A stretch of DNA of 64,000 nt from an uncultured archaeon. GTDB lineage: Archaea; Thermoplasmatota; Thermoplasmata; Thermoplasmatales; Thermoplasmataceae. The stretch's first letter is position 1, and each line of letters starts with the position of its first letter. The translations under genes were made by a program, and so were the position numbers. Below the pieces are notes generated by a model. The model had not been told where the DNA came from. It worked only from the letters and a program-made list of their open reading frames with translations, and did no database searches. Positions 1 through 64,000 of this stretch are shown in pieces. Location of the stretch: contig CP009479.1 of NCBI GenBank assembly GCA_000965745.1, forward strand, positions 160,001 to 224,000, given 5' to 3'.

Positions 1-2
1 CC

Positions 3-713
3 GATAAGATACAGGCATCAAGGGGCATTGGCTGGGTACCTGAGTTCCCAAATTTCGAGCCGAATGCACGGGCCATACCGCTACTGAAATATTATGCGGG
101 ATTCTATGGCATAAAGGGGCAGGAGGCCGAAAAGCTGGCCAGGGAACTGCTTAGGCAGGTTGACCTTGAACCGGCGGTGAGGAAGAAACTTCGCTCATAT
201 TCACAGGGAATGAAGAAGAGGTTCGCACTCGCATCTGCAATGTTCTCTTCCCCCCAGAACTTCCTCTTTGACGAGACCCTCAATGGCCTGGACCCTGAGG
301 GCATAAATTATCTCAGGAAACTGATAGTAAAATTCAAAGAAGAGGGGAAGGCGATTTTTCTTTCATCGCACATATTGAATGAGCTCGAAAACCTTGCCGA
401 CAGGACAATCATAATACACAGGGGAGAGATAATTGAAACTCTGAGCAGAGACAGGATGAGGAACCTTGGAAAGCCTGTCCTGAAGGTGAGGCTCAACAAG
501 GTTGATAGTCAAGCAATAAAGCTTCTCGAAGAGTACGGCACAGTGTCAGTTGAAGGCGACACCCTCACCGTTATTAACCTCAAATCGGGCCCGGGTTCAG
601 CGGATGATGTTAATGCTGAACTGATAAAGGCAGGCTACAAAGTCTCGATGTTCAACGTGCAGGGAGCCAGCCTCGAAGAGTATTTCTTCCAGCTTGTGGG
701 TGAGAAGAAATGA
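3..713 (+). CDS. ABC transporter ATP-binding protein (5'-truncated by window edge)
   Basis: Frame is open from position 3 (DKIQASRGIGWVPEFPNF...). Signature YSQGMKKR, Walker B FLFDE and H-loop SSHIL are present. Stop overlaps the next gene (ATGA). Confidence 0.93.
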   Translation, partial: DKIQASRGIGWVPEFPNFEPNARAIPLLKYYAGFYGIKGQEAEKLARELLRQVDLEPAVRKKLRSYSQGMKKRFALASAMFSSPQNFLFDETLNGLDPEGINYLRKLIVKFKEEGKAIFLSSHILNELENLADRTIIIHRGEIIETLSRDRMRNLGKPVLKVRLNKVDSQAIKLLEEYGTVSVEGDTLTVINLKSGPGSADDVNAELIKAGYKVSMFNVQGASLEEYFFQLVGEKK

Positions 714-2251
714 TACCTCTCTTGTATGAATTTATTCGCGCAATTAAAAGCAAAACAGTCATAATACTGACCGTTGTGATAATCCTTTTCTCTCTAGGTA
801 TAGCGTTTGGCCTTGCGACGGGCGTTACTACAACCTCTCCACAGAACCAGTACCAGACCTACGCCTATGGGTACGGATACAACGGAAGTTACAACTTCAC
901 TGTTATAATCCAAAACGGATACGGTGACCCTGTGCAGGGGTCAGTGGTGAACGTTAGCCTTCAAGACGGAGTAGTTCTCCATAAGCCAACAAATGCCAAT
1001 GGAATTGCAAATTTTACACTGACAAATGTGAATAGTTCAGTTCTGAGTCCTCAGCCGGGAACAAACTTCGCACTCCTTCAATTTAACTACACAACTACCC
1101 TTGGATTTCCAATTACTAATTCCATGATAGTATACACTACCGAGCAGAACAATTCCTATTTCTTCCATCAATACAGCGGTCTGGACTCCCCGAAGTCGAA
1201 CCTGTACAACAGTAGCAGATACTCCATGAATACGGTTTCAATCCATAATTTGCAGAACAGAAGAGGCATAAGTTTCCAGTATATGGGTGGATACAACAGT
1301 TCCATTCCAACGGTGAGCCTGTACTACGAGAAGTTCAACGTCAGCAATGGATACAGTCTTAATTTCAGCGCGCTCACTGAAAACAACATGACTCATTACG
1401 GCACCTACAACTCATACTTCCAGAAACTCAATCTTGAGAACCTGTCAGGTGGGAATAATGAAATGTATGTTTTCGCACTGTTCACACCATCAGGACAGAG
1501 GGTCTCTATTGTGCAGGTATTTGTCCAAACCAGTGCAAGCAGCACTAATGTAAACAGCCTCTTCTTCTCCGGTGAGATGCTTCTCTTGGGTCTTTTTGTT
1601 CCTTTGATGGCTGCGGTTTCTGCGTATATGACGTATGGCAAGGATCGAACCGGTAATGTTCTGGAGTCCGTTCTGGTAAGGCCGGTATCTAGACGTGGGT
1701 TGTTGTTTTCCAGGTATGTTGCAAATACACTTGCTGTGCTGATAGCTGCTGTTGCTTCATTTGCCGTGACATCGATTGTTTTTGAACACTATCTGGGAAG
1801 AAGCCTGCCGGTAGATACCTTTACCTACGGCCTATGGGCATTATTCATAGGAATAGCCGGGTTCATAGGACTGGTTTATCTTGCTTCCAACTTCATGAAG
1901 TCGCAGGGAGCATTGCTTGGATTTGCGATGGCGATCTTCTTCGTGCTGGATTTCTTCTGGACATTCCTTGCCCTGATCCCAAACTTACTGGTGTCATATG
2001 TCCTCAGGCTCCCCATTGGAAGCCTTGCGTACGGAAAAGCACTCATCGCACTGGATTATTCCACGCCGGTGGGATTTGGCCAAATTGCAAACTACATACT
2101 CAGTGGAAGCACTGCGAGTCTTGTTGGGAATGTTCAAGGTGCAACGCTGGCTGATCTGGGCCTTACACCAACAGTTATGATTGCTCTTGGAATAGTGTGG
2201 ATAGTGGTCCCTATTGCCCTGGCAATATATTTCTTCTCCAAGAGGGATTGA
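710..2251 (+). CDS. ABC-2 type permease with large extracellular domain
   Basis: N-terminal TM helix, Asn/Ser/Thr-rich loop, KDRTGNVLESVLVRPVSRRGL motif and several C-terminal TM helices. Coupled to the ATPase gene. Confidence 0.88.
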   Translation: MIPLLYEFIRAIKSKTVIILTVVIILFSLGIAFGLATGVTTTSPQNQYQTYAYGYGYNGSYNFTVIIQNGYGDPVQGSVVNVSLQDGVVLHKPTNANGIANFTLTNVNSSVLSPQPGTNFALLQFNYTTTLGFPITNSMIVYTTEQNNSYFFHQYSGLDSPKSNLYNSSRYSMNTVSIHNLQNRRGISFQYMGGYNSSIPTVSLYYEKFNVSNGYSLNFSALTENNMTHYGTYNSYFQKLNLENLSGGNNEMYVFALFTPSGQRVSIVQVFVQTSASSTNVNSLFFSGEMLLLGLFVPLMAAVSAYMTYGKDRTGNVLESVLVRPVSRRGLLFSRYVANTLAVLIAAVASFAVTSIVFEHYLGRSLPVDTFTYGLWALFIGIAGFIGLVYLASNFMKSQGALLGFAMAIFFVLDFFWTFLALIPNLLVSYVLRLPIGSLAYGKALIALDYSTPVGFGQIANYILSGSTASLVGNVQGATLADLGLTPTVMIALGIVWIVVPIALAIYFFSKRD

Positions 2252-2485
2252 GAGCCTTAATATGAATGAGTTAAATTTTATTCCCTTTTTTATATTTATT
2301 TTCCTCTGAATTTTTCTTGTTCCTACAAGAGCAAATGGTAAAGCATTTACACAATTCAGCTAGTTTTCAATATAATAAAAGTTGTTATTCCTCCAACGGA
2401 TTAATGAACCTGCAGGGAGAGAGCCGACATACCCTCTGTCTACTGCGGTCCTGCTGATATCTGGTTTAGCGTTGAACTTTAATAT

Positions 2486-3740
2486 GGGTGTCCCCTAAAA
2501 GTTGGGGGTAACCTGAGACATCCTGCCAACAGATAGCTTATATTCTTGGGCACTGAAGCCATAGGACCGCTTGAATGCGATACGGATCCTGTTTTTTCAG
2601 GCCTTCAACAATGCCTGAACTTATGCCCGATCTTATTGCTTCGAGAATGCCTTCCATGTGCCGCCACATGGACTTTGCAAGCCTGATGATCTCGGGCATC
2701 CTTGACCTTCTTGCCCAGGATATCCACTTTGCAAGATAGTCCACAACCATCTCATTTCTCAGGGACCAGAGCCTCTGCAGTGACTCCTTGAAATGATATG
2801 CATGTGTGACCTGGAGATCGAGCTTCCTGATATCTTTCAGCTTCTCCTTCTGCTTTTCACTGAGCTTATCAGGATTCATGAACAATGTGTACCGAGTGCC
2901 CTTGAGTATGACATTCTCCCTGGCCTCCTTCCTCCTGATTTTATCAAGTGCATCGTTCATCATCTTGATCACATGGAAGTGATCAAAGACGATCTGAGAG
3001 TCGGGGATATACTTCTCAGCACCGGATATGAACGATGGATCCATGTCCATGGAGACATGCTCTATTCCTTTCGGATCAATGAACGGATTCTTCTGCAGGA
3101 ATCTGAGGAACACCTCCGATTCCTTTCCCTCCTCGATGTGAATTATCCTGCTGTTCCTTATGTCGTAGAACAGCGTCGCATAAACATGATGCTTTTCAAC
3201 TGAGAATTCATCAACTCCCGGCACTGAAATATCCGAGATATCCTGCTCCTTTCTTGCCTCTTCAACATAGTGCCTGAGGATTCTCCACACAGAATCGTCG
3301 CTTATTCCGATCATTCTTGATACGGCGAGTGGAGGCATTTCCCTGCACATCTCCACTATCATCGCCTCGAAGTGAAGGGAGAAGCCTGATCCCCTGCTTG
3401 CCCATGGCATGTCCACCGTCTTCTTCCCATGCTCGGAGCAGAGTATCCTAAGCTCCCTTGCATGCACGTACGTGGGGTACTGGAAAATGTTCAGGTGCCT
3501 CCATGTCCTCTCAGTTGTGTCGTGCACTCCCGCCGATTCATGACACACGGGACATGGGAATTTAGAGCCTCTGGGGAAATCAATGGTGATGTCCACCCTC
3601 TTCTCATTGTGATCAAACCTTATTTCCTTTATTTTCCAGGGTTCCTCAAGGCATAGAAGCTTACTGAACAATCCCTCTGAATCCATGGATTGTGATCGAA
3701 AAGGAATTTATTATTTACCCCCAGTGATCGAGAGAGAACC
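2486..3740 (-). mobile_element. ISL3-family insertion sequence (degenerate)
   Basis: Imperfect terminal IRs GGTTCTCTCTCGATCACTGGGGGTAA (3740, minus strand) and GGGTGTCCCCTAAAAGTTGGGGGTAA (2486) enclose an ISL3 transposase. No matching target duplication seen. Confidence 0.85.
2538..3686 (-). pseudogene. ISL3 transposase, C-terminal frameshift
   Basis: Zn-finger CPVC...CSEHG plus GVDEF, VSMDM and VFDHFHV motifs. After VEGL the expected NRIRIAFKRSYGF continues in another frame after an A-run near 2592-2597. Confidence 0.85.
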
Positions 3741-4373
3741 TCTTTTATTCAACACATCCTGAACCAATGGCATGAGTTCTTCAGGTATACGCAGGTCCCT
3801 CTTATCAAAATCTATAATTTTTGACAGCTCAAGTTCAGACAGCAATGTGTTGTAGCCCTGGCCTTTTACACCTTGTTTGAACCCTTTCCTCCCCGCCAGT
3901 GTCTGGTTCTCGTAGTAGTTTCTATATCTTCTCCCCTCTTCATTAAGTTCTAAAATCGCATTGAGGACTGATCCTCCTTGGTTTCCAAATTTTTCAAGGA
4001 ATTCTTTGATCCGATCTCTGAACATGTCCCAATTTGAACTTTGTGTGAACTCCTTATTTTTTCCATTAAACGTGTAATATTCCCCGTTGAAATCATAGAA
4101 ATCGTTGAGCATCTCCTTGTTTTGTGATAGCCAGTCATTTAACTTCTGATCTGAAATCAGCCTTGCAACCTCTTTGGTCACTTTGTCACTATCAAATCCT
4201 TTGTATTTGTCGTCGTAGCCGTTATCATTGAAGCCAAGACAGTAGTCCGATTTCAGTTCTCTGCACAACTTGAACAGTAGGTTTTCCTCCAGGGTTCTGC
4301 CAGAATAAGACTGAGGACATATTTTTGAAAGGAGAAGAAATCGCTCTTCCTCTTTAGAATTATGTCTGCTCAT
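3711..4373 (-). CDS. hypothetical protein (possible C-terminal winged helix); last codons supplied by the ISL3 end
   Basis: 220-aa ORF with an AT-rich TATA-like upstream region. The final residues GSLSITGGK are read from the IS inverted repeat. Confidence 0.7.
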   Translation of the reverse strand: MSRHNSKEEERFLLLSKICPQSYSGRTLEENLLFKLCRELKSDYCLGFNDNGYDDKYKGFDSDKVTKEVARLISDQKLNDWLSQNKEMLNDFYDFNGEYYTFNGKNKEFTQSSNWDMFRDRIKEFLEKFGNQGGSVLNAILELNEEGRRYRNYYENQTLAGRKGFKQGVKGQGYNTLLSELELSKIIDFDKRDLRIPEELMPLVQDVLNKRGSLSITGGK

Positions 4374-4815
4374 ATTTTGTTAGCAGTAATCTGGATAAAT
4401 ATCTTTCCCTTCATGACATAATGTATTGACTCATGTGTTCCGACCCGTTAAAATCGCTTCTAATCGAACCAGAATGACACCTTGAGTTGAGTCTATGGGG
4501 CACCCTTTTTCTTTCCATTAATCTTCCATCACTTGTAACTTCACGGGTCAAGCTTGCACGGAATTCAAGAAGTCATTTCTTTCAGAGTAGACGCCGAGTA
4601 GGCAAGGATCAGACTGGAAAATGCAAATCACATGGTATCAGCAAAAGTAACCAAAAAATAGCGTAACAAAACTTCTCCCTGATGTCGGTGATTATGTGAG
4701 GGGGAAAGATCATCTGGAGTTCATATCATGCCTGATTAGTGCTTCACCGAATAGCTCTCGCCCTTCTGAATGGTAAAAATGTTTATATTCTATATCACGT
4801 AAATCCCGATAGAGG

Positions 4816-5913
4816 GTGTTTTTAATCGAGACTCAGAAGTTGACTGCAAAACTAAAATATGCTTTTAATGAACTGTCGAAAGACAGGGGTGTTGGATATA
4901 ACCTATTTTTCGTTTGGCCTGTATTCTCGCAAAACCTGATTTATACACTTCAGAAGGCTGGAGCAGAAAAGATCTCACCAAACCAATATCGTGTTATGTG
5001 TACTCAGAACGATGTCAGTTTCTATAGAACGAGGAAACTGTTCGGATCTGATTTTGTTGTAAATGTCTTGGAAGGTGATCAGTATGGCGTTGTAAATGGA
5101 GTTATTAATAAAACGAATTGGAGGGATATTGGAAAAGCAAAATTGGCATTACGCGAGGTTGGACTTAACAACGTTAGCATAACACCTACCTCGTTGTACA
5201 ATTTTTTACTTAACACTCATAATTACGAAGGTTTTCTTCTGAAAGAGTACAGAGCAGGTGCCCCCAAGCTTCAATCTTACTTTAAGGATGACCATGTAGA
5301 TGTTAATCAGAGAATTGTGCTAGAAAAATTAGAAAATGATTGGGCATACGGAATCCGCCCCTATCAAGCAACGCTTAAAGAACCCAGTAAGAGTGTCGAG
5401 ATAAGATTTTACAGTCAAGGTTTTATTTCTATGGCTGTTCTTCCAAAGAGCTTTGGTGTTGTTACAAAACTTATAAGCCACATGTTTAAGGATCATCAAA
5501 AGGCTTTAAATAAGGTATCAGAAGCTGGTAGAGAGCGTTTAAAAACTCCCTCGGTCAACTTGGTTAGACACAAGAATTTGATCCTAAGGCTTGAAGATTA
5601 TGATACTGCATCGAACGGCAAATCACAATCGGCCTTGAGTTACGATGAGGACCGTTTAAATAGCCTTCTTTTGTATCTATCGGAATTTGCCGAGATCTAT
5701 GGAAAGAGGATAGAGGGGCGTTCGTTGGTTTTTAACCTATTATATGAGAAGACACCAGAAAGCGATGAAGTTAATCCAACATTTTCAGTAGACATAACCC
5801 CTAAAAGAGTTCTCGTTAGCCCTACGGGCCCTGTGAACAAAGAGAACTTGATCCATCTGTATTACGGAATAGAAAGGTTCTATAACGTAACTTCAAAGAG
5901 TGATGTAAATTAA
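4816..5913 (+). CDS. uncharacterised protein A1 (paralog of 17680..18567)
   Basis: 365-aa ORF with GAGG upstream of the GTG start. Colinear similarity to the 295-aa ORF at 17680..18567. Confidence 0.8.
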   Translation: MFLIETQKLTAKLKYAFNELSKDRGVGYNLFFVWPVFSQNLIYTLQKAGAEKISPNQYRVMCTQNDVSFYRTRKLFGSDFVVNVLEGDQYGVVNGVINKTNWRDIGKAKLALREVGLNNVSITPTSLYNFLLNTHNYEGFLLKEYRAGAPKLQSYFKDDHVDVNQRIVLEKLENDWAYGIRPYQATLKEPSKSVEIRFYSQGFISMAVLPKSFGVVTKLISHMFKDHQKALNKVSEAGRERLKTPSVNLVRHKNLILRLEDYDTASNGKSQSALSYDEDRLNSLLLYLSEFAEIYGKRIEGRSLVFNLLYEKTPESDEVNPTFSVDITPKRVLVSPTGPVNKENLIHLYYGIERFYNVTSKSDVN

Positions 5914-6952
5914 ATCTCCAAACAAAGAGAAGAGGGAAACTCATATCCGAAGAGCAATCGAACATGCAAAATTCAAATATGTAATTCAAAGGTTGTTCAA
6001 CGACGAAAATGCTACACACGGACACGCTTATCTGGCGTCAGACATTTTTACCTCATTAGAGGATAAGAAGGATGGGTCATGGGACCTCTTAATATGTGAA
6101 ATAGAGGGCTTAGTAAAGAATGAGATCCACCCTATATTTATTGAGGTCAAGTCAACCTTCGAAGACAATGAAAAGTTAGTGGGAGAGATTGTAGCCAAGA
6201 TCAAAAAAACTGAAGAGCTGGCCAAGAACAACGTTCAAGACCTGATACTATCTCAAATATCGGCTGTTGACCCAAAGAAATTCACAATGAGGTGGGATAA
6301 AGCCGAATATGTTGTATTCATTCCAGGCAGACTTTCCATGGGCATCGTTGACTATATTGCCTCTAATTCAAAGAAATGGAAGAATAAAACAGGACTGGTG
6401 ATTTGGTCATACGACAAGGGAGACACTGAACGAGATGTAATACAAATTCCTTATAACCATAGAAATGATATCAAGACTTGTCGAAATATTGACAATGCCA
6501 AATGTAACCTATGCCTATGTAATCATTATAGCTCAAAGATGGCCTCGTTCTTCAGGCATGTTGACAAGCAGGAATTGGAAAAGCCAAGAATAATGCCTTC
6601 TAAGCACAAGTATGTAGACCCAGTTGTAAACATTATTTCAATACTTCACGTGGGAAAATTATTCAGATCTAATGAGAAGAATCTCACCTTGAACGACATC
6701 AAGGAACGTGTTAAACGTTTTTTTATTGATTATAGTATCGAATTGGACAAACAAGAGATTGAATTTTTGATTTACCTGATGAATCGCGGAAAGATTATCC
6801 TTAAAACAAAGGGAGATCCAATGGGAGCTTATCACTTGAATAAGGATATTGCAGATGCTCTAGAAGATGAGAAGCTATTAACGGAAGAAATCGTGAAGCG
6901 AACAGTAAACAACAAGCTGCCTGACACCTTCCTCGAACAATTTGATAAATAG
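5909..6952 (+). CDS. putative PD-(D/E)xK nuclease B1 with Cys cluster, wHTH-like region and PIP-like tail
   Basis: WDLLI...IFIEVKS nuclease motif, CRNIDNAKCNLCLCNH and C-terminal DTFLEQF. The frame is open from ATT 5909; the first standard start is TTG 5993. Confidence 0.7.
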   Translation: MKSPNKEKRETHIRRAIEHAKFKYVIQRLFNDENATHGHAYLASDIFTSLEDKKDGSWDLLICEIEGLVKNEIHPIFIEVKSTFEDNEKLVGEIVAKIKKTEELAKNNVQDLILSQISAVDPKKFTMRWDKAEYVVFIPGRLSMGIVDYIASNSKKWKNKTGLVIWSYDKGDTERDVIQIPYNHRNDIKTCRNIDNAKCNLCLCNHYSSKMASFFRHVDKQELEKPRIMPSKHKYVDPVVNIISILHVGKLFRSNEKNLTLNDIKERVKRFFIDYSIELDKQEIEFLIYLMNRGKIILKTKGDPMGAYHLNKDIADALEDEKLLTEEIVKRTVNNKLPDTFLEQFDK

Positions 6953-7152
6953 CCAAATCCCAGTCTTCACGTTAGAGAATTGTAACAGGTACAGAGACGA
7001 TGAGGAATGCATATAGATTTATCTGTGAGACATATTCAGGGCCTCCAGGGTAGGTAAAACCTGAACAGCGTGCATGGCATTGGCCTCGGCCATGCATATT
7101 GCCTTATTATTTAAAATTCTCAACCAGATAGATCTACTTCTGAATTACTGAA

Positions 7153-7353
7153 TTAACTGTGAGTTAATTCGTATTCTGCCAGTCTAAGGGCTGAAGTCAC
7201 CAAAGGATTGTACTCTCCATGTATGACATTTTCAAATAACCCTTCAACTTCCTTTACTGATCTTTTTGTAAGACCTGCATAATAATGCACAGCAATATCT
7301 CTGACGGCTTTTCCTGTTGATATTCTCGACTCTTCGGCTGTCAATTTTCTCAC
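7153..7353 (-). CDS. small hypothetical protein
   Basis: 66-aa ORF with GTG start and a TATA-like ATATTTAT about 30 nt upstream. Confidence 0.4.
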   Translation of the reverse strand: MRKLTAEESRISTGKAVRDIAVHYYAGLTKRSVKEVEGLFENVIHGEYNPLVTSALRLAEYELTHS

Positions 7354-7543
7354 CCGATATTCTTTAAATGAGAGGTAGATAAATATTTATGGACTTCCGT
7401 TAGGTCATTACGGCAAAAATTGAAAATACATTAGGTGAGATGTATCCATGTGTAAATGCCGGATCATAATCTCACTGAACATTTCTAGTTTATCTTCGAC
7501 GTCCTGACAAATAGGGTTTTATATCTACAAAGCTGGGATAGGA

Positions 7544-7912
7544 TCAGTATTGTTTTCTTTCTCTGGACTTATTTTCTAATCCGTATTTTTTAATTTTTTC
7601 GTAGAATGACTTTGGTTTGTTATCCACCTTCAATATAACAACTTTGATGTTATGTGGGCAGTCACCGTGCAGTCCTGAGTGCGCAATTTCACCGTCAATG
7701 TAGGAATCGCAACTCGCGTATGCATACAAGGATTCAAAGGGTGCCCGCATCCCAACTCCGCCACTGATAATGTCTCTGTGAAATCCGTTAAGGCTACTAA
7801 GCCTATATGTTGCTATCCGCCAGTCATTCCATTGTCTTCTTACCTTTACCAGAGTCTCTCTAGGATTCATCTCTTCGTTAGGCTTGCCCTTATCACTTTT
7901 CACTAAAATCAC
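7544..7912 (-). CDS. hypothetical protein with His/Cys-rich motif, coupled to hsdR
   Basis: 122 aa. The start overlaps the hsdR stop (GTGA). Contains SCD...[11 protein letters not shown]. Confidence 0.7.
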
Positions 7913-10900
7913 TCTCCCTTGGCAATCAATTCAGCCTGCTTGATGACAGTTTCTGTTGCCTTCTTCTGCTTATCAGGAGGATAGCCATATTTCCTGAGTA
8001 TTCTCTTGACAGCTGCCCTGAGCTTAGCACGAACGTTCTCCCTCACTGTCCAGTCTATTGTTTTATTCTTCTTTACAGTGTCAACGAGTTCCAGAGCAAT
8101 CTCCCTCAGCGTTTCGTCTCCGAGAACCTTTACTGCAGAGTCGTTCACTTCAAGGGCATCATAGAATGCGAGTTCCTCTTCCGTCATCTTGAGGTCCGAA
8201 CCACGATCCGCGGATGCCTTGACCTCCCTGGCGAGTCCTATGAGTTCCTCTATTACCTGTGCTGCTTCCACTGTGTGGTTCTCATATCTCTTTATTGCAT
8301 CTTTGAGCATATCGGAAAACAATCTGGATTGAACCAGGTTCTTCCTCATGTGCGTACGAAGTTCATCGTTGATGAGTTTTTCAAGCAGTTCGAGTGCGAG
8401 ATTCCTCTGCCGCATGCTCTTGATTGAATTCAGGAACTCATCAGACATTATGGGGGATACATCCGGTTTCTTTATGCCGGCAGCCTCGAATATGTCAATA
8501 ATGCCCCTAGAACCTATGGCTTCAGAAATGATCTGCCTTATGGCTGTATCTGTCTCCTCCCTGCTTCTTTCCGTCGATACCGTGTGCTTGACGATCTGTG
8601 CCTTTATCGCCTGCAGGAATCCAACCTCGTCTCTCACCTCCAGAGCTTCCCTCATGGGAACTGCAAGGGAAAATGCCCTTGACAGTTCCGTTACTGCCTT
8701 TACAAATCTCTCCTTCCCCTGATCAACGCCGAGAATGAAGTTCAGAGCGTTGACAATAATGGTCATCCTCTGGCTACTGCCGGATCTGAAATATATGGAA
8801 TAATCAAAGCCGTGGAAGATATCCCTGCATACTTCCAGTTTCTCCAGCATGACCTTTACTGCTTCTTCCTGGTCAATACCAACGTCCCTCCTGTCTGATG
8901 GAGAATATGAGATAAGAGCACTCTTGAGATTGTATCCTATGCCGATGTAATCGACAATGAGGCCTCCCTGTTTATCCTTGAATACCCTGTTAACGCGGGC
9001 AATGGCCTGCATCAGATTATGCCCTTGCATGATCTTGTCAACATACATCGTATGAAGGATAGGAGCGTCAAATCCTGTGAGCCACATATCCCTGACTATT
9101 ACAATCTCAAGTGGATCATTGGGTCTCTTCAATCTTGAGGCAATATGCTCCCTTCTTGCCTTGTTTCTGATATGAGGTTGCATTTTCTGGGGATCGCTAG
9201 CAGATCCTGTCATTATGACTTTAATAGCACCTGTATCATCCTGATCGGAGTGCCATTCCGGTTTGATCCTGGTGATTGCATCATACATTTCAACGCAGAT
9301 CCTTCTGCTTGTGCATACGACAAGGGCTTTGCCAACCAATGCTGATTCTCTGGCTTCAAAATGCCTGACAATATCAGAAGCGATCTCGTCAATCCTGCTC
9401 TGTGTTCCGACAATGGCTTCTAATCGGGACCACTTGCTTTTCAATCGATCCTGGACTTGTTCTCCCTCCCCTTCTGTTATTTCATCAATCTCCTTGTTGA
9501 TGGAATCCAGTTCATCACGCTTGACATGCAGCTTGACAAGCCTCGCCTCATAGTATATGGGCACGGTGAATTTATCCTCGACAGACCTTTCGATATCATA
9601 GATGTCGATGTAGTCGCCAAATATCTGGACAGTTGTTCTGTCGCTCAGTTCAAGAGGAGTTGCGGTGAACCCGATGAAGGAAGCATTCGGCAGTGCGTCA
9701 TGGAGGTGCCTTGCAAATCCGTCTATGAAATCATACTGCGAGCGGTGTGCTTCATCCGCTATGACGATAACGTTCCTTCTCCCGGTGAGGAGAGGATCCA
9801 TATCATCAGTATCTGGTACAAACTTCTGAATTGTCGTGAAAATTATGCCACCTGAAGCAACCTTGAGCAATTCACGGAGGTTCTTTCTAGTTTCGGCCTG
9901 CACAGGTGTCTGTCTCAGCACCTCATGGCATCTTGAGAAACCATCGAAGAGCTGATTGTCAAGATCATTCCGGTCGGTCATAACGACAATGGTTGGGTTT
10001 TCAAGCGCGGGGTGCTGAATGATCTTACCGGCGTAGAATATCATGGTGATGCTCTTGCCGCTTCCCTGGGTGTGCCATACAACGCCTATCTTCCGATCGC
10101 CATTTTCCGATATGGCATTGAGAGTATTGTTCACAGTGGCATTGACCGCATTGTACTGGTGATAGCCTGCAATCTTCTTTGAAATATTGGATTTATCAAC
10201 CTCGAACAGAATGAAATTAACAATGATATCAAGAATCCTGTCCTTTGAAAAGACATCGTGAACCACTGTGTTCAGATCCGGCTTCCCCACTGGAACATTG
10301 CTCTTCCCCTGAACTGATCTCCACGGCATGAATCTCTGCCAGTCTGAGGTTATGGCCCCAATCTTTGCATCAATTCCGTCTGAGATTACAACGATCTCAT
10401 TGTAATGGAATATGGTGGGTATGTCGTTCTTGTATGTCTGGATCTGGTTGAATGCATCCTCCATGGTTGCATTTTCATTTGCAGGGTTTTTCAGCTCCAT
10501 TATCGCAATGGGAATGCCGTTGATGAAGACAACAACATCAGGCCTGCGTTCCTGCTTCTCCGCAACTGTAAACTGATTCACTACAAGGAAGTCATTATTT
10601 CCAATGTTCTTTGAATCGATCAACTTGAGTGTATCATACCTTACCCTCCCATCTTGATCCTTTGATTCTATTGTGATCCCGTCTGTGAGGTAGCGATGAA
10701 AAATGTGATTGTTCTCAACGATGCTTGGAGCATGATATGTTGTGATCTTCTTGACAGCCTCTTCCCACAAATTGCTGTCAATATTGTTTATTCTTGATAG
10801 GGCAGATTTTAGCCTGTCATACAGGATAACTGACCTGTAATCTCTCCTTTCAGGTGCTGAACCATCATATGCAATGTCCGGTCCGTTCTTCACATCGTAA

Positions 10901-10965
10901 CCTACCTCTCTGAACCATTCAAGGGTAGCATTCTCTGCATCAGATTCAGTGAAGAAACTACTCAT
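7909..10965 (-). CDS. hsdR: type I restriction endonuclease subunit R
   Basis: RRPDVV...MELKN nuclease motif, WHTQGSGKS Walker A, DEAH box, [14 protein letters not shown] and QAIARVNR. Confidence 0.97.
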
Positions 10966-12175
10966 CCGTATCTCCCAGTGGTACGCGGATTTTTCCTGAC
11001 ATAAGCTTTGGAAGAAGAAAATCTCTTATTGAGACCAGCAATGTGCTTTCTCTTTGCGATAGATCTATTTTTTCAAGGATTTTTGCAGATATGGCACCAA
11101 ACAAATTCACCAAAGAGGATGGTGGCTTTATGGATTTTCTATCCAATACTTGATTCTTATTCAATCCTGGAACAGCGCTATGGGAGTTCATCCGATCCAA
11201 ATTTAAGAAACTCAAGAGGTAGTACCAGAAAGTAATGTTTGTCCCGTTTTTTACTTCGACATAATATGTAGTATCAATAGGCCAGAAATCTGTGAAGGAA
11301 AACCTTACTTCGCCAACTGTACCCTTCCTTCCTATTATTATGCCCGGACCTTCAACAAGATGTTTATCGTTATATCCCACTACACCATTTGACCCGAAGA
11401 CCGGTACATAGCCTTCTTGCCTTCTGTCTTGGCGTAGAGATTTTCCATAACGCAGGTCGATAGACTGCGCAATTTTCTCAACATTCCATCCCTTTGGTAT
11501 CTCTCCGAGTTCAGAATCAACCATTTCTCCTTCACTCGACTTATATGGATTTCCATTCTCATCTGGAAACTCAAAATCGATGAACCAGTGCTTGAATATT
11601 GCCTGTGCAGTGGATTCTAAGGTTTTGTTCATTTGTTGGTTGAGTTCGATTTTGGAATCGAGGTCAGCAAGTATCTTGGATATTACCTTTTGTTCCTTTT
11701 CCGGGGGACAGGGTACGATAGATTCTGCTATGACTTCTGCGGTTATTGATGGATACGCAGTCGTGCTGGTCTCAGCTATAGCTGACAAATAACTTGTGTA
11801 TTCATTAGTTGTAATAGAATAGTACAAAAAATCCGAATCTATTTTTCTTGGAGTCAAAACAACGAACCCGGTTGAGGCGATAGTACACGACTTGGAGCCC
11901 TTAATCCTACAGTAATGCTTCAAGTTTGGTCTCACAGAAGAAATCAAGATGTCTTTGTCTTGGACCACTCTTTTTGCTCTAGTTGGAGCTTCATTCAAGG
12001 ATAAATTTGTAGTTTTCCTGATTACCCCCTCCTCTACAGAATCAATGTCAATGTACTCTATGTACCGACAAGCTGTGTTTTTTTTCAGATTCTTTTCATT
12101 GATTGAGGCGAGTTCCTTCACAATTCTAGCGCTCCAACCATTGGGCAAATCGAGAGGAGAGCCATTTTGGTTCAA
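10958..12175 (-). CDS. hsdS: type I restriction-modification specificity subunit S
   Basis: Two target recognition domains separated by the conserved [23 protein letters not shown]...FKHWF and ELGEIPKGW regions. C-terminus [13 protein letters not shown]. Confidence 0.95.
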
Positions 12176-12211
12176 GAGTAGCCATCTCCGTTATAACTTT
12201 CAGATTTGCGT

Positions 12212-13018
12212 TCAATTTTCACTCTCAGTTTCCCCCACAATAACCATTGTTAAATCAAATGCTGCATTCAGCAAATTGGCGACATAATATAATTCATCAG
12301 AAATACTCTCCGATTGCTTTGTCTCAATCAATTTTTCGATATTCTTTTGTTTCTTTGGTTCCGTGATTTTCATCACGGAATCCTCTGCTTTCTTAGCCAA
12401 TTTCTTTGTAAAATTGGCATTTATTGACTCAAAGCCTTGTTGCTTTTGTTCATAAACTTGGAACAATTCTTTCCCAAGAATAGAGCCACTTTTTTTGATC
12501 CGTTCTGAATGCTGAACGAAATCTTTCTCCCCTTCTTTAAACGTAATGTAGTGCTGTTTTTTCTCATCAATCGCGTAATCTTCGCAATCTCGCAACGGAA
12601 TAAGCCTAGAGTTCTTAGTAACTTGCCGACTTAGGAATGCATCCTCAAATCTTTCGCCAGAAGAAACTTCTGGTGCCACATAATATGTTTCTTCATTACC
12701 AAGAATCTGTGCGTGCGCCCATAGGTGTCGATGTTGTTGGTTGTTGTTGGCTTTGTGAAGCTTAAATCTATAATAAGGACCACTGTATGTGCCATCTGCA
12801 ATGAACATCGAATTGCCTCTCGAATATCGTTCACTCAGCTTGAATTGGTAATAAAAGTCCTTTCCTCTAGTTGGTAGTTTAACATCCCATCCTAATTTCG
12901 CTTCTCCTCTTAGGCTTGGGAGAATTGGAACTCCGATGACTTTTCTCCATTTACGAAGGGTTTGTTCGTGAAGGAATGCATAGCCAAAGGAAAACTCAGA
13001 TAAACCTATATCTGCCAT
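12212..13018 (-). CDS. putative restriction-endonuclease-fold (PD-(D/E/Q)xK-like) protein inserted in the hsd operon
   Basis: SEFSFGYA...[10 protein letters not shown]...YQFKLS pattern. The start overlaps the hsdM end. Confidence 0.6.
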
Positions 13019-14670
13019 CCTATATTCTCCAGATTTACCTTTATCTCTTCATCCAATCTATTGCTCTCTTCCATCTGCTGTTTCAATTCAGAAGTTAGCT
13101 TCTGCATCTTTTTCTGGAATTCTTCATCATCGTCCTCCTGCTCTTCAGAACCGACATATCTTCCAGGTGTGAGGACATAGTTGTTCTGTCTGACCTCGTC
13201 AAGCTTCGAAGAATTGCAGAATCCGGGAACGTTTTCATAATGCCCGAATTCTGACTCGCCCCTCCATGCATGATAAGTGTCTGATATCTTCTTTATATCA
13301 TCCGGGCAGAATACTCTGTGTGTTCTGTCCGTCATTGTGCCCGATTTCCTGGCATCGATGAAGAGAGTTTCTCCTCTCCTGTCCCTGAAGTTGTGATTCT
13401 GCCGGTCTCTGGAAAGAAACCATAAACACGCGGGGATGGCAACATTATAAAACAGATTCGTCGGCAGTGCGACAATGCAGTCAACAAGGTCAGCTTCAAC
13501 CATCCCCTTCCTTATGTTGCCTTCATTGCTTGTGTTTGATGATAATGAACCGTTTGCCAGAACAAAACCTGCTGTACCACCGGGAGCAAGGTGATGTATG
13601 AAGTGCTGCACCCAAGCAAAGTTGGCACTTCCCGCTGGTGGTATGCCATATTTCCATCTCATGTCTTCCCTGTGGTTCTGGCCGTTCCAGTCGCTGTCAT
13701 TGAAAGGCGGATTCGCAAGAACGAAATCAGCCTTCAGGTCCCTGTGCTGATCCCTGGAAAATGTATCTGCATTGGTCTCTCCCAGATTGCCGTCGATGCC
13801 CCTGATGGCAAGGTTCATTTTGGCAAGTCTCCAGGTTGTTGGATTTGATTCCTGTCCGTAGACGGATATGTCGCCGATTCTGCCCCCATGGGCCTGTATG
13901 AACTTCTCGGATTGAACGAACATTCCTCCAGAACCACAGCATGGATCGTAAACCCTCCCGTGATACGGTTCAATCATTTCCACCAGCAATCTGACGATGG
14001 ATGCAGGTGTGTAGAACTGTCCCCCCTTCTTTCCCTCGGCAGATGCAAACTGACCGAGAAAGTATTCGTAAACTCTCCCAAGAATATCCTTTGATCTGTT
14101 TGACGAATCACCGAGGCCAATGCTGCCAACTATATCGATCAGCTGCCCGAGTCTCTCCTTATCCAGGGTTGGCCTGTTGTAATCCTTTGGCAGTACTCCT
14201 CTAAGTGAGGTGTTTTCCTTCTCTATTGAGTCCATTGCCTCGTCTATCATCTTCCCTATGAGGGGTGTTTTGGCAGCATTCTGTATCACATGCCATCTCG
14301 CATTTTTTGGAACCCAGAATATATTCTCACCAACATACTCATCACGGTCTTCAGGGTCCGCACCTTCCACTTTTTCCTCAAGCAATGCATTGTAGCGTTC
14401 TTCGAATGAGTCAGATATGTATTTTAAAAAAATCAATCCCAGGACAACATGTTTGTACTCAGCTGCATCCATATTGCTTCTCAGCTTGTCAGCAGCAGCC
14501 CATAGTTTTTTTTCTAGGTCGTGACCCCGGAATTCCTTAATGCAATCTTCCTTGTCTTTGTTGGGAGACGTCCGACCTTGTGATTGGACATTGTTTTGGG
14601 TATTGGTGTAATTGTCTAGTTTTGAATCTACCACCACTGCATACCGATTTAACGGGTATAAAATTTTCAT
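13006..14670 (-). CDS. hsdM: type I R-M N6-adenine methyltransferase subunit M
   Basis: [10 protein letters not shown]-terminal domain, [14 protein letters not shown] (motif I) and NPPF (motif IV). The true start may be further downstream (about 14634). Confidence 0.97.
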
Positions 14671-15017
14671 CCTGCAACGATGTAGTTTTGTTTCTTCTTG
14701 AATATGAAATCAAACTGTTCAAACGTCAACTTGTTCTTGGTCTTCTCGATTTCTTAAGCCAGTTTCATAGCCTTTGTCTTCAGATCCTCTCTTGCTTCCT
14801 CACCCTTATTATATGCATCGAACGCGGTTTCACTCAGCATATTGTTCCAGAGAGGACATACAACAACAAATGTGCCTATCCTGTCCAGAATGAGGGGGAC
14901 CAAACCAATTGTACTTTTGAATTTCACATGGAATGTTCAACTTTCTGTATCCTGCAACTAAAAGATGGAAACATTAAAGTTTAGATAGCTTATATTTAGG
15001 GAAGATTGTCAGAATAT

Positions 15018-15497
15018 ATGCCAGACTCAAAGGTTCCCATTAGTACGTTCATAGAATTGTATAAGATCGAGAGTGGGCTGATTCAAAGGAAGGTTAATCA
15101 GATATTGACCATTCGTTCGATTTCTGTCACTTTTTTGGTTGGAATTCTTACTCTGATTGGGGTTCTTGGTCAAACTTCAATATCAATGGGTGTAGCTTAC
15201 GCATTGATTCTCTTGTTCATACCATTTTATTTACTAGAATCGGTTTACGATTCTCACCTTATACCAATGCATAACCGTGAACTTCTTTTGAAGGAGGAAA
15301 TAGCAAAAATGTTGAACTCGATTTACCCGGGAAATACCATTTCAGACGCCTACAAGACAAGTGGAGTAAGCCTATTTGATTTGTCACTTCACTGGCCCCT
15401 TTTCTATGCCCTGACGAGAAAGATTAGGATAGTATACTACGCGATAATCGTAATAATTTATGTATTAGTTGTCACTCTTATCACAAGCGTTATTTGA
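15018..15497 (+). CDS. 3-TM membrane protein, candidate cyclic-nucleotide-activated effector
   Basis: Amphipathic N-helix (ELYKIESGLIQRK), TM hairpin, soluble helix and C-terminal TM. TTATAT box about 25 nt before ATG 15018 (alternative start TTG 15006). Coupled to the cyclase gene. Confidence 0.75.
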   Translation: MPDSKVPISTFIELYKIESGLIQRKVNQILTIRSISVTFLVGILTLIGVLGQTSISMGVAYALILLFIPFYLLESVYDSHLIPMHNRELLLKEEIAKMLNSIYPGNTISDAYKTSGVSLFDLSLHWPLFYALTRKIRIVYYAIIVIIYVLVVTLITSVI

Positions 15498-15502
15498 GGG
15501 GA

Positions 15503-16219
15503 ATGGAAATGGCATCATGGGCAGACTATTCAAGAGCATCAAGATCTAGAATTAATGAATATGATCGGAAACGAAAAAAATACCCACCTAAGACCGGTTT
15601 GACAATGCCAGATCTCGAAGATTTGCAAATCGGTGGATCTAGGATGTTTCAATTGGCGGTATTGTCGATTGATATAAGGGGATTCACAAAAATAGCCATG
15701 GCTTACAACAACAAGGGAGTTGAAAGTTTAGCGAGAATTCAAGCCTTGTATCTGGCTGAAATGTCTAACATCATTAAAGAATATGATGGAGTTACTGAGA
15801 AATATACCGGGGACGGAGTAATGGGACTATTTGGAACTGAGTCTGATACTAACGCTATAAACGATGTTTCTAATGCGATAAAGGCTGCACTGACAGTGAA
15901 GTTAGTTCTCAAGAACTCTTTGAATCCATATCTAAAAGAGTCAGGACTGACTGAAATTCAACTTGGAATGGGGATCGATTATGGAACCGTCATGATGGAG
16001 AGAGTTGGTCTTAGAGGAGAAAACCAATTCTCGCTTGCTGGGCCTACTGTCAGCCTAGCTTCCAAAATGCAAGCCCAGGCCGAACCGGGGCAAATTATAA
16101 TCGGAGAAGATGTGAAGAAGAGGGTTCAGGGAAACGACTTGAAATTTGTAAAACCTCATAAAATCAATTGGGACTTCACATACCCATTATACCTTTATGA
16201 TGCTACCTGGAAAGAATAG
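15503..16219 (+). CDS. stand-alone class III nucleotide cyclase, Pycsar (PycC)-like
   Basis: SIDIRGFT and EKYTGDGVM carry the metal-binding Asp pair. GMGIDYG and GPTVSLASKMQ are present. N-terminal PDLEDLQIG resembles PycC. No sensor domain. Confidence 0.88.
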   Translation: MEMASWADYSRASRSRINEYDRKRKKYPPKTGLTMPDLEDLQIGGSRMFQLAVLSIDIRGFTKIAMAYNNKGVESLARIQALYLAEMSNIIKEYDGVTEKYTGDGVMGLFGTESDTNAINDVSNAIKAALTVKLVLKNSLNPYLKESGLTEIQLGMGIDYGTVMMERVGLRGENQFSLAGPTVSLASKMQAQAEPGQIIIGEDVKKRVQGNDLKFVKPHKINWDFTYPLYLYDATWKE

Positions 16220-16223
16220 TCAA

Positions 16224-16838
16224 TTCCCTCCTCGATGTGAATTATCCTGCTGTTCCTTATGTCGTAGAACAGCGTCACATAGACATGATGCTTCTCCACC
16301 GAGAATTCATCAACTCCCGGCACTGAGGTGCCAGAATAACCCTCTTTTCACGTGCTTCATCAACATAGTGTCTCATGATTCTCCACACAGAATCGTCGCT
16401 CATCCCGATCATTCTTGATACAGCGAGTGGAGGCATTTCTCTGCACATTTCGACTATCAATGCTTCAAAATGAAGGAAGAAACCTGATCCCCTGCTTGCC
16501 CATGGTACGTTCACAGTCTTCTTTCCATGCTCATTGCACAGTATTCTGGTATCTCTGGCGTGTACATAGGCTGGATACCGGAACACATTCAGGTGTCTCA
16601 ATGTCCTCTCTGTTGTGTCGTGCACTCCGGACGGCTCATGGCACACAGGAAATGGGAATTTCGATCCCCTGGGGAAATCTGTTGTGATGCCAACTCTCTT
16701 CTCGCTGTGATCAACGCTGATACCCTTTATTTTCCAGGGTTACTCAAGGCCTAGAAGCTTCCTGAACAGTTCCTCTGAATCCATGGATTGTGATCGAAAA
16801 GGAGCTTATTATTTACCCCGAATGATCGAGAGAGAACC
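16224..16838 (-). mobile_element. truncated, frameshifted ISL3 copy (left end plus 5' part of transposase)
   Basis: Closely parallels about 3125-3740, including the IR GGTTCTCTCTCGATC at 16838 and ATG GAT TCA GAG at 16784. Homology stops 5 nt after the cyclase stop codon. Confidence 0.9.
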
Positions 16839-16846
16839 AGTTTTAT

Positions 16847-17683
16847 TCAGAACGGGCTTTCAAAGTCAAAAAGTGTTCTTTTCCCAAGTTTTTCCACGTA
16901 ATCCCAGTATCTCCTGATAAAAGACCTCTGGAATTTCTTGCTGTTCTTCGGGAAATATATCTCATTGGCCCTTGCTGTTATCAGGCCAGCCTTGTCCAGG
17001 TCCTGGAGAAGCTCTGAAAAATCTGCCCTGATCATCTCCCTTTCCTCACCGACCGAGAATGCGTACGCCTCTGCAGAGGACTCGTAAAGGATGGTTGGAA
17101 GTGATGCTTTTCCCGTCCTTGCATAGTTGAGCGATATGAATGCAAACTTTACCAGAGGGTCAAGCTGGCTGATGTATGGATGAGGGAAGTTGCCTATAAT
17201 CCGCATACCCTCGTCAGAGGAAAGCTTCTTCAGGAATTCATCTGATGTTTCACCCTTGATCATTGCCCTGGCCGTAGATTTTTCTGTCGAGATCAGCCAG
17301 ATCATCTCAACCGGAAACAGATCAAAGGTTGATTCTCTCTTCAGGGGCTTCCCGTCTGCAATAATCAGGATGGAAGTGACCTTGTCCCTGCTTCCGGAGG
17401 TATCCTGCCTGTCATTTTCCATCTTCACCCTAAGGCCTTCTGCATCCTCAAGGTCGTCGGTGGTAGCATATGCGTAAAAAAACTCGTTTGATTCACTCCT
17501 AGAGACTGTCCGGACTGCCTTTATTCTTGAGTAGCCCTCCTCGATCCGGACATCTTTGACTGAAAGCTGGAGTTCACCGTAATTCTGCTGGATAAGGGAG
17601 TATGCTGCAGAGAGCAGCTCATGCTGCCCCAGGTTCCTCTCAGATTCTTCCTGGCGCTCCCTGATGATTTTCGGCGAGGTCAT
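16847..17683 (-). CDS. uncharacterised protein B2 (paralog of 5909..6952 lacking the nuclease motif; PIP-like tail)
   Basis: 278 aa. ATGA overlap with the upstream gene. Shared blocks with B1. Ends KRTLFDF. Confidence 0.8.
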   Translation of the reverse strand: MTSPKIIRERQEESERNLGQHELLSAAYSLIQQNYGELQLSVKDVRIEEGYSRIKAVRTVSRSESNEFFYAYATTDDLEDAEGLRVKMENDRQDTSGSRDKVTSILIIADGKPLKRESTFDLFPVEMIWLISTEKSTARAMIKGETSDEFLKKLSSDEGMRIIGNFPHPYISQLDPLVKFAFISLNYARTGKASLPTILYESSAEAYAFSVGEEREMIRADFSELLQDLDKAGLITARANEIYFPKNSKKFQRSFIRRYWDYVEKLGKRTLFDFESPF

Positions 17684-18567
17684 CTAACAACATCTCCTTC
17701 AATGCTTTCAAGAATGTCCAGGAGCCCTTCCATCTTGGAGTTAAGGGTCGGCAGGAATTCCAGCGAGTTCCGGTCAAGGTCTATCCTGTATGTTGACCGC
17801 TCATTTCCCCTGTGGAATGCGTAAAACGAAGTGACGCTCCCGGAGCTTCTTATCTCCCCAACGTTGAAATTCCTCCTTATTCTTGAGAAAAATTCCTCTT
17901 TCTGCAGTTCACTTGCAAGCCTGACCGAAAGCTTCTCGACGGGGACAAATTCCTGGTGGTCCAGTTTCATCTTGAGCCTGAGGTGGCTCAGTTTCTCCAG
18001 CATGTCCATATCAGCCTCTATCACGGCAGTTGAGGTCCTGTAAATAAGTTCCATCGCGTCCCAGTACCCACCGTGTATGAAATAATTGAAATCCTTCCTG
18101 ACAGTGACCTTCGAGCTGTCCTTGCTGAACGTCAACAGGAATGGTTTCATCCCCTTCTCCTCGTTCTCCTTCATCAGGTTTATAATGTCTTCTGAATGCC
18201 CTGCACTCCCCGGGGACTTGACATCAAGCCTACCGTTTCCTGATGAGCTGAACCCGTAGAGATCGTATCCCATTAATTTCGCAATATCCATCAGCCTGGA
18301 AAATGAGCTCCCCCGGATCTTCAGGAAGTCAAAATCGTCATAAAAATCCTCCCTGAATGTGGCATACTCGCCATGGGTGAGGGAGGACTGAATAAATCTG
18401 TAATTCTTAATGACAGGTATCGACCTGAGATCGAGATACTGCTGCCTGTGGATCTTGCTTATGAAAAACTCGCCAGGCGTACGGACAAGCGTGTATCTAA
18501 CTGTTCTCCCGCGCGAGAGTTTCGGGAGTGATTGCAGTGCAAGTTCCCTGAATTCTTCAAGCTCCAC
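17680..18567 (-). CDS. uncharacterised protein A2 (paralog of 4816..5913)
   Basis: 295 aa. TATA-like TCATATATAT upstream. Shared blocks with A1. Confidence 0.8.
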   Translation of the reverse strand: MELEEFRELALQSLPKLSRGRTVRYTLVRTPGEFFISKIHRQQYLDLRSIPVIKNYRFIQSSLTHGEYATFREDFYDDFDFLKIRGSSFSRLMDIAKLMGYDLYGFSSSGNGRLDVKSPGSAGHSEDIINLMKENEEKGMKPFLLTFSKDSSKVTVRKDFNYFIHGGYWDAMELIYRTSTAVIEADMDMLEKLSHLRLKMKLDHQEFVPVEKLSVRLASELQKEEFFSRIRRNFNVGEIRSSGSVTSFYAFHRGNERSTYRIDLDRNSLEFLPTLNSKMEGLLDILESIEGDVVR

Positions 18568-18636
18568 GCCGATATATATGAAATCAAAGTAAAAAGTTTG
18601 GCTCTCATCAGAGATCTGTTCAGGAAGAGAACTGGT

Positions 18637-19041
18637 TCAATGCCATTTCTTCCCGCCGGACGCTATTATGTCCTGTTTCCATATCGGAACTTCAGTCTTT
18701 ATGGTGTCAATCACGTGCCTGCACGCCTTGAATGCATCTCCCCTGTGCTCCGAAGAGACGCATATGACAACCGAATCCTCTGTGAGGGAAAGGTCTCCAA
18801 TCCTGTGGACCACATTTACATCATTCACGCCGAATCTGTCTACAGTGTCCTTAATGATCTGGTTCATTTTCTTCAGGGCCATATCCTCGTACGCTTCATA
18901 ATGCAGCGATACAACTTCTGTATCGCCCGAGAATCTCCTCACGGTTCCCTGGAATGTTACAAGTGCCCCGGAGTCCGCATTCCTGGTCGATTCTATCAGA
19001 TCAGAAAGATCGATCCTTTCCTTCTGTATTCTTGCAAACAT
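18637..19041 (-). CDS. moaE: molybdopterin synthase catalytic subunit
   Basis: GALVTFQGTVR, YEAY, HRIG, HR..AF and VPIWK motifs. Confidence 0.95.
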   Translation of the reverse strand: MFARIQKERIDLSDLIESTRNADSGALVTFQGTVRRFSGDTEVVSLHYEAYEDMALKKMNQIIKDTVDRFGVNDVNVVHRIGDLSLTEDSVVICVSSEHRGDAFKACRHVIDTIKTEVPIWKQDIIASGGKKWH

Positions 19042-19196
19042 GAATAATGGCCTCCATTAAGTGGCTGATGCAAGGCAACTCAACCCCTGTTGTGCTGCTG
19101 CACCGGTTTGTGCCTGCTTTATGGTATTGCAACAGGAATATAACACTATTTGTGAGAGCCAAGAAACAGTTTTAACCGGATTGATCATCTGCATTC

Positions 19197-19628
19197 ATGA
19201 TCGACATTTCGGAGAAGAAGGTCCAGGCGAGAACTGCTGTTGCTGAAGGAACTATCAGGCTCAAGAAAGAGACTGTTGATGCCATCAGGGCCAGCACGGT
19301 CAAGAAGGGCGACGTTCTTGAGATCGCCAGGACAGCTGCCATTATGGCATCAAAGTCAACTCCGCAGATAATTCCTTACTGCCACATAATACCCCTTGAG
19401 AAGACCTCAGTGGACTTCGACGTTGCAGATTCCAGCGTAAAGGTGAGATGTGAAGTCGGCTCCTCGTACAAGACGGGCGTTGAGATGGAGGCCCTGACCT
19501 GTGCTTCTGTGGCCCTGCTGACAGTGTGGGACATGGTCAAGTACATAGAGAAGGACGAGACCGGGAACTACCCCCTTACCTCTATCGAGAATGTCCATGT
19601 TGTCTCAAAGGTGAAAAAGGATGCATGA
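19197..19628 (+). CDS. moaC: cyclic pyranopterin monophosphate synthase
   Basis: MIDISEK, KKGDVL, IPYCH, TGVEMEAL and WDMVK motifs. Confidence 0.96.
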   Translation: MIDISEKKVQARTAVAEGTIRLKKETVDAIRASTVKKGDVLEIARTAAIMASKSTPQIIPYCHIIPLEKTSVDFDVADSSVKVRCEVGSSYKTGVEMEALTCASVALLTVWDMVKYIEKDETGNYPLTSIENVHVVSKVKKDA

Positions 19629-20109
19629 GCATAGAATCCCGGGTTTGAAGCCGAGGTTCGCAGTCCTTGTCACAAGCACCACAAGAAGCAGGGAGACGGA
19701 TACCTCAGGGCAGCCACTGATGGAGTTCCTCAAGGGGAAAGGGTACAAAGTCTCTGCCTATGATGTGATAACCGATGACCCTGATGCAATAAAGGCGAAA
19801 GCGCGGGAACTGCTCGAAAAAAGCGATGCACTGGTGATATCAGGAGGAACCGGCATATCGGCCAGTGATTTCACTGTACAGGCCATAAGGGGCATTTCAT
19901 CCAGGGAAATTGATGGTTTTTCCAACATCTTCTCCATGCTGTCCTTCGAGGAAATAGGGACATCGGCAATCATGTCGTCCGCAAGCGCGTTTGTTGTCAG
20001 CAACAAGCCGGTATTCTGCCTGCCCGGATCACCATCCGGAGCAAGGATGGGTGTGGAGAGGATTATCCTGCCCGAAATAGACCATATAATTCACGAACTC
20101 AGCAAGTGA
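19621..20109 (+). CDS. moaB: molybdopterin adenylyltransferase MoaB/MogA family
   Basis: DTSG, SGGTGISASDFT and LPGSP motifs. Confidence 0.92.
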   Translation: MHEHRIPGLKPRFAVLVTSTTRSRETDTSGQPLMEFLKGKGYKVSAYDVITDDPDAIKAKARELLEKSDALVISGGTGISASDFTVQAIRGISSREIDGFSNIFSMLSFEEIGTSAIMSSASAFVVSNKPVFCLPGSPSGARMGVERIILPEIDHIIHELSK

Positions 20110-20118
20110 GACGCCGCA

Positions 20119-21363
20119 TCAGCCCTTTATATGCTCTGAAAGGTAGTTCGCAATATCCGTCACGTCCCTGTCCCTGTTGAGATTTGCATAGCAGATCGGG
20201 CAGGCTGTGACCACCCTCCTGCCACGTCCTGCCTCCAGCTGTTCCCTTCTTCGCTCCGACACGCTGTGAGCAAGTTCAGGGTACAGGAGTTCTGAAGGGC
20301 CTCCGCAGCAGAAGTTGTTTTTTCCACTCCTCCTTGGCTTGTGGACATTTCCCGCCAGTGACAGTGTTTTTTCCGGCTCCCTATAAACCGGCTCACGTAG
20401 TGTGAAGTAGCATGGCTCGTGATATTCAATGTCCTCTTCGCCCGGTTCAAACATCTTATTGTCAAGCAGGTCAAGGTAGTAGACGATCTCAAAGTCGAAA
20501 TTCTTGACCACGCCAGGGTAGTTGTTCTTCAGGACATTGTGAGTGTGGGGGTCGATGGTGATTATCCTCCTCACACCCTCGGACCTGAACAGGTCCGCCA
20601 CTGTGTTGGCATACTCCTTGAACTCCTCCATGTAGCCGAGGTCATAAAGAAATGTTCCCGGATAAGGCTCTTTTTCACCCAGATAGTTGAAATCGGCCCC
20701 GGATTTTCTCAGAAGCGCATAGATGTTCCTGAGGGAGTTCTCCATCTCTTCCCTTGTGGTGCGGTCCTGGAACATTCCGGAAAGCTTGATGAACTGCGGG
20801 TGGGACTTGAAGTACCCGGCGATCCTTTCAGCGGCCCGGTTTCCCAGTTTAGCCTTCATGGCGCCCATGGACTTGCTGAAAGGCATAAGCTGGTACATGT
20901 TGCCGGTGTAGAGGAGAGTTTTCGAAGAGCCGTCAAACTCAAGGCCTTCCGACCAGGACGCAGCCTTTTTCCTCAGTCCCAGCGGGTTACCGTACTTCAT
21001 AGTAGAGTTGACAATCATGGTGGCAACGTTCTTCTTCTGTGATTCAAGGGGTGATCCGGTTGCCGTGATGATCTCCTTTGCGATATCGCTCACTTCACCT
21101 GCATTTACACCCGCAGGGCAAACATGAACGCATGCGAAGCAGTCAAGGCATGAGTAGAACGAGTCGGCAACGTTAACCTCCGTAGCACCCTTCTCCTTCA
21201 GGTCCTTGTAAAGCGCCCTGCCCAATAGCACCCTCCCTCTGGCGCCCCTGCTAAGGTCATAGTCCGATGCAGGGAGCGTCGGGCAGACACTTTCACAGAA
21301 ACCGCAGCTGATGCAGTCTTTAGTCGCATTGTCAAGAGATTCCAGAAGTCTAGCATCAATCAT
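20119..21363 (-). CDS. Fe-S oxidoreductase (GlcF/HdrD-like, 2x[4Fe-4S] plus CCG domain)
   Basis: CISCGFCESVCP, CLDCFACVHVCP, CCGG and TACPIC. Downstream of the GlcD-like gene. Confidence 0.9.
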   Translation of the reverse strand: MIDARLLESLDNATKDCISCGFCESVCPTLPASDYDLSRGARGRVLLGRALYKDLKEKGATEVNVADSFYSCLDCFACVHVCPAGVNAGEVSDIAKEIITATGSPLESQKKNVATMIVNSTMKYGNPLGLRKKAASWSEGLEFDGSSKTLLYTGNMYQLMPFSKSMGAMKAKLGNRAAERIAGYFKSHPQFIKLSGMFQDRTTREEMENSLRNIYALLRKSGADFNYLGEKEPYPGTFLYDLGYMEEFKEYANTVADLFRSEGVRRIITIDPHTHNVLKNNYPGVVKNFDFEIVYYLDLLDNKMFEPGEEDIEYHEPCYFTLREPVYREPEKTLSLAGNVHKPRRSGKNNFCCGGPSELLYPELAHSVSERRREQLEAGRGRRVVTACPICYANLNRDRDVTDIANYLSEHIKG

Positions 21364-21405
21364 GATTCACCCACTCCATTGCATGAGGCATGTATGCAAG
21401 CATTC

Positions 21406-22800
21406 TCATCTCCTCAACAGCTTTCCCCTGTTCAGTATGTCCCCGGGATCGAACACCCTCTTTATCTTCTTCATCAACTCGAGTGTCCCCAGTGAGTGCT
21501 TGCCCTCAAACTCATCTATCAGAAGGTCCATCTTTTCCATTCCTATCCCATGCTCGGCCGATACACTCCCCTGATGCCTGATTGCAATGGCACCGAATTC
21601 TCGCTGGAACTTCTCCACCCGCTCCATCTCGTCTTCGTCTTCAAGATCGGCATATATGTTCGCGTGTATGTTCCCGTCCCCCACGTGCCCAACCAGGCCG
21701 GAGTGTATGCCAAGCTCCTTCATCTTCTCGATGGATTCCTTGAGCGTGTCCGCAAGTTTGCTCGCCGGGACCACAATATCGCCAATTACAACCCTCTGAG
21801 TTGAACGCTCCCTTTCTGTCAGAAGTGAGGCGTATGCCCCCTTCCTCGCCTCATACATGACTTCCATCTCACCACTGTCGGTGGTTGTTGTCACCTCAAT
21901 TGGGCCGAATTTTTTCAGCACGTCAGCGGCTCCCGACAATTCACGCTCAACAGACTCCCTGGTTGAAGCCACATCAATAATAAGCATGTATTCTGCATCC
22001 TGGGGGAACTTCAGCCCCTTGTTCCTGGTGATTGAATTCATTGTCAGCCTGTCAAGGAATTCCGCGATCATTGGCGTTATCCCGAGCCGCTTGAGCTCCG
22101 ATACCGCCTCTCCGACAGACTCTATTGATTTGTAGTATGCCACGGCCCGCCCTTTTGTCTCAGGCAGAGGCCAGATTTTCAGGATTGCCTTTGTTATTAT
22201 TCCCAGGGTACCCTCGGCGCCCACCATCAATGAGGTGAGGTCGTAGCCAGATGTCCTCTTCAGGGTTTTTCCGCCGAACTGCAGTACCTGGCCGTCAGGC
22301 ATGACCACCTCCATTCCAAGTACCCAATTCTTTGTAGTTCCGTACATTGCCGCCCTGAGCCCTCCCGCATTGGTGGACAGGCTTCCGCCTACAGTTGCAG
22401 CCCTTGAACTGGCTGGATCAGGGGGGTAGAAATGCCCGAACTGCTCAAGGTGGTAGTTAAGCTCGTCGAGCCTCACCCCGGGCTCCGCCACCACGTACTT
22501 GTCTTCGACACTAGTCTCAAGAACATGGTCGAACCTGTTCATGCTGATTACTATCCCATTCCCCTTCAGCACCGAGGCTCCGGTGAGGGATGTCCCGCCC
22601 CCTCTTACAACAACGGGCGTTTCAGTCCGGCTGCATACTGCCATGATTTTTGAAACCTCTTCGGCAGTTCCCGGAACTACCACTGCTATTGGCTCATCGC
22701 CTGTGAAATATGATGCGTCTGACAGGAACGGAATTATCTCCTCCTTTGCTGAAAAAACGTGGTTACCTGCAATGCTCCTCAATTCATCTTTTAAGTCCAT
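21406..22800 (-). CDS. glcD: FAD-linked oxidase, GlcD/D-lactate dehydrogenase family
   Basis: RGGGTSLTG, PPDPAS, NAGG, GYDLT, GAEGTLGIIT, GHVGDGNIH and SAEHGIG motifs. Confidence 0.9.
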   Translation of the reverse strand: MDLKDELRSIAGNHVFSAKEEIIPFLSDASYFTGDEPIAVVVPGTAEEVSKIMAVCSRTETPVVVRGGGTSLTGASVLKGNGIVISMNRFDHVLETSVEDKYVVAEPGVRLDELNYHLEQFGHFYPPDPASSRAATVGGSLSTNAGGLRAAMYGTTKNWVLGMEVVMPDGQVLQFGGKTLKRTSGYDLTSLMVGAEGTLGIITKAILKIWPLPETKGRAVAYYKSIESVGEAVSELKRLGITPMIAEFLDRLTMNSITRNKGLKFPQDAEYMLIIDVASTRESVERELSGAADVLKKFGPIEVTTTTDSGEMEVMYEARKGAYASLLTERERSTQRVVIGDIVVPASKLADTLKESIEKMKELGIHSGLVGHVGDGNIHANIYADLEDEDEMERVEKFQREFGAIAIRHQGSVSAEHGIGMEKMDLLIDEFEGKHSLGTLELMKKIKRVFDPGDILNRGKLLRR

Positions 22801-22971
22801 CAGGGATTTTACCTCCTCAAAGCTATCAGTCGCCAGCGTGTACAGGAACTCATGATCCTGCTTTCCAGTGCATTGGGCGACGTTTCTAGACGGATAGTAC
22901 TAAACTGTGTTTCCTGATATTAATCTTGACGGTGCCGTTACCAAAATAACTATTTGCACCATAGGGGTAAC

Positions 22972-23616
22972 ATGAGTGATCGTAATATGGCTGCCTCCGG
23001 TATTCAGATAAGAAACAGTGACAAGAGGATGGAGAAGGTTGGAAAAGCATATGAGGAGTTGATCAGCAATCATGAGGATTTCTTTCCCCATAAGTCAACG
23101 TTCATAGACTGTGGAGCTGGCAGTGGCCTTTTCTCGCTTCTGTGCATTTCCGTGCTCAAGGCGGAGAGAGTCTATGCGTATGAAGGGTACTACAGGAATT
23201 TCAGCCTGCTTCTGGACAACATAACCGAAAACTCGGCATTCAATGTAACGGCAGATGATCACCACATAATGGGGGATACTGGAAGGGAATGGCTGAATGT
23301 TGAATCTGGAGTGGTCAACAGTCTTGGAATAGGTGAAAAGATCCTGGTTGAAACCAGGAAACTTGACGATCTGACCCTGCCCGGCGCAGGCTTCATAAAT
23401 ATAGCAGTCCCCGGAGCTGCAAAGGGCATAATCATGGGAGGCCGCCGGAGAATCGGGAAGGAACAGCCTTCAATGATGGTCGAAATAATGTCTGGAAAAG
23501 AAGAGAGGGAGGTAAGGAAGATTGTGGAGGAGCTTGGGCTCGCCCATGAATTCACCGAGACGATTCAGAGGCTGGAGGGGGCCGAAAGCAGGATACTTTT
23601 CTTTTCTGGCAAATAA
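22972..23616 (+). CDS. FkbM-like SAM-dependent methyltransferase
   Basis: FIDCGAGSGLFS...VYAYE SAM-binding motif and a degenerate KIDVEG-like segment (NIAVPG). Confidence 0.7.
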   Translation: MSDRNMAASGIQIRNSDKRMEKVGKAYEELISNHEDFFPHKSTFIDCGAGSGLFSLLCISVLKAERVYAYEGYYRNFSLLLDNITENSAFNVTADDHHIMGDTGREWLNVESGVVNSLGIGEKILVETRKLDDLTLPGAGFINIAVPGAAKGIIMGGRRRIGKEQPSMMVEIMSGKEEREVRKIVEELGLAHEFTETIQRLEGAESRILFFSGK

Positions 23617-23662
23617 CAGATTTTCATCCTCAGATCGTTGACATTAATCTACTAGATTATAA

Positions 23663-24115
23663 TTGGGTATAAGCATGATAATGGACGAAGAGATGCTCTT
23701 TGATTTCATGTCCCAGTACAAGGTGATCGGGGAGATCGCCTTCGGCGGGACAGGCACACGGGAGGAGGACATACTTGTAGGGTATATCTACGGAGTTCTG
23801 TCGTCGAATCCCGGCAGTACACTTGAAAAAGCGGAAGTAGACTACGAAATGTTTTCCTTCGGCGGATACAAATATATCGTGTGGATGGACGAGATAGACC
23901 ACGAGGATGAAGATGATGAGGCTGAGGAGCCTTTAGAGCCTGTTGAAGAGAATCCATTGGTGAGAATTGAACAGGTCAGAGGTTCTATTGACGATTTTAC
24001 TGACGAAGACCTTGAGGACTTCATGGAAAATGTTGATGATGATCTTTTCCCGGTTGCCGTGGAAGGGCCGCTCTCATCAGATGAAGTAAAGGAAAAATTT
24101 GGGGATGAGTTCTAG
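23663..24115 (+). CDS. highly acidic hypothetical protein
   Basis: About 150-aa ORF, roughly 30% Asp/Glu by hand count. Confidence 0.75.
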   Translation: MGISMIMDEEMLFDFMSQYKVIGEIAFGGTGTREEDILVGYIYGVLSSNPGSTLEKAEVDYEMFSFGGYKYIVWMDEIDHEDEDDEAEEPLEPVEENPLVRIEQVRGSIDDFTDEDLEDFMENVDDDLFPVAVEGPLSSDEVKEKFGDEF

Positions 24116-24119
24116 AAAA

Positions 24120-24458
24120 TTATGATTTCCTGAATTCAGCTATTGCGTTTTCAAGGATGATCATGTGCATTGCCGCCGGGCCTCCGCCAAGTGCGGTAGC
24201 AACATAGCCGGATTCACGCAGTTCCTTTTCGGTTGCCTCAGCCTCGAGCGCCTGCCTTACATGATAAACAATGCACCACTCGCACTGCTGGACTATCGAT
24301 ACTGCAACCGCCATAAGTTCCTTGTTTTTCTGGGATATGGCGTCCCCCTTGAACATCTCCTGGTTGAAGGCCATGAATTTCTCGTTGTAGGAGGGCATGT
24401 GGGTTCCCATGTCCTGGAACTGTTTCCCGATCTCCTGCATTCTTTGAGTCGCTGTCAC
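24120..24458 (-). CDS. carboxymuconolactone decarboxylase/AhpD family protein
   Basis: KELMAVAVS...CEWCIVYH motif. GGAGG SD. Directly downstream of the peroxiredoxin. Confidence 0.9.
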   Translation of the reverse strand: MTATQRMQEIGKQFQDMGTHMPSYNEKFMAFNQEMFKGDAISQKNKELMAVAVSIVQQCEWCIVYHVRQALEAEATEKELRESGYVATALGGGPAAMHMIILENAIAEFRKS

Positions 24459-24469
24459 TATTATTCCTC

Positions 24470-25084
24470 CTAAGCCTTAGCCCTCTTGAGGTACCATCTC
24501 TCGGCACCCTCTTCCTTCTCCCTGACCAGTGCTGCCTCGAAGGTGTTAGGCGCACCGACGATTCCCTTGTCTCCGGGTTCCCAGTTCACGGGAGTTGCGA
24601 GCTTGCTGTCCCAGTTGAACTGGAACGCCTTGATCACCCTTATGATCTCGTTGATGTTCCTCCCGATCTCAGCGGGATAGTAGATCATCCATCTCACTGT
24701 CTGGTTCGGGTCTATTATGAAGACGCCCCTGACTGTGACACCGCTCTTTGGATCGTACAGGTTGTACGCGTCCGCCACTTCCTTCTCTATGTCTGCTATT
24801 ACCGGGAAGGGTATCTCTACACCGTACTTCTCCTTGATGTCCTTGAGCCAGGCGATGTGCGAGTATATGCTGTCAACACTCAGTCCGATGAGTTCTACTC
24901 CGAGCTTCCTGAATTCATCGTACCTCTCAGCAAATCCCATGAATTCTGTCGTGCACACGGGCGTGAAGTCCGCCGGGTGTGAGAAGAGAAGTACCCACTT
25001 TCCCTTGAGGTCCGAGAACGTCATTGGCCCTTTGGTCGTATTTACGGTAAAATCCGGTGCTTTCATTCCTAGATAGACTGCCAT
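24470..25084 (-). CDS. peroxiredoxin (Prx6/1-Cys type)
   Basis: SHPADFTPVCTTE, GLSVDS and YYPAEIGRN. GGAG SD before ATG 25084. Confidence 0.95.
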   Translation of the reverse strand: MAVYLGMKAPDFTVNTTKGPMTFSDLKGKWVLLFSHPADFTPVCTTEFMGFAERYDEFRKLGVELIGLSVDSIYSHIAWLKDIKEKYGVEIPFPVIADIEKEVADAYNLYDPKSGVTVRGVFIIDPNQTVRWMIYYPAEIGRNINEIIRVIKAFQFNWDSKLATPVNWEPGDKGIVGAPNTFEAALVREKEEGAERWYLKRAKA

Positions 25085-25133
25085 TATTATCTCCTGCATA
25101 GAGGATACCGGCATTGGGTTAGACAGTTGGCAC

Positions 25134-25152
25134 GTGTGCATTATTTGCACAC
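25134..25152. promoter_or_regulatory. perfect 7-5-7 inverted repeat, candidate operator of the prx-ahpD operon
   Basis: GTGTGCA-TTATT-TGCACAC lies just downstream of a TTTATTA box on the minus strand. Confidence 0.5.
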
Positions 25153-25182
25153 ATAGCAAATAATAAATGAGAGGAGATCAGG

Positions 25183-25410
25183 TCACTTCAATTTGACACA
25201 GTAGAACCTTTTTCTTGTGTCGGATAAGCAAATCCTTGTCTCTATGAAATCCATCTCTCCGAGAATTTTCAGTGCATACATAAGGGCCCTTCTTGAAAGA
25301 CCGGATTCGTTCTTCAGCCTGTTGAGGTCGCATATCTTCACTTCCTGAAGAATCCTCAAAACGAGCTTGGCTGAAGGGGGCATCTCCCTTATGGCCTCTA
25401 GCGATTCCAT
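25183..25410 (-). CDS. small winged-helix DNA-binding protein
   Basis: MPPSAKLVLRIL...SGLSRRALMYALKIL...DTRKRFY fits an archaeal MarR/ArsR-like wHTH. Confidence 0.85.
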   Translation of the reverse strand: MESLEAIREMPPSAKLVLRILQEVKICDLNRLKNESGLSRRALMYALKILGEMDFIETRICLSDTRKRFYCVKLK

Positions 25411-25563
25411 GGATCAAAAGTGTATAGATAAATTTAAATCATTCGTAAGGACGATAAATACAACATGAGATGAGATGAAACCGGAAACATCAAAATATCT
25501 GTGTTTCTGTCACGAGAGCTACGTCATAAACCTTATTTATTCTCTTTCATTTGTTATGACCAG

Positions 25564-26541
25564 ATGTCTTCGCTCCTTGATAATTATGGTAGGCCGGTAA
25601 AGAGCATGAGGGTTCAGGTGAATACCACGTGCAACTTCAAGTGCTTTTTCTGCCACATGGAGGGGACAGGCGTACATTCAGCATCCATGTCCCCAGAAGA
25701 GATAGAAAAAGTAGTCAAGGTGGCGTCAAAATGGGGCGTAAACAAAATAAAATTCACTGGCGGCGAGCCCACATTAAGAAGCGATATTGTTGAAATCGTT
25801 GAAAGAACCAGGAAGCACATTTCCGGAAACATTTCAATGACAACCAATGGGGTTATGCTGCCCAAGCTGGCAGAGAGGCTCAAGAAAGCAGGCCTTGATC
25901 GCGTTAACATATCAATGCACTCAATCGACAGGGAGGGATTTGAGTTCATAACAGGAACCGATTTTCTCGACAAGGTCATAGAAGGGATCAGGGCTGCAAA
26001 GAAAGCCGGCCTCTTTCCGATAAAGATCAATTTTGTTGTCCTGAAGGATGTAAACATTGACCAGATACCGAAGATGATAGAGCTAGCTGCAAAAGAGGAT
26101 GTGATCCTTCAGCTCATTGAGTTTGAGACAACACGGGAAGGGGAAGATTCCGATGAGTTCCTCAAGTACCACATGCCGCTGGAAGGCATAGAAAGAGAGG
26201 TGTCAAAGTCCTCTTTCAAGGTGGTGAAGAATGAGCTGCACAACAGGCCAAAATACTCAATGGAAACTGAAGACGGCATCGCCGAGGTGGAATTTGTAAA
26301 GCCCATGAGGAACGCAGATTTCTGCAGCCACTGCACAAGGATGAGGCTTACGTCCACGGGCCTGCTTAAGCCATGCCTCATGAGGGATGACAATTACACC
26401 AACATGATCGCCGGGATCAGGAACAGGAAAGATGATGGCTACCTTGATGATGTATTCATAAAAGCAGTCAAGAAGCGGGAACCATACTGGAAGCCGGAGG
26501 ATGAAATTGAAGGTAAAGATAAGATACTTCGCACTGTATAG
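25564..26541 (+). CDS. moaA: GTP 3',8-cyclase
   Basis: [24 protein letters not shown] and [10 protein letters not shown]...PCL motifs. Confidence 0.96.
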
Positions 26542-26752
26542 AGACCTTTCAGGAAAGTCTGATGAGACAATGGACCTGAAAGACGGTTCAACCCTTGATT
26601 CACTCCTTGATGAGGTCAGGGAGTCTCACCCGATATTCAGAAAGCAGTCCGGGGAGTTCCTTCTGGCAGTCAATGAAGAGTATGCGGCGCCTGAGACTGT
26701 CCTGAAAGACGGTGATGAAGTTGCTATTTTCCCGAACGTAAGCGGGGGATAG
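26501..26752 (+). CDS. moaD: sulfur carrier MoaD/SAMP (ubiquitin-like)
   Basis: Beta-grasp pattern, AVNEEY and C-terminal VSGG. Confidence 0.93.
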
Positions 26753-26756
26753 GCGG

Positions 26757-27308
26757 TTATTTTTTCAGTATCTTCAGGCTCTCGAGGTCCTCCTTGTAGT
26801 TTATGTTAAAGAAGGAGTTCTCGTATACTGCCCCAATGAGGACAGTGTCGTGCCTGCAGGACCTTATCAGTCCCCTCAGGCTTTTGCACCCGGATTCCCT
26901 GTATTCCCCGAGAGCCGCAGCCATTGTTGAATTGTAAATTCCATGCAGAGGCTCGATCCGCCCGTCTGAATGCACCGGGAACAGCGGATAGCCCCTGTAC
27001 ATTGAGAGCATCTCCCTTATGAAGTCCCGGCTGATCAGCGGCATGTCACCCGCCGCCACAAACACTTCCCCGAATGATTCCAGCAATGAGGCTATTGAAT
27101 CCAGTGCCGTACCCGAAGCGGTGTCGCGAAGTATCCGTGCCCCCTCAGCTTTTACATCTGGGTCCTTCGTGAAGACCACAACGTCATCAAAAGTGCCAGC
27201 GGCGAGAAGGGCACTCACTACGGTGCCGATAAGTGTGCCCCCGTCAATCCTGCACATATGCTTTCCGGGAAAACGCCCACTCCTCTTGGCAAGTACTGCA
27301 GCGATCAT
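26757..27308 (-). CDS. mobA: molybdenum cofactor guanylyltransferase
   Basis: SGRFPGKH, AGDMPL, EPLHGIY and FFNIN..EDL motifs. Confidence 0.88.
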   Translation of the reverse strand: MIAAVLAKRSGRFPGKHMCRIDGGTLIGTVVSALLAAGTFDDVVVFTKDPDVKAEGARILRDTASGTALDSIASLLESFGEVFVAAGDMPLISRDFIREMLSMYRGYPLFPVHSDGRIEPLHGIYNSTMAAALGEYRESGCKSLRGLIRSCRHDTVLIGAVYENSFFNINYKEDLESLKILKK

Positions 27309-27503
27309 ACCCAAACCACGACTGAAAAATATCTCAAAAAGGTATTTGAAATGATGCAATCATTGGAAATGGTGAGATATCCGGTGTGGATAACCCATTG
27401 AAAAATTCAGTGTTGCTGAAAGCATCAGGCAGGGAGAAAAGTTTATTTTAGCACTCGCCGAATAGCACCAGGTGAGGCAGTATGATGAAGAGAGGGGGTT
27501 GCC

Positions 27504-28361
27504 TTGAGCAAAACGGGAAAGGCGCCCGACGGAAGATCGACCGTTGAAGTCAGCATCATGGCGTTCGTGGAACGAAATATGCCACGTGGTGCGAGGGATG
27601 AGCTGACAGTCGAGGAACCCATGGAAATAAGGATCTGCAGGGAAGGGATGGCAGACTGCAGGACCATCTCAGTTACGATGAGAACTCCCGGCAGGGATGT
27701 GGAGCTTTCCGCCGGGTTCCTTTTCACAGAAGGGATCATAAAGAGTGTTGAAGACATTTTATCCATAGGGCATCCAGGTCCGGACGATCCAAACAGCAGG
27801 AACGCGGTTGAGGCCAGCATTTCGGATGAGCGGTACAGGGAGAGTTCGGGTTACACCAGAAGCTTTAATGCCAATTCCAGCTGTGGTGTCTGCGGCAAGA
27901 GCAACATAAACGAGATATTCCTGAAAGGAAGAAAAGTCATCAGGAGCACCCTTTCTGTTTCAGCATCGACAATATTGTCACTTCCGGGAATAATGACAGG
28001 GGAGCAGGCAATTTTCTCAAAAACCGGTGGGGCACATGCTGCGGCCCTTTTCAGCGTGGAAGGCAAATTGCTGGCCGTGGAGGAGGATGTCGGAAGGCAT
28101 AATGCAGTTGACAAGGCGATAGGAAAGTTGCTCCTCGGCAAACTCGCGGACCCTTCAGGCTGCATATTGCAGGCCAGTGGACGGGCCGGATTCGAGATAG
28201 TTCAGAAGGCCATAGTGGCCGGCATCCCGGTCATAAGCTCAGTCTCCGCTCCCACATCGCTCGCGGTTGAGGCTGCGGAGGCATTCAATGCCACCGTAAT
28301 CGGCTTTGCAAGGAATGGCAGGTTCAATGTTTACACACACAGTGAAAGGGTCGTTCCGTGA
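27504..28361 (+). CDS. fdhD: formate dehydrogenase accessory sulfurtransferase
   Basis: MRTPG, SSCGVCGK, TGGAHAA, EDVGRHNAVDK and SGRAGFEIVQK motifs. Confidence 0.95.
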   Translation: MSKTGKAPDGRSTVEVSIMAFVERNMPRGARDELTVEEPMEIRICREGMADCRTISVTMRTPGRDVELSAGFLFTEGIIKSVEDILSIGHPGPDDPNSRNAVEASISDERYRESSGYTRSFNANSSCGVCGKSNINEIFLKGRKVIRSTLSVSASTILSLPGIMTGEQAIFSKTGGAHAAALFSVEGKLLAVEEDVGRHNAVDKAIGKLLLGKLADPSGCILQASGRAGFEIVQKAIVAGIPVISSVSAPTSLAVEAAEAFNATVIGFARNGRFNVYTHSERVVP

Positions 28362-28534
28362 AAGTATAGTTTCAGTGATTCAGGTAACCGGATACATTTT
28401 GAAGATTTCAACAACTTCCATGATTGGAAACAAGAAGAGTCCAGGCCTGCAGTTCCATAGGGTGCAGTCCGTGCTGCGCCCTGATGCATTCGGCCATGGG
28501 GATTTTCAGGCTTATGCGGCCAAAACGGCCTGCA

Positions 28535-30367
28535 TCATTCCATGAGCCGCTCAATGAACTTCATTTCAGCAAGCCGATCCTCTCTGCATATCACATGATA
28601 ATAATACGTTCCCAGGGGGGAAAAATTCAGCTTGTATTTTTCGGCGGTCTCATAGTTTGAAATGCCTGCAACGTAATAGCCCTCGGCGACCGCATATGAT
28701 ACCGAGTTGAAGTTTCCGACCTCAGCAGTCAGGCCATAGAACTCGTCCTGTGAAATGCCCGATGATTCTGCAAGTCCGTCAAGCATCTGGTATGCCCCTT
28801 CTCCACTGCCCGGTATTGCTATGGCACTTCCCGTGTCGATGAGCGATTTGAGTTTTGAGGCCCCTTCAGAGACGGGTTCCCTTGAAACTATCCCTATATC
28901 CTTTTTTGTCTTCCATATGCCGGCCAATCCGGAACCGCTTTCATCCGGAGCATACACTGGCAAATCTGCAGCTTCCGACCCCGTAATGATTCCCGCGGCA
29001 TCTGCGTACCCTTTCAGTACGGAGTTCAGGGCCACGTGGTGCCCGGTCTTGATTACTTTAAGCCTGTTATCCGCTGCGAGCCTGTCCAGGGATTCATCAT
29101 TCTCTCCAGTTACTACATACTGTGAATCTTCCACGCTCCTTCCGAACAGGACTATCTTCACACTTTCGCCTTCTTCGACCGTTCTCGTGTCCCCCTCCAC
29201 TGAAATGTAACCGTCTGCCCTGAGCAATCTCGATATAGAGCCTGAGCCGCCATGGATTGGAAATGCAATGACCCTGTCCCTCCTGACCACCGAAACAGGG
29301 ATGAGGTTCAGTTTTCCAAGGTCAAGGCTGAACTTTCCGGCGAGTTCCCCCTCAATGTATCGGTCCTCGGACCTGAGGCCGGCCTCCCTCAGTATCTGCG
29401 GGAAGAATATGGTGAGGAACGTCATCATTGCAGACACCGGGAACCCCGGAAGGCCAATGATGATCTTGTCCCCTTTCCGGGAAAGCAGGGTCGGTTTCCC
29501 CGGCTTGATCTTTATTCCATGGAAAACTATGCCCGGGTCATACTCGCCGAGTATCCTGTACACCATATCCTTTTCCCCGGCAGATGTGCTGCCTGAAACA
29601 ATCAGGATGTCATTTTCCTCGCTGTACGAGTTGAGGCTTGACCTTATCAGGTCCTCCCTGTCAGGCAGGGTTCCGTAAAGGGTTATGTCGAACGCAGGCC
29701 CTTCGGACTCTATGATCGATTTTATTGCCCTACCGTTAGACTCGTAAATCCTGCCCTTTTCAAGTGCTTCGCCCGGCTGAATCAGCTCGTCGCCGGTTGA
29801 GACTATTCCAATCTTCATCTTCCTGATGACCTCAACCTCACTGATCCCTAGTGTCGAAATCACAGCCAGCTCCCTTGGGCCTATACGGGCACCCTTTCTT
29901 ACGATAAGTTCGCCTTCCGGCACATCCGAGCCTGCCAGCGCTATGTTCTCGCCCTTCCTGACAGGCCTGTACACCCTCAAGGTGCCTTCATCCTCGTGGG
30001 TGTATTCAACCATTACAACCGCGTCAGCCCCTTCGGGCATGACCGCTCCAGTGGGAATGTAAACACAGGTCCCCGGCTCCACCTTTGCCGCCGGAGGGCT
30101 GCCCATAAGGATCCTTCCTGAGACCTTCAGTTCAGAGGGGCTGCTCTCCGAAGTGTCCTCAAGGTCTTCCGATCTCACTGCAAAGCCGTCCTTTACCGAC
30201 CTGTTGAATGGAGGGGAGTTTATTGGGGATATTATGCCGGATGCGAGAACCCTTCCAAGGGATTCGTCAAGCGATATACGCTCCGGAGGGAGTGAAAGAA
30301 CAATATTTTCAGAAGCAAGCCTCTTTGCATTTTCCGTATCGATAAGGCTGTGGAAAATATGGGCCAT
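28535..30367 (-). CDS. moeA: molybdopterin molybdotransferase MoeA with C-terminal PBP-like domain
   Basis: PPFNRSVKDGFA, PTGAVMPEGADAVVMVE, STGDEL and KPGKP...LPGFP, plus about 200 aa of C-terminal extension. Confidence 0.92.
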   Translation of the reverse strand: MAHIFHSLIDTENAKRLASENIVLSLPPERISLDESLGRVLASGIISPINSPPFNRSVKDGFAVRSEDLEDTSESSPSELKVSGRILMGSPPAAKVEPGTCVYIPTGAVMPEGADAVVMVEYTHEDEGTLRVYRPVRKGENIALAGSDVPEGELIVRKGARIGPRELAVISTLGISEVEVIRKMKIGIVSTGDELIQPGEALEKGRIYESNGRAIKSIIESEGPAFDITLYGTLPDREDLIRSSLNSYSEENDILIVSGSTSAGEKDMVYRILGEYDPGIVFHGIKIKPGKPTLLSRKGDKIIIGLPGFPVSAMMTFLTIFFPQILREAGLRSEDRYIEGELAGKFSLDLGKLNLIPVSVVRRDRVIAFPIHGGSGSISRLLRADGYISVEGDTRTVEEGESVKIVLFGRSVEDSQYVVTGENDESLDRLAADNRLKVIKTGHHVALNSVLKGYADAAGIITGSEAADLPVYAPDESGSGLAGIWKTKKDIGIVSREPVSEGASKLKSLIDTGSAIAIPGSGEGAYQMLDGLAESSGISQDEFYGLTAEVGNFNSVSYAVAEGYYVAGISNYETAEKYKLNFSPLGTYYYHVICREDRLAEMKFIERLME

Positions 30368-31603
30368 TTACACAGTTCCCCCGGTAAGGGTAACCCAGAC
30401 ATATTCGCCTTTTTCCATGCCTTCCACCGATTCCGGCACTACTGCGAGGCCGTTTGACATGAGAAGCGTGGATATCATTCCCGAGCCTGTAGACCTGAGA
30501 GGGGTGGCGTCAAGGGAATCTGTTGACCTTGAAAGAGCTATCCTCACAAAGGACCTCATGCCACCATTGTTTATCAGCCTCTCTGTAAGCCTTGCCCGTA
30601 TGACCTGCCTGCTGTCATTGTATTCCAGGATGTCGATCATGAAGCGGTCAAAGAAAGCCTCGAATGAAGTAAGTGCTGCAACCGGAAGGCCCGAAACGGA
30701 GAATACAGGCTTTCCACTTATCTCGAAGAGGGCTATTGTCCTTCCCGGCTTTATCATTACTCCCCTGAAGACCTGTTTCCCGATGTCCGAAAGGACTGCT
30801 GCGGAATAATCGCTCCTGCCTATGCTTGAACCTCCTGTTACAACAAGTATGTCCACGTTTTCAAGCGCATTCTGGACCCCCTTCTTTATGGCATCATATT
30901 CATCCGGGCAGACTCCCTCGTTTGTTGTGTTGATGTGCCCCTGCCTGAAGTAATTTATCAGCAGAGGCTGCGTAGTGTTCCTTATGCCGGAGAGTGAGCC
31001 CGGGACAATTTCATTCCCTGTCGAAATCACCCCAAGGTTGATTCTCCTGTAAACTTTTACCCTCTGCCTGCCCACTGCGATCATTGCAGCCACGTGCCAG
31101 GATTTGATCACATCGCCCCTGGCGATAATCCTCTTTCCCGACGCTATATCTTCGCCCTTTCTGGATACATTCTCCCATATTCTCGCGGACTGCTCCACGA
31201 AGAGAGTATCGCCGTACAACGATGCGTATTCAGCCATTATGACGGCATCTGCTCCGGGTGGCAGCCTTGCCCCGGTGTTAATCTCGCTGCATGTCCCGCG
31301 TTCAATTCGTGATGAGCCTTCAAATCCTGAGCTTCCTGTTACCGTGAGCGAAACAGGATTCTCTGCACTCGCACCCGAAACATCCCTCCGCCTCAGCGCG
31401 AACCCGTCAACTGCGCTTCTGTCGTAAGCGGGAACATCCTTCCCCGCCTTGACATCCTCCGCGATAACCATGTCCATGGATGATTCCACATCCACTTCAA
31501 TAATGCTGATTTTTCTCCAGGGGATGTCTTTGACTCTTGAGGTTGCCTCCTCGAAGGAGATAAGGTGCCTCAAACCGGACATTTTCCCCTTGACTCCGGC
31601 CAT
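30368..31603 (-). CDS. moeA: molybdopterin molybdotransferase MoeA
   Basis: DRSAVDGFA, NTGARLPPGADAV, STGNE, TGGSS and KPGRT motifs. Confidence 0.93.
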   Translation of the reverse strand: MAGVKGKMSGLRHLISFEEATSRVKDIPWRKISIIEVDVESSMDMVIAEDVKAGKDVPAYDRSAVDGFALRRRDVSGASAENPVSLTVTGSSGFEGSSRIERGTCSEINTGARLPPGADAVIMAEYASLYGDTLFVEQSARIWENVSRKGEDIASGKRIIARGDVIKSWHVAAMIAVGRQRVKVYRRINLGVISTGNEIVPGSLSGIRNTTQPLLINYFRQGHINTTNEGVCPDEYDAIKKGVQNALENVDILVVTGGSSIGRSDYSAAVLSDIGKQVFRGVMIKPGRTIALFEISGKPVFSVSGLPVAALTSFEAFFDRFMIDILEYNDSRQVIRARLTERLINNGGMRSFVRIALSRSTDSLDATPLRSTGSGMISTLLMSNGLAVVPESVEGMEKGEYVWVTLTGGTV

Positions 31604-31761
31604 AAGTACACTAACACCTTCTCGTTAATGAATGATTCCAACCTTGAAATCAATAGAGGCGGCATTGATTCCTGCATACCATTACTGCAATAAGGAAATC
31701 ATTTGGAATAAATGCTAAAATGCCCCTGCAATGGTTATATCCGCCCACAGGCTAGTTGTCC

Positions 31762-33078
31762 ATGTCCACAAGGACAGTGAATCCGTATAGCGGAGAAACA
31801 CTGGAAGAATACGAGGAGGACAACGATTCTGAAATCCGCAGGAAAATAAGCGGCCTGAGAAAGTCCCAGGCGGAATGGGGCAGAGACGTGGATGAGAGGA
31901 TAAGGTATCTTGAAAAGGAGCTGAGGCCGAGGCTTCAGAACAGCAGGATGAAACTTGCGAAGCTCGTCTCGACCGAGATGGGCAAGCCGATACAGCAGAG
32001 CATCTCGGAAGTTGACAAGTGCATAAGCCTCATAGATTATGGTGTCAGCAATTACAGAAAGTTTCTGGAGAATGAGGAAGTGGAGACTGAGGCGGAAAAG
32101 AGTTACATCAGGTTCGACCCCCTCGGTATTGTCCTGCTGATAATGCCATGGAATTTTCCGCTATGGCAGGTCATGACAGCCGCCGTACCTGCAATGGCAG
32201 CCGGGAATGCAGTCATATTGAAGCACGCGTCCATCGTTTCAGGGACGAGCCTGAAGCTCGAGGAAATCTTCAGCTCCGATCTTTTCAAATCGTCAATAGT
32301 TCCCGGGTCCAGGGCAATAAAGCTCATCAGGCATGCCGATGCGGTCTCATTCACCGGCTCAACCGGTGTAGGAGCAGCAATTGCTGAGGAAGCAGGCAGG
32401 CACATAAGGAAAGTTGTGCTGGAACTCGGCGGGTCTGACCCATTCATAGTCCTCAAGAGCGCTGACATTGACCAGGCCGTTGAAGAAGCCACTTTGGGAA
32501 GGCTGAAGAACAGCGGGCAGAGCTGTACGGCTTCCAAGCGGTTCCTTGTCCATGAGGATGTGTTCGAAGAGTTCAGGCGGAAGGTCATGGAAAGGTTCGC
32601 CTCCGTAGAGATCGGCGATCCGCTGAAAGACAGGACTTTCCTGGGGCCGTTATCCTCCATGCAACAGACGAGGCTCGTCCTCACCCAGATAGAGCACCTG
32701 AAATCGCTCGGGAGAGTGGACATGCTGGGCAAGCCCAGGGGCGGCATAGTGCCTCCCACCATCGCGGTTCCCCGGAGGAGGTTTGATGAGGAGATCTTCG
32801 GCCCCGTGGCCATCATGAAGAAGTTCAGGGACAATGACGAGGCGGTGAGGCTTGCCAATGAGACAGACTACGGCCTTGGGGCCTCGATATGGGGAGACCC
32901 CCTGGAGGCTGAGATGATGGTTCCACGCATTGAGGCGGGAATGGTATTCATAAACAGGCTCGTAACATCCGATCCGGGACTGCCTTTCGGAGGGGTGAAG
33001 AAGAGCGGAATAGGGAGGGAGCATTCACGATACGGCCTGATCGAGTTTGCCAACATAAAGACCGTGTGGGTACAGTAG
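31762..33078 (+). CDS. NAD(P)-dependent aldehyde dehydrogenase (SSADH-like)
   Basis: PWNFP, FTGS, LELGGSDP, GQSC, EEIFGPV and PFGGVKKSGIGRE motifs. Confidence 0.95.
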   Translation: MSTRTVNPYSGETLEEYEEDNDSEIRRKISGLRKSQAEWGRDVDERIRYLEKELRPRLQNSRMKLAKLVSTEMGKPIQQSISEVDKCISLIDYGVSNYRKFLENEEVETEAEKSYIRFDPLGIVLLIMPWNFPLWQVMTAAVPAMAAGNAVILKHASIVSGTSLKLEEIFSSDLFKSSIVPGSRAIKLIRHADAVSFTGSTGVGAAIAEEAGRHIRKVVLELGGSDPFIVLKSADIDQAVEEATLGRLKNSGQSCTASKRFLVHEDVFEEFRRKVMERFASVEIGDPLKDRTFLGPLSSMQQTRLVLTQIEHLKSLGRVDMLGKPRGGIVPPTIAVPRRRFDEEIFGPVAIMKKFRDNDEAVRLANETDYGLGASIWGDPLEAEMMVPRIEAGMVFINRLVTSDPGLPFGGVKKSGIGREHSRYGLIEFANIKTVWVQ

Positions 33079-33083
33079 ATCAC

Positions 33084-34253
33084 TCATATGCTGAGCGAAT
33101 CCTTCCTGAAGGTTCCGGAAAACCTCGAGTAGAATATCACTGCACTGAGGAATCCTGGAAGGGTGACCATGAGCCATATCTCATATGGTGAGGCCAGGTA
33201 TCCAAGCGCAAAGCCTCCAAGTGCCGGGCCCATTGACCTGCCAAAGGAGAGGAACGCATTGTATACGCCCATGTAGAAGCCGGTATTCCGGTCTCCATAC
33301 AGTTTCGACACTATCACGTTCCCCATGGGGAAAGCAAAGTCCTCCCCGAGGGATATGAACGCCATGGATAGGAGGAATGCGGGGAGAACCGTGTCGAAAG
33401 ACATAGTGAAGTAGCCGAAAGAGTATATCAGGGAACCAATGACAAAGCTCGTGGTTAGCGAGATTCGGCTGGAAATCCTGTATGCAATTCCCTGGAATGC
33501 CAGCACCGAAAGCCCGTTTGCCATGTAAATGAAGCCAAGCTCCGAGGTGTAAAGGTGGCGTATTGATGATGCGTAATTGGCGAGAGTCACGGATTCCTGT
33601 GCCTGAACCATGAAGAGGAGCATTCCGGACACGCCAATGATGATGAAGGCAATTGGAAGGGAAGACAGTTTCGGGCTCTTCTTTTCAATTACTTCTGGCC
33701 TCCTGTCTTCCAGTTTCAGGACGAATGCCCCGGAAACGAGTGACATTATGGCACCCATTGCATATATTGACGGATAGCCAAGGAAGAATATCACAAAGCC
33801 TCCCGCCGCAGGCCCGATTCCCCAGCCGATGTTGGCCCCCACCCTCAGGAACGAGAAACTCCTCAGGGGCTTGTTGCTGGACAGTGCCAGGAGCGCGTTC
33901 GATGATGGCCTTTGAATTGAGCTGAGCGTCTGGCCGATGATGAAGAGCGATGAAACAAGAACCGGGAAATTCCCGGACGAGGTCACGAAAAAGAGGGAGC
34001 CGTACGAAAAAGTCCCGAGGAAGAACGTGGTGAGAATGATCCTCCTGTATCCGAACCTGTCTCCAAGCCTTCCGCCATACACCTGTGAAGATGCCGCTAT
34101 GACCCCGCTGACCGTGTATATTATTCCCACAAGGTAGAGCGGTATTCCGAGTACCTCATACATGTACACAGAGGTGTAAACCCAAGATGACGCGAGGCCG
34201 AAAACCCTCATGAGGGCGGCTGAAGAAATGATGGAGACATTGGTCAGCTTCAA
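33084..34253 (-). CDS. MFS transporter
   Basis: GRLGDRFGYRR motif A and about 12 TM helices. Paralog of the next gene. Confidence 0.9.
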   Translation of the reverse strand: MKLTNVSIISSAALMRVFGLASSWVYTSVYMYEVLGIPLYLVGIIYTVSGVIAASSQVYGGRLGDRFGYRRIILTTFFLGTFSYGSLFFVTSSGNFPVLVSSLFIIGQTLSSIQRPSSNALLALSSNKPLRSFSFLRVGANIGWGIGPAAGGFVIFFLGYPSIYAMGAIMSLVSGAFVLKLEDRRPEVIEKKSPKLSSLPIAFIIIGVSGMLLFMVQAQESVTLANYASSIRHLYTSELGFIYMANGLSVLAFQGIAYRISSRISLTTSFVIGSLIYSFGYFTMSFDTVLPAFLLSMAFISLGEDFAFPMGNVIVSKLYGDRNTGFYMGVYNAFLSFGRSMGPALGGFALGYLASPYEIWLMVTLPGFLSAVIFYSRFSGTFRKDSLSI

Positions 34254-34292
34254 CAGGGAAGGAGAACTGGCAAAATGGTATAAGCAATTGCT

Positions 34293-35492
34293 TCAGGAAG
34301 GCAAATCAACAGTTTCCGAAGCCTGTTTCTCTTCGGCATTTACTATGCGGGAGAGCTTAATCATGTAAATCAGGATGGCTACGACCCCTGAGACAGTTGC
34401 CAGGCTCCAGATCTTTACAGGGCTTGCAAACAGCGTGAGTGCCGTCCCGCCGACCACAGGCCCCATCGACCTGCCCATGGATATGAAGGCATTGAATACG
34501 CCCATATGGTGCCCGATGTTCTCGTTCCTTGAAAGGGTGGTTACAATTGCATTACCAGCAGGAAAGCCAAAGTTCTCCCCTATTGTGGCCACAACCATCG
34601 ATATGACGAATTCAAGAAGGTTGTAGTCGAAAGCCATGGTGAAGAATCCAATCGTGAACAGAGCTATCCCTATTGTATACCCCTTCGAGAGGCCGATCCT
34701 CGATGTTATCCTTGTTATCGGCACCTGCAGCAGGATGACGCAGAGGCCGTTGACAAAGAATATGATGCCAAGCCCGAAGGCGGTGATATCCCTGAATGAT
34801 CCTGCAAAGTTGGGCAGCGTAACCGATTCCTGCCCCTGTATCATGAAGAGCAGTAGCGCAGACATTCCGAGGTAGAAGAAGAGCGGGTTTATGCGCCCTC
34901 TAGCTTTCACCGGATTCCGGGTTGTCCTGCCCCTTACATTCAGTATTGATAATGCGACAAATGCGTTTGCCACGTTCATGGCAACCCCGAAGAGGTAGAG
35001 GTACGGATAGCCGTAAAGTGAAACAATTGTTCCTCCGATCACCGGGCCGAACCCCCACCCGACATTGTTGCCCATCCTGAGGTATGAGAATCCCTTCAGC
35101 GATGAAGAGGAAGATAATGATACAAGCGAGTTCAACGGTGATAATATCGCAGAGTTGATCGAGATGTTTACAACAAATAGGATGGAAAAAACAAGGGGGG
35201 AATGCAGGAAGTATGAGACGTAGAAAATCAGGAAATACGCGACTCCACTGAGGCCAATGAGAGCCAGGAGTACGTTCCTGTGACCAAACCTGTCACCGAG
35301 GCGCCCGGCAAGAACCTGCGACATTGCTGCAGACAGGCCGCTTACAGTGAATACAAGGCCCGCAAACAAATAGCTTATGCTCAGGGCATCGTGCATGTAC
35401 AGCGAGGTGAATACCCATGTGGAAGAAAAGCCCATTCCTGCCAGTGATGACGAGACTGGAAGCAACAGATCATTGGTTTTTCTCAATATCAC
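34293..35492 (-). CDS. MFS transporter
   Basis: GRLGDRFGHR motif A and about 12 TM helices. Shares QESVTL.N with the adjacent MFS gene. Confidence 0.9.
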   Translation of the reverse strand: MILRKTNDLLLPVSSSLAGMGFSSTWVFTSLYMHDALSISYLFAGLVFTVSGLSAAMSQVLAGRLGDRFGHRNVLLALIGLSGVAYFLIFYVSYFLHSPLVFSILFVVNISINSAILSPLNSLVSLSSSSSLKGFSYLRMGNNVGWGFGPVIGGTIVSLYGYPYLYLFGVAMNVANAFVALSILNVRGRTTRNPVKARGRINPLFFYLGMSALLLFMIQGQESVTLPNFAGSFRDITAFGLGIIFFVNGLCVILLQVPITRITSRIGLSKGYTIGIALFTIGFFTMAFDYNLLEFVISMVVATIGENFGFPAGNAIVTTLSRNENIGHHMGVFNAFISMGRSMGPVVGGTALTLFASPVKIWSLATVSGVVAILIYMIKLSRIVNAEEKQASETVDLPS

Positions 35493-35569
35493 TTGTACTG
35501 CTCCGACACTTGTACGGGAGTTGAAAGTGATAATTATGCATTTTTATTTTCGGCCAGAGAGTATTCCGG

Positions 35570-35794
35570 TCATTCACCCGATCTTCGGAAAAGGACTTTT
35601 GAACCGGAACATTCTGCAAGAATGAGTTCGTACCCGTCCTCGAATCCGGCAGGTGTCACTGTAAGCCTTGTTGAAGCCACCGGAACATTTTCACCAGTGC
35701 TGTATTCGCCGAAGGACTCCCCATGGCAGGATGGGCATACCTTTCTTTTCCCGAATGCTTTCCTTCCGCAGCCGTTGCATCTGTAAAGCATCAT
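35570..35794 (-). CDS. short DUF35-like Zn-ribbon/OB protein
   Basis: CNGCG...CPSC and TVTPAGF. Overlaps the thiolase stop. Confidence 0.8.
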   Translation of the reverse strand: MMLYRCNGCGRKAFGKRKVCPSCHGESFGEYSTGENVPVASTRLTVTPAGFEDGYELILAECSGSKVLFRRSGE

Positions 35795-36927
35795 GGCGCA
35801 TCACCCAGTACTGCTGCAACAGCAGAGTTTCCAAAACCCGCCATGCCAATCGTGAAACCTGTGGAGTGGTTCTTTATCTGCCTGCTTCCGGCATTGCCGT
35901 TGATCTGCTGGTACGCCTCGAAGATCTGTGACACTCCGGTTGCTCCTATGGGGTGGCCCCTCGATATCAGACCGCCGCTGCTGTTTATGGGAAATTCCCC
36001 GTTTATCTCCGTGATGCCGTTTTCCAGTGCCTTCCACCCTTCGCCTTCCCCGAAGAAACCCAGGGCCTCTGCCTCAACGATCTCAAGTATGCTCGACATG
36101 TCGTGGAGCTCTGCGAAATCAGGCTTACTTGTCCCCGCCTGCTTCAATGCGGACTTTCCGGCGTCCCTGACGGCCTTAAGCGCAAGCAGGTCCTCCCTGT
36201 CAGTCACGTAGGATGTGTCTGATCCCATTCCAATTCCCCTGACATAAACAGGTTTCCCTGAATAGCTGGCTGCATCTTCATCCCTCACCATCAGGAGCGA
36301 TGATGAGCCGTCGCTTACAGGGCAGAATTCGTACAGCCTGAGTGGATCGGCAATAACCCTGGATTCAAGTATCTGCTTAACGGTCACAGCCTTGCTGATG
36401 TGCGAGACCGGATTAAGTGCGCCGTTCCTGTGGTTCTTCTCCGATACCATGGCTATGGATTCCCTAGTTGCAGGGTATTTCTTCATGTAAAGCGCTGCAA
36501 GCAGCCCTGCAAGTGATGGCAGTGAAGGCCCCGCTTCCCGTTCCCTCCTGCCCAGAAGAGTAGCTATTGTTCCTGCCACTTCCCTGGTTGGCTTTCCAGT
36601 CATCTTCTCTGCCCCTATGAGCAGAACTGAGCTTGCAAAACCGGATTCAAGCATCGACGAGGCGGCCAATACCGCTGCCCCTCCTGAGGCGCTTGTCTTG
36701 TCCACCCTGAAGGATGGGGTGTTGTCCAGTGCGAGGTATGTTGTAATAAGTTCATTCAGCCCGGAAATGCTGTTGAATTCACCTGAATAGGCGTTTGATA
36801 CGATCACGAAATCGATCTGGTCCCTGTTTTTCCTCACTATTGGCAGGGCAGACTCCGCGGCAATGTCAAGAATATCCTCTTCGCTCCTCCCGAATTTTGA
36901 GTGTTCAGCGGAGACTATCGCCACCAT
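35791..36927 (-). CDS. SCP2/thiolase-family protein lacking the catalytic Cys
   Basis: Thiolase fold motifs GAEKM, KNH.NG..NP, ELHD and GHPIGATG. The canonical CASG loop reads TSASG. Confidence 0.88.
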   Translation of the reverse strand: MVAIVSAEHSKFGRSEEDILDIAAESALPIVRKNRDQIDFVIVSNAYSGEFNSISGLNELITTYLALDNTPSFRVDKTSASGGAAVLAASSMLESGFASSVLLIGAEKMTGKPTREVAGTIATLLGRREREAGPSLPSLAGLLAALYMKKYPATRESIAMVSEKNHRNGALNPVSHISKAVTVKQILESRVIADPLRLYEFCPVSDGSSSLLMVRDEDAASYSGKPVYVRGIGMGSDTSYVTDREDLLALKAVRDAGKSALKQAGTSKPDFAELHDMSSILEIVEAEALGFFGEGEGWKALENGITEINGEFPINSSGGLISRGHPIGATGVSQIFEAYQQINGNAGSRQIKNHSTGFTIGMAGFGNSAVAAVLGDAP

Positions 36928-37004
36928 GGTTGGTATTGGAGGGGAGAGTATTAAACCCTTTGAGAAAAAGAGGTCCCCCCGTTGCCAGTTCCTGCAACAG
37001 AGGG

Positions 37005-38234
37005 TTAATCTTTCTGTTCCGTGCAGGAAAAAACCACTTTTCCGCGGATCAGGCCCCGGATTTCATGTTCCCCGAATCCCGCATCCAGGAGAATCTCCCC
37101 GGTATGTTCCCCAAGCAGCGGTGGAGGTAGCCTGATGCTGCCAGGTGTCCTGCTCATCCTGAAGGGTGTCCCCAGTGACTTCACCTTGCCGTATCCCGGA
37201 TGGGACACTTCAGTTATCATGTTTCTCGCCGTTACCTGTTCGTTGCGCTCGAGATCGCTTATCCTGTTGATGGGGGACACCGGAATCCCATGGTTTTCAA
37301 GGAGGTTCACCAGCTCGGATGTGGCCTTCGCACTGAAAAGCGGCCCAAGCTTTTTGTTGAGGTAATCCCTGTTTTTCACGCGCTCCCTGTTCCCCATGAG
37401 CAACGGGTCATCCGCCATGGCGGGAGACCCGAGTGCGGTGCAGAACGATTTCCACAGCTTCTCGGTCCCCACCGCCACGGATATGTATCCGTCGCTGGTT
37501 TCATAGACCTGGTATGGAGCTATGCTGGAGTGGGCAGAGCCCATCGGCTCAGGGTCGATTCCGGTGGCAAAGTATGCTGTCGCCTGGTGTGTTAGGGTAA
37601 GCATGCTCGAATCCATCATGGAAGTGTCAATGTACTGGCCTTTCCCGGATACTGACCTGTAATGAAGGGCTGAGAGTATGGAGATTACTGCAAACATACC
37701 TCCTGTAATGTCCGTGACTGGGACTCCGAATTTCACCGGCGGCCTTCCCGGTTCACCAGTGAGGTCCATGAGCCCGCTGCTTGCAAGCACGGTAAGATCG
37801 AAGCCTGATTTCTCTCTGTAAGGCCCGGTCTGGCCAAAGCCTGATATGCTGCAGTATATGAGATCCTCCCGGTACTTCCTCATGGTGTCATAATCGATTC
37901 CCAGCTTCTCAGCAGTCCCTGGCCTGAAATTCTCCACTACTATGTCGCTTCCCTCAACCAGCTTTTTCAATATGGCTCCCGATTCCTCCCTTTTCAGGTC
38001 CATGGATATGCTCTTCTTGTTCCTGTTCGCACTCATAAAATATGATGAGATCCCGTTTACTTCCGGGGGCGCCCAGTTCCTGGTATCATCCCCAGCCGGG
38101 GGCTCCACCTTTATCACTTCTGCACCAAGATCGCCAAGGAGCATTGTGCCAAAAGGGCCCGCCATTGCCCTGGTAAAATCAAGCACCCTTAAGCCTTCGA
38201 GAGGTGAATGCAGTGTTTCTGATGGAATGCCCAT
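37005..38234 (-). CDS. family III CoA-transferase (CaiB/BaiF)
   Basis: PLEGLRVLDF, LGAEVIKVEPPAGD, NRNKKS, ENFRPG and catalytic Asp in PVTDITGG. Confidence 0.95.
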   Translation of the reverse strand: MGIPSETLHSPLEGLRVLDFTRAMAGPFGTMLLGDLGAEVIKVEPPAGDDTRNWAPPEVNGISSYFMSANRNKKSISMDLKREESGAILKKLVEGSDIVVENFRPGTAEKLGIDYDTMRKYREDLIYCSISGFGQTGPYREKSGFDLTVLASSGLMDLTGEPGRPPVKFGVPVTDITGGMFAVISILSALHYRSVSGKGQYIDTSMMDSSMLTLTHQATAYFATGIDPEPMGSAHSSIAPYQVYETSDGYISVAVGTEKLWKSFCTALGSPAMADDPLLMGNRERVKNRDYLNKKLGPLFSAKATSELVNLLENHGIPVSPINRISDLERNEQVTARNMITEVSHPGYGKVKSLGTPFRMSRTPGSIRLPPPLLGEHTGEILLDAGFGEHEIRGLIRGKVVFSCTEQKD

Positions 38235-38394
38235 TTGCCTGATCAGCTTTTCGAAGGTCATAATGATTTTCCAAGGTTTTGCAAAACTCCACATTTCCAA
38301 CTGTTTCCCGCCATCACAGAGTTACATTCGGGAAACTGCTTTCCCGGGAGAAAGCTTATATGTTATATATCTCCCGCCTATGTTATTCCCTGTA

Positions 38395-38763
38395 ATGTCC
38401 ACGCGACCTGGAGACGGGCCTCAATCCATTGAAGGATTGCTGAAGACCATTAACAAGAAATGGACTATCCTAACAGTGATCGCAATTGGGAACTGCAGGA
38501 GGGTCAGGTTCAACGAACTCAGGAGGGAGCTTTCCGGCATAAGCCCCAAGACGCTGATTGAGACTCTGAGGGAGCTTGAGAAGCTTGGCGCGGTCACTTC
38601 AGAGCAGTTTGTCGATTTGCCACCGAAGGTGGAATACTTTCTTACAGAAGATGGAGATCAATTGAGAAAGGCACTCATACCACTGGTAAGATGGATGGCG
38701 TCCAGGTGCGAACCGATGAACTCACGCGTTGTCGGCAATGCGCTGCAAATAAGGGGGAAATGA
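38395..38763 (+). CDS. HxlR-family winged-helix regulator
   Basis: KWTILT...RFNELRRELSGISPKTL...PPKVEYFLT. Divergent from the CoA-transferase. The upstream part of ORF 37942 is antisense shadow. Confidence 0.9.
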   Translation: MSTRPGDGPQSIEGLLKTINKKWTILTVIAIGNCRRVRFNELRRELSGISPKTLIETLRELEKLGAVTSEQFVDLPPKVEYFLTEDGDQLRKALIPLVRWMASRCEPMNSRVVGNALQIRGK

Positions 38764-38863
38764 TTTTTCCATGCCTCGCAATTCAGTCATTCGGGCATGA
38801 TGAATCAATACCGCACGGGCAGAAAACCGGAATTTATTAGGTACAAAATAATGTTCATTCCGG

Positions 38864-40147
38864 ATGATCCTTGATTCCCTTGAGGACAGAGTCATAAAGT
38901 ATTACAGCGATTCAAAGAAGGTCCTGCCACGCTATGACGGGCATTCCCTCACAAACATCCCGTCAACTGTTTCAGAAATGCTTGCCCCGGGAAGCGGAAC
39001 AGACAGCATAGGAAAGGAGCATTTCAATGATGTCGCCCCGGGTGATGCGTCAAAGGTTGTTCTCTTTTATATTGATGGAATCTCATACGATTTCACCAAG
39101 ACCCTGTCATCCGACATAGGGTTTCTCGGAAGGCTGGTAAGGAAGGGGGCAGTTTCCCCGATCACCGCCGTTTTTCCCACGACTACCGCAGCTTCTTGCA
39201 CTTCGCTCAACACCGGGCTTTCACCAATGGAACATACGCTGCTCGAATGGGAACTGTATTTCCATGAAACCGGCGCACTGATGTACACGCTCCCGTTCCG
39301 CGCAGTGACCAGCAAGTATTCAAGGAGAGCCAGAAAGCTGAGCCCTGATGCGCTTTTCAAAGGGGAAACGATATATTCAAAGATGAAGAGGCAGGGAGTC
39401 AGGAGCTTTGTCCTTGTAAACAGGAACATTTCTAAGGGGGCGTACAGCGACAGGGTTTTCGAAGGCGGTACCGTTGTTCCCTATTCATACATCACTGACT
39501 GCATTATACAGTTGAGAAACATCCTGGAACACGAGGAGGGCCCGCTGTACATCTATGTGTATATTGAGAGCGCAGACAGCGTTGGGCATACCTACGGCCC
39601 CGACACAGAGATGTACAGGGCAGAAGTTCGAAGCATTTCCAGGATCATAAGGTTCGAGCTCCTTGAAAAAATAGATCCGCTTGCTGCAGCAGACGTTTCG
39701 ATAATAATGACATCAGATCATGGGCAGGTCCAGATCGATCCTGCCAGAACTCGCTACCTCAACAGGATAAGCGGGCTGTGGGACAGCTTTGAAACACACC
39801 TCGGAGACCCAATACCTCCTGTTGGCAGCCCCAGGGACCTCTTCCTGCACGTCAGGAGTGACAGCCTTGAGGGTACGAAGGGCATCCTTGAGGATCATCT
39901 TGCCCGGATGGCTGCAATCATGACGGTTGACGATGCCATAAAGTCAGGTATATTCGGGCGCGGAATCCCTTCTGACCTGTTTCACATGCGGGCAGGGAAC
40001 CTGATGATCCTTCCCGACGATGGCAAGACGATCTGGTACCGGATAAAAGGCCAGGTCCCAATGCACCTCAGGGGGCTGCATGGCGGACTGAGCAGGGATG
40101 AAATGGTCATCCCGTTCGGGATTGCCAATCTCAGCCACCTCATCTGA
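38864..40147 (+). CDS. alkaline phosphatase superfamily / nucleotide pyrophosphatase
   Basis: YIDG, FPTTT, DSVGH, TSDHG and HGG motifs. Confidence 0.9.
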   Translation: MILDSLEDRVIKYYSDSKKVLPRYDGHSLTNIPSTVSEMLAPGSGTDSIGKEHFNDVAPGDASKVVLFYIDGISYDFTKTLSSDIGFLGRLVRKGAVSPITAVFPTTTAASCTSLNTGLSPMEHTLLEWELYFHETGALMYTLPFRAVTSKYSRRARKLSPDALFKGETIYSKMKRQGVRSFVLVNRNISKGAYSDRVFEGGTVVPYSYITDCIIQLRNILEHEEGPLYIYVYIESADSVGHTYGPDTEMYRAEVRSISRIIRFELLEKIDPLAAADVSIIMTSDHGQVQIDPARTRYLNRISGLWDSFETHLGDPIPPVGSPRDLFLHVRSDSLEGTKGILEDHLARMAAIMTVDDAIKSGIFGRGIPSDLFHMRAGNLMILPDDGKTIWYRIKGQVPMHLRGLHGGLSRDEMVIPFGIANLSHLI

Positions 40148-40253
40148 CAGGAAGATGCATGGACAATGTGGCTCAAAACCGGGGGTGAAAGGTCCACTGA
40201 AGGCTTATGTTTTAGTTAGGTTTTTATAATTTTGATATCATTATATCCGTGGA

Positions 40254-41558
40254 GTGATCCATCTGGACAGGAAGGCGTCGATAGCAATGGCATTGGTCTT
40301 GATTGTGGTATTTTCCGGGCTTGCTGCCATCATGCATGCCAATGGGCAGCGAAATGCCGGCGTCAGTTCACCAAAAGTGTCCTACAAACCTTCCACGACA
40401 CACTATTATCCGATCCGCCTTGTTGAGCATGGGCTGCCTGAATACTGGTACTGGTATGCGGAGATAGGGCCTGCCAATGGAACAAACTACGGGTCATACT
40501 CGCCAACAGATGCCAAAACGATGACATACTACGAATCTCCGGGAAACTATTCACTGGAAGTGTGGGCATACGGCTACAACTACCAGACACAAAAGGCGTT
40601 TTACCATGCAAACGTCGTTAACTCCATTGTTGTTGTGAATGTCACGTTCATAGAGCAATACAACGTAACTGTATTCGAGAAGGGGCTGCCGAACGGTACC
40701 GGCTGGGAAATGAACCTTATTCCAGATGTACAGTATCCGCCTACCTACTCTGCCTCAACCCCGCCGTTCAGAAAAAGCCTGTGGACATGGGTGCCTAACG
40801 GGACTTACACACTACAGGTCGGAGAGATGGAAGATTACCAGCTCACACCCTATGCGTTCAGCACACAGGTGAATGTTAACGGAAGCAACCTCAACTATAC
40901 AATTCCATTCAATGGTGTCAAGATTACCGAATCCGGGCTCGATAACAACACTTCGTGGGGCCTGTACAGGTCAAGCGGCTACGGAAGCTATATCGCTGGC
41001 CCAACAACGAACAGGTCGATCAGCCTGTACCTGCCGGCAGGGGGCTTAAAGATGAGGTTTGTTGCGGATGGGTATTACTCAAGCACACTCAATTTCAACA
41101 ACGATGTTCCCAATCGGACAGTAATTGCCCATTTCGAGAAAGGTTACAATGTCACCTTTGTGGAGCACGGGCTGCCGGATATTGCCCATAATTCTTGGTA
41201 CGTGAAAGGATTCGCGGTGGCATTCCACGGCGGAAATTCTTACATATACGGGAAGAACAGTTCCACATTCCTGGTCCCTGATGGAACCTACGGGTACAAT
41301 ATATCTTTTGGCCAGCAAGCTTGGGACGTCAATGGGAACATGTATTTACTCAACATAACAAGAAATGCCACAGGCAGTTCCTTCACGGTGGACGGAAGCA
41401 ATGTTACCGTGAATGTCTACTTCAATGCCGTAGTCGTGAAGAATCTCTCATACCGGCCCCCGGTTACTGCAGGTAAGCTTGTTTTATACGCCTTCATGGG
41501 GTTCATCGCTGCGGGGGTGGCTGTAGAGGCGATCTATTTCAGAAGAAGGAGAATCTGA
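40254..41558 (+). CDS. membrane-anchored surface glycoprotein with thermopsin-type (E.GLP..W) repeats
   Basis: N-terminal signal/TM helix. Four repeats (VEHGLP, FEKGLP, TESGLD, VEHGLP) and many NxS/T sites. C-terminal TM followed by RRRR. Confidence 0.8.
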   Translation: MIHLDRKASIAMALVLIVVFSGLAAIMHANGQRNAGVSSPKVSYKPSTTHYYPIRLVEHGLPEYWYWYAEIGPANGTNYGSYSPTDAKTMTYYESPGNYSLEVWAYGYNYQTQKAFYHANVVNSIVVVNVTFIEQYNVTVFEKGLPNGTGWEMNLIPDVQYPPTYSASTPPFRKSLWTWVPNGTYTLQVGEMEDYQLTPYAFSTQVNVNGSNLNYTIPFNGVKITESGLDNNTSWGLYRSSGYGSYIAGPTTNRSISLYLPAGGLKMRFVADGYYSSTLNFNNDVPNRTVIAHFEKGYNVTFVEHGLPDIAHNSWYVKGFAVAFHGGNSYIYGKNSSTFLVPDGTYGYNISFGQQAWDVNGNMYLLNITRNATGSSFTVDGSNVTVNVYFNAVVVKNLSYRPPVTAGKLVLYAFMGFIAAGVAVEAIYFRRRRI

Positions 41559-41646
41559 TGCCCGGACCCGTTCGGGAGCCTCCTTCCAGGGTAGTTTCTT
41601 AGAATTATGGTGCATAGCTTATAAAGGAACAACAGGTAATTGGTTT

Positions 41647-42588
41647 GTGCCTTCTGACCGCGTCAAGAGTTTTATCGTAATACTCATACTGGCAACCACT
41701 GCCACAATGGGGTACATCCTGACTGAGCAGTCCCTCTTCCCTGTGTATCTTGCGAAGCCTTTTCAGATGGCCGTGTCGATCTTGATAGGGCTAGTTTTCT
41801 ATTACTTCATATCTGGACTTTCACCCGCCATAAAGGACCGGAGGATGAGGTTCACCCTTCGCAAGATTGCAGCATTTATCGCGGTAAGCGTGATCCTTGT
41901 CGGGTTCCTGGCGACATGGATCCATGAGGTCACCATACTTGCGCTGTCCGCAGGCCTTGTTGCCGCAGGGGTGTCATTCTCGCTGAGGGAGCCTATCACC
42001 AGCCTCGTTGGGTGGTTCATAATAATCTTCAACCGCCCATTTTCTGTGGGTGACCGGATCAACATGAATGCCGTGGAGGGAGATGTTATTGATTACAACC
42101 TCTTCCAGATCAAGCTGATGGAGATCGGCCAGTGGACTGATTCCAATATGTACACCGGAAGAATATTAAGTGCCCCAACAAGCTGGGTTCTGACCCACTC
42201 CATATACAACTATACACAAGATTTCAGCTTCATCTGGGACAGGATCTGGGTTGGCCTGCTTTACGGGGAGAATTACGAGAAGGTGAGCGCGGATTTGAAG
42301 GAAATCACCGAGAAACATGTCCAGGACATTGTTGAAGGGGCAGAGAGATCCTATAAGCGGCTTTCGAAGAAATATTTCTCTCATGTCTCGAATTTTGAGC
42401 CTTCCGTTTATCTAAGCTTCAACAGCAACTGGGTCGAGCTCAACATAAGGTACGTAACTGATGCCAGAACCAGGACCAGAACGAGAAGCATGATATCCAG
42501 AGACATCCTGGACTACATTTCAAAAAACGGCATCAGGGTTGCGTCAACCAGCATGAACATCAACCTGACCGGTGAGGAAAAAAGCTGA
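41647..42588 (+). CDS. mscS: small-conductance mechanosensitive channel
   Basis: AGLVAAGVSFSLRE...RPFSVGDRI...GDV motif. Confidence 0.9.
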   Translation: MPSDRVKSFIVILILATTATMGYILTEQSLFPVYLAKPFQMAVSILIGLVFYYFISGLSPAIKDRRMRFTLRKIAAFIAVSVILVGFLATWIHEVTILALSAGLVAAGVSFSLREPITSLVGWFIIIFNRPFSVGDRINMNAVEGDVIDYNLFQIKLMEIGQWTDSNMYTGRILSAPTSWVLTHSIYNYTQDFSFIWDRIWVGLLYGENYEKVSADLKEITEKHVQDIVEGAERSYKRLSKKYFSHVSNFEPSVYLSFNSNWVELNIRYVTDARTRTRTRSMISRDILDYISKNGIRVASTSMNINLTGEEKS

Positions 42589-42626
42589 AAGGCCGCCCTC
42601 CCATGCCTTTTATAAAAAGAGGAGGA

Positions 42627-43559
42627 TCAGCCCACGAATATCGGGTTCCTTTCCCTGACAAAGGTTCCCTTCTGGAGGTCAAGCATTGCCTCTCTAATCT
42701 GCTCATCCGAATTCATGACAATGGGGCCGTACCAGTGTACAGGTTCCTTCAAGGGCTTTCCTGAAAGCAGTATGAATCTGGCGGGCGAATCTTCCGTCCT
42801 CACGGATACATATTCGCCGTCTTCTGAAAATACCAGTGCCTGGCCGGGGTTGTACGAGCCTTCCTCGCCGTAGTCGAAGTAAGCCTTGCCTCCGATTATG
42901 TAAAGCAATGATGTATATCCGGGATTGATCCTGTAGTGGAATTCTGACTCGACCGGCATCTTGACGTCGAGATAGGTGGGATCTACCCCGTATGCGCCTT
43001 CAAATGGCCCCTTAACGCCGTTTATCTCTCCCGAAACCACCTTGACGCTGGCGGCGGAGTCTGTTTCCACTACCGGAATGTTATGGCCCTTCATGTCTCT
43101 GTAAGTGGGAGTTGTCATCTTGTGCTTCGCAGGGAGGTTGATCCAGAGCTGGAATCCAGTTACGTTGGTCGGCAGGCCCACTGCCTTCAGCAATTCATCA
43201 GGGTCGTTCTCATCGAGCGGCTTCGGCATTTCCTGGTGGAAAATCCCGCTTCCCGCGGTCATCCACTGCAAGTCCGAGGGGAAGATCACTCCGCTGTTTC
43301 CCTCGCTGTCTTCGTGGTATACCTTTCCCTCAAGGAGATATGTTACAGTCTCTATCCCCCTGTGGGGATGCCAGGGGAATCCTGAAAGATACTCTTCCGG
43401 CTTTGAGGAACCGAAGTGGTCAAAGAGCAGGAAAGGATCGGTTATTGAAGCCGAGTACTGTCCGCCGAGGACCCTTTTTAGTCTCACCCCGGCACCGTCA
43501 ATTGCATCCTTTCCTGTGAATACCTGTGAAATTTTCTTTATCTTCATATTTTCTGCCAT
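42627..43559 (-). CDS. pirin family protein
   Basis: DPFLLFDH, FPWHPHRGIETVTY, QWMTAGSGIFHQE and GPIVMN motifs. Confidence 0.95.
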   Translation of the reverse strand: MAENMKIKKISQVFTGKDAIDGAGVRLKRVLGGQYSASITDPFLLFDHFGSSKPEEYLSGFPWHPHRGIETVTYLLEGKVYHEDSEGNSGVIFPSDLQWMTAGSGIFHQEMPKPLDENDPDELLKAVGLPTNVTGFQLWINLPAKHKMTTPTYRDMKGHNIPVVETDSAASVKVVSGEINGVKGPFEGAYGVDPTYLDVKMPVESEFHYRINPGYTSLLYIIGGKAYFDYGEEGSYNPGQALVFSEDGEYVSVRTEDSPARFILLSGKPLKEPVHWYGPIVMNSDEQIREAMLDLQKGTFVRERNPIFVG

Positions 43560-43739
43560 TTTTTGCCCCCTTGTGATTATTGAATTCCAAACTGGTATAT
43601 GTCCGTTAGGCGACCTGAAAACAATCAGGTAGTAGCCATGCAATCAGGTGGCGCATCTGCAATCCTGCCCGGAATGAATGCCGGAAACACAGGTATGAGG
43701 TCGTGATGCCTGCATTGCCAGATTACTGTCTTCCTTGAT

Positions 43740-44309
43740 TCAACTTCCCATGGATTTCAACTTTTCAATCAGTTCGCTTGCCTCTTTCCTGCTCAGATCG
43801 TCCTCTGACAGTTTTCCATGATCCTTCATGTACTTGCTGGCTGCTGCAACACTATCCTCATTCTTCTGAAGGCTCTTAATGAACTTGACCTGCTTCGGCG
43901 TGGCTTTCAGCTGGGTGGGGTCCAGGCGCTCGCCCTTGGGTGTCTGCATAAGCCTGTCTATGAGGTCTGATGCCTCCGGTATTGACAGGACGTTGACAGA
44001 ATCCTTGCCGTGATCCTTGAGGTACTGGCTCACCATCTCTATTCGTTCTTCAGTATCCTGGAGGGATGAGAGGAAATTTATCTGCTTTCCTGTTGCAATT
44101 CCCCCGCCCGACTGTTCCCCTTCCACCTTAATGCTTTTCATTGCATCTATCAGTTCGGATGTCTCGGGAACCGACAGTTCACTTATATCGGACTTTCCTT
44201 TTGAAGAAAGGTATGACTGCAGTTTCTCTTCCCTTTCCTCGGATGCTTCCCTGAGTTTCTTTATAAAATCAAGCTGTTTTCTTGTTGGAGAGGACCTGTT
44301 TTCTTCCAT
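43740..44309 (-). CDS. protein of three tandem T.KQ..FI..L helical repeats
   Basis: Repeats begin PTRKQLDFI, ATGKQINFL and ATPKQVKFI. Each ends LS..E[AT]S.LI[DE]. Confidence 0.8.
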   Translation of the reverse strand: MEENRSSPTRKQLDFIKKLREASEEREEKLQSYLSSKGKSDISELSVPETSELIDAMKSIKVEGEQSGGGIATGKQINFLSSLQDTEERIEMVSQYLKDHGKDSVNVLSIPEASDLIDRLMQTPKGERLDPTQLKATPKQVKFIKSLQKNEDSVAAASKYMKDHGKLSEDDLSRKEASELIEKLKSMGS

Positions 44310-44534
44310 GATAATACACACCGGTGAATCGTGGCGGCACCTCTTCTTCAGAAAGATGCCATTAATCGCTATACGAATACTTCCTATAAATGTTAGATCT
44401 AGAGGAGCAAATCCAACCTTTGCCTCCAACCCTGCCTTGATTTTTGCACGTCCCTTGTTTTAGCCGGTTCTGGCTCAATTCCTCATTTCATGGAGTCACA
44501 GGAACCGTTTTTCCCGTAAAGCAATTATAAGAGC

Positions 44535-44708
44535 ATGGTAACAAAGCGCGAGTACGAAAAGATTTACAATGCAGCACGCAAGGAGCAGCTTGAGCAGGAT
44601 ATCGCCATGATAAAGGATATAGTGGAAAGGAGCGAGGATTACATGGATTTCAGGGCCAAGCTTTCTGATGAGCTGAGGAAACTCGACCTGAATGTAATAG
44701 AGGAGTGA
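44535..44708 (+). CDS. small charged helical protein (57 aa, below ORF-track cutoff)
   Basis: Translated by hand: MVTKREYEKIYNAARKEQLEQDIAMIKDIVERSEDYMDFRAKLSDELRKLDLNVIEE. Codon usage is host-like and it fills the intergenic gap. Confidence 0.65.
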   Translation: MVTKREYEKIYNAARKEQLEQDIAMIKDIVERSEDYMDFRAKLSDELRKLDLNVIEE

Positions 44709-44778
44709 ATTTTAACTCCCCCCGTGAAATCTGAATTCGTTTTAGGCATAACCCTAATAAATCGCAAGCTCCTGATAT

Positions 44779-46143
44779 GTGATTATGCAGAGTGAGGCCG
44801 GCGGCTCGGGCGCGTACCGGAATTCTGTTTCCCTTGGCAGGGATTCCAGGAAAGCTGTTATCTCACAGTTTTTCGGTTTTTTTGCGGATGCGTATGACCT
44901 GACACTTGTTCTTGCTTCCTCACTCATTCTCACTGCAGTCTTCCTGCCTCCGGAAATACCAGAGCTTGTCAGGGCTTTTGAGCTGGTATTCTCGTATTCC
45001 CTTACCATTATCGCCAGGCCCCTTGGGTCAGCAATATTCGGCAACTATGGGGACAGGATAGGCAGGAGGAGGATACTCCTCATTACAGTATACAGCGACA
45101 TAATCTTTGCCGCCGCCATAGCACTTCTCCCGGACTACAGGCAGGCAGGGTACCTGGGCTTCATCCTGTATTCAGTCATCAGGTTCGGCCTTGGCATATT
45201 CCTTGGCGGGGAATATTCTGCCGGGCACCCCTACGCGATGGAGTGGACACCAGAAAGGCTCAGGGGGAGAATGAGCGGCCTGGTCCAGGGAGGCTTCTCG
45301 CTCGGAGCTGCCCTTTCTGCAGGAGTAGTTGCGCTTTTCATAAATTTCTTCGGTTTCGATGCCCTTGCCGGTTATGCGTGGAGACTGCTCATAATAACGA
45401 TCTTCATCCCACTCATCCCTGTCCTCCTGATCAGGTTCTCAATCAGGGAAAGCCCGGTCTTCGAAGCCATACTGAAGGAGGAGAGAAGGGAGAAGTTCCC
45501 AATAATGGCACTGTTCAGAAAGCCCGTTGTAAAGGACCTTCTGCAGGTCATGACCGTGATGACCGGACTTTTTTTCCTTTCCTATGTGCTCTTTGCCTAC
45601 GTCCCCATAATTCTTGGCAGTGCCCCGTCAACACTGAGCTCCGGGCAGGTTTCGATAGTTCTTGTTGCCTCGTACACAGCAGCTTTCTTTGGCGCCTTTG
45701 CCACAGGGTCAGCATCCCAGAAATACGGCCGCAGGACTATGGGGATGGTAATTGCCGCTATCTCCGGCATACTGGCAGTCCCGCTGTACTATCTCCTTTT
45801 CACTCTTCCGTCCTCGGGAGAAATATATCTCACAATCCTAGCAGGAATGGCGACAGGCATAATAACGCAGGCTGCCTGGGGGCTTGTTCCGGTGTACCTC
45901 ACAGAGAGGTTCAGCGCAACCCACCGTGCATCGGGGGCAGGATTCGGATACTCTTCGGGAATATTTGTCGGCGGGTGGTTCAGCGTGTACATTCCACTGA
46001 TGCACACCTACCTGTTCGGAGCGGTTGACACCTCAACGAATGTGTGGTTTTCCACTGCAGTGCTGATGATCATAGGCGCCCTTCTGACCGGCATTGGCTT
46101 CTACAAAGGACCGGAAACCGCAGGCTCAAACCTCGGGAAATGA
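44779..46143 (+). CDS. MFS transporter (metabolite:H+ symporter-like)
   Basis: DAYD, ARPLG...GDRIGRR, GGEY, ESPVF and ERF...R motifs. Confidence 0.92.
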   Translation: MIMQSEAGGSGAYRNSVSLGRDSRKAVISQFFGFFADAYDLTLVLASSLILTAVFLPPEIPELVRAFELVFSYSLTIIARPLGSAIFGNYGDRIGRRRILLITVYSDIIFAAAIALLPDYRQAGYLGFILYSVIRFGLGIFLGGEYSAGHPYAMEWTPERLRGRMSGLVQGGFSLGAALSAGVVALFINFFGFDALAGYAWRLLIITIFIPLIPVLLIRFSIRESPVFEAILKEERREKFPIMALFRKPVVKDLLQVMTVMTGLFFLSYVLFAYVPIILGSAPSTLSSGQVSIVLVASYTAAFFGAFATGSASQKYGRRTMGMVIAAISGILAVPLYYLLFTLPSSGEIYLTILAGMATGIITQAAWGLVPVYLTERFSATHRASGAGFGYSSGIFVGGWFSVYIPLMHTYLFGAVDTSTNVWFSTAVLMIIGALLTGIGFYKGPETAGSNLGK

Positions 46144-46426
46144 TGCGGCTCCACTCAGACAGTTCAGGAATGAACTGCGGGAACGAGAACAAAAGTTGCC
46201 GTATACACCATACAGGCACGGCGAATATAAGGAGTCTGAAACTACCCCATGCCGCGGAAGAAAGTGTAATCACCTCTTACTGCGGCAATCGCGTTTTATG
46301 GTTCAGTACACTATTGAAGGAATAGTGTGCCGGATGTCGTTCCAGGGGCCCATATAGAAAACTCTCAACTATAATCCCTCAAGTGTTAGGGTCTATGGTT
46401 TAAAAACACACACAAATATTTTTCAT

Positions 46427-47515
46427 ATGAATGATTCCCGATCGACCGAAAACCTTCCGAGAATGCAGATAAACGACATCTCGAGATATCTGGGGACAGC
46501 CGGCTCCATGATAAGGTCCAGGTTATTCACCCATACGCCGTTCTTTCTTGCCCATGCCGTAACATTCGGTTGCAATTCGAGATGCCAGAGCTGCACCTAC
46601 TGGAAGCTTACTCCCAAGATGAAGTATGACCTGCCTACAGAGGAGGTTTTCCAGCTTCTTGATGAGGCTTACGCCGCTGGAATGCGTGGATACTACATGT
46701 TCGGCGGTGAACCTCTTGTAAGGAGAGATATCGGTGAGATCGTCGATTATGCCAAACACAAGGGCTTCGTTACGGTGATGAACACCAACGGATCATTCCT
46801 AGAAAAAAAATCACGTGAACTCGAAAACCTTGATTTTGCTTTTGTCTCTGTGGACTACTTCAACGATTACGACGACATAATCCGTGGAAGATCAGGCACC
46901 TTCAACGAAGCGATGAGAGGCATCGGAGTAATGAGAAGCACCACTAATGCCAAGATAGCACTCGTTACAACCATAAGCAGGCTGAACTGGACAGCAATCG
47001 AGCCAATGGCGAAGCTTGCCAGGGGAATGGGCATTGGCATATCCTTCAACTCCATCGAGCAGTCAATGGACTTCGGGCTCACCACCAACGAGACAACACC
47101 TAATTTTGATATCGGGCTCAGCAGTGAAAGGCTCCAGGAATTCTACAGAATCCTGCTGAAACTGAAGAGGGAAGGTTATCCCCTGATGGAGACCGAGAAG
47201 GTCCTGAGGGAGTACGTTGAGGGGAAACCCTGGAAGTGCGACTTTCCCAAGATGTTCGTGTATGTAACGCCCGACAAGAAGATCTACAACTGCAACTACG
47301 CCTACCACTATGACCTGAAGGAAGGGAGCTTCAGTGACTACTTCAGTGGGCAGGATTTCACAAATTATGTGAAGGAGGCAGAGTCTTGCAACAGGTGCGT
47401 GAGGACCTGCGTCAGAGGTTACTCCTACACCTACAACATGCTTCCGGCCCAGATTCTTGGGCTTGCAGGGCAGGCAAAGAGCCTCTTCAACACCGAGAAG
47501 CCTGTCAAGCTCTGA
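46427..47515 (+). CDS. radical SAM protein with C-terminal Cys-rich domain
   Basis: CNSRCQSC, GGEPL and NTNG, plus C-terminal C...C...CNRCVRTC. Confidence 0.9.
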   Translation: MNDSRSTENLPRMQINDISRYLGTAGSMIRSRLFTHTPFFLAHAVTFGCNSRCQSCTYWKLTPKMKYDLPTEEVFQLLDEAYAAGMRGYYMFGGEPLVRRDIGEIVDYAKHKGFVTVMNTNGSFLEKKSRELENLDFAFVSVDYFNDYDDIIRGRSGTFNEAMRGIGVMRSTTNAKIALVTTISRLNWTAIEPMAKLARGMGIGISFNSIEQSMDFGLTTNETTPNFDIGLSSERLQEFYRILLKLKREGYPLMETEKVLREYVEGKPWKCDFPKMFVYVTPDKKIYNCNYAYHYDLKEGSFSDYFSGQDFTNYVKEAESCNRCVRTCVRGYSYTYNMLPAQILGLAGQAKSLFNTEKPVKL

Positions 47516-47600
47516 GCAGTAACCGCTTAATCAAGAAATCTTAAGTAAGATTCAGGCTTATTTGCATGTACAACACAGAAGTGTTTGGAGATTTGGTAAA

Positions 47601-48173
47601 ATGGCTAAAATATTGATTCTGACCGGCGATGCCGGAGAAGCCCTGGAAGTCATGTACCCGTACCAGCGACTCATGGAGGAGGGCTATGAGGTTCACATAG
47701 CAGCTCCACAGAAGAAGACGATAAGGACAGTAATACACGATTTCGAGCCAGGTTTTGACACCTACACCGAAAAGCCGGGATACAGGGTGGAAGCAAACCT
47801 GTCGTTCAAGGAAGTCGAGCCCTCAGACTACGTTGCCCTGGTAATACCGGGAGGAAGGGCACCTGAATACATCAGAAATGACCCTGATTTTCCACGTATT
47901 GTTCAGTATTTCTTCGACAGGAACCTCCCGGTGGCAGAACTCTGCCACGCGCCACTTGGACTCGCCAGTGCGGGAGTATTGAAAGGAAGGACAACTGCTG
48001 CCTATCCGGCACTGGAACCTGATGTCAAGGCCGCGGGAGGAATATTCAAGGACGGTGCGGCTGTAGTGGATGGCAACCTGGTGTCTGCCAGGGCCTGGCC
48101 TGACCACCCGGAATGGATGAGGGAGTTTATCAAGCTTCTGAAAAAAAAGAGCGCGGCAAAGGCAGTAGCCTGA
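47601..48173 (+). CDS. DJ-1/PfpI family protein
   Basis: EALEVMYP, IPGGRAPEY, ELCHAP and SARAWPDH motifs. Confidence 0.93.
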   Translation: MAKILILTGDAGEALEVMYPYQRLMEEGYEVHIAAPQKKTIRTVIHDFEPGFDTYTEKPGYRVEANLSFKEVEPSDYVALVIPGGRAPEYIRNDPDFPRIVQYFFDRNLPVAELCHAPLGLASAGVLKGRTTAAYPALEPDVKAAGGIFKDGAAVVDGNLVSARAWPDHPEWMREFIKLLKKKSAAKAVA

Positions 48174-48235
48174 TTCGCCGCAGCTTGCCAATTTTTCCCA
48201 GTGGCTGCCAGCCAGGAGTGCATGTTGACTCTGTG

Positions 48236-49402
48236 CTAACTGGAAAGAAGTTTAAGCGATGTCCTGACGAGTATCTCTGTTCCATATTTCATGGCACTTT
48301 CGTCGACGTCATAGGTAGGGCTGTGCTGTGGGCTTGTTATCCCCTTTTCATCGTTTCTCACGCCAAGGAAGTAAAATGCCCCGGGAACCTCTTTCACATA
48401 ATACGCGAAGTCCTCGCCACCCATATCCGGCTCGGGATGCAGTATTGAGCCTTCGCCTAAAACTTCCTTTGCCACATCCTCTATGACCAGTGCGATGTCA
48501 TTGTTGTTTATGAGTGCAGGGTATCCCTTGGCGTACTCAAACTCATATTCACAGCCTGTTGATTTGCTGATTCCTTCAAGCATCCTTTCGAGTTCATGCC
48601 TGACAGTCTCCCGGGTCTCTTCGTCAAAAGTCCTGACAGTCCCCGTAAGTTCCGCGTAGGGAGCTATTATATTGTACCTGTACCCGGAATTCATTGTGCC
48701 GAATGTCACCACTGCAGATTTGAACGGAGGTATTCTCCGGGAAATTATAGTCTGGGCCTGCACCACATACTGGCAGGCAATTGCCAGTGCATCCACGGCT
48801 TCCTGAGGTGCTGAACCATGCCCGCCGATTCCCTTGATCTTAATGGTGAACTGGTCCGCGTTGGCCATCATCGGGCCATAATTTATGGCAGCTGTTCCGG
48901 CAGGATATCGTGATATTGAATGCTGGCCGATCACGTAGTCCACACCCTTGAGTGCGCCTCCCCTGATCAGCTCTACCGCGCCTCCCGGAGGGCTCTCCTC
49001 GGCTGCCTGAAACAGCATCCTCACGGTACCCCTGAATTCATCCCTTTTTCCGGCAAGGATTTTCGCCGCCCCAAGCGCCATCGCAATATGGGAATCGTGG
49101 CCGCAAGCATGCATCACGCCTTCTGTTCCTGACGCAAAATCGAGATCATTCTCCTCCTTTACGGGGAGGGCATCAATATCTGCCCTGACGGCAACCGTCT
49201 TCCCGCCGGAAGAGCCACTGATGTCTGCAACAACACCAGTTTCCCCTGTCCTTTTTGGCTCCAGGCCGAAAGACTTCAGCTCCTCCTCTATCCTGCCGGC
49301 AGTCCTGAATTCCTTGAAACTGAGTTCAGGGTTTGCATGAAAGTGCCTCCTCATTCTGACAACATAATCCTCTACTTCCAGAGAGTCCATTTTTCCAGCC
49401 AT
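48236..49402 (-). CDS. M20 family amidohydrolase
   Basis: RRHFHANPELSF, RADIDALP, MHACGHDSH, QAAEE, GGHGS and GEDF motifs. Confidence 0.95.
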   Translation of the reverse strand: MAGKMDSLEVEDYVVRMRRHFHANPELSFKEFRTAGRIEEELKSFGLEPKRTGETGVVADISGSSGGKTVAVRADIDALPVKEENDLDFASGTEGVMHACGHDSHIAMALGAAKILAGKRDEFRGTVRMLFQAAEESPPGGAVELIRGGALKGVDYVIGQHSISRYPAGTAAINYGPMMANADQFTIKIKGIGGHGSAPQEAVDALAIACQYVVQAQTIISRRIPPFKSAVVTFGTMNSGYRYNIIAPYAELTGTVRTFDEETRETVRHELERMLEGISKSTGCEYEFEYAKGYPALINNNDIALVIEDVAKEVLGEGSILHPEPDMGGEDFAYYVKEVPGAFYFLGVRNDEKGITSPQHSPTYDVDESAMKYGTEILVRTSLKLLSS

Positions 49403-49548
49403 TTAAATACTCCGTATCCACATATGGCGTGCATTAATATTTTTGCCTCAACCGGAAGGCCAGTGTCAACTTATGGATGGGACCAAAACTGGTATGAACG
49501 GAAAGAAGCTATCCTAAATACCTTCAGCGATATGGGAGCAAGCACATC

Positions 49549-49791
49549 ATGATAGGACTGGTTGACGGCCTGGGTTTCTTCGCTGACGCACTAATCCTGG
49601 TTGGAGTGTGGATGGTCGGGGACAGGAGGATAGCAGGCTGGTACATCGGCCTGGCGGGAGTGGTTCTATCCCTCTGGTATGCAGCAATCATAAACTCGTA
49701 TCCCATTGTTTTCATAGAAATTGTCTTCATTGGCATCTACGTGAGGAATATTTTCCTGTGGAGGAAGAAGCCTACTTCCGGTTCTTCATGA
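49549..49791 (+). CDS. small 3-TM membrane protein (half-PnuC-like)
   Basis: Three hydrophobic helices with GW and W.K patterns. GGGAG SD. Confidence 0.6.
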   Translation: MIGLVDGLGFFADALILVGVWMVGDRRIAGWYIGLAGVVLSLWYAAIINSYPIVFIEIVFIGIYVRNIFLWRKKPTSGSS

Positions 49792-49884
49792 ACCGATCTG
49801 TTTTCCAATTTTAATCCCTACCATGTAGTAACAGTTTAGAGGTAGAAAGTGATTGCATAAGCCGTAGCAGATTGGATGATTTGT

Positions 49885-50253
49885 ATGGCTAAGGATTTCT
49901 TTTTTGACCTGGAATCGGCGAAGGAAGTGCTCCCCTGGCTCAAAGAGAAGATTGCCAGGCTCGAGGAGCTCGGGATAAGGGGACGGAAGGCCATGGAAGA
50001 GTATGATATTGACTCAGCTGACACATTCACTGTTGAAATCCAGGAAATCCTGGGGCAGATACACGGCAAGGGGATAATTTTGAGAGACCTTTCAGAGATT
50101 CTTGTCGATTTCCCCGCTGTGATAAATAACATGCCCTCCTACCTCTGCTGGCTGCCTGAGGAAGAGGGCATAGAGTACTGGCACTACGCAGACGAGGGTT
50201 TTGCCGGTCGGAAGAGAATTTCTGGAAATGAAAGAATATTGAGTTATCTCTAA
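49885..50253 (+). CDS. DUF2203 family protein
   Basis: LVDFPA...YLCW...YWH...GFAGRK motif. Confidence 0.85.
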   Translation: MAKDFFFDLESAKEVLPWLKEKIARLEELGIRGRKAMEEYDIDSADTFTVEIQEILGQIHGKGIILRDLSEILVDFPAVINNMPSYLCWLPEEEGIEYWHYADEGFAGRKRISGNERILSYL

Positions 50254-50295
50254 ATTCCGTGAGCGATGACCAGAAAGCCGATCTGATGAGGCTAT

Positions 50296-50916
50296 TCACC
50301 TTTGCTTTCCGAGATCTTCCTCGTGTGCAATATTCCTTGATACAGCCATGGCAAGAAGCACCGTACCCACAAGAGCCATGCCAATGCCTGTCCCTCCTAC
50401 GTATCTGGAAGAGTGTTCCACGAGTGTGATGGTGTTGCTTGCCACAATCTGGACATGGACAGGGGAGCCTGAGTTTGCCGTCAAGTTAATTGCGTACTGC
50501 TGGCCCTGAATATTCGGCGTAGGCCCGATACTTATCGTAGAATCGTTGGAGGCGTTGCCCTGGCCCCTGTAGATGTACTGGATCATGTTCAGCAGCTTGT
50601 AGTGCACGTTGTTGTATACGAAAAGCCTGTAGTGCACAGACGACTGCGGCTGTAATTCAAAAGTCACGTTTTCAGTCACGTTGTAGGGCTGGCTTATTAC
50701 AATGGAGGATATGCTCCCGTTTCTCAAAGTTTCGTTAAACCTGCTTACATTTGTTGTTTTCAAGAAATCAGTATAGTTGTAGGATACCTTGATAAGCGAC
50801 AGGCCCAACACTATCAGTACCATGGAAATGACAAAAACCCTGTTTTTCAGAAGCCTCGCCAGAAAAATCCTGGGAGGCGTCATGTGTTTCCTCTTACGTA
50901 TTCTGGTCTTAGGCAA
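50296..50916 (-). CDS. 2-TM membrane protein with extracellular beta domain (tandem paralog 1)
   Basis: Shares LKNRVF, QPYNVTENV, GQGNASN, PTPN.QGQ.Y and SSRY.GGTGIG with the next gene. Confidence 0.8.
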   Translation of the reverse strand: MPKTRIRKRKHMTPPRIFLARLLKNRVFVISMVLIVLGLSLIKVSYNYTDFLKTTNVSRFNETLRNGSISSIVISQPYNVTENVTFELQPQSSVHYRLFVYNNVHYKLLNMIQYIYRGQGNASNDSTISIGPTPNIQGQQYAINLTANSGSPVHVQIVASNTITLVEHSSRYVGGTGIGMALVGTVLLAMAVSRNIAHEEDLGKQR

Positions 50917-50994
50917 CGATATCAGGAACGTTGACTATATTAAAGTATTTAAGTTTTACTATTCATGGCCGAGACTGCATGGATTTCATGGCTG

Positions 50995-51615
50995 TCATTG
51001 ACGACCGGACATCTCCTCTTCAGATCCGATCCTCCTGGAAATCGCATATGCCAGAAGGACTATACCGGATACTGTCAGGCCTATCCCGGTACCCCCGATG
51101 TACCTTGAAGAATCCTTGGTCACGGTGATGTTATAGGCTATGGAAAGCTCAACAAGGGATGAAGAATTGCTGCTTGATGTGAGGTTGAGCATGTACTCTT
51201 GCCCCTGAAGGTTCGGTGTAGGACTGATGCTTATCATGGTGCCGTTTGAGGCGTTGCCCTGCCCTACAGTGTGATAGGTTGAAACTTCATTGGTCCGGGA
51301 CTGAAGGTGATCGTACTGCAAAAGAGTGTAATGCACGGAACTCTCAGACATTCTATCGAAGTTGACGTTTTCAGTAACATTATATGGCTGGGTGAAGCTC
51401 ACGCTTGAGACACTGTCATTCCTGACTGTCGTGTTGAAGGTGTGCACGTTCTTGTTAACAATAACGTCCTTGTAATTGTACGAGAGATTTATCAGGCCAA
51501 CTCCCACAACCATCATTACAATGGAGGCTATGAAAACCCTGTTCTTCAGGACCCGCAAGAGAACTTCCTTAGGCCGGTCCCTGTGTTCCAGCAGCTTGAT
51601 TCTAGTCCTGGGCAA
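50995..51615 (-). CDS. 2-TM membrane protein with extracellular beta domain (tandem paralog 2)
   Basis: Same length (206 aa) and the same motifs as 50296..50916. Confidence 0.8.
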   Translation of the reverse strand: MPRTRIKLLEHRDRPKEVLLRVLKNRVFIASIVMMVVGVGLINLSYNYKDVIVNKNVHTFNTTVRNDSVSSVSFTQPYNVTENVNFDRMSESSVHYTLLQYDHLQSRTNEVSTYHTVGQGNASNGTMISISPTPNLQGQEYMLNLTSSSNSSSLVELSIAYNITVTKDSSRYIGGTGIGLTVSGIVLLAYAISRRIGSEEEMSGRQ

Positions 51616-51784
51616 CTAATATCAGGACATGAGAGTATAATAACATTATTAACCGTATTGCCTGATATTTTGCCCCGGACTTCGCATGATTGCGGTTCTC
51701 TAGCTGCCTCACATGAATGTATTGCAGGAAGTTTTGACCTGAGAAATGGTTAAATTGTAGAGATGCTCGTGGTATTGCATACCC

Positions 51785-52600
51785 GTGGAATTCAGGATTG
51801 GATGCTCAGGATGGAGCTACAAGGGATGGAACGGGGCATTCTACCCGAAGGGAACGAAGCCGTCGGACTATCTGGAACTTTATTCAAGAGCCTTCGACAC
51901 GGTAGAGATAGATTCGACCTTCTATGCAATCCCAGATTCCGGTACAGTCAGGAGTTGGAGAGAGCGGACCCCGGATAATTTTCTCTTCACGGCCAAAGTT
52001 CCTAAGATTGTAACTCACGAAAGGAAACTGGAGAATACCGAAGTACACATGGGATATTTCCTTGAATCCATAGGTAAACTTGGCGACAAGCTCGGCATGA
52101 TCCTTGTCCAGTTCCCCCATGGGTTCACCTATGACTCAGGTGCTGAAAAGTTCAGGAAGTTTCTGGAAAGGCTCCCGACGGATGCCAGGTTTGCAGTGGA
52201 GTTCAGGCATGATTCGTGGTTCAACGATGCTGCATATGCCTGTTTGAAGGAAAACAACGTGACACTTGCATGGTCTGAAATGCCAATGACAGGTTCCACC
52301 AACATAACAACATCATCCTCTGCATACGTCAGGCTGGTAGGGGACAGGTCAATAAAAGAGGAGGATTTTGGAACAGTCCGGAGGGACAGGACAGATGTTA
52401 TCAACAGGTGGGCCAGGGAGCTTGAAAACAAGAAGAATGTGATAGACCACACCTTTGTGTTTTCGAACAACCACTTCCAGGGTTTCGGGCCTGCCACTGT
52501 TAACTTTTTCAGGCAGGCAGTGGGCGTTGAGCCTGTTAATTGGGAAATCAGGATGAAGAATACTTCCACTGGCGAGCAGAAGTCCCTTTTCGACTGGTAG
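51785..52600 (+). CDS. DUF72 family protein
   Basis: IGCSGWSY..W...FYP, VEIDSTFY, EFRH.SW and NNH motifs. PIP-like QKSLFDW tail. Confidence 0.92.
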   Translation: MEFRIGCSGWSYKGWNGAFYPKGTKPSDYLELYSRAFDTVEIDSTFYAIPDSGTVRSWRERTPDNFLFTAKVPKIVTHERKLENTEVHMGYFLESIGKLGDKLGMILVQFPHGFTYDSGAEKFRKFLERLPTDARFAVEFRHDSWFNDAAYACLKENNVTLAWSEMPMTGSTNITTSSSAYVRLVGDRSIKEEDFGTVRRDRTDVINRWARELENKKNVIDHTFVFSNNHFQGFGPATVNFFRQAVGVEPVNWEIRMKNTSTGEQKSLFDW

Positions 52601-52601
52601 G

Positions 52602-52819
52602 GAGTGTCCTGCCTGCCACACCATTGATAAGCGGAACAGGCCGGAGCGTTCATCATTCAAATGCGTTTCCCGCGGATTCGAGGGAGAAGCGGATTTCGTC
52701 GCTTCCCTCAACATCAGGAACAGGGCTGCCGCTAGCCAGCCTATTGTAGCGGGTGCTATTTTTGATCAGTCTTTGATCCCCCAGCTGCAAGCCCCATCCG
52801 TCAGGGTGGGGTAGTTGAC
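52602..52819 (+). mobile_element. tnpB: IS200/IS605-family relic: tnpB 3' end plus right-end hairpin (omega-RNA region)
   Basis: Hand translation ECPACHTIDKRNR...FKCVSRGFEGEADFVASLNI gives the Zn finger plus RuvC-III, with a stop at 52814. Hairpin CCCCATCC-GTCA-GGGTGGGG is followed by TAGTTGAC. Confidence 0.8.
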
Positions 52820-53255
52820 ATCAACGCCGATCTTCCTTTCCCTGATCTCCTTCTGATCGGGCTTCCTGATAGGACAACCTTCCTGTCTCTGAGGAGGAGT
52901 TCAGATACACCATATTGGCTGTATTCGCTGTACTTGGAATGGTTGCTGTTGACGGGAATGTACTCGTATTCGTGGGGTTGGAACGTGATCCTGATGAAAC
53001 CGTCCTGAAGCTTGACGAGTTCACTGTCAAGAGGATTGACATGATGCTTCGTATGATCGTATGTGGAGTCAAACCACTGTTTAATCTCCCTTCTTAGGTC
53101 TATGGGTAACGGCATCTTTCCGTTGGTTCTTCTCAGTTCTTCCGCCTTCAGAACGCCGTAATGAACGGCATCACGCATGTCATTCAGGTATGTCACTATA
53201 TGATCAGACGGCTCATAGTACCACCATATGGTGCGTTTCTCACCCGATGAAGACC
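52820..53255 (-). pseudogene. tnpB: IS607-associated tnpB, 5' fragment
   Basis: Directly follows IS607 tnpA. A shifted frame reads ERKIGVDVN (RuvC-I) and the gene is cut off there. Confidence 0.7.
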
Positions 53256-53264
53256 ATGCGTGGC

Positions 53265-53845
53265 TCAGGATTTGACAGCCTCCGGTATTCTCCTGGTTTT
53301 GTGTGAGCGGAGACCATACAGGCGTGCAGAAAAGGACGTGATGATCGATATGAGATCACGTGATAGCTCTTCATGTGATGTCAGAATCTCATCGCCATCG
53401 GTTACAATCTCGACGCTGTGCGTTTAACAGATTTTCTCAACAAGATCGTATCCGAATCGTGCAAGACGATCCTTATGGATGATACATATCCTTGAAGCCC
53501 TGTCCGCTTCTATTTCATTCAGCAATCTGACGAACCCCTTGGGATCAAACCTCATGCCGCTTCTGATATCTGAAATAATATCAGGATCCGGCGATATTGA
53601 TTTCAGGCGTTGAACCTGCCTGGCAAGGTCTTCTTTCTGGTCCTGTAATGATACCCGTGCATAGATTATGACCATCTCTCCTTCGCTATGCCTAGCATCC
53701 TGTTGATCTCGCTTTCCGGGACTCTCCTGAAGTTGTTCTGCAGCCTCACGCACTTTATCTTCATCTCTCTGTCCCATTTTCTAAGGGTAGGGGGGTCGAT
53801 CTGCAATATATCACAGACATCTCTGAGGGTGTAGAGTTTCTCCGT
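53265..53845 (-). pseudogene. tnpA: IS607 serine-recombinase transposase, inactivated
   Basis: MerR-type HTH (TLRKWDRE), IYARVS, HKDRLARFG and ITSFSARLYGLRSHK. The start reads ACG, there is a frameshift near 53675 and a premature stop at 53424. Confidence 0.88.
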
Positions 53846-53912
53846 AACTTATAACAATATATCACAATAATAATTAATGTCTTTTTCCAGCTGTTAGGCC
53901 CCACAACAACTG

Positions 53913-54548
53913 TCAGATCTTTTCCTTGAGACCGCCGTATATATTTTGTCCATGTCCTGACAGAAGAACATCCGCCCCGGACTCCCTGACCACCCTGGCA
54001 AATTCTGTGCGGGCTTTACCATATGGCTTGTGGGGCGGATCGTGTGGGAACCATTCGGGGGCAACCACCAGGTTTCCCGCCGAATCCCCTATGGCAATAT
54101 CCCCGACTATGAGCTCTTCCTCCGGTGTGAGGAATGCGTACTCATCAATACAGGGAACCCCAGATGTCCTTTCAGATGCCACCGTTATCCTGAATGGCTT
54201 CAGCCCGTAGATTTTATCCATGCCGTATCTCTCGAATTCCCTGATTTCTTTCTGCTCCAGTATAGCTTCCGGGTTGACGGAGATTGACTCATGCTGATCC
54301 GGGATGAGCAGCCTTGCGCCGGTTTTCTTCGAGATGTAACGGGCTCCCCGTGTGTGGTCCAGCGTGGTCAGCATTATTGCCTCCAGCTTACCAAGCCTGC
54401 TGATGGAATCAATCAGGCCGGGAACCAATGGCGGATCGATGGCGATGCACTTACTTTCATCGAGAATGAGGTGGCCGTACATGATCCAGTCGCCTTCTGG
54501 GTCTGGCGTCCCCCATCTCAGAATTCTCCTGGTTACTGGGATGAACAT
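53913..54548 (-). CDS. metallo-beta-lactamase-fold protein (degenerate metal motif)
   Basis: IDPP, LTTLDHTRGA, IVGD and SGHG motifs. Confidence 0.75.
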   Translation of the reverse strand: MFIPVTRRILRWGTPDPEGDWIMYGHLILDESKCIAIDPPLVPGLIDSISRLGKLEAIMLTTLDHTRGARYISKKTGARLLIPDQHESISVNPEAILEQKEIREFERYGMDKIYGLKPFRITVASERTSGVPCIDEYAFLTPEEELIVGDIAIGDSAGNLVVAPEWFPHDPPHKPYGKARTEFARVVRESGADVLLSGHGQNIYGGLKEKI

Positions 54549-55141
54549 GATACATACACCCGGGAGGTGGATATTATGTTTGACCCGCCATATGGCTGCA
54601 TTCAGGCAAGGAAGCGAAAGTGGCTGTGGACGAAGCCTTATACGCCGTGATTCCTGAGCCAACTGAAAACCAGAGTTGAGGTGCAGAATGTGTGCCGCTT
54701 CATTCTAATCATACATTAAGGGCTTGTCCTGCGGCGTGCGTGAATGGCCTCACTATTGTCCCGTTCTACCTGCATTGAACCGGTTCCTGCATTTGTGCTT
54801 GCAGAGTGCAATAGTCTCCAGTCTGCAAAGAATCCGGATATTGCATCACTTTTGAGAAAATGGTGTCCTGGCCCAACAGTTTCAGGGGAGGTATAATGGG
54901 GGAGTTCACTGCCTGTGTGCGGCCCTCCTCCTATCCGTACATCCTGCTTCATCAATGCCCCCTTACGCCTTCTTGATGATCTTGTCCGTGGATGAACTTC
55001 ACGAAATTTGAGGAAGTAGCCTCGATTTCGAGTGGGGAAAGAACTTGCCGTCGCAGGGTAAATCTCGAGAGCAGCAGTGTCCTGATGAAGCCCGTTCAGA
55101 GAAAAACTATTATAGATTCTGATATTAACCGACTTGCACAG

Positions 55142-55201
55142 GAGGAATGGCGTTTCCTCAAGAATGTGAACCGCCGGCGGCAGCTGGCTGATGACGCCTG
55201 A
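55142..55201 (+). ncRNA. fluoride riboswitch (crcB motif)
   Basis: P1 GAGGAA/TTCCTC with TGGCGT loop, conserved AACCGC, stem GCCGGC-GGCA-GCTGGC and conserved TGATGAC. Pseudoknot GGCGT (55149-53) pairs with ACGCC (55194-98). TATTATA box about 30 nt upstream. Confidence 0.9.
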
Positions 55202-55213
55202 ATTAAGCCGTAG

Positions 55214-56167
55214 GTGATTCGCATTAACTTCGTAATGTTAGGGGAAACGTTGTCGCAGTACCTGTTCGTGGTATTCCTTTCTCCGCTCTTCACGGGAATA
55301 TTCTCAAAGTTCAAAAGCAGGATTGAGTCCAAAAAGGGGCCATCTATTTTTCAGCCGTATTACGATATTTTCAAGTTATTCAGGAAGGAAACGCTTATCC
55401 CTGAAGGTTCAGGAATACTTTTCAGATATGTCCCGTATGCTGCATTTGGCGTATATTCCCTAATATCCCTGATAGTTCCTGTCCTGATACCAGTTCCCGT
55501 ATTTTTTACAGCTTCTGCAGACTTCCTGGGTGGTGCAATACTCTTTTCCCTCGCTGCATTCCTGAAGATGTCCGCAGCCATGAATTCAGGCAGTAACTTC
55601 TCTGCCATGGGAACCTCCAGGATAATTTCCTTCAATTTCCTGGCCGAAGGGGCGCTCATAACAGTATTCTTTGGAGTGTCACTGATTACCGCAACAAACA
55701 ATCCCTATACGACACATTCATTCCTGTCGACAAACCTCCTGCAGAATTTCTCACTTGTTCACATCTTCTCAACACTTGCGTTCTTCATGCTTTTCCTGTA
55801 TGAAACAGGAAAAATACCCCTTCAGAGCGAAGGGCTGCCGGAGCTTGGAATGATCGATTCGGGCCTGAATTTTGAGTACAGCGGGAAACTGCTTGCCATA
55901 AACAGGTGGACGTCCCACATGAAGCAGTATCTTCTGGGGTCAATATTTCTTAATGTGTTCTTTGTCCCTTGGGGGCTCTTCAGCACATACCCGCTATTCC
56001 TTCTGGATTTTCCAGTCATGTTTCTCAAGTGGATGCTTCTGATCTTTATCGTCATCGTAATAGAGACCACCCTTGCCAAACTCAGGCTCTTCAAGGTGCT
56101 TGATTATCTTGCCACTGCTTTCACGTTTTCCGTCCTGTTCCTCATATTCAGCGAGGTGATAGTGTGA
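55214..56167 (+). CDS. Ehr complex membrane subunit (HyfC/HycD/NuoH-like)
   Basis: GPSIFQPYYDIFKLF.KE, EYSG and ETTLAKLRLF motifs. The true start may be ATT 55223 or ATG 55235. Confidence 0.9.
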   Translation: MIRINFVMLGETLSQYLFVVFLSPLFTGIFSKFKSRIESKKGPSIFQPYYDIFKLFRKETLIPEGSGILFRYVPYAAFGVYSLISLIVPVLIPVPVFFTASADFLGGAILFSLAAFLKMSAAMNSGSNFSAMGTSRIISFNFLAEGALITVFFGVSLITATNNPYTTHSFLSTNLLQNFSLVHIFSTLAFFMLFLYETGKIPLQSEGLPELGMIDSGLNFEYSGKLLAINRWTSHMKQYLLGSIFLNVFFVPWGLFSTYPLFLLDFPVMFLKWMLLIFIVIVIETTLAKLRLFKVLDYLATAFTFSVLFLIFSEVIV

Positions 56168-56811
56168 ACGCGCTGATTGAGGTGCTGATATACCCAATCT
56201 CAAGCTTTATCCTGATATCGGCATTTTACCTTCAGGCCCAGGAGTTTGTCCGCTCAATGGTGATTGGGCAGATGATACAGTCGGCCCTTCTCGGTTTTCT
56301 CTCATTTGTTATAGGATTCGCCGAGTCCGATTACGACTTCTTCATACTTGGAGTGCTGATAGTCGTGCTCAGGGCATTCCTCGTAACTTACATGCTTGAG
56401 AGAAGGGTCCCGAGGGAGAAGATCCATCTCCATGAGAAGAAAGTGGATGTTGCCTTCACATTCCTTGTCAACCTGATCCTCGTCGTCACTGCTGTTTTCC
56501 TCATATATTTCCTGATTTTCAGGTCAATCCACCTCGTCCCTGATATAGGAAGCAGCACCATCTTCATCTTTCCCTTGACACTCTTCTTCCAGGGGCTATT
56601 CCTCATCGCATCCAGGAAGACCACATTTGCCCAGATAATCGGGTATGTGGAGGAGGAGAATGCGCTTGTCCTATTCGCCATGTTTCTTCTCCCGATTCCG
56701 CTGATCATTGAGGCAAGCGTGTTCCTGGATGTCCTCGCGCTCGTAGTGGTGTCGTCAATAGTTGTCATAGAGAAATTCGCCCATGAAAAAATGGAGGATT
56801 TGGTAGGATGA
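56164..56811 (+). CDS. Ehr complex membrane subunit (HyfE-like)
   Basis: Multi-TM with QIIGYVEEENA and IIE...LD. GTGA overlap with the previous gene. Confidence 0.85.
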   Translation: MNALIEVLIYPISSFILISAFYLQAQEFVRSMVIGQMIQSALLGFLSFVIGFAESDYDFFILGVLIVVLRAFLVTYMLERRVPREKIHLHEKKVDVAFTFLVNLILVVTAVFLIYFLIFRSIHLVPDIGSSTIFIFPLTLFFQGLFLIASRKTTFAQIIGYVEEENALVLFAMFLLPIPLIIEASVFLDVLALVVVSSIVVIEKFAHEKMEDLVG

Positions 56812-58151
56812 TCGCACAGACACTTCTTGCGTTGCTTATCCTTTTCATTCCGGTTGCGTCGTACGCTGCCTATTGCTTCGCGGGAAAGTCCTCTCTTATT
56901 GTGGGCGGGGGACTGAACGTGGCAGTCGCAGGCCTGATGTACTTCGGACCGGACCTGTCGGGAATTTTCTACATAGATTTCACAACCTGGGTCTTCGTTA
57001 TCATGGTTGCTTCTGTCCATTTCCTGTCTGTCACATACGCGACAAAGTATTTTCATGGCACGGATCTCGGAATAAGGGAGAATACCTTCTACCTCCTCAT
57101 GAGCCTGTTCACAACATCGATGTTCTTCAGCCTTGAAATCAACAATTTCGGGTTGATGTGGGTAGGAATAGAGGCAACAACCATCTCATCGTCGCTACTC
57201 CTTATTGCGGAAAAAACAGAAACCTCGCTTGAAGCCACCTGGAGATATCTGGTTCTGGTATCAGCAGGCGTTACGTTTGCATTCCTGTCAATCATACTGA
57301 TATTCTATTCCCTTGGCACTCTCGATGTCTCGTCGATAATTTCCCATGGCCCCGAAGCATCCCCCGTTCTTGCACTTGCTGTTACGATAGCACTGATGGG
57401 CTTTGGAACAAAGGTTGGCATATTCCCAGTTCACACATGGCTGCCGGACGCGCACAGCGAGTCGCCTGCCCCGGTCAGCGCCATGTTCTCCGGAGTCCTG
57501 CTTCCAACTGCCCTGTATGTGCTCTACAGGGTATATGAAATTGATCCACTGACTCCTCTGTACCTGTGGGCAGGAGTCGTGTCAATAGCTGCCGCTTCCA
57601 TCTTTCTCGGGTACCAGACCAGGTACAAGCGCATGTTTGCCTATTCAACCATGGAGAACATGAACCTGGCACTCATAGGGTTTGCAATAGGCGGTACAGC
57701 CGGAATAACAGGCGCGCTACTTCTCCTCATTTCGCACAGTTTTGCGAAAGCAGGGGCTTTTTACACGTCAGGGTCAATTTTCAAGGCCTCCGGCCTCAAG
57801 AAGATCTCCGAGATCAAGGGCCTCTGGAAGTCAATGCCCGCATCCTCGGCATCACTCCTCATGTCCTCCCTTGCAGTTACAGGGGCGCCACCCTTTGGGA
57901 CTTTCTTCGGTGAATTCCTGATATTCTACGGCCTCCTGTCAATGCATTATTACTTTCCGCTGGCAATAATTGCATTCTTTCTAGTAACAGCATTCATAGC
58001 TGTCAACCATAACGTCTCCGGGATGCTGTTCGATGGGGAATCGTCCTACAGTGAGCCTGGAAAGGTGATGCCTTTCCTTGGAATACTGTCTTCTGCCATA
58101 CCTGTTCTGATAGGGTTGGTTTTCGTGGTGGTGTATCTTGAAACATTATAA
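56808..58151 (+). CDS. Ehr antiporter-like subunit (HyfF-like)
   Basis: WVGIEATT, LEATWRY, GTKVG.FP.HTWLPDAHSE and KRMFAYST.E motifs. Confidence 0.92.
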   Translation: MIAQTLLALLILFIPVASYAAYCFAGKSSLIVGGGLNVAVAGLMYFGPDLSGIFYIDFTTWVFVIMVASVHFLSVTYATKYFHGTDLGIRENTFYLLMSLFTTSMFFSLEINNFGLMWVGIEATTISSSLLLIAEKTETSLEATWRYLVLVSAGVTFAFLSIILIFYSLGTLDVSSIISHGPEASPVLALAVTIALMGFGTKVGIFPVHTWLPDAHSESPAPVSAMFSGVLLPTALYVLYRVYEIDPLTPLYLWAGVVSIAAASIFLGYQTRYKRMFAYSTMENMNLALIGFAIGGTAGITGALLLLISHSFAKAGAFYTSGSIFKASGLKKISEIKGLWKSMPASSASLLMSSLAVTGAPPFGTFFGEFLIFYGLLSMHYYFPLAIIAFFLVTAFIAVNHNVSGMLFDGESSYSEPGKVMPFLGILSSAIPVLIGLVFVVVYLETL

Positions 58152-59313
58152 GTTCGGGGAAGCGAGGGGAAGATATATTGGCCCTGCCGGCGACATTCAG
58201 GTCTACTCTGAAGGGCTGGTGAGAGGTGAAAGCGGGTTCAGGAAGGAGCGTCACGACCATGAACACGACGGGCAACTCTGGTTTGATTACGGGCCGTCCA
58301 CAGGAGGAATGCTTGAATCGGTAGGGATAAGCTTTCTTACTCCCGGAGAGCTCATTTCGGAAACCCTGGTTGACCCTTCGTTCAAGAAGAGGACGCTTGT
58401 GGTAAAAGGAAAGAGCGTGGAAGATGCGCTGCTTACTGTGGAAAGGATAAACGGGTTTCATGCAGCCTCACACTCAATAGCTTACTGTTCGGCTGTGGAG
58501 GATGCCCTGGGCATTAATACGGATGCGGGGACGCGCAGCAGCAGGATTGTCATGCTGGAGATGGAGAGGGTGAGGAGCCACCTTGAAGTCATCAAGAGGC
58601 TATGCGAGCCGGCTGGCTTTGGTGTCCCCCACAGCCAGATCGGTTACATCAGAGAGAGGATGTCGAGGCTGATATCATCGGTATCCGGGCACAGATACTT
58701 CTTTTCAGCCAACAGCATTGGATCAGCCGCAATTGACTCCAAGAACCTTCTGGGTGAGACAGAGGCTATTGGGGCAGAGTTTGCCAGGGTTTATGACGGG
58801 CTTCTCCAATCAAAGATCTTTCTAAACAGGCTGCAGAACAATGGAAGGAATGAGGATGGGCAGCATCTCATCGGCCCTGCTGCCAGGGCATGCAACAGGA
58901 GGATAGACGCCAGGCTGGATTCTCCTTCCATGGATTATTCAGGCGCAGAATTTGAGGTGCCAGTTGCAGAAGAGGGAGACTCATTCGCCAGGTTCGCTGT
59001 CAGGAGTGGTGAAATCATGCAGTCCCTGTCAATCATAAGGAATATTGCAGAAGGACCGGAGGAGGAAGGAAGAGAGCACGACACAGGAGGAAGTGGAGAG
59101 GGGGCAGCCAGAGTTGAGAGCCCGCAGGGAGACCTGTTCTATTACGTGAATGTGCGGGATGGGATTCTTGAGGATATCAGGATGCTGTCGCCTTCCATGG
59201 TCAACATCAGTTCCTTTGAAGCCTCAATGAAGGGCAATATATTCACGGATTTCCACTTCAACTGGGAAAGTTACGGCATTTGGATATCTGAGGCGGGGGT
59301 GGAATTTGCATGA
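58138..59313 (+). CDS. Ehr large subunit (HyfG/HycE/NuoD-like) without NiFe ligands
   Basis: ERINGFHAASH replaces RxCGxC. LEMERVRSHL, GDSFARF and ESPQG are present. The C-terminal DPCxxC is absent. Confidence 0.9.
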   Translation: MKHYKFGEARGRYIGPAGDIQVYSEGLVRGESGFRKERHDHEHDGQLWFDYGPSTGGMLESVGISFLTPGELISETLVDPSFKKRTLVVKGKSVEDALLTVERINGFHAASHSIAYCSAVEDALGINTDAGTRSSRIVMLEMERVRSHLEVIKRLCEPAGFGVPHSQIGYIRERMSRLISSVSGHRYFFSANSIGSAAIDSKNLLGETEAIGAEFARVYDGLLQSKIFLNRLQNNGRNEDGQHLIGPAARACNRRIDARLDSPSMDYSGAEFEVPVAEEGDSFARFAVRSGEIMQSLSIIRNIAEGPEEEGREHDTGGSGEGAARVESPQGDLFYYVNVRDGILEDIRMLSPSMVNISSFEASMKGNIFTDFHFNWESYGIWISEAGVEFA

Positions 59314-59942
59314 GCAGTTTCTGGTTTTTTGAAGGCTTAAGGAAGGGCAGGAAAACTGAGAAATTTCCCCGTGCACCTCCTGAATCACCGCCCCTAAGGC
59401 CATCAAGAATGAAAGGGGAAGGGTTCCATGAATGCCCTACCGATGCGATTGCGGAGGGCGAATGGGTGCAGGAAAAATGCATCTTCTGCAGAAGGTGTGA
59501 AGAACAGTTCAAGCCGACTGGGGAGCAAGACATATTCGACGTAAAGAGGACTGAAAAAATTCTCATGAGGTCAATACACCTCTACAGGCTGGACAGCGGA
59601 TCATGCGGAGCCTGCAACACGGAATTCTCAGCGATATTTGACCCACAGTATGACGCCCACAGGCTCAGGATATTTGAGACCAACACCCCGAGGCACGCAG
59701 ATGCGATCGTGATAATGGGAATTGCCACCGATGGTATGAAGGAGGCTCTTGACAGGGCATATGAGGCAATGCCTGAACCAAAACTCGTGATCGCGCTTGG
59801 TGCGTGTGCGGTCTCCGGAGGTGTGCTTGGCGACGCCCCGCTGGATCGTGACATGTACGACGTTGAGATAGCAGGGTGCCCGCCTTCACCATACACAATC
59901 CTTGAAGCTATAGACCGGGCAAGGGGCGATTCACATGATTGA
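59310..59942 (+). CDS. Ehr small subunit (HyfI/NuoB-like) with N-terminal ferredoxin-like cluster
   Basis: CPTDAI...CIFCRRC, GSCGAC..E, PRHAD, GACA and GCPPSP motifs. Confidence 0.92.
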   Translation: MSSFWFFEGLRKGRKTEKFPRAPPESPPLRPSRMKGEGFHECPTDAIAEGEWVQEKCIFCRRCEEQFKPTGEQDIFDVKRTEKILMRSIHLYRLDSGSCGACNTEFSAIFDPQYDAHRLRIFETNTPRHADAIVIMGIATDGMKEALDRAYEAMPEPKLVIALGACAVSGGVLGDAPLDRDMYDVEIAGCPPSPYTILEAIDRARGDSHD

Positions 59943-61692
59943 TATGGTCCTTGTCCTGCTGTTCGGGCTATCCAGCATTCTGGGTGCAATGCACAGGAGG
60001 CTCGGGTATTATTCCATCATGGCGGTTTCTGCCGCCTTTCTGGTAAACACGGCCCTCGATCTTACCTACACCGGATATTTCTCCATGATTGCATCCACTG
60101 TGTGGATCCTTGTCTCCTTCTTCTCAATTTCCTACGGTGAACGGTACGGAAAATGGCTTTCATCAATGCTTGCCCTGACAATAATGGGCATGTCCCTGAT
60201 TCTTGTCTCTGACAACTACCTTTACCTGATTGTGGGGTGGGAAGTCATGTCAGTTCCTTCATACGTCATAATTGGGCTCAACAAGAGCGATTCAAGGCCC
60301 CCCTTCATATTCATGATGTTCAGCGAGATAAGCACCATTTTCATAATAACAGGGGCAGCCTACGCCTTCGTTGTGACCGGTACACTTGCTTTCCAGTCCG
60401 TAAGCTCATACGTCCCGATGCTCCTGCTTTCGGTCGGAGCACTCGTAAAGATGGGGATGTCACCTTTCATGATCAGCGAATGGCTCCCCATAGCACATGG
60501 AAACGCACCCTCAAATGCTTCGGCAGTTCTAAGTTCTACCATGACACTGATGGGCGTATACCTTATTGTCAGGATGATGCTTATTTCGCCCCACCAGGCA
60601 TATGTCGGGCTGTTCTTTCTGATAGTGGGTGCGATTTCGATCCTGTTTGCAGCCATGTACGCATATGTATCAGAAAACATGAAGATGCTTGCGGGTTTCA
60701 GCACAGTGGACAATAATGCAGCAATTCTCGCAGGCGCAGGGCTGTATCTGGTGGTATCTTCACCAACCTTGCAGGTGTTCATACTCGACACCATCCTCAT
60801 AATGTCCCTCGCCCATTCAGTCGCAAAGTCGGGCCTCTTCATGTCAATCGGGAACACCGATGGGGAATTCTTCTCCCAGATAAGGGCAAAATCGAATTCA
60901 TTGAACAACATTGGAACATTCCTGTCCACCATGTCGCTCTCAGGCCTGCTCCCGACAATAGGGGGACTCGGAGTATGGATGCTGCTTGAGGCATTCTTCA
61001 TGGAAGCATACACAGGCGGATTCACTGGAATAATATCAATTGTGGTGGGATCAGTCATCGCTCTCGGGGAAGGGCTTGCCACCGGGGCAATGCTGAAAGT
61101 GCTTGCTTTCGGAAGCCTTTTTCACAGGCCCCGGGAGATGAGGCATGACACGGGTGCATACGCAGTCCTTGCAACAGGTGCTGTCCTTGTCGCCCTTTTC
61201 GCCGTTTCAACACTCATGGTCAATTCAGCATACATAGGGGGCCTTCCCTCTGTCGCGGTTTTCAACGGCTTCACCATATTGTCGAAATTCACGGGTGTCG
61301 ACTTTGGCCTGATATCCCCCGGATACATCATAGTTCTGGTTGGCATTTTCACAGTCGCTGCATATTATTTGTTTGGCAAGCCCAGGTCACGACCCGCTCC
61401 TGTGTGGAACGGCGGGAGGAAGCTGAATGAGGTGTATACGTCCTATGCCTATTCCAACAACATCAAGCTGATGCTGAGTAAGATTCTCAGGACAAGAGTA
61501 ACAAGATCGGGACAGCACGTAAGCATCGTGGATGTATTCTGGGCAGCAATGACCGGAACAGGGATCGCCTACAGGAAAATGTGCAGGTTCGTGACGCTGA
61601 AAATCATGAACAGTTCCATAGGCTGGTACATGGTATACATGATGGCAGCTTTCCTGGGAACTCTCCTCATCTTCGCCTTTGCATACAGTTGA
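59935..61692 (+). CDS. Ehr antiporter-like subunit (HyfB-like)
   Basis: GWEVMS, KMG..PF...WLPIAHGNAPSNASA.LS, AHS.AK..LF and W.GG motifs. Confidence 0.9.
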   Translation: MIDMVLVLLFGLSSILGAMHRRLGYYSIMAVSAAFLVNTALDLTYTGYFSMIASTVWILVSFFSISYGERYGKWLSSMLALTIMGMSLILVSDNYLYLIVGWEVMSVPSYVIIGLNKSDSRPPFIFMMFSEISTIFIITGAAYAFVVTGTLAFQSVSSYVPMLLLSVGALVKMGMSPFMISEWLPIAHGNAPSNASAVLSSTMTLMGVYLIVRMMLISPHQAYVGLFFLIVGAISILFAAMYAYVSENMKMLAGFSTVDNNAAILAGAGLYLVVSSPTLQVFILDTILIMSLAHSVAKSGLFMSIGNTDGEFFSQIRAKSNSLNNIGTFLSTMSLSGLLPTIGGLGVWMLLEAFFMEAYTGGFTGIISIVVGSVIALGEGLATGAMLKVLAFGSLFHRPREMRHDTGAYAVLATGAVLVALFAVSTLMVNSAYIGGLPSVAVFNGFTILSKFTGVDFGLISPGYIIVLVGIFTVAAYYLFGKPRSRPAPVWNGGRKLNEVYTSYAYSNNIKLMLSKILRTRVTRSGQHVSIVDVFWAAMTGTGIAYRKMCRFVTLKIMNSSIGWYMVYMMAAFLGTLLIFAFAYS

Positions 61693-61929
61693 GGCGGGCT
61701 GCATATCCAATTGCCTGCTGCATCGTGTTAATCTAGCACTTGCTGCTGGAATAGGTGCCTTTACGTATGTGGCAGGAGGAGGGTGATTAAAACCATCTAC
61801 ACTCCTTGATTTCCCCCGTCAGTTCTGATGGGCTGCAATTTGCTTATGCCATAAATCCACTTGATAGAGTAACTCCATGAAAAGCTGAAGTTGTCAAATT
61901 TCTTATAGTTCCACTAAGTAACCTTACAT

Positions 61930-62310
61930 ATGGAAATCTCCGCTTTTCTGAAGATTGTCGAAAATGAATATATGGAAGCATTGCGAAAGTTCAACTCCAA
62001 ATGGGAAAAAAATGGCAAAAGCCCGCCATCGTTTGTGGATTCGGCAGATTACGGGGATCTGAATCAGTTCAAGCAGTGGTTTGCATACGCTCTGGAAGTA
62101 ACTGAAATCAATTCCTCTGAGCCGACCACTCCTGAAGAGATAATATACAGAGCTGCCCTGCACAAATCCTCTATCAACCCTGAGAAGCCCGTATATCCAA
62201 GGATAATAAGCGCGCTATCCCTCTTCCAGGTGGAAGAGTTGGCAAAAATGTTCGGGCGGGAAAGGGCTGATGAATTGGCATATGCCATAAAAGAGCATCT
62301 GGAAAGCTGA
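61930..62310 (+). CDS. hypothetical protein (paralog of 63047..63538)
   Basis: 126 aa with TTATA about 25 nt upstream. Shares motifs with the convergent ORF. Confidence 0.75.
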   Translation: MEISAFLKIVENEYMEALRKFNSKWEKNGKSPPSFVDSADYGDLNQFKQWFAYALEVTEINSSEPTTPEEIIYRAALHKSSINPEKPVYPRIISALSLFQVEELAKMFGRERADELAYAIKEHLES

Positions 62311-63046
62311 AGCTTGCCACGGATGCCTTCAACGTATTGGGAAACTCACCCTACATGCCTGACAGTAAGATACATAACCGGGCAGGATATTGAAGGGTTC
62401 TGTTCCGTGAAAGACACCATGGACAGGATGGGGGGACCATGCTGGACTATTCTGAAAGCAACCCATTTTTGGCATCAAGGCAAGGCCCATTTTTACACAA
62501 ATATCCTGCGCGGCAATACCGGGTGTTTTCTCCTATACAACTTTGTGGACCGTGGGCATCATCCCTGCACTATCTTCACCCTTTGATGGTCATTCATTTT
62601 TAAGGCGAGGACGTTTCCCTCTGGTTTATTCAACAAAACGTTCCTGTCAATTTGTAGTGATATTATTGACAGGTAGCTTGCTTATTCTATAACATGCAAG
62701 AGTGCTAATTTATTGGTTCAGGCACAACCTGCAGTAGTACAGGAAGGCAATGACAGGATGATTGGGAAAGCGGAGAGGATCCATCATAATCCGTTCAGAT
62801 CCATGAGGCGTCTTGCGGGAGTTCCTTTATTTAGCTTGAGTGTCGGCTTCATATGATGTTGTTAGGCGTAAAAAGAGACAGGCTGGTGATTTTCGTCATG
62901 GATATTGGAAAACGCAACAGCGTCAATGATGGCTATTAAGGGTAGGTAAATTTTTGGCCGGAATAAAACAAATGCAGGAGAACTGATATACTATGATTAT
63001 TGGACTGCCCCTATATGGAATTCCGCAATTCTTCCAATATGGCTTT

Positions 63047-63538
63047 TCACGCGTCGTTCACATATTCTGCGTCCGCGTTGCTAGGTCTCCAAAACGATTT
63101 CTTTCTGCCTATCTCCCTCATCACGAGTTCGCAATGTTCAAAACACACCCTGAACTGGCAGACAGAAACGTCCACATCAGTGCCCCTCTCAAACATGGAT
63201 TTCCTGGCAACCCCAAAAATGGCCTCAAAGTCATCCTTGCTGAAAAGGGACAAGGCGCTTATGAGCTTGGGGTGCCGGAGCTCATAAGGTTGAGCAAAGG
63301 ACCTTGAGATGGCTGCGTGTACGAGGACGTCCTCCGGACTTACGCTCACGTCATCTATTATTATATCGGCAGTCCTGAGAGCCATGGTCAACCAATTCCT
63401 GAATTTTTGAACTCCTGAACAAATATATTCCGGAAAATGTCCCTTGGTAAAACCATACTGATTCTTCAGCGAGTTGGATTCCCTCAGCACGTTCATGTAT
63501 TCTTCTTCTACAAGTTTGACGAATGCTGCGCTGTACAT
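63047..63538 (-). CDS. hypothetical protein (paralog of 61930..62310)
   Basis: AFVKLVEEEYM vs AFLKIVENEYM, and PKLISALSLF vs PRIISALSLF. Confidence 0.75.
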   Translation of the reverse strand: MYSAAFVKLVEEEYMNVLRESNSLKNQYGFTKGHFPEYICSGVQKFRNWLTMALRTADIIIDDVSVSPEDVLVHAAISRSFAQPYELRHPKLISALSLFSKDDFEAIFGVARKSMFERGTDVDVSVCQFRVCFEHCELVMREIGRKKSFWRPSNADAEYVNDA

Positions 63539-63714
63539 AACGAAAGAAATACATTTATTAAGATAAGACGGGCATATTAATAGTAAGGTTAATCAAATTA
63601 TCTAGATTTATATAAATACTCCTCAGGCTGTGTGCCTGATTAGGAACGGATACTACCCTATACTGTGTTATTCCGACGAAAAACAGATATAGGCAAACTG
63701 ATAACCTGTTATTG

Positions 63715-63921
63715 ATGGACAGTACATACATTGAACTCAAGAAGAACATTCTGATGGGGATCCGGCTCGCCAGGGAGAAAACCAAAGAAATGCTTGCAAA
63801 TGCAATGGACAGCGAACAGTCTGCAATAAAAAAGGTGCTGCTTGAAATCGTGGGGCTGGAAGAGAGCATGAAAGGCTACGATCCGCTTGATGTAGCTGCA
63901 TTGGTTTCAAGGCTGAAATGA
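63715..63921 (+). CDS. small helical hypothetical protein
   Basis: 68-aa ORF with host-like codon usage. TTATATAAA upstream. Confidence 0.55.
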   Translation: MDSTYIELKKNILMGIRLAREKTKEMLANAMDSEQSAIKKVLLEIVGLEESMKGYDPLDVAALVSRLK

Positions 63922-64000
63922 AATTGGATTAAAGGATCGGTTTTGACTGTTCACTAGTCGCAAAAAAAAATTGAGTTTTACTCAATAGAATATGATGAGA

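Follow-up and report, generated by a model that had tools for sequence, protein, structure and literature searches.

The A1-B1 gene pair of a Thermoplasmataceae archaeon is best explained, taken as a whole, as a horizontally acquired operon that couples an RdgC-like protein (A) to a nuclease (B) and would attack foreign DNA, a reading to which we assign a probability of about 0.5. The pair lies in what we call the window, which is the whole stretch of DNA analysed (64,000 nt; assembly GCA_000965745.1, contig CP009479.1, positions 160,001-224,000 of the forward strand).

The A1-B1 locus

A preliminary description of the window had reported an AT-rich pair of same-strand open reading frames next to a type I restriction-modification (R-M) system, and both are present (Table 1). 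The GC content is 0.383 for A1 and 0.376 for B1, as compared with 0.464 for the genome; both frames are intact, at 365 and 347 codons, and B1 keeps all residues that are invariant in its family. Read against the geometry of archaeal promoters, a TATA-box-like element, TTTATATT, precedes A1 and is itself preceded by an A-rich, BRE-like stretch; because this element stands 27-34 nt before the A1 start, the A1-B1 transcript is probably leaderless or near-leaderless.

The hsdR, hsdS and hsdM genes lie directly downstream on the opposite strand, a Pycsar-like module (cyclase, cyclic-nucleotide defence) is a further neighbour, and the island that holds the pair is flanked by ISL3 on one side and by an ISL3 remnant on the other. 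A foreign origin follows from the GC content (38% versus 46% for the genome) together with the ISL3-flanked island, and the observations support A1-B1 as an intact, horizontally acquired unit in the setting proposed earlier, a defence island or mobile element; several of its relatives also lie near defence or integrase genes. The same genome contains a genuine second A-B copy (pair 3) at ~1.135 Mb, adjoining a DUF5906 primase-like gene, NYN, and an IS element.

Table 1. Features of the A1-B1 locus, the A2-B2 pair and host PCNA
Feature	Position	Strand	Remarks
TATA-box-like element TTTATATT	4782..4789	+	27-34 nt 5' of A1 start; read from sequence
A1	4816..5913	+	365 aa; GTG start; pI 9.2; predicted RdgC-like, TBP-like/KA1-like alpha+beta repeats
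B1	5909..6952	+	347 aa read from ATT 5909; 319 aa from TTG 5993 (gene callers with canonical starts only)
B1 nuclease core, PD-(D/E)xK (predicted)	5996..6343	+	~residues 30-145
B1 key codons	D59 6083-6085; E79 6143-6145; K81 6149-6151	+
B1 Cys/His cluster	6479..6526	+	C191-x7-C199-x2-C202-x-C204-x-H206, between nuclease and winged helix
B1 winged-helix-like C-terminal domain (predicted)	6599..6916	+	~residues 231-336; conserved K-Y-V-D-P-V-V-N-I-I segment
B1 C-terminal tail KLPDTFLEQFDK	6920..6949	+	degenerate PIP-like motif
hsdR (type I R-M)	7909-10965	opposite to A1-B1	directly downstream
hsdS (type I R-M)	10958-12175	opposite to A1-B1
hsdM (type I R-M)	13006-14670	opposite to A1-B1
B2	16847..17683	-	278 aa; ATGA overlap with A2; no D...ExK, no Cys cluster
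A2	17680..18567	-	295 aa; GC 0.48 (host-like); distant A homologue
Host PCNA	G000:C1:1230608-1231357

Linkage, rarity and genomic contexts

Among 1.84 billion proteins, the B family numbers only 14 cluster representatives (E <= 1e-3). In each of the 14 contexts examined, a homologue of A stands immediately 5' of B (pair 1 of the window, pair 3 of the same genome, a Logan contig, and loci L001, L007, L009, L010, L017, L019, L021, L023, L028, L030 and L032; and, in addition, G022); in L023 the A gene is split in two. The A and B profiles each match the same 2 genomes out of 401 in a sample of the phylum, so that their phyletic patterns are identical. The claim that A and B form a conserved functional unit is therefore supported, and their homologues co-occur in every context examined. 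The family is unannotated, and its range so far appears limited to archaea of the Thermoplasmatota type and the mobile elements they carry; a search with a 5-row alignment found no relatives among species-representative genomes or IMG/VR viral contigs.

Elsewhere the relatives adjoin MmeI-like or MvaI/BcnI R-M systems or a bpMoxR/NYN/SMC cluster, and others sit within integrase-bearing elements; two such pairs (L019/L020 and L032/L033) follow a PadR-like regulator and have small, early-type genes around them, and L001 and L017 have mainly housekeeping genes on their flanks. The 14 contexts share no consistent link to a replication initiator, an integrase or a partition gene, nor was a conserved third gene found: the small open reading frames 5' of A in seven contexts are mutually unrelated, and the 220-aa one upstream of A1 is unrelated to the 286-aa one in L001. 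A Dam-like MethyltransfD12 gene is close to B in L019-L021 only, while no methyltransferase is linked to B in L001, L007, L028, L032 or the window (whose type I hsdM is separate); an R-M identity of A-B itself was rejected for this want of consistent linkage. Fusions of A to B were also sought among the representatives and none was found, the one long match (P0026, 709 aa) covering only the Cys-rich stretch, repeatedly. Several contexts resemble the replication or early region of integrated elements, a resemblance that a maintenance role fits as well as defence does.

The start of B and its coupling to A

The B1 frame opens at 5909, straight after an in-frame TAA (5906-5908), and contains no ATG, GTG or TTG ahead of the TTG at 5993, a start that would leave a gap of 80 nt after A1. 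We consider 5909 the better start because the initial methionine of the B homologues (342-355 aa) aligns exactly there; on that reading the ATT codon overlaps the A1 stop (TAA, 5911-5913) as ATTAA. The overlap of A1 and B1 noted earlier thus exists if translation begins at ATT 5909, which the homologues favour, but not if it begins at TTG 5993. Across the family, B starts overlapping the stop of A or 0-13 nt from it, and in 4 of the 14 pairs the start is an isoleucine codon (ATT or ATA) over that stop; translational coupling of the two genes is strongly supported. A programmed frameshift that would join A to B was rejected, since the frame of B relative to A is +1 in pair 1 and -1 in pair 3, L030 and L032, the pair-1 frame opens only at 5909, and relatives have a separate ATG after in-frame stops. 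With no canonical start codon, B1 may yield little protein in this strain, or none.

The predicted fold of A

Neither A1 nor B1 has a significant match in Pfam, NCBIfam, PADLOC, PHROGs, or PDB sequence or profile searches, in keeping with the earlier remark that A1 has no recognisable motif; one member of the A family (P0027) carries a precomputed Pfam accession, PF27341.1. Conservation within the family peaks at EYRAG-x2-KLQSYFKD (residues 144-158), with G-[LI]-[RK]-P-Y (179-183) coming after it. The predicted model of A (pLDDT 80.9) is built of three TBP-like/KA1-like alpha+beta modules and matches RdgC in the PDB over ~300 aligned columns (Foldseek probability 1.0, E 2.7e-4). RdgC proteins, including many from phages, recur among its BFVD matches, and the TBP-like repeat domains of the RnlA/LsoA toxins are also listed, as structural neighbours only. 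In bacteria and phages, RdgC forms rings and binds double-stranded DNA; it is associated with recombination and replication forks (PMC11390915). The preliminary description made A a sensor or scaffold that would control the nuclease; the predicted fold of A, being RdgC-like, suggests a DNA-binding partner.

The predicted nuclease, Cys/His cluster and predicted winged helix of B

The D...ExK motif attributed to B1 is real and runs unchanged through the family: D59 is conserved in 13/13 members, E79 in 14/14, and K81, K97, E133, W166, Y182 and C204 in 15/15. The spacing of 20 residues from D59 to E79 matches the pattern of the PD-(D/E)xK superfamily (about 15-25). Alignment of the B family with NOV_C (hhalign) gives E 5.5e-4 at a probability of 30% over 28 columns spanning the motif, as against 0.04-0.5 for controls, and the G-aromatic-D ... 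h-h-I-E-V-K core aligns column for column; searches with the Pfam NOV_C model give E 0.025 and 0.08, the best at 15 bits, below the cut-off of 22. These sequence comparisons give strong support to B as a predicted PD-(D/E)xK endonuclease of the Mg-dependent type, with D59, E79-x-K81, K97 and E133 as its putative catalytic residues. The Cys/His cluster, also pointed out before, is likewise kept in most of the family (C204 in 15 of 15 members; C191, C199, C202 and H206 in 11-13 of 15) and is probably a zinc site. As the model of B, made from five close sequences, is poor (pLDDT 49), the nuclease and winged-helix folds are predicted from motifs and weak structural matches; global Foldseek matches of this model (ORC/Cdc6, CED-4) were discarded as meaningless.

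The C-terminal tail of B

The preliminary description likened the end of B1 to a PCNA-interacting peptide (PIP). Partial motifs do occur in the family (15 members compared): close relatives of B1 end in QTFLEQF[IDY] and others in TLDQF or SLDSF, while the C-terminus of the host FEN1 reads QANLDSFF. The tail of B1 itself, DTFLEQFDK, is degenerate, for it has neither the Q nor the second aromatic residue of the PIP box, Q-x-x-[LIVM]-x-x-[FYW]-[FYW]. The likeness accordingly stands for the relatives in part, and for B1 only in a degenerate form. When B1 residues 308-347 were co-folded with host PCNA, for which a 25-row alignment was used, the ipSAE was 0.01, a value that speaks neither for nor against binding.

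The pair at 16847-18567

The arrangement was also said to recur within the window, at 16847-18567. BLASTP finds nothing between A1 and A2 or between B1 and B2; alignment of the A and A2 families (hhalign) gives a probability of 95.9% and E 5.6e-9 over 277 columns, and this profile comparison shows A and A2 to be genuine, if distant, homologues. For B and B2 the E values, 0.059 over the whole and 0.015 for the C-terminal halves, are not significant against reversed-sequence controls (0.006-0.36). The recurrence thus holds for A2 but is not supported for B2, which also has no ExK. A2 is present in 17 of 20 related loci and is restricted to Thermoplasmataceae in the phylum sample; B2, present in 30 of 61 genomes of the family, ends in KRTLFDFE, with the tail K-[RK]-T-[LI]-[FY]-D-[FY]-E conserved among its homologues. 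A2-B2 is therefore a vertically inherited distant paralogue of A-B, of host composition and free of the nuclease motif, and not a second copy.

Proposed mechanism and alternatives

We hypothesize that A would load onto or encircle DNA and would position or license B, which would then cut that DNA, and that reinitiation coupled to A, from a poor start codon (AUU or AUA), would hold a dangerous nuclease sub-stoichiometric to A. A-B would thereby act against viruses or plasmids, or in exclusion between elements, on defence islands and integrated elements; more speculatively, the PCNA clamp may serve as a docking site for the conserved C-terminal phi-x-x-F tail, which would direct B to replicating DNA. 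Against the defence reading we have counted the lack of a PADLOC match, the housekeeping flanks of L001 and L017, the poor model of B, the noncanonical start of B1 and its degenerate tail. A wider proposal, which we regard as distinctly unlikely, would place A and A2 with B and B2 in one hitherto unrecognised superfamily of clamp-associated modules in Thermoplasmatota, each an RdgC-like ring protein with a winged-helix partner that docks on PCNA by its phi-x-x-F tail: A2-B2 would be nuclease-dead and serve the host fork, and the mobile A-B would have retained or acquired an active nuclease that destroys replicating foreign DNA, with termination-reinitiation on AUU or AUA codons controlling its dose.

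It is conceivable, if on the whole unlikely, that A-B is a replication, recombination or maintenance module of integrated plasmids or viruses, in which the RdgC-like protein and a structure-specific nuclease work at the forks of the element or the cell and have no part in immunity. RdgC proteins are associated with recombination and with forks and are carried by phages (PMC11390915), the L019/L020 and L032/L033 pairs keep company with early-type genes, pair 3 adjoins a primase-like gene, and the distant paralogue A2-B2 is chromosomal, vertically inherited and equipped with a clamp-motif-like TLFDF tail; yet A-B is extremely rare and patchy (2/401 genomes), repeatedly adjoins R-M and other defence genes, and comes with neither a conserved third gene nor a steady link to an initiator, integrase or partition gene.

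An addiction pair of the toxin-antitoxin or abortive-infection kind, in which A would restrain the DNase toxin B and the weak start codon, coupled to A, would ensure an excess of A, would suit the strict order of A then B, the start/stop overlap with its AUU or AUA starts, the location on mobile DNA and the RnlA/LsoA structural neighbours; we judge it improbable, because A, at ~360 aa, basic and RdgC-like, is unlike typical labile antitoxins, the binding of B by A is a supposition, and addiction leaves the vertically inherited, nuclease-motif-free paralogous pair unexplained. That A1-B1 is a decaying remnant, in which an ATG of B1 has become ATT and the protein is no longer made, so that the ISL3 island would carry the pair as non-functional cargo, seems very improbable. 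The closest relatives of B1 all start with ATG, no canonical codon lies between the in-frame stop and 5993, and the tail has D at the position of the relatives' Q; on the other side stand the two intact frames with every invariant residue, the isoleucine codon over the stop in three other pairs, and the B3/L032 lineage, in which sequences of 43% identity keep that start, the upstream segment being conserved as protein.

Significance and comparison with known systems

Archaeal immunity is as yet thinly sampled outside CRISPR and R-M; should A-B serve defence or exclusion, it would enlarge that inventory by a two-gene nuclease system specific to archaea, with an uncatalogued, RdgC-like type of partner. 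The recurrent AUU and AUA starts over an upstream stop are a specific instance in which coupled initiation at non-canonical codons in archaea can be put to the test; standard gene callers shorten the B genes concerned by 23-80 codons. The vertical inheritance of A2-B2 and its strongly conserved TLFDF-type tail point to an unstudied, possibly clamp-associated function in Thermoplasmataceae. The pair had been put forward as a candidate new system, and none of the families of PADLOC-DB 2.0 (including Shedu, Hachiman, Lamassu and Avs) is found at E <= 1 for A1 or B1, or likewise for A2 or B2.

To date, the "RdgC-like" proteins described from archaea and Bacillus occur in histone-fold operons (PMC11390915), unlike A-B. 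With RdgC proper (E. coli 2owl/2owy; phage RdgC), A shares a chain-long resemblance in predicted fold and a similar size, and it is basic (pI 9.2); it differs in matching no sequence model of RdgC (none in Pfam or NCBIfam for any of 10-12 members) and in having its own EYRAG..KLQSYFKD motif. B resembles NOV_C (DUF3883, PF13020) and the PD-(D/E)xK effectors HamA of Hachiman (8vxy) and Avs3/Avs4 (8dgc/8dgf) in its core motif, predicted order of secondary structure and defence-associated setting. It stands alone, however, as a protein of ~345 aa that has a predicted Zn cluster and winged helix, an RdgC-like partner, and no fusion to an ATPase or helicase. We know of no RdgC that is paired with a nuclease, as A is.

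Mrr-type, or type IV, restriction enzymes combine a winged helix with a PD-(D/E)xK nuclease and have no cognate methylase. B has the reverse order, with the nuclease first, an obligatory partner in A and no Mrr_cat or Mrr_N match, but shares with them the combination of domains, predicted in B, residence in defence islands and the want of a consistently linked methyltransferase. The archaeal PCNA-tethered PD-(D/E)xK nuclease NucS/EndoMS is set apart from B by its architecture, by the mobility and rarity of B, which has no NucS (PF01939) match, and by the degenerate motif of B1; what the two have in common is an archaeal host, a PD-(D/E)xK nuclease domain, predicted in B, and a C-terminal motif that is short and aromatic.

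Genes, reading frames and translational coupling

The two genes of A1-B1 are AT-rich, as first described (GC 0.383 for A1 and 0.376 for B1 vs 0.464 for the 2.23-Mb genome). An in-frame TAA (5906-5908) immediately precedes 5909, where the B1 frame begins to be open, and the first canonical start in this frame (ATG/GTG/TTG) is TTG at 5993. Codon 5909 aligns exactly with the initiator methionine of four relatives (342-344 aa, ~53% identity), and we therefore take B1 to begin there; the codon in the window is ATT and overlaps the A1 stop as ATTAA. So read, the two genes overlap, as had been claimed. A TTTATATT element lies 27-34 nt 5' of the A1 GTG, a distance that in archaeal promoters is the geometry for a leaderless transcript, and it may be the promoter of one. 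An isoleucine start occurs in four of 14 pairs, A1-B1 among them, where the conserved N-terminal helix of B lies 5' of the first canonical start codon and the homologous start position is an isoleucine codon (ATT or ATA) overlapping the stop of A (see table); in the remaining pairs B starts at an ATG 0-13 nt past the A stop, or at TTGA. Because these 5' segments are conserved as protein (counted from residue 5 onward, B3 of the diverged third pair in this genome is 43% identical to the L032 protein, and that of L030 is 33% identical to P0018), they are taken to be translated, and the gene callers' products for the four genes (319, 321, 330 and 360 aa) to be truncated. We infer that B is initiated by termination-reinitiation at a near-cognate codon, which would keep the nuclease scarce relative to A. 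An A-B fusion made by programmed frameshift was also considered, and is unlikely since the frame relation varies among pairs and the relatives' B genes have their own starts.

Coordinates of the pairs, junctions and island genes
Feature	Position	Strand	Description
ISL3 transposase gene	2538-3686		intact
Orphan gene	3711-4373	minus	220 aa, flanks A1-B1
A1	4816-5913	same as B1	GTG start, 365 aa
B1	5909-6952	same as A1	347 aa, read from ATT 5909
Orphan gene	7544-7912	minus	122 aa, flanks A1-B1
hsdR	7909-10965		type I R-M
hsdS	10958-12175		type I R-M
Orphan gene	12212-13018	minus	268 aa, between hsdS and hsdM, overlaps hsdM end
hsdM	13006-14670		type I R-M
Nucleotide-cyclase module	15006-16219	plus	orphan (163 aa) overlapping class III nucleotide cyclase (241 aa)
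ISL3 remnant	16224-16635		direct repeat
A2-B2	16847-18567	minus	native pair
A3-B3	G000:C1:1135030-1137140; L016 8956-11195	minus	third pair
Junction, pair 1	5909-5913		ATTAA
Junction, pair 3	L016 ~10122-10127	minus	ATAG
Junction, L030	7923-7926		ATAA
Junction, L032	4668-4672		TAATA

The predicted nuclease and its partner

Of the 15 aligned B sequences (20-53% identity), all that span the position in question have D59, E79, K81, K97, E133, W166, Y182 and C204 unchanged, which bears out the D...ExK motif first read in B1. The B N-terminal profile was compared by hhalign with NOV_C/DUF3883, a restriction-endonuclease-like domain aligned for this purpose from 19 phylum loci; the match had E 5.5e-4 (five controls, 0.04-0.5) and paired GSWD...PIFIEVKS with G-y-D-i...IEVKg; Pfam NOV_C matches over the same motif region in two B members are below threshold. 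The Cys/His cluster is also real: C-x7-C-x2-C-x-C-x-H lies between the two domains of B, is retained by most members, and is probably a zinc site. The PIP-like tail proposed for B1 fared less well, as DTFLEQFDK does not fit the PIP consensus. Eight of the 15 tails end in [ST]-[FL]-[LD]-[ED]-[QS]-F (as QTFLEQF, TLDQF or SLDSF), QANLDSFF is the C-terminus of the host FEN1, and the genome encodes a single PCNA; docking of B on the clamp is hypothetical.

The fold confidently predicted for A from a 12-row alignment (pLDDT 80.9, pTM 0.83) consists of repeated alpha+beta modules, and among its Foldseek counterparts in the PDB is RdgC (2owy, 2owl; probability 1.0, E 2.7e-4, ~300 columns, TM only ~0.3), with RnlA, CENP-L/Iml3 and TBP as further neighbours. 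Among predicted viral structures it matches many phage entries named "recombination-associated protein RdgC" (probabilities 0.95-1.0). RdgC is a DNA-binding ring-former linked to recombination and fork repair (PMC11390915). By sequence A does not belong to the RdgC family; it is basic (pI 9.2) and carries G-[LI]-[RK]-P-Y and an invariant hairpin motif of its own, EYRAG-x2-KLQSYFKD. From the modelled fold, A is read as an RdgC-like DNA-binding partner.

Pairs within the genome

The preliminary description took A2-B2 for a recurrence of A-B, and this stands for one gene only. BLASTP found no match between A1/B1 and A2/B2; profile-profile comparison shows A and A2 to be homologous (probability 95.9%, E 5.6e-9; the 277 aligned columns take in the G-x-[KR]-P-[YF] motif), but B and B2 are not significantly similar (E 0.059, or 0.015 for the C-terminal halves, against 0.006-0.36 in the controls), and B2 has neither D...ExK nor the Cys cluster. 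A2-B2 has a host-like GC of 0.48; B2 occurs in 30 of 61 family genomes (11 of 20 genera), with A2 directly 5' of it in 17 of 20 retrieved loci, and A2 was not found beyond the family in the phylum sample. The relationship first noticed is thus real but remote: A2-B2 is a native paralogous pair without the nuclease motif rather than another copy of the island module, and its vertical conservation extends to about half of the sampled Thermoplasmataceae genera. The B2 C-terminus is strongly conserved (K-[RK]-T-[LI]-[FY]-D-[FY]-E, near-invariantly of KRTLFDFE type), a candidate clamp-docking motif similar to TLFDF, the PIP peptide found in Pyrococcus RFC-L.

The true second copy is A3-B3, which was found by the A and B profiles elsewhere in the genome. 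A3 has 357 aa and B3 ~389 aa counted from its ATA codon; B3 has lost none of the invariant residues, D and ExK included. The pair is AT-rich (GC 0.38-0.40) and adjoins a DUF5906 primase-like gene, an NYN/OST-HTH gene and an IS transposase.

Island and distribution

The A1-B1 island is bounded by an intact ISL3 transposase gene and a directly repeated ISL3 remnant (80-95% identical to 3125-3537), so that a composite-transposon-like geometry frames ~12.5 kb of defence cargo; the remnant, at the far end, has the orientation of the intact gene. The type I R-M system reported beside the pair is complete (7909-14670). The cyclase is a stand-alone class III enzyme (Guanylate_cyc, E 1.5e-15), whose arrangement with the 163-aa orphan is Pycsar-like. 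None of the 268-, 220- and 122-aa orphans has a family match, and the 220-aa orphan shows no kinship with the gene 5' of A in L001. From 19197 onward, housekeeping genes (MoaC, MoaB) follow. The genome is archaeal, and one of its genes has close relatives in MAGs labelled Thermoplasmataceae.

Relatives are few: only 14 for B reached E <= 1e-3 when 1.84 billion cluster representatives were searched exhaustively by profile, and in a sample of 401 phylum genomes the A profile and the B profile find the same two, this one and G022. Contexts were compared for every B subfamily for which they could be retrieved; in all 14 places the gene directly 5' of B (328-363 aa) is alignable as an A homologue, which upholds the view of A-B as a conserved unit, and no third gene is conserved alongside. 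At one place, L023, the A homologue is two ORFs parted at a domain boundary. In this MAG (1122-2180) the ORFs (156 and 184 aa) break exactly between the QSYFKD and G-L-x-P-Y motifs, coinciding with the predicted boundary. In two subfamilies B has a Dam-like MethyltransfD12 gene nearby, either convergent with it or a short way 3' (L019 10749-11450, L020 8863-9618, L021 2283-3035); the remaining contexts lack this gene.

Possible roles

It is well supported that A-B comprises an RdgC-like protein and a winged-helix PD-(D/E)xK nuclease that has a zinc cluster, and that the two genes, which are rare and mobile, are strictly paired and coupled in translation. With a probability of about one half, we propose that it is a DNA-targeting module for defence or exclusion. 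Elsewhere the pair adjoins R-M genes, those of MvaI/BcnI type among them (L021), an integrase together with an MmeI-like enzyme (L030), or a bpMoxR/NYN/SMC-type cluster (L028). It also lies behind a PadR-like gene within integrase-bearing provirus-like or plasmid-like elements (L019/L020, L032/L033), and a replication/recombination or maintenance function for mobile elements is a clearly less likely reading; ordinary metabolic genes surround it in L001 and L017.

A toxin-antitoxin-like addiction pair seems to us unlikely. Least probable is that A1-B1 is a silent remnant in its own strain.

Neither A1 nor B1, as single sequences or family profiles, has a significant match in Pfam, NCBIfam, PADLOC, PHROGs or PDB sequences. 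P0027, the A homologue of G022 (L025 2096-3172, minus), has a precomputed match to Pfam PF27341.1, which may be a recently created family already including part of A. A-B belongs to no catalogued system; it varies the familiar nuclease-effector theme with a partner type absent from the catalogues.
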